IMG/VR virus record: IMGVR_UViG_3300006428_000005
Coordinates: 1-34,653 of that record
Source of the DNA: a virus
Lineage: Duplodnaviria; Caudoviricetes
Strand: one strand, 5' to 3'
DNA length: 34,653 nucleotides
The notes below the pieces were generated by a model. It was not told where the DNA came from and ran no database searches. It worked only from the letters and a program-made list of their open reading frames with translations. The number at the start of each line of letters is the position of its first letter. The stretch's first letter is position 1. Position numbers and translations under genes: made by a program. Shown here piece by piece: positions 1-34,653 of this stretch.

Positions 1-174
1 CTTTTCCACTGCCTCATCCCAACTCGTACAAAGTACGGGGGTGCCGGCGGAGGCGGGAGATTCGGCGCTCTGCACGGGCGCGGTACCGATGACAAACGGA
101 ATGCCGGAATCGGCAACCACAGGGGTGCTGACGCTCGTTGCCTGCTCGGACACATAAACGCCATGATTAGCCAT
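1..174 (-). CDS. Phage tail sheath protein, N-terminal part (runs off the window)
   Basis: Translated by hand: MANHGVYVSEQATSVSTPVVADSGIPFVIGTAPV...; the HGV / GTAP start is typical of P2-like sheath proteins; SD GGAGG upstream. Confidence 0.85.
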   Translation of the reverse strand, partial: MANHGVYVSEQATSVSTPVVADSGIPFVIGTAPVQSAESPASAGTPVLCTSWDEAVEK

Positions 175-187
175 TTAGATTTCCTCC

Positions 188-544
188 TTATTTTGATTTC
201 TGCCCGGAGGCCAGCTTCCTGTAATTGACGTACAGGAGATTGCCGGGCGATTTGACCTTTACGCGGTCCTCGGCGATGGTTTCGTCGGGTACCACGAGGG
301 AGGCGATCAGCGGGAACTTCTCAACGGCGTAAGAGATAGAAGCAAGAGCCTCTTCCTTTGTACCGGTTAGAATGGTACCGTGCTGAATCACCCCTCGAAT
401 GGAAGGACCGAGGTAGACGCTAAAACGGCAGCTCTCCGCAGTCGCTTTCGCGGTCTTTGGAGGAGCTGCCTTTCTGGTTTCCACAACGGTTTCTTCCTCT
501 GCGGCCTCAACGACCGCAGGCTCGGTTTCTTTCTTAGTAGCCAT
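188..544 (-). CDS. Hypothetical phage protein upstream of the sheath gene
   Basis: Start reassigned to MATKKETE (ATG 544, SD GAGGTG), overlapping the previous stop; operon position. Confidence 0.75.
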   Translation of the reverse strand: MATKKETEPAVVEAAEEETVVETRKAAPPKTAKATAESCRFSVYLGPSIRGVIQHGTILTGTKEEALASISYAVEKFPLIASLVVPDETIAEDRVKVKSPGNLLYVNYRKLASGQKSK

Positions 545-1031
545 TGAGTGATGGCACCTCTCTTTCAACTGCCGGGAGCTTCCAAACGGAGGACATTTCC
601 CCGGCATAGTATGGCGCGGTGTCGTCCGGATAGATAAGCGATTCAAGCCCGGCCTGAAGGTCAAGCTGAAAACGCCTGTCGATCACGACCCGCCGAAGCA
701 GGCTGATGCGCAGCCGCTCCATGAGATTGAGCAGCATCAGGCCGCCCTCCTGTTCATCGTCGTTATAGACGCAGAAGATGGAGCGGACGGTCGCTGTCGC
801 GGCCACACTTTCGCCCTGTGGCTGCTCGTCTTTGGTTGTGATGATCTGGTGAAGGATATACGGAGCCTTTTTTTTGGCGGCTTTGCTGTCCGGGAGGCGC
901 ATCTTGTAAACCTCGGCGGCTCTGTACTGCTGCTCCGAATCGCCTTTTTGCATACAGATCGGCATAATCAGGTCACAGGTCACTTCTTCGGTGACGGTTG
1001 CCAGTGCGTCGAGCAATGCGTTTTTGGTCAT
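534..1031 (-). CDS. Putative tail terminator/completion protein
   Basis: 165 aa with SD GGAGG; position between the minor-tail-Z-like gene and the sheath gene. Confidence 0.55.
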   Translation of the reverse strand: MTKNALLDALATVTEEVTCDLIMPICMQKGDSEQQYRAAEVYKMRLPDSKAAKKKAPYILHQIITTKDEQPQGESVAATATVRSIFCVYNDDEQEGGLMLLNLMERLRISLLRRVVIDRRFQLDLQAGLESLIYPDDTAPYYAGEMSSVWKLPAVEREVPSLNGY

Positions 1032-1034
1032 CGT

Positions 1035-1610
1035 TTACCCTCCCCATCCATTGAGGACGCGCGTGATCTCGTGCTCAATGCGCGCTTCGTAGGTTTTGCC
1101 GATCTCTTTGTCCATCTTGTCCACCGTTTCCTCATGCGCGTAGAACGCCTGAACAGCCGACGGCCCGAATAGCTCCTTGATCGGCGTTCGTTCCTTCGTT
1201 TCACGTTCGAACACGCCGGTATGCGCTCCGACATGGGCGGTAAAGGCATGGTCGAGAAGTTGCCGCGCATTGCTACGAAGAACGCGCGTGGCAATGCGGC
1301 CGCTAGTATCAATCTTGGTATCGAAGTGAATTAGCGGGATCACATTGCCACGATATCCGAAGGTTACTTCGTAGGAGCCGCCGCTGTCTTTGACAACGGT
1401 GTTAATATGCTTCGTGCGGTTTTTGAGTTCGCCTTGCCCGATGGCGTATTCTTCCGAAACGATCTTCATGCCGACCGTCAGACCGTGCTGCGCCGACCTT
1501 TTGATCGCGCTGCCGACTGCCTTGTAGACGCCGCCCGGGATACCGGCCAGCAGCTTTGTCACGCGGTCAAGATGGTACTCGCCGACCTCGTCGAAGTATA
1601 CGGTGCTCAT
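1035..1610 (-). CDS. Phage tail completion protein (lambda gpZ-like)
   Basis: AF...GVFER..K.R.PIKELFGPS pattern typical of minor tail protein Z-like proteins; synteny. Confidence 0.7.
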   Translation of the reverse strand: MSTVYFDEVGEYHLDRVTKLLAGIPGGVYKAVGSAIKRSAQHGLTVGMKIVSEEYAIGQGELKNRTKHINTVVKDSGGSYEVTFGYRGNVIPLIHFDTKIDTSGRIATRVLRSNARQLLDHAFTAHVGAHTGVFERETKERTPIKELFGPSAVQAFYAHEETVDKMDKEIGKTYEARIEHEITRVLNGWGG

Positions 1611-1978
1611 TCATCAATCGCCTCCAGCTCAACGCGCAGCATGCCGATCTCGCAGACAGAGGAGGCGACGTAGAATTCCCGAAAGAATCCGCCGCCCTCC
1701 TCGTCGTTAATTTTGATACGCTGGCCCTTCTCCGGAGTGACCCCGCCCAGGTCCGCCGCCGCACAGTGAAGGACGGAGGATACAAGGTAAAGCCCCTGCG
1801 CGTGATCGGAAGCGGAAACAAGCTGCCGCCGGTCCTTCTCCTTGATGCCGGAGAGGACAACGGGAATATCCGTGTAGGTGGCTTCGTCGTAAATGACCGT
1901 TCGCTTTTCGGCGAATTTGTCGACGTCCAGAAAGACCTTCAGATTGTCGGCAGCCACTTTGTCCTTAAAGCCGCTCAT
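1607..1978 (-). CDS. Head-tail joining/closure protein
   Basis: MSGFKDKVAAD...FLDVDKFAE N-terminus; beta-rich 123 aa; synteny with the lambda FII position. Confidence 0.6.
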   Translation of the reverse strand: MSGFKDKVAADNLKVFLDVDKFAEKRTVIYDEATYTDIPVVLSGIKEKDRRQLVSASDHAQGLYLVSSVLHCAAADLGGVTPEKGQRIKINDEEGGGFFREFYVASSVCEIGMLRVELEAIDE

Positions 1979-2496
1979 GTGACCGGCTCCTCGGCGTTGA
2001 GCGCTGGCGGCGATTCTCCGTCATCCTCCCCGCCGCTGAAATATTCATCCAGCGCGGCTACCATATCGGCCTTTGTCATGCCGACATGGTAGGGAACGCC
2101 AAACTCATTCATGAGCGTGCGAAGCTCGTCGACCTTCATGACAACGCTGTAACCGGGTTTCGCCTGCGCGTCCTGTGTGCCCTCTTCGCCGCCGTTTTCC
2201 TCTGGCGTATCCTCGCCAGCCTCGCCGTCAGCCTCGCCGCCCTGTGGCGTTGCAACGGCCCCGGTGCCGGATTCTCTGGCATCGTCGCCTGCGGCAGCTT
2301 TCACGGCTGTACCAAAGAGCTGAAAAGCCTCCAGAAGTTCCGTCGCGCCCGCCATGGCGGCGACGCCGAGCTTGATCAGCCGTACGGCTTCCTCGTCCGA
2401 AAGTTCGATTGCGCCGTCTGCAGGGGACACGGGAACAACAACGCCTCCGTCCGGCCGGTGACCGTAGATGCCGTTGATGATTTTAACCTGCTTCAT
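1975..2496 (-). CDS. Hypothetical head-associated protein with acidic linker and C-terminal HeH/SAP-like motif
   Basis: Directly after the capsid gene; C-terminal MKVDELRTLMNEFGV...TKADMVAAL helix-extension-helix pattern. Confidence 0.6.
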   Translation of the reverse strand: MKQVKIINGIYGHRPDGGVVVPVSPADGAIELSDEEAVRLIKLGVAAMAGATELLEAFQLFGTAVKAAAGDDARESGTGAVATPQGGEADGEAGEDTPEENGGEEGTQDAQAKPGYSVVMKVDELRTLMNEFGVPYHVGMTKADMVAALDEYFSGGEDDGESPPALNAEEPVT

Positions 2497-2526
2497 TGGA
2501 ATCTCCTTTCATGTGTGTGCTGCCGG

Positions 2527-3594
2527 TCAGGCAACTACGTTGGCCGCATAAATCCAGGGGGACCGATTCTGCGGCGCGGCCAGGGGCCGGGACTGAAGAA
2601 TGATCTTCCGGGTGTTATTGGGCTGGTCGACAACGAACTTGGGCACGCGGCGCGCGGCATAAGTCGTAAAGTCGGTGGCTCCGTAGTCGATCTGGGTTAC
2701 CTGCCCGTACATCAGATGGCCGCTGTTCGGGGCCGTCACCATAGCGCTCTTGTTGGGGAAGTAGAGCGAGGTTACCCCGCTTTCATTGACGTACTGCTCC
2801 TTCACAACCCAGATGTCCAGATCGTAGCCGTCAAAGTTCAGGCGTCCGACCCACGTCACGCCGGGATAGCGATTCTGCGGTGCGATCTGCCCGAGCTCGA
2901 TACGGCGATTATCCAGCAGGGTGATGAGACCGGTGAAGTTCTTCGCCTTCTGCCAAACCGCTGAGCCGAGAACCAGATCGTTCACGGGCAGTCCCCGATT
3001 GGCCAGTAAGTCGCACATTGCAACCACATCGGATTCCATCGCGTCCCAGGTCGTCCACTGTGCGGAAACGGTGTAGGATGCGTCGTTGGTCGTGTCGTAA
3101 TACTGGACATATTTATTGCCTCCGACAGTGTTGGCGTCCATATACTCCTGCATCGTGCAGGCGTTATTGATCATGGTCTGAGCGCACATCCACTCTTCAC
3201 GGCGCAGAATCCGATTTTCGAGGTCGGTCAGATCCTGCATCTGAATGCGCGCGGCACGCTCGGCCCGGGACATGCCGGAATACAGTGCTTCGCCGAAGCC
3301 GCGCTTATGCAGGTCATCGACGGACAGGAAGCGGGACGGCGCGATGAAGGGCGGCTCGTATTCGCGGATAGCGTAGCCCCGGCGATCAACGGGAATATCG
3401 CCGATGCGCTCCACGACGAAAGGCGCCATTCTCCGGTCACCGTCGCGGTACTCGGTGAGAACCTTGTCAGCCGCGAAAATATCGCCGGCGCCGGTGGGGA
3501 AATACCTGTCCTTGAAGAACGACGCAGGAGGAACGATCTCCTCGTGAATCGCGATCAGGATGTAGGTATCGAAAAAATTAAGCTGTGCTGCCAT
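2527..3594 (-). CDS. Major capsid protein (lambda gpE family)
   Basis: 355 aa; FFKDRYFP, MAPFV, I.RREEWMCAQ and SRPL motifs; synteny. Confidence 0.92.
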   Translation of the reverse strand: MAAQLNFFDTYILIAIHEEIVPPASFFKDRYFPTGAGDIFAADKVLTEYRDGDRRMAPFVVERIGDIPVDRRGYAIREYEPPFIAPSRFLSVDDLHKRGFGEALYSGMSRAERAARIQMQDLTDLENRILRREEWMCAQTMINNACTMQEYMDANTVGGNKYVQYYDTTNDASYTVSAQWTTWDAMESDVVAMCDLLANRGLPVNDLVLGSAVWQKAKNFTGLITLLDNRRIELGQIAPQNRYPGVTWVGRLNFDGYDLDIWVVKEQYVNESGVTSLYFPNKSAMVTAPNSGHLMYGQVTQIDYGATDFTTYAARRVPKFVVDQPNNTRKIILQSRPLAAPQNRSPWIYAANVVA

Positions 3595-3609
3595 TTCGGT
3601 TTACCTCCT

Positions 3610-4008
3610 TCAGTTTTCAGGGAAGGCCGCTTTGAAGACGATGCCGCGCTCCCGCAGCTTGTCTTTGTTGGCCTCCGTGATGGTATACCCATCAAGGACT
3701 GTGACCTTATTCGGATCAAAGCAGCCTGCGGTATAAACCGCGACGGGTACGTCTGCGCTGGTCCCGATGTCTTCGTCATCGCAGAGAACGCAGTCCGGTG
3801 TCAGGGTGTCGCCCTCTGCCGCTGCAGTTCCGAGAATGTAGAGCTTACCGCTGGTGGTGGATTTTGCAAGCACGGTGCCGCGGACATAAGTCGCGGCCGC
3901 GGTCAGCTTCGCGACTGTTCCGCCTGCGGTCTGGATAGCCGGGATAATATTGGTGATCAGCCCGTCATAATCCATCTCGCCGATTTTGCTGTAGAGATTC
4001 TTTGCCAT
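3610..4008 (-). CDS. Head decoration protein (lambda gpD-like)
   Basis: 132 aa between protease and capsid genes; RGTVL, VYTAGCF, LRERGI motifs. Confidence 0.85.
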   Translation of the reverse strand: MAKNLYSKIGEMDYDGLITNIIPAIQTAGGTVAKLTAAATYVRGTVLAKSTTSGKLYILGTAAAEGDTLTPDCVLCDDEDIGTSADVPVAVYTAGCFDPNKVTVLDGYTITEANKDKLRERGIVFKAAFPEN

Positions 4009-4009
4009 T

Positions 4010-4519
4010 TTACTTCTCCTCCTTCTTGCCGAAGAGCGCCTTTACGTCGGCTCTCGCCTCCGCCATGCGCTGGCCGGGGGCCTTTTCGCCAGAGGGATCA
4101 TCGCCCTCCTGAACAGCGGCACCGACGCCGGCCGCTCCGGACTTCTGGTAGTCTTCTTTGGCTGCGGCCATAAAAGCCGTTCCGTTTTGGGCTGCTTTCT
4201 GCGCAGCGCGGTATACCATTTCCTGCGCCGTGCAGGCGGTTTCCCCGTACTTGGCAGCGTTGACGGTTTCGGCGTCGAACAGGCTGGCCATCTTGTCAAT
4301 GTCCTGAAGACGCTGACGCTCGGCGGCCACGGGGTCGGGAGTGCTTGGAGCTGCGGGCTGCGTGGGTGCTGCGGGAGTTGCGGGCTGTGTGGCGGGGGTA
4401 GTGGTGACCGCAGGCGTTGCGGCGGAGGCCGGCGCAGATGCGGCAGCTCTGGCCTCGGCCATCAACTGTTCTGCGAGCTGCGGATTTTCCTTCCGAAGCT
4501 CTTCAAGGTTTTTTGCCAT
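4010..4519 (-). CDS. Putative nested in-frame scaffolding protein (lambda Nu3-like), 169 aa
   Basis: Internal GGAGG-N7-ATG in frame with the protease, giving MAKNLEELRKENPQLAE. Confidence 0.6.
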   Translation of the reverse strand: MAKNLEELRKENPQLAEQLMAEARAAASAPASAATPAVTTTPATQPATPAAPTQPAAPSTPDPVAAERQRLQDIDKMASLFDAETVNAAKYGETACTAQEMVYRAAQKAAQNGTAFMAAAKEDYQKSGAAGVGAAVQEGDDPSGEKAPGQRMAEARADVKALFGKKEEK

Positions 4520-5353
4520 GGTTGTTCCTCCATTCTGGCTGCCGGTCTGTGCCGGCTGTTTTGTATTTGTCACAACCGGGGCCGAGGCCTCGGGCTTGAC
4601 CGTAGGAATGTTGTCCGGCGCAAACATGCCGGGCGTCAGGTGCATCTCGCGCCCACGAACAAACAGGCTTCGCCCGTCTGCGCTGGCTGCGATATTAAGA
4701 GGCTCGGCATCCTCCATGAGCTCGTCTGCGAAGCCTTTTTCAACGGCTTCTTTTCCGGTCATGTAGGTTGTCTCTGCCATCATGTGGGCAATAACGGTCT
4801 CCGAGAGGCCGCATTTGCGTTTATAGATTGCAACCTGAGATTTATCCCAGGCGTCGTTTGAATTCGCCATCTGCCGTAGTTCGTCGGCGTTATATCCGCC
4901 CCAGACGAGACACCAGCATTTGTGGATCATGACCAGGCTGGACGGATTGACGCGCACCGTGTCACAAGCGCACATGATGAGAGAGCCGCCGGACATGGCC
5001 ACACCGTCCACGATACAGATAAGCTCCGTACCGTTCGCCGCCAGCTCACGGAGCCGGTTATGGATCAGGATGGAAACACCGGCGTCTCCGCCGAGACTGT
5101 CCATGCGGATCGTCAGCTTCTTGCACCCTGCAACGGCATTCAGGTCCTCAAGGAATTCGCTCTCGACAATGTATTGCCCCTCAACGGGCTCATCAGTCCA
5201 CCAGTCCCTCGGCTGCTCTTCAACGATGTCGCCGTACATAGTAATCTCGGCGCTGTCTCCATCCATGGAGGCCATCGTGTAAAAGTCTCGTTTGATGTTT
5301 ACGGCTACGGTGCTTGGCTTGCGTCCGAACACCTTTCTTGCCGGAATGCTCAT
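4010..5353 (-). CDS. ClpP-type head maturation protease with C-terminal scaffold region
   Basis: DSLGGD, DGVAMSGGS (catalytic Ser), MIH, ETTYMTGKEAVEKGFAD; Pro/Ala/Thr-rich segment and helical tail. Confidence 0.92.
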   Translation of the reverse strand: MSIPARKVFGRKPSTVAVNIKRDFYTMASMDGDSAEITMYGDIVEEQPRDWWTDEPVEGQYIVESEFLEDLNAVAGCKKLTIRMDSLGGDAGVSILIHNRLRELAANGTELICIVDGVAMSGGSLIMCACDTVRVNPSSLVMIHKCWCLVWGGYNADELRQMANSNDAWDKSQVAIYKRKCGLSETVIAHMMAETTYMTGKEAVEKGFADELMEDAEPLNIAASADGRSLFVRGREMHLTPGMFAPDNIPTVKPEASAPVVTNTKQPAQTGSQNGGTTMAKNLEELRKENPQLAEQLMAEARAAASAPASAATPAVTTTPATQPATPAAPTQPAAPSTPDPVAAERQRLQDIDKMASLFDAETVNAAKYGETACTAQEMVYRAAQKAAQNGTAFMAAAKEDYQKSGAAGVGAAVQEGDDPSGEKAPGQRMAEARADVKALFGKKEEK

Positions 5354-6978
5354 GTTTGTTTGCCTCCTTCGCTATTCTGATCGTCGTCCGGATCGTCATC
5401 CGGGTCATCCTTTGAAACTGTGTCAACGGCTGCCTGGCCACCGCCGGCCGCGCGGATCTTTTCATTCTCAAGCCGCAGCTGCTCCACATTGCTGTCCCAG
5501 TCGCCGCCGCCCATTTCGCGCGTAACCTGGGCATGTGTTTTGAAGCCATTATTCACCGTAATGACTGCAGCGTCGGCCTCCTTCTTGGGATCAAGCTGCC
5601 CTTGCACCGGACCAATCCAGCGTGCGCCGCACCATGCTGCCCGAATACGCGGATCAACGAAAAACCCCGGGGCCTTGATACGCCCCAGGGCCACGGCCTC
5701 GGCAAGCCAAATCTCATAAACGGGCTGGCAGAAATCATCCACGAACCACTTGCGGCGCATCCGGAACGCCTCCCAGGCTTCCAGCAGCGCGGCCCTTGAT
5801 GCCGAATAGGAGCTGTTATACTCCTTGATCAGCACGTCGTAGGGGAGTTCCAGCGCCGCGCCCACAAGACGGCAAATCGTCTTGACAAAGCTCTCAAATC
5901 CGGTGGTCGGCACATTCGGACTGCCAAACTTGATATCCTCTCCGTCCTCCAGGTGAGCGACGGTACCCGGCCCCATCTCATATTCGTTTTGGCTCTCGGA
6001 AACATTCTCCGGCTCCTCGCCGGGCACGCCGACAATGTCGCCGCCGCCTGTCTCATTCAACGGAATGTCAGTCGGGTCCGTCTTCGTCGTGATCCACGCA
6101 GTGAAGAAGGACTGGACGAGCGCCGCCATGAGCTCACTTTCGGTGTATCTGCGGAGTTGCAACAGGGGTTCAATGACCTGCGCGAGGTAGGTAACGCCGC
6201 GATACTGGTCACACCGCTCGCTGTCCATGACGTGCAGGATGTTCGGAAGCCCGGTTTTCCGACCGTAAGCCTCCACTCGCGTCCACATCGTTTGGTCTCC
6301 GGTGATCTGCCCGGGGTAAGTGTTACGGATGTAATAGGCCACGATCATGCCGTTGGCGTCAACCTCAACGCCGTCATAAATTTTGTTTCCATTGTCCGGG
6401 TTCACGCCGTCCGTAAAACGCGGCGACGGCGTGACGGTGCTGCCGTAGTCAATCGGAGTGCTTACCCGGTCAGCCTCAATCAGATGCAAGCGCAGGGAAT
6501 AGGGATTTGTGGGCTTCGGGTCAACGCGCTTGATCACCGGGAACACGTCCCCGCTCATCAGCCACGATTTCAGGGCAAGCTGCTGCATCCCCTCAAAGTT
6601 GTTGACGCCGGTCGCGTCACAGTTTTCTTTTTTCGAGGCCCACAACCTGAATTCTGCTTCCGTGGTTTGCTGCCACGCTTTGGCCTCCTCCGGGGAAAGA
6701 CCAACGAGTTCCCGAGTGACGGCACTCTGAAACTGGAGTCCGGTGCCGATGACTTTCGTCCGGTTCGTATTAATGGCGGATGTAGCAACCGGCGACGCCA
6801 TGTAAAGCATCCGACCGCGCTGCCGGAGCGTTGCGTTGTTCCAGTTGATATCCTCATTCGGCGATCCGCTGCGCGCTATAAATCCTTTGAGCGCCCGGCG
6901 GATCTCGCTTGCCCCTGCCTCGCTGTAGCCTTTTGCTTTTGGGGTACTTGCGCGCCGGGTTGTTTTGTGATTGCTCAA
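5350..6978 (-). CDS. Phage portal protein, lambda family
   Basis: 542 aa, TTG start; LRQRGRMLY, QYRGV, NSSYSASRAALLEAW, DPKKE motifs. Confidence 0.95.
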   Translation of the reverse strand: MSNHKTTRRASTPKAKGYSEAGASEIRRALKGFIARSGSPNEDINWNNATLRQRGRMLYMASPVATSAINTNRTKVIGTGLQFQSAVTRELVGLSPEEAKAWQQTTEAEFRLWASKKENCDATGVNNFEGMQQLALKSWLMSGDVFPVIKRVDPKPTNPYSLRLHLIEADRVSTPIDYGSTVTPSPRFTDGVNPDNGNKIYDGVEVDANGMIVAYYIRNTYPGQITGDQTMWTRVEAYGRKTGLPNILHVMDSERCDQYRGVTYLAQVIEPLLQLRRYTESELMAALVQSFFTAWITTKTDPTDIPLNETGGGDIVGVPGEEPENVSESQNEYEMGPGTVAHLEDGEDIKFGSPNVPTTGFESFVKTICRLVGAALELPYDVLIKEYNSSYSASRAALLEAWEAFRMRRKWFVDDFCQPVYEIWLAEAVALGRIKAPGFFVDPRIRAAWCGARWIGPVQGQLDPKKEADAAVITVNNGFKTHAQVTREMGGGDWDSNVEQLRLENEKIRAAGGGQAAVDTVSKDDPDDDPDDDQNSEGGKQT

Positions 6979-7008
6979 TGCTTATCGCCTCCGATCATCA
7001 TAAAATAA

Positions 7009-7055
7009 CCGGGCGGCCCGTTGGCGAAAGGAGCAAACTCCAACGGGCCGTCCGG
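7009..7055 (-). promoter_or_regulatory. 16-bp hairpin with anti-SD-like loop, followed by UUAUUUU (terminator/attenuator-like)
   Basis: ccgggcggcccgttgg (7009-7024) and ccaacgggccgtccgg (7040-7055) form an inverted repeat with 1 mismatch. Confidence 0.6.
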
Positions 7056-7082
7056 GGTAAAGCCCTTTCGGGCATGTACCCA

Positions 7083-7340
7083 TTACCAATTTCGCGGCAC
7101 GATGCCGAAAGCCTTTCTCGGCTTCCTCCCGGCCACCATTGCCGTGAGCTCGTCGACCTTGCGCTCGGCCTCCTCAATCTCGTTAAGCAGGGTATCGAGG
7201 TCAAAGCTTGTCAGAGAGCGGTCATCAATCGTGTAGCTTTTTACGCCGCCGTCTACCAAAGCCAGGTAGGCGGCGCGCTTTTTCGAGAGCGCGGATTTCC
7301 AGAAATCCAGCCGCGCCTGAAGTTCAACTTTATCTGCCAT
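7083..7340 (-). CDS. Head-tail adaptor, gpW-like
   Basis: 85 aa between terL and portal; GGVKSYTIDDRSLT motif; SD AAGGAG. Confidence 0.85.
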   Translation of the reverse strand: MADKVELQARLDFWKSALSKKRAAYLALVDGGVKSYTIDDRSLTSFDLDTLLNEIEEAERKVDELTAMVAGRKPRKAFGIVPRNW

Positions 7341-7352
7341 CAGGATCACTCC

Positions 7353-9317
7353 TTACCAATCGTCATAATATTTTTTGAGTGCGCTGCGCTTGGGCTTTTT
7401 CTTGACGTTCTTTCGGGCGGGCTCGGCCTGCGGGGCCTGGACCGCAGCCGAAATATGCTGCACCTCGTTTTTGGCCGCCTTGAGCCGCTTGTCGGTGGCG
7501 TCCAGATCCTTCGGCAGCGCCTTGAACGCCGCCAGCGCGTAGTTCCGGCAGTCGAGCGCTTCGTTTCGCTCGTGGCCGGGGATTTTCTCCCATTGCCACG
7601 GTTTTTTGTGCTCCGGTTTATAAACAAGCCGCTCGGAGAGCAGCCCGGTAAAAAAAGCGGGACCATAATCGTCCCGCTTAGGAAAGTGACAGTATTTCGC
7701 CCCCGGCTCTTTCACTTTTAGATCGTCCATGATGATCAGCTTGCCGGCGTCGACACCGAGCTGGTATTGCCAGCAGGTACCGATCTGCACCTTCTGTTCA
7801 TCGACGATCTTTTGCTTTTTCGGAGGTGCCGTATAAGGAACGCCGTCTCCATTCATGCCCTTGATGGCGAACACCTTTTTGCCGAGGCGCGCCCGGCATT
7901 GCAGTCGGACGGCCTGGGTGAAGTGGCCGCCCTCGTCGACGAATGTGATTGAGACGCGCAGACCGGCGCCGCAACGGAACCGGTAGACATGATCAATCAC
8001 GTCGTCCAACCGTGCCCACACGGCGGGATCGTCCGGCCGCCCCATGATGATGCCCTTCTGAATGCCCCAGTTCTCTTCAAAATGGCCCCAGCCGATCACC
8101 TCGTACTCGAGCCGGTCATCCTGGGTGTCGACGCCGCAGGTCAAAAGGAGCACGCCTTCCGGAAGCTCCACAGGGGAGCCGTCCTCGCGCTCGCCGTAGT
8201 CCTCGCGGTGTTTAAGAAAACTGTCCTCGTCTTCCAGATCGCCGCGGTCCTCCCACAGTTCACCGAAGCGGGTGTTGTAAACGACCTGCATTTTTGCCGA
8301 GCTTCCGATGGCGTAAAGATACTCCAAAATGGTCGATTCCCAGGATGCCCAGGGACTGATAAAGGAGTTGAGCCAAAAAGAACGGACGCCCCGTTCGTAG
8401 GCGTCCGGATTTTCCGCGATCCATTTGGCGGGTTGCTTTTTCATTGTCCGTTCTTCGGATACGCAGGCACATTCCGGACAGACATACCAGATCTCGGTTA
8501 CCTTGTATTGCTTCTTGTGATTGACGATCTTTTCTTCTTTTTCAAATCGGATATCAGCGAAGCGAATATCATGGTAGCCGCCGCAATGCGGACACTGAAC
8601 ACACCAGCGCTCCATCGTGCCTTCGGCAAATGAATCTTCTATGGCGCTGGCGCCCTTGATGGTGGGGGTGGAAACCTCCACGGCTTTTGCGTTGTAAAAC
8701 GTAATCTGCCGGGCCATGGCCAGCTTCCACGGGTCGCCCTCCTTGCCGGCCGACACAGACCAGCGGTCCCGTTCATCGCCGATTACATAACGGATTGGCT
8801 TGGATGCCAGGGAGTGGGCCTCTGTGGAACCGCACATCGTAAGGATGCCGCCGGGATACGTTTTCTGAAGAATGGTGTTGTTGCTGTCCCTGCTTTTGGG
8901 ACTGGCTACTTTTCTGCGGAGCGTAGGGCAATCTCGAATCATCGGCGCGATACGGAGCTTTGAATATTCCTTGGCGTCGATGGTTGTCGGATGCACAAAG
9001 AGAATGCTGCTCGGGTCCTCGTCGATGATGTAGCCGATGATGTTGTTCTCGAATTCAGACTTGCCGATCTGAGAAGAGGAAACAAGGATGATGCGCCGCA
9101 CCCTCGGGTCGGTGAACGCATCCAGCGGATCGCGCAGGTACGGCGTTCGATCTACTCTCCACGGCCCGGTTTCGGCGCTGCTCTCGGTGGACAGACGGCG
9201 GTTATCCTCCGCCCATTTGGTAACGGTCAAATCTTCGGGCGGTTTCATGCCAGCCAGAGCTTTTGCAATTGCAATGTTCAGCCGGAGGGCGTCGTTGTTA
9301 CTCGTCATCCTCGTCAC
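7353..9317 (-). CDS. terL: Terminase large subunit (lambda GpA family)
   Basis: RTPY, Walker A SSQIGKSE, Walker B VIGDERD, STPT, CPHC zinc motif, GVDTQDDRLE nuclease domain, RNEALDC. Confidence 0.97.
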   Translation of the reverse strand: MTRMTSNNDALRLNIAIAKALAGMKPPEDLTVTKWAEDNRRLSTESSAETGPWRVDRTPYLRDPLDAFTDPRVRRIILVSSSQIGKSEFENNIIGYIIDEDPSSILFVHPTTIDAKEYSKLRIAPMIRDCPTLRRKVASPKSRDSNNTILQKTYPGGILTMCGSTEAHSLASKPIRYVIGDERDRWSVSAGKEGDPWKLAMARQITFYNAKAVEVSTPTIKGASAIEDSFAEGTMERWCVQCPHCGGYHDIRFADIRFEKEEKIVNHKKQYKVTEIWYVCPECACVSEERTMKKQPAKWIAENPDAYERGVRSFWLNSFISPWASWESTILEYLYAIGSSAKMQVVYNTRFGELWEDRGDLEDEDSFLKHREDYGEREDGSPVELPEGVLLLTCGVDTQDDRLEYEVIGWGHFEENWGIQKGIIMGRPDDPAVWARLDDVIDHVYRFRCGAGLRVSITFVDEGGHFTQAVRLQCRARLGKKVFAIKGMNGDGVPYTAPPKKQKIVDEQKVQIGTCWQYQLGVDAGKLIIMDDLKVKEPGAKYCHFPKRDDYGPAFFTGLLSERLVYKPEHKKPWQWEKIPGHERNEALDCRNYALAAFKALPKDLDATDKRLKAAKNEVQHISAAVQAPQAEPARKNVKKKPKRSALKKYYDDW

Positions 9318-9891
9318 GCCCGTTCATCACATCCCAGTTCTGCCGCTCTCGGACGCGCTCCTCGTACTTTTTAGGATCATAGCGGTAATTGGCCATCTCC
9401 GCCATAATCTTGAAAACCTCTTTGCGGATGACGTCGGCTGCTTCTGCAGGACTGGAAATGTTGGATACGTCGACGGCCAGGCGACCGGGAAGCGCGATCA
9501 GCATTCCGCGGACGGAATAGATTAAATCTTCGGTCATGGACGCGACGTCCTCGCTGCGGTGCATCTTGCCCTGCAGCTCCTTGACCTCCAGCTCGGCAAT
9601 GTCCGCCTTGGCCTGTTTTAGTCTGACCTCGGCGCTGAGCTTGCTGTTCTCCGCTTCCGGGTTGCCCTTATCTTCACGCCCGGCCGCCTTGCTCCGAAGG
9701 TAATTGCAATAAGCTCTCGTGGCTTCGACCACGTTATAGCGCGGCCCGGCTTTCGTCTGGTGCTTCCGTAGCACGCCGTCGCGGGTAAGCTGGCCTATCC
9801 ATTGACTTGTTATGTCAAAAAGGTTTGCTAATACCGACGTTTTACAGTATCCCGGTTCTTCCTGGACCGGTTCTTTTTTCGGCGTAGCCAT
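9298..9891 (-). CDS. terS: Terminase small subunit (Nu1-like wHTH plus coiled coil)
   Basis: LANLFDITSQWIGQLTRDGVL HTH; coiled coil; immediately upstream of terL. Confidence 0.88.
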   Translation of the reverse strand: MATPKKEPVQEEPGYCKTSVLANLFDITSQWIGQLTRDGVLRKHQTKAGPRYNVVEATRAYCNYLRSKAAGREDKGNPEAENSKLSAEVRLKQAKADIAELEVKELQGKMHRSEDVASMTEDLIYSVRGMLIALPGRLAVDVSNISSPAEAADVIRKEVFKIMAEMANYRYDPKKYEERVRERQNWDVMNGRDEDDE

Positions 9892-10010
9892 AGAAACTCA
9901 CTCCCTTTCTGCATGGATATCAGGCAAATATCAGTTGCCTTCGCGGCCGTTTCGCTTCGCTTTTTCCTCAATTTTGGGGGATTTTATGCCCCAACAAGGA
10001 AAGTCCAAGA

Positions 10011-10095
10011 AAAAATTTTCCCGGTAACTGCGCAAGAATCGGGGTCGACGAGCCCGCAAGCCTTGGCACCCCCCCGTCACAGTACCTTGGACCCC
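10011..10095 (-). promoter_or_regulatory. Putative cos (packaging) region
   Basis: Minus strand AGGTACT...TTGCGGGCTCGTCGACCCCG...GAAAATTTT resembles the lambda cosQ-cosN region; upstream of terS. Confidence 0.6.
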
Positions 10096-11315
10096 TGCGC
10101 CTCGCGGTAGGCATACTCCTTGCCATCGCGCAGCACACGGGCATCCTGATCTGATCCGGCATGCTCAATGAAGCGCTTAACGATCACATCACAGAACTTC
10201 TCTTCGAGTTCAACGGTGTAACAGATTCTATTTCTACGCTCGCACGCGATCAGTGTTGTACCACTGCCTCCGAAGGGGTCAAGGACAATGCAGTTTGTCA
10301 GGCTTGAATTAATAATCGGGTGTTCAATTAGATCCACCGGCTTCATCGTTGGGTGATCCGGATTCTTAGTTGGTCTATCGAACTCCCATATCGTTGATTG
10401 CTTGCGGTCTGAATACCATTGGTGCTTGCCCTTCCTCTTCCATCCGAATAGCACAGGCTCATGCTGCCACTGATACGGGCTTCGCCCCATAACAATGCTC
10501 TGCTTCTTCCAGATGCATGTGCCGGACAGGTAAAACCCTGCGTCGGCAAACGCTCTCCGGAAGTTCAGCCCTTCCGTATCGGCATGGAATACATAGATAG
10601 AAGCGTCCTGCGCCATCGCCGCTTCGGTGTTCTGGAACGCCGCGAGCAGGAAGGTGTAGAACGCTTCGCTTGCCATATGATCATTCTTGAACTTGCCGGC
10701 CACGCCCTCATAGTCCACATTGTACGGAGGATCGGTAACGACAAGGTTTGCCATCTTACCATCCATCAGCAGATCGAAGGTCTCTTTCTTCGTGCTGTCG
10801 CCGCATACGAGCCGGTGCTGTCCAAGCAGCCAGAGATCTCCGCTCTTTGTGATCGGTGGTTTCTGCAGCTCAGCTTCAACGTCAAAGTTGTCCTCGGCAA
10901 GATCTGCGTCAGCCAGCTCGGCGAACAGAAGTTCCAGCTCCTTTTCATCGAATCCGGTAACAGTTGCATCCGCTCCCTCGCCGGTGATGTCCGATAACAG
11001 AATGACGAGCTTCTCCTCGTCCCATTCGCCAGTGATCTTGTTCAGCGCGATATTGAGCTGCTTTTCCTCGACCTCGGTCAGATCGACCACGCTGACTTCG
11101 CTTTCCTCAATGCCAAGATCAAGCAGCACACTGAGCCGCTGGTGACCGCCCACGACATTCCCTGTGGCGCGGTTCCACACAATAGGCTCAACGTTGCCGA
11201 AGGTGAGGATAGAATTCTTCAATTTTTCATACGCAGGATCGCCAGGGCGTAGCGCCTTGCGGGGATTGTACTGCGCCGGCCGAAGCTCCGAGAGCTTCAT
11301 TTTCATTATTTCCAT
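10077..11315 (-). CDS. ParB-like N-terminal domain plus N6/N4 DNA methyltransferase
   Basis: YNPR...VVGGHQRL ParB/Srx motif; TDPPY catalytic motif; HPTMKP; DPFGGSGTT SAM-binding motif. Confidence 0.95.
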   Translation of the reverse strand: MEIMKMKLSELRPAQYNPRKALRPGDPAYEKLKNSILTFGNVEPIVWNRATGNVVGGHQRLSVLLDLGIEESEVSVVDLTEVEEKQLNIALNKITGEWDEEKLVILLSDITGEGADATVTGFDEKELELLFAELADADLAEDNFDVEAELQKPPITKSGDLWLLGQHRLVCGDSTKKETFDLLMDGKMANLVVTDPPYNVDYEGVAGKFKNDHMASEAFYTFLLAAFQNTEAAMAQDASIYVFHADTEGLNFRRAFADAGFYLSGTCIWKKQSIVMGRSPYQWQHEPVLFGWKRKGKHQWYSDRKQSTIWEFDRPTKNPDHPTMKPVDLIEHPIINSSLTNCIVLDPFGGSGTTLIACERRNRICYTVELEEKFCDVIVKRFIEHAGSDQDARVLRDGKEYAYREAQGSKVL

Positions 11316-11433
11316 GGAAAGCGCTCCTCATAGACTTCGTACCCGCTGCTGCCCGGTGGCGAACGAACAGCCCGAGCCGGGAATCCCGCGAAAGGAGCAA
11401 CGCGAGATCGTCGTTAAACAACCTCCAATCCAT

Positions 11434-11466
11434 AGAAATAACCGTCCCCTGCAGAGCAGAGGACGG
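11434..11466 (-). terminator. Intrinsic terminator-like hairpin in the late leader
   Basis: Minus strand CCGUCCUCUGC-UCU-GCAGGGGACGG followed by UUAUUUCU. Confidence 0.6.
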
Positions 11467-11482
11467 CTGGCGTATGATTAAA

Positions 11483-11539
11483 ATTTTACAATATCGATTG
11501 TAGCCGTTTTCGCGTCGATTCATAGACACGTTTGTGACA
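11483..11539 (-). promoter_or_regulatory. Putative activator-dependent late promoter
   Basis: TGTC direct repeats 11 bp apart (11536-39 and 11525-28) right after the regulator stop; -10 candidates TACAAT and TAAAAT; no good -35. Confidence 0.45.
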
Positions 11540-12088
11540 TTAGTCCCGCTCAATCCATTGTATTCCGAAAAGTAAGGCACTCATCTTTTCACAGGCAGCA
11601 TCAAAGTCTCTGTATATGGTGCGCGCATCAACGCTTTCACGATCAGCGATATCCCATACTTGCTCCTCCTTATCCTTCAGACATAATGATTCAAGAACAC
11701 GATACCTTCGCTGTTCCTCTGGCTTTTTGGATGACATGCAAATCGTCTGATATGCTGACAACATTGCATCAATGTGAGCGAGCATAATGGCAGATTTGGC
11801 TTTTGATGAAACGATAGCATCAACATCAACATCGTGCTTGTCTTCCATAAGCCTTTGGAAGAAATCGTAATCCTCGGCTTCTACCTCTGTGAGCGAGGTG
11901 ACAGCGTCGCCGGCGTGAATCTTGATTTCCCTGTAATTTTTCATCAGCCGCTTAGTGTCGCGCAACCGCCGATCAGAGCGCCGCTTTTTTTCCTTTTCCT
12001 TTTCTTTCGCATAAGCCTCGAGAGCGGCCTTTGTCCCCGCCTCGGCAGCCATGCGAATTATGTAATCTTGCGATTTATCTTTCGCCAT
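11540..12088 (-). CDS. Late transcriptional regulator (ArpU/RinA/sigma-70 region 4-like HTH)
   Basis: C-terminal WDIADRESVDARTIYRD HTH; last gene of the early operon before the packaging module. Confidence 0.75.
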   Translation of the reverse strand: MAKDKSQDYIIRMAAEAGTKAALEAYAKEKEKEKKRRSDRRLRDTKRLMKNYREIKIHAGDAVTSLTEVEAEDYDFFQRLMEDKHDVDVDAIVSSKAKSAIMLAHIDAMLSAYQTICMSSKKPEEQRRYRVLESLCLKDKEEQVWDIADRESVDARTIYRDFDAACEKMSALLFGIQWIERD

Positions 12089-12143
12089 CAGCTTTGATCC
12101 TCCCTAACCAATTACTTCCTGCGTTTAAGTCGAGGGTTTTCTT

Positions 12144-12443
12144 TCATGACCGTCCCCACGCCTCTGGCAGCCGAAACAGCTCTACGCTGATTGTGCTTAT
12201 AGCCTCGTTCGCCTCGAAAAACATGTCCTTTATGGCGGCAACATCTTCCTTGGTCGGGTAGTGATCTAAGCCAAGTGGTCTGATGCTGACGGCTTCCCAC
12301 CCATCATCGCCCACAGCGGATATTACGAAAAACCGATGACCATTAACCTCGATGCCGAAGCTTCCGTTTTTGCTGCTTCCGTACATGCCGATCTCATCTC
12401 TTTCGTCCGACCTGCATTTATCAAGTTTACTTAAGTCTTTCAT
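12144..12443 (-). CDS. Hypothetical phage protein
   Basis: SD GGAGGTG; GWEAVS...PT.ED...IKDMFF pattern recurrent in phage proteins. Confidence 0.75.
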   Translation of the reverse strand: MKDLSKLDKCRSDERDEIGMYGSSKNGSFGIEVNGHRFFVISAVGDDGWEAVSIRPLGLDHYPTKEDVAAIKDMFFEANEAISTISVELFRLPEAWGRS

Positions 12444-12455
12444 GTTCGCACCTCC

Positions 12456-12881
12456 TTAAGGGGTTCCATTGTCGATTACCTTCTTTGCCTGTTCCGGGAA
12501 GGAAACCACGGCAGCAGCTCCACCAGCCGCCCGGATTGCTTTTATTGTCTCTTCCTGTATTTTGGATAGCTCCCCGATGAAGGGGCGCTTGATCTCGAAG
12601 CCGTAAAACCTGCCGTCAATGATGGCGCAGACATCCGGAATGCCCTGCCTGCTGTATGGGCCTGCAGCTGCTTTCCAAACGAAGGCCGAAGGGTAGGCTT
12701 CCTGTATCCACTTCATGACGGCGGTTTGGTAATAGCTCTCCTTGGGAAGCGCTTCCCGCATAAGCTTGTCAAAGTCTGCGGCGCTGATCGGTTTCCCGGA
12801 TTTCTTTTTGATCCAGTCCATCATCTCCGATCGGGAAAGGCGGCGGCTCTGCTTCCGGATAGCGATAGCGTTAAGAGCCAT
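12456..12881 (-). CDS. VRR-NUC domain nuclease (Holliday junction resolvase-like)
   Basis: GIPD...FEIKRP...LSKIQ PD-(D/E)xK motif; start reassigned to MALNA (12881). Confidence 0.88.
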   Translation of the reverse strand: MALNAIAIRKQSRRLSRSEMMDWIKKKSGKPISAADFDKLMREALPKESYYQTAVMKWIQEAYPSAFVWKAAAGPYSRQGIPDVCAIIDGRFYGFEIKRPFIGELSKIQEETIKAIRAAGGAAAVVSFPEQAKKVIDNGTP

Positions 12882-13596
12882 AGGACGGCGCTTCCTCAAA
12901 GACCGGCTCCGCATGGTCTGAAGGGGGCTCATCCGTAACCGCCGCCGGTTCCATCTCCCGGTCGGCCTGAGTGAACGGCTCTTTGTTGCCGGCATCAGCC
13001 TCCATCATACGGCTTGCCATCATATCGGCATTGTGGAGTGCCCAGACAGCGGGGCACATTTCGATGGCGTTTCCAAGAGCCAAAGTATCCTGCGTGTCGG
13101 TGTATCCCATGTGCCACCAGATGGCGTACATCTCCCGGTTGCTCAGCTCTATGTACTGCTTGATGATCATGACGCTCTTGTCGCCATGGCCGAGCGGCAT
13201 TCTGTCCTTGACCGAGAAGAACGGGACCTTTTCCCACTTGCCGGTCTGTTCGTTCTTGGCGTTGCGGAGGCTTACCGTGTAGAAGTATGTCTTGCAAATA
13301 TCGTGAAGCAAAGCCATGACGATTACGCTATCATCCGGGATCGTGTCGATCACCTTTCCGGCCGCCCGGTATTCCCACTGGCCGTCTTGCGTGGGGGTCA
13401 TGCTGCCCCGCAGCGCATCCAGAACATTGAGGCTATGCTGGAGAAGCCCTCCCTCGCAGGAGAGGTGGTACTTGGTGCTGGCCGGAGCCTCGTAAAAATC
13501 GCTTTTGCGGATATAGGCCATGAGCTTATCAATACCAGGGCGTTGAACCTTCTCAAGCTCCGCCTCGAATCGTGCAATCAGTGTTTTGGTATCCAT
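12871..13596 (-). CDS. HD-domain phosphohydrolase
   Basis: APAS..YH...GGLLQHSLNV, LLHDICK, GHG, WHMG, AD motifs. Confidence 0.9.
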   Translation of the reverse strand: MDTKTLIARFEAELEKVQRPGIDKLMAYIRKSDFYEAPASTKYHLSCEGGLLQHSLNVLDALRGSMTPTQDGQWEYRAAGKVIDTIPDDSVIVMALLHDICKTYFYTVSLRNAKNEQTGKWEKVPFFSVKDRMPLGHGDKSVMIIKQYIELSNREMYAIWWHMGYTDTQDTLALGNAIEMCPAVWALHNADMMASRMMEADAGNKEPFTQADREMEPAAVTDEPPSDHAEPVFEEAPSYGS

Positions 13597-13610
13597 TTTC
13601 TGTTCCCCTT

Positions 13611-14219
13611 TCATACTGTTTCTGCGGTTTGACTTTCAGCTGCCTCTTCTTTCTGCGGGTCGTCCCCGATGTGAGGCGTGAATGCGTAATTGATGGGATT
13701 GTATTTGTTGTCGATCCAATAGCCGTACTCTGGGTTCTCCTTTCTGGGAAGCCAGAAGGCTTTTAGGATATCGTTGTAAATCCAGCGGTTGCCCGGATTG
13801 CCGGTCCATCTGTTATGACGCTGCCAATATGGGTCAAAGGCTTCATTGTAGAGGCGCTCATACAGTTTGCCAAGCAAGTCTTGGAACTGATCCATGTCCT
13901 GCCGCTCGGTAAGCGAGGACCGCATCCGGTCATAAAGTCCACCCGGCTTACGCTCATCCTGCTTGATGGCGGCGAGCTTCTTCTCCAGCCACTCATTCCC
14001 GGCCTTGTCACCCGGGTGCGTGGGAAATTTCAAAGTGTTGAAATATTCGGTGCAGTACCACTCCCCGAGGCTCTCAACCTCCGCCACCAGCTGATTGTAC
14101 GATTTGGCGTATTTAGTCCGGAGATCCTCGATAGGGACCTTTTCGCGATTCGCCTTGAGCCTTTCCAGTGCCTTTTCGAAGGTCGCGATCTTCTCTGCGA
14201 TTTCGTCCACGGTTTTCAT
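13611..14219 (-). CDS. Hypothetical phage protein
   Basis: 202 aa ORF in operon context; Trp-rich C-terminus. Confidence 0.75.
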   Translation of the reverse strand: MKTVDEIAEKIATFEKALERLKANREKVPIEDLRTKYAKSYNQLVAEVESLGEWYCTEYFNTLKFPTHPGDKAGNEWLEKKLAAIKQDERKPGGLYDRMRSSLTERQDMDQFQDLLGKLYERLYNEAFDPYWQRHNRWTGNPGNRWIYNDILKAFWLPRKENPEYGYWIDNKYNPINYAFTPHIGDDPQKEEAAESQTAETV

Positions 14220-14246
14220 CTCCTTTGCATGGCCCTATCCTGGGTC

Positions 14247-14533
14247 TGTTTCACCTACTCTCAAAAATAGGTGAAACAAAGTTTTCCTTTGACGCAGCGG
14301 GCGTTCCGGGCCTCAGCTTTTCTGTTTCACCTAATTTTTGAAATACACCTTCTTTTTAGAAATTTTACACAACTTACAAAAAATCGTGAATCGTGCAGCA
14401 TTTGCAGAATGCAATAAAATTAGGTGAAACAGGTGAAACAGGTGAAACAGATATTAAAAAGCCTTTATTTTGCAAGGCTTCCACACCATGTGGAAAAGTT
14501 TCACCTAACGTTTCACCTAAAATTAGGTGAAAC
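14247..14533. repeat. Iteron cluster (9 copies of AGGTGAAAC, both orientations); putative replication origin
   Basis: Copies at about 14248(-), 14269(+), 14324(-), 14422/14431/14440 (+, tandem), 14498/14510(-) and 14525(+) around an AT-rich core, directly downstream of the primase/helicase. Confidence 0.8.
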
Positions 14534-14543
14534 GCATTTAGCG

Positions 14544-17303
14544 TTAAAATGGAAGCTCTTCATCGTTGCTATCAAGCTCGGTAAACTCTGAAATCGAGGT
14601 CTGCTTGTCCTGCTGCCAGCCTGCAGGGACTTCGGATTCATCCATATCGTCCATATCGTCGATAGGATCTTTGTTCTCGGATAAGTTTCCAATAAAAAAC
14701 TCAACAAAGCGGGAGCTGCGGTTTCCAAACCGACGCATGACCGAGTAAGTTTTCTTCCCGTTCTTGTCAGCATAGGATGAGATCAGCCCTTGTTCCGATA
14801 GATACTTCATGGTCTTGCGCGGTGAGTACCCGGCCTTCGTCAGCGCCTGATTCAGCATTGAGGGAAATATGTATACCGTGTTCCCCGATTCGGAGAGCAT
14901 GCCGAGGCAGGTGCCTATGGCATTGGTGCCGAAGTAAGCCTTGTTTGACAGTATCCAGTCCACTATGAACTGCGTCGCGTTCTCGTTGACGTCCATGGAG
15001 TTACTCTCCACCTGGTCAATGAGAATATTCGCCGCCATGCGCTTTGCTCTGGCCCACGATTCCGGGGTAATTCCCAACGGTTCCAGAGTTTCCGAATTTG
15101 CCTCTGGATTTTGAACGGGGGTTTCTTCCTTTGAGCCACCGAAGAACCAGCTGTCAATAAGGGCGTCGGCCAGTGCGACCGTCGAGATCCCGGAGATGTG
15201 CGACCCGTTTTTCCCCTCGCTGATTGCCCGGACATAACTCTGCATCTTTTCATATGCTTCACAGATTTGCCGTTCGTGAAGCCCGATGATGCGTTCTACA
15301 AAGGCGGGACCGGCCCAGCCGCAGTCCATGACCGACTGCTGATGCATCAGCCCTGCGTCCTGCTCATTCTCGAATGGGCCGCCGTATATTTCCAGCACAC
15401 GGGTGCTGACACCCGTTTGCGTTGTGTCCGTACTGAGCGGCTCTTCGCCGGTTGCCAAAGCTATGGTGCGCCATTGGTGCGTAGTCTGAAGACCGCCGCC
15501 CTTTGCGCCTCTGATTTTGCCTGTGCCGGACGCGATCATATAGACGACCTTCTCCAGCGTCCCCTGATTGTTCCCCGCGAGCTGCCGCTCATCGATGCCA
15601 AGAGGTAGGTCGCAATAAAAAGCCGCCGTGCGTTCGAGGCCGACCTGCGTGGCGTTGAAATTCACCATCAGCCGTTCCGGGTCGCCCCACGCCGAGAGCG
15701 CCGCTTTTAGGGCAGCGGTCTTGCCTCCCTTTGATCCGCCCCAGTTATATACGAAGAAGATCCTCTGCTTTACGATTCGCAGAAGCGGAGCCGCGAAGCT
15801 GGCCGCAAGGATAAACCTGAACTTATCCCTTGCTCTGTGAGGCGCCATGTGCTCAATCCACTTCTCGAAGGTGCCATTTTGACAATAAGCCGCCGCCATA
15901 CCGCGCTGTGAAGGGTCAATGTCCAGCGTGATCCCCTCCGCGCGGCCGGGGAGGAATCGTCCGCCTGGTTGCCATCCAAACGTGCCGGTTGCATCGGCCT
16001 TTGGAATGATGTCGATGTTCTCCGCTTCCAATGCGCCCAGGAACCGCACCACCTGTTTGGCGTTCTCGCTGGTGATGGTACACCCCAAGTCCGCAAGCGC
16101 TGTGATTGCCCGGCTGGAAAAGATCGTGGAACGTGGGTAGATGGCGGTATTCCATTTGTCGTCTCGTTTGAAGGCAATCTCCATCTTCTCATCACCGGTT
16201 TCCATGCTCTTCAGGCGCTGTGTCAGGATGATCGGCGTTCTGCAGACGCTGGTCGGAGTGAACTTCTTTTCGTCGATTATGCTGATGCCCTTTTCCGAAT
16301 AGAGCCAGTGTTCTGGCTGCCGGAGATTAATTGGCGCGCCGGTGATCGCCTCCGGGACCTGCTCCTTATCGAGATCGATCTTCTCGGCACCGTCGAGCGC
16401 CTCCCGGATCATTCTTGCCGCTTCTTCCTGCCCGTGCTTTATGTAGAGGTCGGAAGGGTCCTTCACACCGAGCCGATCACAGCTCCAGAGATACGCTTCC
16501 CCGATGAATCCGCCCTCTTTTAAGCCGCTGCAGACTTTTGCAACAAAGGTTTCCCCGCCCTTGTCCGGTTCCTTGTGGATATAAAGCTTCAAATCCTGCA
16601 GTACGTCTGCCTGCTGCGGCTTGAACATGGACGCTCCAGCCACGCCAACGGCAGGGATGCCCATATACCAGAGGCTTTGGGTATCTGATTCGCCCTCGAC
16701 CATGACGGCATAACCCACTTTGCGAATTTCCGGGATGTGCCATTCTCCATAGAGGCAGATTTTACCGCTGGAGCCGTACTTCCACCTGAAATCCTTGTTT
16801 CCAAACCTTTTTCTGAAGGTAGATTCCTCGCCATTGATGTCGAGATACGGAATACGGAGAAATGTAGTGCCGTTCCGCTCCTTGCCCGTGCTGACATGGC
16901 AGGTGTCCTGCAGAAAGTCTTCAGGCAGCCGCTTTTCGAAGGAATACTGCCCGACGGTATAAGAAACCATGGCCGGATCTGCCTCACTGGCCTTTTGAGG
17001 TCGTGCCGCCTTGGGGCTCTCCTGACTCAGGCCATATTTATCAAGAATGGCCTTGTAGGCGTCTTTGGTGTCCACCTTGTAATATTCCGCCCAGAAGGAT
17101 ACGAAGTTCCCGCCCCGGTCCTCCGAGAAGCAGTGCCATTGCCCGGTCTTCAGGTCAACGGAGAAGCTGTTGTTCCTGTCTTCGTGAAAAGGGCATAACC
17201 CAGTGAGATTATCGCCGGTGATCTTGTGCTTCTCAATGACGGCGCTGTATTCCGCTTTATAATCGACAATCCTGTCCAGGTCAACCGCATTTTTTGCCGT
17301 CAT
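14544..17303 (-). CDS. Primase-helicase: CHC2 zinc finger, TOPRIM and DUF927 helicase
   Basis: CPFHED..SFSV...WHCF; VEGESD...EPDKGG TOPRIM; Walker A GGSKGGKT; IDERQ Walker B; ATGE. Confidence 0.92.
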   Translation of the reverse strand: MTAKNAVDLDRIVDYKAEYSAVIEKHKITGDNLTGLCPFHEDRNNSFSVDLKTGQWHCFSEDRGGNFVSFWAEYYKVDTKDAYKAILDKYGLSQESPKAARPQKASEADPAMVSYTVGQYSFEKRLPEDFLQDTCHVSTGKERNGTTFLRIPYLDINGEESTFRKRFGNKDFRWKYGSSGKICLYGEWHIPEIRKVGYAVMVEGESDTQSLWYMGIPAVGVAGASMFKPQQADVLQDLKLYIHKEPDKGGETFVAKVCSGLKEGGFIGEAYLWSCDRLGVKDPSDLYIKHGQEEAARMIREALDGAEKIDLDKEQVPEAITGAPINLRQPEHWLYSEKGISIIDEKKFTPTSVCRTPIILTQRLKSMETGDEKMEIAFKRDDKWNTAIYPRSTIFSSRAITALADLGCTITSENAKQVVRFLGALEAENIDIIPKADATGTFGWQPGGRFLPGRAEGITLDIDPSQRGMAAAYCQNGTFEKWIEHMAPHRARDKFRFILAASFAAPLLRIVKQRIFFVYNWGGSKGGKTAALKAALSAWGDPERLMVNFNATQVGLERTAAFYCDLPLGIDERQLAGNNQGTLEKVVYMIASGTGKIRGAKGGGLQTTHQWRTIALATGEEPLSTDTTQTGVSTRVLEIYGGPFENEQDAGLMHQQSVMDCGWAGPAFVERIIGLHERQICEAYEKMQSYVRAISEGKNGSHISGISTVALADALIDSWFFGGSKEETPVQNPEANSETLEPLGITPESWARAKRMAANILIDQVESNSMDVNENATQFIVDWILSNKAYFGTNAIGTCLGMLSESGNTVYIFPSMLNQALTKAGYSPRKTMKYLSEQGLISSYADKNGKKTYSVMRRFGNRSSRFVEFFIGNLSENKDPIDDMDDMDESEVPAGWQQDKQTSISEFTELDSNDEELPF

Positions 17304-17353
17304 CCACGCTCACCGCCCTTTCGCTGTATATTTCCATAGGCTGCTCCCGTCAT

Positions 17354-17379
17354 GCGGGGGTACCTTGCGGTACCCCCGC
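17354..17379 (-). promoter_or_regulatory. Perfect 11-bp GC-rich hairpin with GCAA tetraloop in the primase leader
   Basis: gcgggggtacc-ttgc-ggtacccccgc; no U-tract. Confidence 0.5.
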
Positions 17380-17406
17380 GATTGCAATTCTTTGAACCTG
17401 CTCAGC

Positions 17407-18270
17407 TTAATCCTTGAAGGGCAGATCATCTGCCGGGGCGACCTCTGAAAATTCAGCCTCGCTTGCCGCTTCATCGGTTTGCTCCTGGTCGTCGGCATCA
17501 TGAGCGGCCGGCGTCACCGTGTTATAGTCGTTCAAGGTGATTGCCATTTCCGTATACTTGCCCTTGATCTGACGGCGCAGCTCCTTGGCCATCCCGGAAG
17601 CTGAAGGAGGAAGGATGCCTTTCTTTTCGATGGTTACCTTGCTGTAGGCGATGCCGCCGGCGTTGGTCGCCTTTTCAAGCTTGAAGGAAACGATCAGACC
17701 GGTGTAGGGGATGCCCTTAGTGCCCATGATCCGGGCGAGTTGCTTGTTCACATCCTTGATGGACGTGGGCGGGACGGTCAGGAGGTAGAGGTTCGGGTCA
17801 TTGTCCATCATGATATAGACCCGGCGCATATTCTTGCAGGCCTTACCCTTGCCGCCCTTAATATCAGTGCCGTAAGCGTTGAGGGGGCAATGCTCGCAGT
17901 CGCAGACTTCGCCGGTATCGTTGCGGATGCCAACCTTCCCGTCCATGCTGGAGCAGACCGGGATCTTGTCCCCGTCGTCACCGGAGCCGTACTCCTTTTC
18001 CCAGTAAGCGTTCATGCGATGGGTGAAGACGATCACGCCGCTGACTTCCTTCATGTACTCGACATCGTCCTCATCGTCGCCCTGCACCTCGTAGGCAAGA
18101 CCGCCTCCGGAAGGGATTTTGACCATGCGGCAGGAAATACCGCTCTCGTTGTCCAGATCTTCCATCTGGTCCTGAAGCTCCGCCATCAGTTCCGGGTCCA
18201 TGCCCTCAAAGCGATTTGCAATTTTAAAGCTGTCCATCACAGCAAGTTCCGTTTTCTTAGCCATTTTCAT
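17407..18270 (-). CDS. Putative phage ssDNA-binding protein
   Basis: PVCSSMDG...CEHCPLN...GKACKN pattern; acidic tail ending DDLPFKD; upstream of the primase. Confidence 0.6.
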   Translation of the reverse strand: MKMAKKTELAVMDSFKIANRFEGMDPELMAELQDQMEDLDNESGISCRMVKIPSGGGLAYEVQGDDEDDVEYMKEVSGVIVFTHRMNAYWEKEYGSGDDGDKIPVCSSMDGKVGIRNDTGEVCDCEHCPLNAYGTDIKGGKGKACKNMRRVYIMMDNDPNLYLLTVPPTSIKDVNKQLARIMGTKGIPYTGLIVSFKLEKATNAGGIAYSKVTIEKKGILPPSASGMAKELRRQIKGKYTEMAITLNDYNTVTPAAHDADDQEQTDEAASEAEFSEVAPADDLPFKD

Positions 18271-18279
18271 ATCCTCCTA

Positions 18280-18744
18280 TTATTCGTTTTCGGCTTCGGC
18301 GGGTTCAGCCTCGGCAAAGTCATCATCAGCGGAAGCGACCAGCTCATCCATCGGGGTAGGGCTGCTACTGCCCATCTGCTCCACAATGTAGAGGTCATTC
18401 AGGGTTCTCTGCATCTCGGCGGCCATGCGGACCGCCTGCACTGCGGCGTCGGTTGTGCTGTTGCAAAGGGCGCTGACGGCCTCCAGCGCCGGGAAATTGG
18501 GATCGGGCAGGGTATTAAGCAAAGTGCCCATGTTGTCCTTGATAGCCTTGACCCTGCCCTGCAGGGCGGAGAAGTTTTCTGCGGCGATGCCGTAAGCTTC
18601 GTGCCGGTTGCAAACCTTGGCCGGGGGTGTGTCGCCGCCCACGATCTTGTTCTTGGTGAAGTGGATCGCCGTCAGGATATTCTCCTTGATGTCCAGATCA
18701 GCCTTGAGGGTCATGTCCATTTCCATTTGCTCATAGTCACTCAT
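18280..18744 (-). CDS. Hypothetical phage protein
   Basis: SD GGAGGT; 154 aa, helical, with acidic tail. Confidence 0.8.
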   Translation of the reverse strand: MSDYEQMEMDMTLKADLDIKENILTAIHFTKNKIVGGDTPPAKVCNRHEAYGIAAENFSALQGRVKAIKDNMGTLLNTLPDPNFPALEAVSALCNSTTDAAVQAVRMAAEMQRTLNDLYIVEQMGSSSPTPMDELVASADDDFAEAEPAEAENE

Positions 18745-19181
18745 GATTTTTTACCTCCAATTTTCACACTTTCTTTTCGCCGGGTAATGTCGACGGTATC
18801 GAAGCCCTTGACCACCTTGTCCAGCGCTTCGGAAAGCTCGCCGTTTTCCTCTATGTAGGATTTCATCGTAGCCTGGAGGGTGCGGGGATCTACCTTCTCC
18901 ACGATGATGTCGCCCAGGCCCTCTTCACGCAGGACATCGAAGAACGCCATGCCGCTGTCCTTGATTTCCTCTTCCGACCGCTTGCTGTAGATAGTTTTCT
19001 GTGCGAGGCTGAATGAATAACCGCCGCTGGAAATGCGGGGGCAGTCATCATCAACCATCTGCTGCGCGATTTTTACCTTGCGGTCTTCGATGGCGGCATT
19101 GTTGTCTTTGGTTTGAGCCGCAAGCTCGTCCTTGCGCTCAAGCAGGGTTTGGTACTCCCGTACCATGTCAAGCAGGATCAT
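18741..19181 (-). CDS. Hypothetical phage replication-module protein (N-terminal coiled coil)
   Basis: Start reassigned to MILLDM (SD AAAGGA). Confidence 0.75.
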   Translation of the reverse strand: MILLDMVREYQTLLERKDELAAQTKDNNAAIEDRKVKIAQQMVDDDCPRISSGGYSFSLAQKTIYSKRSEEEIKDSGMAFFDVLREEGLGDIIVEKVDPRTLQATMKSYIEENGELSEALDKVVKGFDTVDITRRKESVKIGGKKS

Positions 19182-19359
19182 ATGAACCATCCTTTCCGTT
19201 ATTTGCACACTCCAGGCGGAGGCACTTGCCGTTCCGATAAGCCATGCACCGCTTTTTGGCACATTCCTCGAACCATTCATGAGTTGTGGTTACGCAGGTC
19301 ATGGGATTCGTTTCCTTGTGGACCCGTTTCTTGAACGGGCAGAGGTTTTTGCTTTCCAT
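19168..19359 (-). CDS. Small Cys-rich hypothetical protein (63 aa)
   Basis: MESKNLCPFK...C....CMAY...C; SD AAGGAG. Confidence 0.65.
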   Translation of the reverse strand: MESKNLCPFKKRVHKETNPMTCVTTTHEWFEECAKKRCMAYRNGKCLRLECANNGKDGSYDPA

Positions 19360-19364
19360 CGTCT

Positions 19365-19613
19365 TCAACTCTCCTTTTCGGCCAGTGCGGCTTCCTTGCT
19401 GCCGTGCACAAATACACAGATAACAGGTCTTGCATAACTGTCGTACCCGAAGCCATTGGTCGCCCTGATCTCCGGCCAAACTGTTGTAACTTCGCGTTCC
19501 GAGATGGCGCTGTGTTTTTTGTCATTGTAAACCCGGCATAAGAGCTTTCCGTTATAACCACTTTTGACCTCAATCGGACCTTGTACGATCTCTGAAAACT
19601 CTTTTACTGTCAT
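19365..19613 (-). CDS. Hypothetical protein
   Basis: 82 aa; ATGA overlap; SD AAGGAG. Confidence 0.7.
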   Translation of the reverse strand: MTVKEFSEIVQGPIEVKSGYNGKLLCRVYNDKKHSAISEREVTTVWPEIRATNGFGYDSYARPVICVFVHGSKEAALAEKES

Positions 19614-19822
19614 TCCGCCGCTCCTTTCCCGGCCTCCTGCGGCCGTGTGTCCTCAATGCGGTATCTGTCGCCCTGCGGCATAATGTCTGTCAGCGCCGCC
19701 TTATCGTCAGACACCGCAATATCCTTCCAGCGGTAGGTATATACCGGCATTGAGTGATTGCCGAGTATGTTCGGCATGGCCACTGATTCCCGCCGCTGGA
19801 GCCTGTACCGCGCCCCAGTCAT
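19610..19822 (-). CDS. Hypothetical protein (70 aa)
   Basis: Start MTGARY with AGGAGG SD; ATGA overlap. Confidence 0.65.
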   Translation of the reverse strand: MTGARYRLQRRESVAMPNILGNHSMPVYTYRWKDIAVSDDKAALTDIMPQGDRYRIEDTRPQEAGKGAAE

Positions 19823-20193
19823 CGTTCGGCCTCCTGAGGGCCGCGCCATTTCCAATTTTGCCTGACAACTTTGTTGCACTCCCGGCAAATCGGCTTTATG
19901 AGATCGTCATAAGTGAGCGTTTTCGGGGCGTTTATACACGCTTTGCAATAGCCATGTAAATCCTCCAACACCGCCTTCTCCCGCCGCTGGGAGGCGGCGA
20001 GCTGGGCTTGCAGACTCTCAATCGCGTCGGCGGCGGCAAGCATCATCTCGTCAATAGCCATGATGTGGTCGCCTCCCTCGTAGTAGTTCGGACAGTCCCG
20101 GCAGTCCTCACCTTCGCGGTAACACCGTGAGCCGCCTTCGTTGCCCTGCTCCACGTCGCACCGCAGTGCCTTCGCAATCTCGTCAGCGTTCAT
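19819..20193 (-). CDS. Hypothetical CxxC-containing protein (paralog of 21284-21679)
   Basis: Shared NADE, AAD.IE.L, SQRRE, CxxC and WRGPQ motifs. Confidence 0.75.
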   Translation of the reverse strand: MNADEIAKALRCDVEQGNEGGSRCYREGEDCRDCPNYYEGGDHIMAIDEMMLAAADAIESLQAQLAASQRREKAVLEDLHGYCKACINAPKTLTYDDLIKPICRECNKVVRQNWKWRGPQEAER

Positions 20194-20527
20194 GCTTTTC
20201 TCCACCCTTCAGCCTCCGCCCACACATAGGGCAGAATTTTATTTTGCATACTCCGTAGCAGTTTTGCAGCTCGTCGCCCTTTATCCGTGTTTTTCCCACA
20301 TCGGTTTCAAGAGGGATGGAAGTGTTGCCGCTGCAATATTTGCATCCTTCCTTTTCACCGTTGGCTGTCATCAGATCGGATACTTCCCCGGGTAGCAGGC
20401 CTATATCCTCATAAAGTGCAAGCCTTTTAATGGCATCACCACAGACAACTCCGCTCATTGGCTTCAACCACGCATCGCCTGTATATGCCTCGCCAGTCGA
20501 ATAATCTCTGCGGGTATATCTAAACAT
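20183..20527 (-). CDS. Hypothetical protein with CxxC/CPMCG zinc ribbon
   Basis: RLALYEDIGL.P.EV motif and IKFCPMCGRRL. Confidence 0.75.
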   Translation of the reverse strand: MFRYTRRDYSTGEAYTGDAWLKPMSGVVCGDAIKRLALYEDIGLLPGEVSDLMTANGEKEGCKYCSGNTSIPLETDVGKTRIKGDELQNCYGVCKIKFCPMCGRRLKGGEKHER

Positions 20528-20759
20528 TGTCGGCCACCTCTCCGGCGCACCGGCTGCACAGGTCAGGTTCTACCCAGTAGCAGCCTCCGGGGCAGGCATG
20601 ATCCCATGTGCAGCCGCAGATGCGGCATTTTTGGTCTTCAGGGGCAGGGATAACGTGACCGTCGCAGAAAGGATATGGGCAGCTATTGTCAGCCTGCGCC
20701 TCAAGTGGAACGGAAGAATAGGAAAACCGGCCACAGACTGGGCAAACGTACCTGTTCAT
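20520..20759 (-). CDS. Cys-rich zinc-finger protein (79 aa)
   Basis: CPVCG and CRICGCT...AC..GCYWV..DLCSRC. Confidence 0.75.
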   Translation of the reverse strand: MNRYVCPVCGRFSYSSVPLEAQADNSCPYPFCDGHVIPAPEDQKCRICGCTWDHACPGGCYWVEPDLCSRCAGEVADNV

Positions 20760-20941
20760 GAGCAGTCCTCCTTGTCCTTGTCGAGCACGGTGTAGGTATT
20801 CCCGCTGCGGGTTATCCGAACCACCTCTATGCCGAGCTCATGTGTGGCATAGTATTCATCTCCGGACATAAGCCGGGCCACTCTCGCCACCGCTGAATAG
20901 TCCGCAAAGGTTGAAAGATTTTTGACTGTTATGGTATTCAT
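20756..20941 (-). CDS. Hypothetical protein (61 aa)
   Basis: MNTITVKNLS; SD GGAGG. Confidence 0.65.
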   Translation of the reverse strand: MNTITVKNLSTFADYSAVARVARLMSGDEYYATHELGIEVVRITRSGNTYTVLDKDKEDCS

Positions 20942-20942
20942 T

Positions 20943-21287
20943 TCATCCCTCCCCGGCCTGTACCTCTCGGTACATATACCGCTCGTCAAATTGGTCGTCA
21001 GGTATCTCGCAGACCATCATATCCTCGCCGTACTCACAATCCTCGTTTCCGCAATCCTCGCAGTCAACGCCGAACTTCTTGCAGTCGCCGCCGTCCGCAG
21101 GATATGCCATTGGGCAGGAGTGAGCGAAGCAGCACCCAACTCCTTCATGTTCCTCTTCCTGCTCCGGGTGGTTGCAGTTGTACCCGTTGTTCACATCCGG
21201 CTTATCCTCAAAGCCGGGCGTTAGGCAGCAGTTGAAAAAGTGCCCGCACATATTCGCCCATGTGTTGAGCCGCATAATGACTGTCAT
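20943..21287 (-). CDS. Acidic Cys-rich hypothetical protein
   Basis: 114 aa with 12 Cys, Asp/Glu-rich; SD GAGGA. Confidence 0.7.
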   Translation of the reverse strand: MTVIMRLNTWANMCGHFFNCCLTPGFEDKPDVNNGYNCNHPEQEEEHEGVGCCFAHSCPMAYPADGGDCKKFGVDCEDCGNEDCEYGEDMMVCEIPDDQFDERYMYREVQAGEG

Positions 21288-21679
21288 TTTGCTTCATCCT
21301 CCTCTGCTCCCTGCGGGCCACGCCATTCAAATTGGCAATTGCCCATCGTACATTTCCCGCAGTGCGGACCATCGAAAGTCTCTTCCGGTCCAAATTTGCA
21401 CACAACGCATGTGCCAATTCCGGTTAACTCCGAAGCTGCCTCTTTCAGATCCGCCACCGCCGCCTGCTCCCGGCGCTGTGAAAGAGTAAGCTTTTCAACC
21501 AGGCAGCGTTTGATTTTGCAATTTGCAAGTTCGATCTCGGTAAGGTGTTCGATCAGGTCGGCGGCCGTGCGCATTGTTTCCCGCTGCAGATGATCAACGC
21601 CCATTTGTTCATAGGCGTCTGCGATTTCTCGCAGCTGTCGCGCAGTTTTTTCATCTGCATTCAGATCAGGGTTTTCCAT
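21284..21679 (-). CDS. Hypothetical CxxC-containing protein (paralog of 19819-20193)
   Basis: Start MENPD with AAGGAG SD; shared motifs. Confidence 0.75.
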   Translation of the reverse strand: MENPDLNADEKTARQLREIADAYEQMGVDHLQRETMRTAADLIEHLTEIELANCKIKRCLVEKLTLSQRREQAAVADLKEAASELTGIGTCVVCKFGPEETFDGPHCGKCTMGNCQFEWRGPQGAEEDEAK

Positions 21680-22043
21680 TATCCTTACTCCTTTCATCAG
21701 GCGGCCGGCGGTACGCAAGCCAGCCCAGTGCATGAAGCCCGTGCTTCCCAGCAGGATCATCGTGCTTCATTCCATAGAAATCCGGGTCGCGGTCGCAAAG
21801 GTAATCTTCCGCATCGGCAGACAGTTCCCAATGGCCCCAGTCCGGGCATTCCACGATCCACACCGGATGGCCGCCCATCCCCCACAGCTCGTCCAGCGTC
21901 AGCGGCTTCGGGTTCTCCCGTTCCGCCTGCTCGCGAAGGGCGGATAGTGCAAGCCTGAATGCGCTGTGCGCCATATGATTCCCATCGAAGAAACGGTCAG
22001 AAATCATTTTTTCAAGATATTGTGTTGCTTCCTTATTCGTCAT
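21666..22043 (-). CDS. Hypothetical phage protein
   Basis: MTNKEA...PKPLTLDEL..M.G.PVW...WLAYRRPP; SD GGAGG. Confidence 0.75.
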   Translation of the reverse strand: MTNKEATQYLEKMISDRFFDGNHMAHSAFRLALSALREQAERENPKPLTLDELWGMGGHPVWIVECPDWGHWELSADAEDYLCDRDPDFYGMKHDDPAGKHGLHALGWLAYRRPPDERSKDNGKP

Positions 22044-22056
22044 ATTGTGCCTCCCC

Positions 22057-22641
22057 TCATTTCTTCTTCCTATGTCCACGCCCTATGGTCTCATAGGAGT
22101 TTGATCTGGGGTTGTACTGAACAGGTACGGGGCTTCCGCAGTTTAAGCAAGGGATATCAAAGAGATCCTCCGTGATGTTTGTCATGTACTTGAAGCGTCG
22201 GCCGCATTCGCAGTTCACGAAGAGGGGCGTAAGGTCTGCCGGAAGCTCGCACGAGGCACCGCAGGAATTGCAATAGTATCGGCCGATCTCGTTCTTTGCG
22301 TTAAACCCCCGAGCTTCCCCGCACTTTGGGCACTTGATATACAGAAATCCCTTATACAACGCTGGCTCGTGATAGCTACTCAGCACTGGAGCGGGCCGAA
22401 GTGGGACCGGCTTCTCCACAATAGGCAACGCTTGCTCTATGGGTTCGGGTTCGGGTTCTGCCTCAAGCTCAGGCTCAGGCTCGTCTTCAACAGGAATATC
22501 CGGCGCATCTTCCTCAACGCTGCCTGGGGCAGTCTTCGCAGAAATAACATTGCCCACCAGCTCACGAAAACGCTCTGCGCATTCCTCATCCGGAAGATCA
22601 ATGGTGAAGGATTGAATTTTGGTTGATATAGTAAGCTTCAC
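22057..22641 (-). CDS. Multi-zinc-ribbon hypothetical protein
   Basis: GFLYIKCPKCG, CNSCG, CECG, CLNCGSPV. Confidence 0.8.
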   Translation of the reverse strand: MKLTISTKIQSFTIDLPDEECAERFRELVGNVISAKTAPGSVEEDAPDIPVEDEPEPELEAEPEPEPIEQALPIVEKPVPLRPAPVLSSYHEPALYKGFLYIKCPKCGEARGFNAKNEIGRYYCNSCGASCELPADLTPLFVNCECGRRFKYMTNITEDLFDIPCLNCGSPVPVQYNPRSNSYETIGRGHRKKK

Positions 22642-22644
22642 TGC

Positions 22645-23037
22645 CTATTCCTCCTTTCCGCACATTCCGTGCTTGCTCTTAAAGCGGCTAAATATGTCCT
22701 CGCAAACTCTGGCGTCAGTTACCCCGCCCGGGCACTTATCTGCGTTGGGGCAGATATCAATGCGCTGCGTACCATACAGGCAGCCCTTCTCAATGCGGTA
22801 TCCGTCATCCAGCTTTGAAACGATGCAGCGCCGGCCCTTTGGAGGCTGGGACAGTATCGTGACAATCAACCGATAGGAGCTGTATGTTTTGACGGTCCGA
22901 AGGGTTCTCCAAATGGCTGCTATGAATTGTGACGGCTGAGGCTTGTAGTTTTCCAGCGCGTCGCCTATCTCTTGCAGAGTGGGAAGATCCGCATCGGCCG
23001 TGTCGTATATGGCAAAGGGGAGCGGCTGCTTATTCAT
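22645..23037 (-). CDS. Hypothetical protein
   Basis: 130 aa; SD GGAGG. Confidence 0.65.
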   Translation of the reverse strand: MNKQPLPFAIYDTADADLPTLQEIGDALENYKPQPSQFIAAIWRTLRTVKTYSSYRLIVTILSQPPKGRRCIVSKLDDGYRIEKGCLYGTQRIDICPNADKCPGGVTDARVCEDIFSRFKSKHGMCGKEE

Positions 23038-23203
23038 CCTGTCCGCCTCCCTTTTTGGAGGAGACCTCGTAGGTATTCAGGTATGACCGTTTCTTGCAGA
23101 ACTCGCATTTCTCGTCAACCGAGCTGTCCGAGGTCTTTTTTACGTTGAACCCCTCAGCCATGCGTTCGGCGCAGCTGTAGCAAAGATGCATAATCTGTTT
23201 CAT
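23030..23203 (-). CDS. Small zinc-ribbon protein (57 aa; not in the ORF track)
   Basis: MKQIMHLCYSCAERMAEGF...KCEFCKKRSY...GGGQDE*; fills the gap and overlaps both neighbours. Confidence 0.7.
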   Translation of the reverse strand: MKQIMHLCYSCAERMAEGFNVKKTSDSSVDEKCEFCKKRSYLNTYEVSSKKGGGQDE

Positions 23204-23376
23204 GACTCGGCACCGCCTGCCCGTTCGGTTTGAGGGGCATTCTTCATCTCGGATGCGAGAGCCTTTACCCCAGCCTCGTAGCCGCGCCGGTACACCCGAG
23301 CCAGATAGGCCGTGAGCTGCTCTTTGTCCATGTGCTTGACGGCCTTATAGTCCTCACGCTTCATCTGTCCCTGCAT
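23200..23376 (-). CDS. Small hypothetical phage protein
   Basis: REDYKAVKHMDKEQLTAYL..VY..GYEAG; SD GGAGGTG. Confidence 0.7.
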   Translation of the reverse strand: MQGQMKREDYKAVKHMDKEQLTAYLARVYRRGYEAGVKALASEMKNAPQTERAGGAES

Positions 23377-23590
23377 CCAACTCACCTCCTTCCTCGACCC
23401 GCTCGACCATTTCATCCAGCGGCGACGCCTCACCCAGCTCAAGGAGAAGCACAGGGAAATCGGCACCGGACATGAGCTGGTAGGCTTTAGGTTTGTACGC
23501 CTGCCTGTTTTCCAGATCCAGAATCAAAGCGGCCACGCCTTCCTCCGGAGCGAACCCGGACAGGTATTCAATCAATTCTTTGCACGTCAT
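23354..23590 (-). CDS. Hypothetical protein
   Basis: MTCKELIEYLSGF N-terminus typical of small phage proteins; SD GGAG. Confidence 0.7.
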   Translation of the reverse strand: MTCKELIEYLSGFAPEEGVAALILDLENRQAYKPKAYQLMSGADFPVLLLELGEASPLDEMVERVEEGGELDAGTDEA

Positions 23591-24912
23591 CAGAAATACT
23601 CCCTCCATGTGTCTACCACCGTTTTTGCAAGGTCTTCCTTCTTGGCCAGCGATTTCATGAGCATCTCATCAATGGTCCCCTCTACCATGAGGTGAATGTA
23701 GGTGCAAGGGTGATGCTGGCCGATTCTGTGAATCCGGGACAGGCTCTGACTATAGGTGGCGTAATTGAAGTTCACGCTGTAGTAAACGCAGGTGTCGGCT
23801 GCCGTCAGGGTGATACCGGTACCAGCTGTGTCGATCTGGCCGACAAAGACCATTGTTTTCGGGTCCTCCTGGAATTGCTTGATGATATCGCCCCTCAGCT
23901 CTTTTTTGACGTCGCCGTAAATACCAACGGTTTTCATTCCGGCTTTGCCGAGCGTTTTCTCTGCGAGGCGTATGATTTCATGTACCTCCGGAATGAACCG
24001 GGCGAAGATCACAAGCTTCTTTTTCCCTTCGAGGACATAATCGTTAAGGATATCTTCCAGCGCATCCAGTTTCCCGGTGCTGACCAGCTGCGGACGGTCC
24101 GCTTCGTCTCCCACGAGAAACCCGCCCGTGAGTTGCTGGAGCCTGAGAAGCTTTGTCAGAACAGTTGTCGCTGTGATTCTGTCGCCGCCGTCCAGATCCG
24201 CGAAGCTGTCACGCTTGAGGCGGTCATAGAGCTGTTTCTCTTTGGGGTTGAACTGTATGTAGCGGTTTTCAAAGGTCTGTTCCGGAAGGTCAAGGGCCTC
24301 GTTCTTGGTCACGCGGTATGCAATGCTGTGTTCCTTCTTGATAAGGCCGTCCAGATCCCGGTACCCGATTACCTGCTTGCGGTTGAACCCGCCCATGACG
24401 GCATAGCGGCCTCTGAAGGCGTAGAAGTTCTGACCAAAGATCGTACTGTCAAGGAATCTGTACTGGCTGAATATGTCGATTGCTTCGTTCTGTACCGGGG
24501 TACCGGAAAGGATCATCTTGTATCTGGCCTGGTCGCCGAGCTTGTGCATTGCCTTGCTCTGCGAAGCGTCGTGTGTTTTAATGCGCTGGCTCTCGTCGGC
24601 GATGATAAGGTCTGCGTCAAACTCCTGCAGGCGTTCAAAGATGCCGTCTCTCCACGTGGATTCGTAGTTGATCACCGCCACCTTCATGGCTTTGAAGGGA
24701 AATCGGTCAAGATCGTCCAGCGCCTTGATTCGTTTGTTCTTTTCGCCCAGCAGTGTGGTGATGGTGTACTTGAAATCTGCGTATTCCTGAAATTCCTTGG
24801 GCCAGACGGCGCAGACCGAAGTCGGCGCTACAATCAGCACCTTGTTGATCTTGCCCATCTGGTACCCGGCACCTGCTACAGCTATGGCTGTGAGCGTTTT
24901 TCCACAGCCCAT
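23590..24912 (-). CDS. SNF2-family helicase core, beginning abruptly within Walker A
   Basis: MGCGKT, DESQ, LSGTP, GTGITLT, SRIHRIGQ motifs; no SD before the ATG. Confidence 0.9.
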   Translation of the reverse strand: MGCGKTLTAIAVAGAGYQMGKINKVLIVAPTSVCAVWPKEFQEYADFKYTITTLLGEKNKRIKALDDLDRFPFKAMKVAVINYESTWRDGIFERLQEFDADLIIADESQRIKTHDASQSKAMHKLGDQARYKMILSGTPVQNEAIDIFSQYRFLDSTIFGQNFYAFRGRYAVMGGFNRKQVIGYRDLDGLIKKEHSIAYRVTKNEALDLPEQTFENRYIQFNPKEKQLYDRLKRDSFADLDGGDRITATTVLTKLLRLQQLTGGFLVGDEADRPQLVSTGKLDALEDILNDYVLEGKKKLVIFARFIPEVHEIIRLAEKTLGKAGMKTVGIYGDVKKELRGDIIKQFQEDPKTMVFVGQIDTAGTGITLTAADTCVYYSVNFNYATYSQSLSRIHRIGQHHPCTYIHLMVEGTIDEMLMKSLAKKEDLAKTVVDTWREYF

Positions 24913-24914
24913 AA

Positions 24915-24971
24915 CTATTCAAACAGAAATCCGAATCCTTTTCCGTTTCTGGTCGCTTCGTTTCCTGTCAT
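24915..24971 (-). CDS. 18-aa mini-ORF encoding the helicase segment that precedes Walker A
   Basis: MTGNEATRNGKGFGFLFE* with AAGGAAAGGGG upstream; ends GAA-TAG-TT-ATG before MGCGKT. Confidence 0.6.
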   Translation of the reverse strand: MTGNEATRNGKGFGFLFE

Positions 24972-25014
24972 TTTTAAACCACGCCCCTTTCCTTGGCTAA
25001 CTGCCAGTGTGATT

Positions 25015-25683
25015 TCATGCTTTATCCTCTTGGCTATCTGGCATGCTCTGAATGAAGTCAGTCACCCACGAGGCGGCATTCTTTGTTGCATCCTGATAGC
25101 CGAGCCGGTACCAATCATGAGCGAAATTCTGCTCATCCAGTGCCGCCATCATCGACTCCATATCTTCCAAGGTTTCCTGAAGAATTTTGGCAACGCCGTA
25201 CCATTCGTTTATTTCTCCGGTTGCAACTTTCTTGGCAAGCCTTTCTGCCAATTCGATTTCTGGACGGATCGCTTCATCCATGAGCTGCCGGATTTTATCC
25301 CTGCTGCGGCTCATGCAGCACGAACCCCGGATGTTCCTCCACATTGGGCTTCCCATGAACACGGAACGGTCATCCCAGTATTCATCAGCTCCGACCTTGC
25401 GGCAGTCGTTATGGTAAAGGTCAATTCTGAATTTTGGGTTTTCGTTGATGGCGTCAAACTCCAGGCCCCAGTTACGGCAAGCCTCCACTGCGGCCTCCAG
25501 TTCTTCCCCCGCTCTGCATGTCCAGAGAATGATGCAGGCTCCGGCGTTTCTCAGGCGGATGGCCTCATTGATAACTTCCTCATTTGGTTTCCCTATTTCC
25601 GGATAATCGTCCTGGCAAAGGCATCCGTCGAAGTCCATTGCAATTACGTGGGTGCGCCAGTTAAATTGTCTTTGGTCATTCAT
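25015..25683 (-). CDS. HAD-family phosphatase with C-terminal extension
   Basis: IAMDFDGCL, ILWTCR, RKVGADEYWDDR motifs; start MNDQ with GGAGG SD. Confidence 0.85.
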   Translation of the reverse strand: MNDQRQFNWRTHVIAMDFDGCLCQDDYPEIGKPNEEVINEAIRLRNAGACIILWTCRAGEELEAAVEACRNWGLEFDAINENPKFRIDLYHNDCRKVGADEYWDDRSVFMGSPMWRNIRGSCCMSRSRDKIRQLMDEAIRPEIELAERLAKKVATGEINEWYGVAKILQETLEDMESMMAALDEQNFAHDWYRLGYQDATKNAASWVTDFIQSMPDSQEDKA

Positions 25684-25853
25684 CGCTTCATCCTCCTGCT
25701 TATTTCCTGCTGAGTAGCCAGCTCCGTCTTCAAGCCTTCCAGCCAAATCCGGGCAACGTATTTGATGCGGTCTGCTACCCTGAGGATGGTGTTGCAAACT
25801 ATGGCGGTGACGATGACTGCCGTCCAGTTCATATCTGCAAAAATTCGAATCAT
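25680..25853 (-). CDS. Small putative membrane protein (57 aa)
   Basis: SD GGAGG; hydrophobic stretch WTAVIVTAIVCNTIL. Confidence 0.6.
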   Translation of the reverse strand: MIRIFADMNWTAVIVTAIVCNTILRVADRIKYVARIWLEGLKTELATQQEISRRMKR

Positions 25854-25855
25854 GT

Positions 25856-26239
25856 TCACCATCCTCCGATCTTTTTTCCGCACCAATGACAATAGCTGTG
25901 TCTCGGTGCAATCCTGTGGTTACAGGCCGGGCAATGCCAAACTCCGTCGGTGTAGACAGGACGGGCGGCTGATTCGTACTTCTGGCGTAGAGCTTTGAGC
26001 TCTTCGGCCTGTTTTCGGTAATCGTGCAGGATGTCCTTGACTTCCTCTACGCTGCCGCAGCCTTCATCCTGCAGGGCGCTGAAAATGCTGATTGCCGTCT
26101 CCAATGCGGCTACATCATCCTGCCATATGGAATCGGAGTCCGGAGCCGCTGCAAATTCGGCGCTGCTGTCTTTGAGACTGCTCAGCTGATAAAGAATGAA
26201 GTCCATCCCAGCGCCGGGGTTGCTTTGCTTTTTACTCAT
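25856..26239 (-). CDS. Hypothetical protein with C-terminal zinc ribbon
   Basis: WHCPAC...YCHWCG. Confidence 0.75.
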   Translation of the reverse strand: MSKKQSNPGAGMDFILYQLSSLKDSSAEFAAAPDSDSIWQDDVAALETAISIFSALQDEGCGSVEEVKDILHDYRKQAEELKALRQKYESAARPVYTDGVWHCPACNHRIAPRHSYCHWCGKKIGGW

Positions 26240-26603
26240 TGCGGATCACCGCCTGTTCGGGAGCTTCCCATCCGAAGGTGAGGAGGCACATATTAGCGGC
26301 CCTCACCTGGTGCTGGTAGAGGGGAAGCTTGACCGGATATTTTGCGAACGGGACGGGATCGGCGTTCATGCGTTCTCTGTCCACCGCATCGGCAATGGTG
26401 TGGAGTGTTGTCCGACGCGCCTCGACCGCAGGAGGCAGCTTTACGATGCTGGACAGCTTGTCCAGCAATTCAAGGTCAGCGACGCCGGTCAGAGTCTGGG
26501 TAGATCTGCTCCATCTCATCTTGTTCCACGACTTAATGATGGTGAACTGCACATTGTCCGCTTCGCGGATCATAAGGGTGTCACCCTTGAGCGCGATCTT
26601 CAC
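26232..26603 (-). CDS. Detached N-terminal part of the SNF2 helicase (Q-motif-containing)
   Basis: Ends PVKLPLYQHQVRAANMCLLTFG, matching the SF2 L.p.HQ..A Q-motif helix. Confidence 0.75.
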   Translation of the reverse strand: MKIALKGDTLMIREADNVQFTIIKSWNKMRWSRSTQTLTGVADLELLDKLSSIVKLPPAVEARRTTLHTIADAVDRERMNADPVPFAKYPVKLPLYQHQVRAANMCLLTFGWEAPEQAVIRNE

Positions 26604-27340
26604 TTTGCCGCCTCCATTTCTGTGAGGTAGGCATGGTAAAGATCCAGAGCCGCGACACTATATTCCGTCTGGGCGGCGCCGCAATCCTTGGAGCCCTTTA
26701 GCCCCATGTTGTAGGCCATGTATAGAGCGTGGCTCTCGTAGGGGCTTTCACCTAAATCAAGGTGGTTTGTCAACCATGCTATGTAATCAATGGCTACCGT
26801 TACATTCTGCGCAGGATCTGTAAGGTCCGTAATTCCGAGCCTGTCAATCCTGTCCTGCTGCCATGCGGTATTGATCTGCATGAGGCCGATGCTCCGGCCT
26901 CCGTCACCGACGGCTTCCGTATCGAATTTAGTCTCCTGGTCTGCGATAGCCATGACGCAGCAGAACAAGTGATCGTCTTCTCCGCATACCTCGTAGATCT
27001 GCCGCTGGGTGTCGATGTCAAGGTCCGCAGCTCCGGATAGGAGCGCAGGGAGCTCCGGAGCGATAGGCTCCGTTGGCTGTGCCGCCTGAGTGGTGATGCA
27101 CTTTACCAATGGTGCAGCGGTTTCTGCGGTCGGGGTGAAGGTCGCTTTATTTGACTCCGCTTCCGTATTCGTTGTAAAGCCGCCGAAGATTATACCGGAA
27201 CAAAGCGCCAGCGCCGCGATGACTATTGCGCCCTTGGCTCTGCGTGCCTTTCCCCGAGACTTCCGCAGTCTCCGCATTTGAGCGGTCGCCGGAGCCGGGG
27301 AGCTGGTGCTTTCGGCCTTTGCCGATGTATGTATTTTCAT
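26600..27340 (-). CDS. Membrane-anchored lytic transglycosylase (SLT domain)
   Basis: Basic stretch plus TM helix; AIADQET (catalytic Glu), GLMQIN, AYNMG. Confidence 0.88.
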   Translation of the reverse strand: MKIHTSAKAESTSSPAPATAQMRRLRKSRGKARRAKGAIVIAALALCSGIIFGGFTTNTEAESNKATFTPTAETAAPLVKCITTQAAQPTEPIAPELPALLSGAADLDIDTQRQIYEVCGEDDHLFCCVMAIADQETKFDTEAVGDGGRSIGLMQINTAWQQDRIDRLGITDLTDPAQNVTVAIDYIAWLTNHLDLGESPYESHALYMAYNMGLKGSKDCGAAQTEYSVAALDLYHAYLTEMEAAK

Positions 27341-27358
27341 AACGTCATCCTCTCTTCA

Positions 27359-27511
27359 TCATTTCTCAACCACAAGCCTTTCGCCGGTGGCCTTGCGGAC
27401 CAAGATCAGGGTGTTCTCCAATTCCCGTGCGAGGGCATAGGCTTTGGGATCATAGCCCATCTGGCTGAGAAGGATTTTCTGATTTCTGGTCAGCTTACGC
27501 GGATTCTTCAT
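27359..27511 (-). CDS. Small hypothetical phage protein (50 aa; not in the ORF track)
   Basis: MKNPRKLTRNQKILLSQMGYDPK...; SD GGAGG; ATGA overlap. Confidence 0.7.
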   Translation of the reverse strand: MKNPRKLTRNQKILLSQMGYDPKAYALARELENTLILVRKATGERLVVEK

Positions 27512-27903
27512 ACGAGGCCCTCCTTCAGCAGCGAATACGCTTTTTGAAGCATATCCACATCAAAATACCCGAAGTGGCATTCTTCTTCCGGGATACCGAG
27601 CCGCTCAGACAGCCAGTGATAAGCCTTGCGGCGAGGATTTTGACTGCTACCTTTGCTCGGCTTGCCCTTCCACCTGGCGTCGAAAAGGCTGTGGCAAGCC
27701 ATCTTCATATTTCGCATCTCCTTGTTGGAGAGAATCCCAAGTGCTTCTCTCGGCCGCGGTTCATGGGTGCCAACGTAGGCCCCGCACTTCGTGCAGAGAT
27801 AGCACATGCCGCTTCCGTATTCGCGGCCATATACCGCAGCGTTTGATGTATAGATAACCTTGCCTCCGCAGATATTGCAGGTTGTAGGATGCAGATCAAT
27901 CAT
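27508..27903 (-). CDS. Zinc-finger protein, DUF3268-like
   Basis: CNICGG...C..CGAYVGTH...ALG...H..FD..W...AY.WL...LGI....CHFG. Confidence 0.8.
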   Translation of the reverse strand: MIDLHPTTCNICGGKVIYTSNAAVYGREYGSGMCYLCTKCGAYVGTHEPRPREALGILSNKEMRNMKMACHSLFDARWKGKPSKGSSQNPRRKAYHWLSERLGIPEEECHFGYFDVDMLQKAYSLLKEGLV

Positions 27904-28122
27904 TCATTCTCGGCCCCTCTCGTTGGCGGTTTCATCCCAGGCGTCGACGGTGGAAATGCAGTTGTCGCAGCCGACGATATCGCCGTCGTTGTTCTTGTAA
28001 AAAGTGTCGGTCTCCTCGCCACACACAGGGCAACGGGGGAAGCTCGGCTCCTTGCCGTCCGGATAACCTGTGCGCTCCATATTGCGAATGATCGGGTCCT
28101 CTGGAATATCATGCGGGTTCAT
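27904..28122 (-). CDS. Small zinc-ribbon protein
   Basis: PIIRNMERTGYPDG...CPVCG...GCDNC. Confidence 0.75.
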   Translation of the reverse strand: MNPHDIPEDPIIRNMERTGYPDGKEPSFPRCPVCGEETDTFYKNNDGDIVGCDNCISTVDAWDETANERGRE

Positions 28123-28835
28123 GCTTGTCCGCGTTCTTTCCAGTTGACCCCGCAGATCTGGCAAGCCGCATACAGCGCGTTCAGGCTGCGAAGCCGCTGC
28201 CACGCCTTGACCGACGGTGCCCAGCGAAAACCGTTCGATTTGAGCTTTTGCGTCATGGCGTCATCCTGCCGTTCATCAAAGCGGATCATTACCCGGTTGG
28301 TGGTGGGGTCGCTCTCGATCTCGCCGCCATCAAACCGGATCTGCTCCGCAGGCATGCTGTCGACGCGCTCCAGCTTGGTGATGCGCTCTTTTGCGGCCTT
28401 GATGTCCCGGCCGAGATACGGAAGGGTGTACCAAGGCGCCGGTTCGGTTCCGTTCTTCCTCGCCTCTTTATTAAAGGCCTTAACCCGTTCCCTCTCAGCT
28501 TCCAGCCTTTCGACCTTCTCCCGGAGCTTATCGATCGCGGCCGGATCGTCCGAGGAAATCGCGCTGTTGCTCTCTGCTGCCTCGGCGCGGTCGGCGTAAT
28601 AGTCGGATTTGCCGGATAGCTCAATGGACTTGTCCATCAGCTTTGCGCTCTTGGCCCTCAGATTCGGGAGTGCAGGCCGGCCGATGATGTTAGGCTGCCC
28701 GAGCGGGATATCCTTCACGAGATCGAAACTTCTCTTGCTTGCCGCATCTGATTCTTTTGATGCCTTATAGGCTGCGTCGTTCAGTCGGTCGATCCTGGCT
28801 TGACGACGCTCTTCGTAATCTTCTCTTCCTGGCAT
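28119..28835 (-). CDS. DUF3560-like protein
   Basis: YEERRQARIDR, IPLGQP, ISSDDP.A..KL, LKSNGFRWAPS..AWQR. Confidence 0.8.
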   Translation of the reverse strand: MPGREDYEERRQARIDRLNDAAYKASKESDAASKRSFDLVKDIPLGQPNIIGRPALPNLRAKSAKLMDKSIELSGKSDYYADRAEAAESNSAISSDDPAAIDKLREKVERLEAERERVKAFNKEARKNGTEPAPWYTLPYLGRDIKAAKERITKLERVDSMPAEQIRFDGGEIESDPTTNRVMIRFDERQDDAMTQKLKSNGFRWAPSVKAWQRLRSLNALYAACQICGVNWKERGQA

Positions 28836-29263
28836 ATTGCGTCTCTCCTTTGTTCAAAATCTGCGATATATTGCCTGACCTGATAGGTGAGCCAGTCCTG
28901 CATGGTATCAAACCCATCGGACCGGACAAGCCGTTGCAACTGCTCATACTCGTCATCTTCAAGGCGGCATGATATGCGGCATTTCAGGCGATGGCCACCG
29001 GATTTGTGCTTTTTAGCGGTTGGTTCGGAATTGGCTTGCTGTGAAGTGTCCTCAGGTTTCCGAGGCTGCGCGGCAGGATACTTCATAAACAATGCTTCGT
29101 AGCCGTCAGGATGGAGTACTACGCCGTATTTCTCCGGCTTTGAGCATTTGGAAAGCAGCGTCTTGTCGAAACTGGGGAAGCGGGCCTTGACCACGCGGAC
29201 GGCTTCCTTCGGCGCAATGCCTCCGGCCGATAGCGTTTCTTTCAGGTCGTCCATCGGTTGCAC
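28781..29263 (-). CDS. Putative DNA-binding protein with C-terminal ribbon-helix-helix-like region
   Basis: FDKTLLSKC..PEKYG; RISCRLEDDEYEQLQRLV...TMQDWL. Confidence 0.7.
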   Translation of the reverse strand: MQPMDDLKETLSAGGIAPKEAVRVVKARFPSFDKTLLSKCSKPEKYGVVLHPDGYEALFMKYPAAQPRKPEDTSQQANSEPTAKKHKSGGHRLKCRISCRLEDDEYEQLQRLVRSDGFDTMQDWLTYQVRQYIADFEQRRDAICQEEKITKSVVKPGSTD

Positions 29264-29409
29264 CGCCTCTCCTGATTGACAGCTGCGCGCGATACTGATA
29301 TGATGCTGACAGGTTTATTTGCCCGGGGTCGTGTCTGTGACAGCAGCACGGCCTCTTCTTTTTTTGCGATCATACCGATCATTTTGAGGGGAATAACAAC
29401 TCCTTTCAT
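29242..29409 (-). CDS. Small hypothetical ORF (55 aa) overlapping the antisense RNA unit
   Basis: SD AAAGGAG before MKGVVIPLKM. Confidence 0.4.
   Translation of the reverse strand: MKGVVIPLKMIGMIAKKEEAVLLSQTRPRANKPVSIISVSRAAVNQERRCNRWTT
29276..29304 (+). promoter_or_regulatory. Near-consensus sigmaA promoter, antisense to the lytic operon
   Basis: TTGACA (29276-81), 17-bp spacer, TGnTATGAT (-10 at 29299-304). Confidence 0.75.
29311..29365 (+). ncRNA. Putative antisense small RNA of about 55 nt
   Basis: Lies between the promoter above and hairpin GGGGUCGUG/CACGGCCUC followed by UUCUUUUUUU. Confidence 0.55.
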
Positions 29410-29448
29410 CTTGTGTGCTCCTTTCATTAGGTTAGCTCCGTTGCTTTG

Positions 29449-29646
29449 TTATTTGCCGCTGTGATTGCTTTCAGCTTCTCCGCTTGCAGCCGCTTTTTTG
29501 GCCATCCGCGCCGCTGTCTTGGCGTCCAAGGCTTCACGCCCCCCTGGAGTAGCCAGAATCGTTTTGAGAAGCTTAATCGTCCCGTCGGAAAGTCTGTCAA
29601 TGGCGGGTTGCGGCATTTTGCCGATATCTATGTAGGTCGTGTCCAT
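29449..29646 (-). CDS. Small hypothetical protein after cro
   Basis: 65 aa; SD AGGAGG. Confidence 0.75.
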   Translation of the reverse strand: MDTTYIDIGKMPQPAIDRLSDGTIKLLKTILATPGGREALDAKTAARMAKKAAASGEAESNHSGK

Positions 29647-29675
29647 GTCCGCCTCCTCCTATGGCGTTTAACCGA

Positions 29676-29876
29676 TTACACACAATCGGCAAAAAAAATC
29701 TTGTCCACCGTAGTGTTCAAGGCCTGTGCAAGTTTGACCAGCGTTTTGGTAGAAACTGCTCTTTTAGTACCGTTTTCAAGGGCGGATACCGTGCCGCGGC
29801 TGATGCCGCTTTTTTCGCAGAGTTCCTCCTGAGACATTTTGAGGGCGACCCTGACTTCCTTGATTCTGTACCCCAT
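29676..29876 (-). CDS. Cro-like XRE HTH regulator
   Basis: IKEVRVALKMSQEELCEKSGISRGTVSALENG; SD AAGGAGG; divergent from the repressor. Confidence 0.9.
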   Translation of the reverse strand: MGYRIKEVRVALKMSQEELCEKSGISRGTVSALENGTKRAVSTKTLVKLAQALNTTVDKIFFADCV

Positions 29877-29919
29877 GTAGTTACCTCCTTTCAAAATGTT
29901 TAATCGGCTGCACAGTCAC

Positions 29920-29948
29920 ATAGTACATCGCAAATTCTCACGTGTCAA
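29920..29948 (-). promoter_or_regulatory. Lytic (leftward) promoter
   Basis: Minus strand TTGACA, 17-bp spacer, TACTAT. Confidence 0.8.
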
Positions 29949-29990
29949 GAGGATTGCACAAACTGTGTTCAATTTATTTCACAAATACGA

Positions 29991-30020
29991 TTGACATAGC
30001 AAAGGGCAAGAATGTATAAT
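29991..30020 (+). promoter_or_regulatory. Repressor (rightward) promoter
   Basis: TTGACA, 18-bp spacer, TATAAT. Confidence 0.8.
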
Positions 30021-30049
30021 GGATTGAACGTAGCGAGGAGGAATTCAGT

Positions 30050-30448
30050 GTGGATTTGCGAAATTTTATAATTAAATACAGGGCTGAACACGGCCTTTCG
30101 CAGCGCCAGTTTTCTGAAGCGTGTGGTATGTCGAATGGTTATATATCAATGATTGAACGCGGTGAAAATCCAAAGACTAAGCTGCCTGTAACTCCGACGC
30201 TTACGGCCTTAAAGAAGATGGCTTCTGGTATGGGGATGACTCTGTCTGCGTTGCTTACAGAGGTTGATGATATGGATGTTAATCTAATCGATAATTCGTC
30301 CAAAAAAAAGACCGCCCTCAACATGGAGGGCGGTCTGATGAATGACGCTGATTCTGAAATTGTCAGCATTATTTTATCTCTGTCTCAGGATAAAAAGGCA
30401 GAGGCTCTTCGCTATCTTCGTTATCTTGCAAAGAGCGAAGATATGTAA
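30050..30448 (+). CDS. CI-like XRE repressor with short helical C-terminal domain (no S24 peptidase)
   Basis: GLSQRQFSEACGMSNGYISMIERG HTH; GTG start with GAGGAGG SD. Confidence 0.9.
   Translation: MDLRNFIIKYRAEHGLSQRQFSEACGMSNGYISMIERGENPKTKLPVTPTLTALKKMASGMGMTLSALLTEVDDMDVNLIDNSSKKKTALNMEGGLMNDADSEIVSIILSLSQDKKAEALRYLRYLAKSEDM
30302..30336 (-). terminator. Intrinsic terminator on the minus strand, inside the repressor gene
   Basis: Perfect 11-bp stem AGACCGCCCTC/GAGGGCGGTCT running into a U-tract on the minus strand (A8 at 30302-30309 on plus). Confidence 0.8.
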
Positions 30449-30524
30449 ATAGCGCACATTTACTGTCCGCCGGCACATCTTCGAGAAGGCGCAGTAGTTC
30501 CAGGACTTTCTTACTTGATGCCAT
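30369..30524 (-). CDS. 51-aa protein resembling the repressor C-terminal domain (SinI-like antirepressor candidate; not in the ORF track)
   Basis: MASSKKVLELLRLLEDVPADSKCALFTYLRSLQDNEDSEEPLPFYPETEIK*; SD AAAGGA; extended -10 upstream; terminator downstream. Confidence 0.75.
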   Translation of the reverse strand: MASSKKVLELLRLLEDVPADSKCALFTYLRSLQDNEDSEEPLPFYPETEIK

Positions 30525-30564
30525 ATTCGCCGATCCTTTCTTTTATTCTGCCGGCAGTGTAATT

Positions 30565-30593
30565 AGTGTACCACGGTTTTAGATTTCTTGCAG
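30565..30593 (-). promoter_or_regulatory. Putative extended -10 promoter for the 51-aa gene
   Basis: Minus strand CTGCAA, 17-bp spacer, TACACT with TGn extension. Confidence 0.5.
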
Positions 30594-30691
30594 CGAAAAG
30601 ATAATTAATCACTTTCGACTGACATCGACAAGTGCTATCCTGTATATGGAAACTCATGTGGCATTTGAAATTGACAGGGGAGGACTTCAAC

Positions 30692-30949
30692 ATGATTATT
30701 TCGACAGCATTTTCTATCGAAGGGAAAAGCATCAGCGAGTATCTCGGGGTTGTCTCTGCCGCCCAAGTCATGGTTATGCCGGGCGGGAACAAGGCCGTTC
30801 AGCGCGGCTGGCAGAACGGGGTAGAGGGAACCACGGAAATCATGAGGCAGCAGGCTGCGCAGCTCGGGGCCGATGCCGTGATTGCTGTACGTTATGAGCC
30901 GTTCGGGAGCAATATTTGCGCGACAGGAACGGCGGTTCGTCTTGAATGA
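30692..30949 (+). CDS. YbjQ/UPF0145-like protein (short, 85 aa)
   Basis: MIIST..SIEGKSISEYLGVV...AAQLGADAVIAVRYE...ATGTAV; SD GGAGG. Confidence 0.85.
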   Translation: MIISTAFSIEGKSISEYLGVVSAAQVMVMPGGNKAVQRGWQNGVEGTTEIMRQQAAQLGADAVIAVRYEPFGSNICATGTAVRLE

Positions 30950-31212
30950 GCGACAGACTTTCCGAGCTGGACCGAATCCTTCACTCTGGAGGGAGCGCCG
31001 TATTCACCGGAAATTCGCCAACAGCTGAACGGACGGTCATGATGGAGGTTTTTGAAGCTCTCGGTATGCGTGTTTCAGCAAGCGTGTCCGTAAAAACAGG
31101 CTGTCTCATAATTGGAACTGATGCGAAGCAGGAAAAGGTCGACAAGGCAGCATCGCTTGGGGTTCCAACATTCACAGAGGATGAGTTTTGGGCCGTCGTG
31201 CTGTCCAAATAA
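30946..31212 (+). CDS. Stand-alone BRCT domain protein
   Basis: AVFTG...R......EALG.RVSASVSVKT..LIIG.....KVDKA..LGVP..TEDEF, as in the NAD-ligase BRCT domain. Confidence 0.85.
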   Translation: MSDRLSELDRILHSGGSAVFTGNSPTAERTVMMEVFEALGMRVSASVSVKTGCLIIGTDAKQEKVDKAASLGVPTFTEDEFWAVVLSK

Positions 31213-31276
31213 GCAGCAGATTGGCGGCACGTTGTAATTGGGACATATGGCTCTGCAATGTGGGAGGTGACGCCGA

Positions 31277-32986
31277 TTGGCGGCAAAGAAAAAGCAGACC
31301 AAAAATCCGCAAGAGCAGGAGCCCGGCGTCATTTACGCTCGGTATTCCAGCCACGCGCAAAAGGATGCATCTATTGAGCAGCAGGTCGAGGAGTGCGAGA
31401 AATACGCTCGGGAAATCGGGCTACACATTGTAGGAACATACTCTGACCGCGCCATTTCCGGAAAGACCGATCGGCGTGCCGACTTCCAGCGGATGATGCG
31501 CGACGCCGAGAAAGGCAAATTCAAGTATGTCATCGCGTGGAAATCAAACCGCATGGGGCGGAATATGCTCCAGGCCATGATGAACGAAGCAAAGCTTCAG
31601 GACTTGGGAATCCGTGTCCTCTACACCGAGGAGGACTTCGACGACACGGCCGCCGGTCGCTTTGCGCTCCGCTCCATGATGAACGTCAACCAGTTTTACA
31701 GCGAAAATATGGCCGAAGACATCAAACGAGGTCTTTATGACAACGCCGCCAATTGCAAGGTGGCAAACGGCCACCTTCCATACGGGTATAAATCTGATGA
31801 AGATTTGAAATATGTGCTCGACGAACCACAGGCCGCTGTGGTACAGGAGATATATGCCCGCGTTTCTTGCGGAGAACCCATCGTCGATATCTATACTGAT
31901 TTGAACGGTCGTGGGCTGACGACTTCGCTAGGGAATCCGTGGGGCAGAAGCAGCTTCAACAAGCTGCTGTCGAACGAGCGGTACCTTGGGATCTATATTT
32001 ACGGAGATGTCCGCATTGAGGGTGGCGTTCCTCGAATCATCAGCGACGAGTTGTTCTACAAGGTGCAGGAGGTGTTAAAGACGAAAAAGAACGCTAGGGG
32101 TCGCCATCGAAACGATGCTGCTGATTATCTGCTTACCGGAAAGTTATATTGCGGTCATTGCAAAAGCCCCATGACCGGGATTTCCGGTACCAGCCGAACG
32201 GGCGCCTTGCATTACTATTATGTTTGCCAAAAGAAACGGCAGGAAAAGGATTGTGAGAAGAAGAACGTTAAGCGTGACGAAATTGAGTTGCAGCTTGCAA
32301 AGGCGATAAAGGAATACTGCCTGACCGATGAGCTAATCGAATGGTACGCCGACCAAACCGTTGGGTATTTTAAGCGGCAGTCTGAAACCGACCACATCAA
32401 AGGGCTGGAGGACGAGTTGGCCGACACGCAGCGCAGCATAAAGAACACGCTTAAAGCTATTGATGCCGGTATCATCACCGAAAGTACCAGAGCTCACCTT
32501 ATGGAGTTGGAGGCAAAGCAGTCGAAGCTCACAGGAATCATCTCCTCATCCAAAGCCGATATTGTGCAGGTCGACCGCGAGGACCTTATCAGCAGCATGG
32601 AAATGGCGAGGGACGGTGACATCCATGATAAGAAATACCAAGCACTCCTGTTTGACACCTTCCTCATACGTGTCTATTTGTACGACGACGATCTGGAACT
32701 CATATTCAGTTGCCCCGGCGTAAAGAACTCAATAAGAATCCCGCTGGATGCCTCAGTCGTAGAAAATGCAGAAGCAACAGCCACTTCAAAGGTTCGTTTA
32801 AGCTCCGCTTTGAGCCACCAGAAAATCCCTGTAACTGCAATGGTTACAGGGATTTTAATTTTATTGATAACACGCTTAAAAGCACATTTTATCCGAGAAC
32901 TTTATCAAAATACGCTGCAATTGAGTAATTGGTTGCAGCGTATTTTGATCGCTGACTCAATATTCTTTTTTAATGATAAAAAATGA
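31277..32986 (+). CDS. Large serine recombinase (integrase); ORF reads through the att junction
   Basis: YARYSS catalytic motif, recombinase domain, CGHC...YYVC...C zinc ribbon, coiled coil; TTG start with GGAGGTG. Confidence 0.96.
   Translation: MAAKKKQTKNPQEQEPGVIYARYSSHAQKDASIEQQVEECEKYAREIGLHIVGTYSDRAISGKTDRRADFQRMMRDAEKGKFKYVIAWKSNRMGRNMLQAMMNEAKLQDLGIRVLYTEEDFDDTAAGRFALRSMMNVNQFYSENMAEDIKRGLYDNAANCKVANGHLPYGYKSDEDLKYVLDEPQAAVVQEIYARVSCGEPIVDIYTDLNGRGLTTSLGNPWGRSSFNKLLSNERYLGIYIYGDVRIEGGVPRIISDELFYKVQEVLKTKKNARGRHRNDAADYLLTGKLYCGHCKSPMTGISGTSRTGALHYYYVCQKKRQEKDCEKKNVKRDEIELQLAKAIKEYCLTDELIEWYADQTVGYFKRQSETDHIKGLEDELADTQRSIKNTLKAIDAGIITESTRAHLMELEAKQSKLTGIISSSKADIVQVDREDLISSMEMARDGDIHDKKYQALLFDTFLIRVYLYDDDLELIFSCPGVKNSIRIPLDASVVENAEATATSKVRLSSALSHQKIPVTAMVTGILILLITRLKAHFIRELYQNTLQLSNWLQRILIADSIFFFNDKK
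32788..32825 (+). other. Putative prophage att junction resembling a tRNA 3' end
   Basis: AAAGGTTCG-N20-ACCAGAAAA, containing ...GAGCCACCA; composition changes after it. Confidence 0.7.
32822..32862. terminator. Bidirectional intrinsic terminator
   Basis: Perfect 14-bp inverted repeat AAAATCCCTGTAAC/GTTACAGGGATTTT followed by AT-rich sequence. Confidence 0.8.
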
Positions 32987-33421
32987 ACCACGGATTGTTC
33001 CAGCCAGTTTAGATTTCTGCCTTGCAAACTTAAACTTCTCTTCCAGCTCCTTCGGAACTTCCATACCTTCGGAAAGTTTCAGGCCAACGGCACGCTTCTT
33101 TGGATCATCAAGGGAGTACATAACGTTTATCTCGAGACCGTCTTCATAAAATACATGCGCCATTTTAAAATTCTCCACTTGAAAACTTGAAGTTTCTAAT
33201 GGTTTAGCCGCAAACTCAATATGCCGTTCATCTTTCAAAATTCGATTGACATATTCTATGGTCTCTTGACTTTCACTCGCTGGAACAACTACGAATTCAT
33301 GCTTATATTTATTCATGTAGTAGCGGGCCTCATTTGCACGTAAACCGGCAAGCGCCTCCGCCACAGGCGACGACTCCAAACCAGTTGTGGACACATTTTT
33401 AAAATCAACGATATAGGCCAT
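32957..33421 (-). CDS. Hypothetical protein (154 aa)
   Basis: SD AAGGAG; protein-like composition; function not recognised. Confidence 0.8.
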   Translation of the reverse strand: MAYIVDFKNVSTTGLESSPVAEALAGLRANEARYYMNKYKHEFVVVPASESQETIEYVNRILKDERHIEFAAKPLETSSFQVENFKMAHVFYEDGLEINVMYSLDDPKKRAVGLKLSEGMEVPKELEEKFKFARQKSKLAGTIRGSFFIIKKEY

Positions 33422-33632
33422 GATTATCTCTCCTTTTCTTGATTTTTTATAATCTGATGGTGCGAATCCAGCAATGTTAGTATTATAGACATACCCGGAG
33501 GGTTTTGTAAGATCTGCATTAAATTATTGATCATTTTTACAGAATAATACAGTTCCCGGCTATTGGCAATGGTTGGAGAAAAATTATAAGCTTTGAATAT
33601 TATGGTCACCGCAAACCCGCCTGCAAAGCATA

Positions 33633-33670
33633 AAAGGTTCGCGTTTGGGTTAGTTGCCTCTACCAGAAAA
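33633..33670 (+). other. Second att-like site (probable relic junction)
   Basis: Same AAAGGTTCG-N20-ACCAGAAAA architecture as 32788-32825. Confidence 0.55.
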
Positions 33671-33677
33671 GAGAACC

Positions 33678-33706
33678 GCCAAGCCGTAAAGGCTTGGCAG
33701 TTTTTC
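33678..33706 (+). terminator. Intrinsic terminator
   Basis: GCCAAGCC-GTAAA-GGCTTGGC followed by AGTTTTT. Confidence 0.65.
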
Positions 33707-33865
33707 ATTACGCTTCGATCTATAGAGGAGGGAGAGAAAAGAAGATGAAAAGATTCTTGCACCTCGCCGGTGGCTCATTCCTTTGAGGATGCCGATATCA
33801 TATCTTGGAAATTTAAAAAGAATCTTAAATCTTGATCATAAGAGCGATATTCTTTGCGGAGAATA

Positions 33866-33895
33866 TTGACTTTTTAAATGAGGCATAGGTATACT
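33866..33895 (+). promoter_or_regulatory. sigmaA promoter for the riboswitch leader
   Basis: TTGACT, 18-bp spacer, TATACT. Confidence 0.65.
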
Positions 33896-33908
33896 CAATA
33901 ACAGAGAT

Positions 33909-33999
33909 ATCTCCGATAATAGCAAACCTGGTGAAAGCCAGGGACGCAAAGCCACGGGTCTAAGGCAGTTTGCTACGATCGCCGGGCTACCGAAGAGGT
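33909..33999 (+). ncRNA. GEMM-I (c-di-GMP-I family) riboswitch, A20 variant
   Basis: AGCAAACC-TGGT-GAAA-GCCA-GGGACGCAAAGCCACGGGTCTAAG...GCCGGGCTACCGA matches the GEMM-I consensus with GAAA tetraloop and receptor. Confidence 0.93.
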
Positions 34000-34010
34000 C
34001 ACAGAGTTTT

Positions 34011-34048
34011 AAAACTGTGTGCCAATTCGGCATACAGTTTTTTGTTTT
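34011..34048 (+). terminator. Riboswitch expression-platform terminator
   Basis: AAAACTGTGTGCC/GGCATACAGTTTT stem plus U-rich tail; competing hairpin at 34000-34021. Confidence 0.8.
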
Positions 34049-34069
34049 ATTACGGAAAGGAAATGAGAA

Positions 34070-34653
34070 ATGAAAAAATGGCTTTCATTGCTGCTGACGG
34101 TTGTCTTGGTACTATCTGCTGTGGTTGCTCCGGCTGCCGCGCGCGGAGGCTCCGCGAAAAGCAGCTCAGCATCAGCTGCTGCAAAAGTCACAGGGAAAAT
34201 TTCTGAGGCGGAGTCGTCGTCTGAAACTGCTTCAGGTACAACAGACAAAACGCCGAAGGAAAAGTCCCAAAAAGCAGAAAACCAAAAAATGTTTAAGACT
34301 GAACTGAATGTGCAAAAGAAGGAATTGCAGCAGCAGAAGAGCGATTTGAACCGGCAGAAAGAAGCGCTGCAGACTCAGTATGATGCTCTGCTGGCCTCTG
34401 GAGATACGGAGGGCACCGCAGCTTTGTTAGAAAGTATGCAGGAGCTGGATCAGCAGATTCAGGCGCTGCAGGCACAGATCAAAGAAATTATCAACGAGCG
34501 TTTTATGGTAGTCAAGACGCTGTATACGGATGAAGAGCTGGCGCAGTTCTCCAGCGTATCAGATTTGATTGCGCAGATGTATGCAGACGCTGAGGTTCTG
34601 CAGGCCGGCAGCGTGACGGTAAATAACCAACTCATCAAATTTGATGCACCGGC
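34070..34653 (+). CDS. Secreted host protein (signal peptide, coiled coil, probable copper-amine-oxidase N-terminal/stalk domain); runs off the window
   Basis: MKKWLSLLLTVVLVLSAVVAPAAA signal peptide; open to the window end, finishing VTVNNQLIKFDAP. Confidence 0.8.
   Translation, partial: MKKWLSLLLTVVLVLSAVVAPAAARGGSAKSSSASAAAKVTGKISEAESSSETASGTTDKTPKEKSQKAENQKMFKTELNVQKKELQQQKSDLNRQKEALQTQYDALLASGDTEGTAALLESMQELDQQIQALQAQIKEIINERFMVVKTLYTDEELAQFSSVSDLIAQMYADAEVLQAGSVTVNNQLIKFDAP

Follow-up and report, generated by a model that had tools for sequence, protein, structure and literature searches.

LexA-controlled antirepressors (186 Tum, N15 AntC, Gifsy GfoA) and the ImmR/ImmA pair are other ways of inactivating phage repressors that cannot cleave themselves. 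In Bacillus subtilis, the sinI and sinR genes are adjacent and co-oriented. Their products share a two-helix hook with a common apolar pattern, as described in the structural work (PDB 1B0N; Colledge et al. 2011, PMC3163267). The decoy antirepressor design is already known in Bacillus phages: a recent preprint describes an extended arbitrium module, AimX-AimC-AimL, in phages phi106, phiW23, BMBtp14, Wbeta and Waukesha92, with a heterodimer, EMSA and induction documented for AimX and AimC (Kabel et al., bioRxiv 10.1101/2025.11.23.689978).

The window, which is the whole stretch of DNA analysed here (34,653 nucleotides), carries a repressor gene whose 3' end is overlapped by a small antisense gene. 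By analogy, this module would work like both AimX/AimC and SinI/SinR, yet it is a member of neither. AimX/AimC, compared by description rather than by sequence, is alike in its short helix-turn-helix (HTH) repressor without an autocleavage domain (a divergent cro-like gene is present here) and in a small helical ORF that converges on or overlaps the repressor 3' end. It differs in having aimR and aimP upstream, where a divergent cargo/integrase operon lies here. The present gene also differs in lacking a LexA box, in having its own promoter with a palindrome at +1 and Spo0A-like boxes, and in ending at a terminator within the linker of the repressor; some aimX RNAs, by contrast, extend across aimC according to the preprint. 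Here, moreover, the repressor tail appears to be copied at the sequence level, with a fixed overlap phase, and the hosts are of the Oscillospiraceae type.

As in SinI/SinR, the small protein is predicted to repeat the two-helix hook of an XRE repressor, sharing its apolar pattern, and SinR is the top fold match of the CI model (1b0n_A, E 8e-4), largely through the HTH domain (TM 0.40, rmsd 15). SinI/SinR is a chromosomal biofilm switch, in contrast to the convergent, overlapping prophage genes described here. The sinI gene is under Spo0A control; here, Spo0A-like tandem boxes also overlap a divergent promoter. The SinI Pfam family does not match the window protein, and it is absent among the families listed (25 of 32) for 95 homologues. 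Unlike the LexA-controlled antirepressors, the small gene has no SOS box at its promoter, and unlike ImmR/ImmA, none of the 32 repressors that face such a gene has an M78 metalloprotease beside it. No description of the small-protein family was found in the open-access literature. What is new is the absence of aimR/aimP and of a LexA box, the apparently mobile cassette of repressor tail and antisense gene, the +1 palindrome, and the tandem Spo0A-like boxes in 21 of 46 promoters.

The locus and its repressor

The window is a partial temperate phage whose minus strand, read by eye, carries head and replication genes. Next come a cro-like HTH gene and an XRE repressor of 132 aa, and beyond these a pair of cargo genes and a serine integrase. 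The closest named relative, with a repressor 94% identical, lies in a genome from Oscillospiraceae; the prophage host is a gut-type, Oscillospiraceae-type member of the Clostridia. The principal features are:

29676-29876, minus strand: cro-like HTH gene, first of the early leftward operon
29897-30030: four 18-bp operator-like sites (at 29897, 29943, 29966 and 30013) across the divergent cI and cro promoters
30050-30448, plus strand: XRE-family, cI-like repressor of 132 aa, with an HTH, a flexible linker (residues 83-96) and a two-helix tail (99-110 and 113-128), and without an S24 domain
30692-31212, plus strand: variable cargo genes (YbjQ-like and BRCT-like), in the slot that holds ImmA in relatives
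31277-32986, plus strand: large serine integrase

The predicted structure of CI has low confidence in linker residues 83-96 and two helices in the tail. Operator-like sites of 18 bp number three or four per locus in all 14 loci examined. A fifth, weaker site lies at the cro end (29665-29682). The cargo slot between repressor and integrase is highly variable across loci, where it includes YbjQ, BRCT, SWIM, SHOCT, Mrr, TM2 and Abi_2.

The antisense gene and its signals

A 51-aa ORF on the minus strand shares the final 80 nt of cI. The earlier note had read a complete minus-strand unit here (extended -10, Shine-Dalgarno, ORF and a terminator inside cI), and each element was found where it had been placed:

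30588-30593, minus strand: weak -35 candidate, with a 17-nt spacer
30565-30573, minus strand: extended -10 of the predicted promoter
30534-30540, minus strand: Shine-Dalgarno of the small gene
30369-30524, minus strand: 51-aa small gene, a candidate decoy antirepressor with predicted helices at 4-15 and 19-33 and a disordered tail
30413-30443: imperfect DNA dyad (arms 30413-30420 and 30436-30443) coding the final helix of each protein, one per strand
30302-30336, minus strand: intrinsic terminator of the small gene, inside the cI linker, with a U tract on the minus strand only

The terminator, with an 11-pair stem and U tract (30336-30309), was found by a terminator scan. The promoter is absent from the list of a consensus promoter scan; homologues have TGACA-like hexamers at the -35 position. 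Searches with the small protein gave no Pfam match at E <= 1 (SinI being among the Pfam families), no PHROG family and nothing below E 0.05 among PDB sequences. Its structure model had no fold match at E <= 0.001, look-alikes from the Atlas gave nothing usable, and the five Rfam matches all fall far under the gathering score.

Conservation and coding evidence

Repressor-alignment searches returned 75, 44 and the best 80 of 239 loci; with two earlier loci and the window, these gave 199 complete repressors, or 76 clusters at 95% identity (the fragments L078 and L122 are left out of some counts). A blind rule for an antisense ORF that crosses the repressor stop was positive in 40 of the 76. Thirty-two of these positives are exactly the 32 top scorers on the tail profile, all in one overlap phase; the three type-2 tails score just 6-8 bits, the next repressor 4.1. 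The other eight positives (among 44 remaining clusters) are unrelated sequences in mixed phases. Conservation had been proposed as a check on the gene, and the antisense unit indeed recurs in 32 of the 76 repressor clusters. Among the 32 gene-bearing clusters, 28 have an extended -10 and 27 the minus-strand terminator; the figures for the others are 3 of 44 and none of 42.

Of the 142 member loci, a count in which some contigs appear twice, 141 keep an intact small ORF. Outside the overlap its dN/dS is 0.36 (12 disjoint pairs), compared with 1.08 and 1.79 for the other two antisense frames, and its profile matches 157 clusters at 50% identity, most of 47-53 aa. By these comparisons the small ORF is a conserved protein-coding gene under purifying selection. 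Because the overlap is an imperfect palindrome (the best dyad reaches 12.1 versus 10.9 of 21 matches, p 0.0002), it could also be read as a functionless relic, left when the 3' end of cI was duplicated in inverted orientation long ago. Against such an origin stand the low dN/dS, the conserved Shine-Dalgarno, promoter and terminator, the near-universal intactness of the ORF and the breadth of its family, which make a mere relic extremely improbable and already largely refute it.

In L166, the sole exception among the 142, the reading frame of the small ORF is lost close to the start, which may be an assembly error. L063 has a 47-aa convergent ORF with a Shine-Dalgarno, 48-192 nt downstream of the repressor stop and without overlap, that is absent in the close relative L067. 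L074 has a minus-strand extended -10 aimed at the repressor about 170 nt downstream of its stop, with the palindrome displaced and no ORF by the blind rule; it is possibly an antisense RNA or a decayed unit.

Likeness of the small protein to the repressor tail

The earlier note aligned the small protein without gaps to the repressor C-terminus, with 9 of 29 residues identical. That alignment is reproducible (E 0.002; 1 of 2000 shuffles reached its score, p 0.0005), but its last two identities, E and D, do not count as independent, since YLRYLAKSED of cI and YLRSLQDNED of the ORF are one imperfect DNA palindrome read both ways. A likeness extending beyond the overlap had also been claimed; it does not reach significance for the window pair alone (residues 1-25, p 0.11) but is clear across the family. 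The non-overlap core (the first 15 residues) scores a mean BLOSUM of 15.7 against the tail, versus -7.8 +/- 1.5 when shuffled (31 pairs), and the score is negative in all eight slid registers, so that the likeness exists in register only. Hydrophobic profiles of core and tail correlate at r = 0.90, the profile-profile probability of small protein versus tail is 96%, and structure models of both give two helices each.

Tail class and small-protein class change together. Over the first 15 core residues, type 1 matches type 1 at 15.2 versus 9.9, and type 2 matches type 2 at 19.4 versus 11.1; the rows are related, so this between-class match represents few events. The co-variation of the ORF with cI C-termini that the earlier note had suggested looking for is thus present between tail classes but not pair by pair: within a class none was found (p 0.60-0.75; second test p 0.29-0.71). 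Cognate pairs that are no closer than non-cognate ones, and a cassette that moves between HTH lineages, would fit a decoy acting mainly in trans, in cross-induction or competition, on targets of the same tail class, be they repressors of other prophages or XRE regulators of the host. Such a role is very unlikely, given that the small gene is always locked to its own repressor, with which it shares coding DNA, and that the two classes change in step.

In three type-3 cassettes, in L232/L295 and in L292, the promoter and layout are alike and the small proteins are unlike the tail; mimicry is therefore not universal. Loci L209, L269 and L283, L232/L295 and L292 keep the promoter, palindrome and convergent layout, and possibly encode non-mimic antirepressors.

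Exclusion with other induction routes

The claims that the window lacks ImmA and that its CI lacks an autocleavage domain both held: no M78 protease match was found in the window (part of the prophage) or in genome G001 (repressor 94% identical), and the S24 domain search on CI was negative. Across clusters, ImmA lies within 4 kb of none of the 32 gene-bearing repressors, compared with 7 of 44 others. Another 20 clusters have repressors of 210-295 aa, which are of S24 type by length, PF00717 being confirmed only on homologues of that size. Both ImmA and S24 tails are found on the same HTH family. Within this set, the small gene occurs only with two-helix-tail repressors that are ImmA-free and, by prediction, non-cleavable. 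Lacking both ImmA and S24, these repressors need an inducer. Eight further loci (L075, L070, L076, L088, L092, L096, L098 and L105) have short repressors with other helical tails, and neither S24, ImmA nor the small gene was found near them.

The small gene is probably a SinI/AimX-like decoy antirepressor that copies the two-helix tail of its repressor. The dominant-negative mimic of the earlier note gains comparative support from conservation, selection, in-register tail likeness and the exclusion of ImmA and S24, as well as from the two-helix models, the SinR fold match and the AimX/AimC precedent; binding and derepression are putative. In the proposed mechanism, CI would dimerise through its tail and bind the four operators, and the small protein would pair with that tail and break the repressor dimers. 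Loss of CI dimers would release the lytic cro operon and induce the prophage. Host Spo0A at upstream tandem boxes might trigger the small gene, which would perhaps be shut off at the +1 palindrome. For gut prophages of Clostridia that have neither a self-cleaving repressor nor ImmA, the module is a concrete candidate route to induction, and it would carry the decoy design of AimX and SinI outside Bacillus and arbitrium.

The predicted RNA overlap

The predicted RNA of the small gene is complementary to the cI 3' end over about 147 nt (30302-30448), each of the two strands folds more stably than its shuffled versions (z -4.0 and -4.3), and no cI terminator was found on the plus strand. These features would suit antisense RNA or transcriptional interference as the main action, with the ORF secondary. 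That alternative is nevertheless quite unlikely: the protein is under purifying selection outside the overlap, and the predicted terminator in the linker, conserved in 27 of 32 clusters, stops the RNA some 250 nt before it would reach the start of cI. In AimX phages, start-to-stop and recoding tests gave antisense little role, according to the preprint (bioRxiv 10.1101/2025.11.23.689978). The second, antisense layer of control that had been proposed on top of the decoy finds little support, on both of the latter grounds. The overlap of this RNA with cI probably just follows from the coding dyad that the two genes share, and the terminator sets a limit to it.

A putatively mobile cassette and its palindrome

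The predicted transcription start of the small gene coincides with a palindrome:

30548-30557: 10-bp palindrome, family consensus CTRYCGRYAG

The DNA pattern of -10, spacer and palindrome recurs at 81 viral loci. Twenty-six of them have the TG extension together with a 7-nt spacer, and in 23 of these (duplicates included) a small ORF separates the pattern from a repressor-like gene that it faces; of the remaining 55, 4 show this layout. A Pfam HTH is present in 13 of 19 facing genes scanned, and the HTH domains of pattern loci are identical to that of the window at only 5-17 of 80 residues. On the HTH tree, tail types 1 and 2 undergo five changes each, of which at least two are forced by well-supported branches (the alignment is short and the branches long). 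From this low HTH identity and the repeated changes of tail type, the tail, terminator, small gene and promoter appear to travel as one unit between unrelated HTH domains. The promoter with its palindrome and the linker terminator are DNA markers able to find such modules blind.

Two other readings of the palindrome were rejected. It is not a CI operator: CI-type sites are a different 18-mer, and the palindrome is common to HTHs with so few residues identical. Nor is it a general host promoter element, as 6 of 301 genomes match and 5 of these matches face an HTH gene.

Control of the small gene

LexA control was rejected for want of a box at the promoter: a search of 32 upstream regions for the host-type box (GAAC-N4-GTTT) yielded just two near-matches, which lie 85 nt and 93 nt upstream of the -10. 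No 18-bp operator-like site was found at the small gene's promoter. As regards aimR/aimP, the window has no minus-strand ORF of at least 200 aa ending within 900 nt upstream, and 21 of 32 loci are likewise without one; the remaining 11 have long minus-strand ORFs of unassigned family, which lie opposite plus-strand genes. Judged from these searches, neither a LexA box nor a CI operator nor arbitrium serves as the trigger. A riboswitch-like leader occluding the Shine-Dalgarno was also dismissed, the ribosome-binding site being unpaired at 0.53 versus 0.54 in shuffles (50 leaders, p 0.27).

The best lead for a trigger lies farther upstream:

30614-30630, minus strand: tandem Spo0A-box-like repeat (7+3+7), 60 nt upstream of the -10, overlapping the divergent cargo/integrase promoter

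Of the 46 promoters, 21 have the tandem TGNCGAA-N3-TGNCGAA at position -59/-60 relative to the -10, compared with 0.7 in shuffles (the sequences are related). Single Spo0A-like boxes occupy the same zone in 26 of 48 (shuffled 4.5), and such boxes occur at 16 of 32 gene-bearing loci versus 3 of 42 others. When up to two mismatches are allowed, the window contains two sites, of which the tandem is one. In consensus and in its 3-bp spacing, the tandem agrees with Spo0A sites of phi29 and Nf, as given in PMC2731898. All five hosts checked have spo0A and spoIIGA; the tandem box lies upstream of spo0A in four and of spoIIGA in none, counts that carry no shuffle control. The tandem boxes may point to sporulation-linked control by host Spo0A; as they also overlap the -35 of the divergent promoter, either promoter could be the target and the effect could be positive or negative. 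If the Spo0A lead holds, prophage induction would be tied to host sporulation.

The small protein might instead be a constitutive buffer or modulator that binds the tail at a steady low level and sets a threshold or the CI oligomer state. Consistent with this are the near-consensus extended -10 in 28 of 32 clusters, the lack of a LexA box or CI operator and the absence of tandem boxes from 25 of the 46 promoters. It is unlikely, however, since the palindrome is kept across unrelated HTH types, the position-fixed upstream boxes look like regulated sites, and the gene-bearing repressors need an inducer.

For a regulated decoy, a fuller scheme can be drawn. At sinI, one 0A box activates and degenerate downstream sites repress, as related second-hand in PMC11264516; the +1 palindrome here is mostly two mismatches off a 0A box. 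A mobile cassette of tail plus decoy might read host sporulation, with Spo0A~P at the tandem boxes turning the decoy on and higher levels stopping it at the palindrome, to give an induction pulse at sporulation onset. The complete scheme is speculative and rather improbable. If true, it would amount to a phage version of the entire sinI logic and would let gut prophages be induced by a non-SOS route, in a system where a single DNA palindrome encodes the last helix of each protein.

The divergent cargo/integrase promoter is back-to-back with that of the small gene (window 30614-30660, L254 and L263), and its -35 sits between the two Spo0A-like boxes. Host genomes also contain stand-alone short genes for the Spo0A C-terminal domain (G001:C1:695554-695754 and G008:C44:122602-122901), which are possibly phage-borne.
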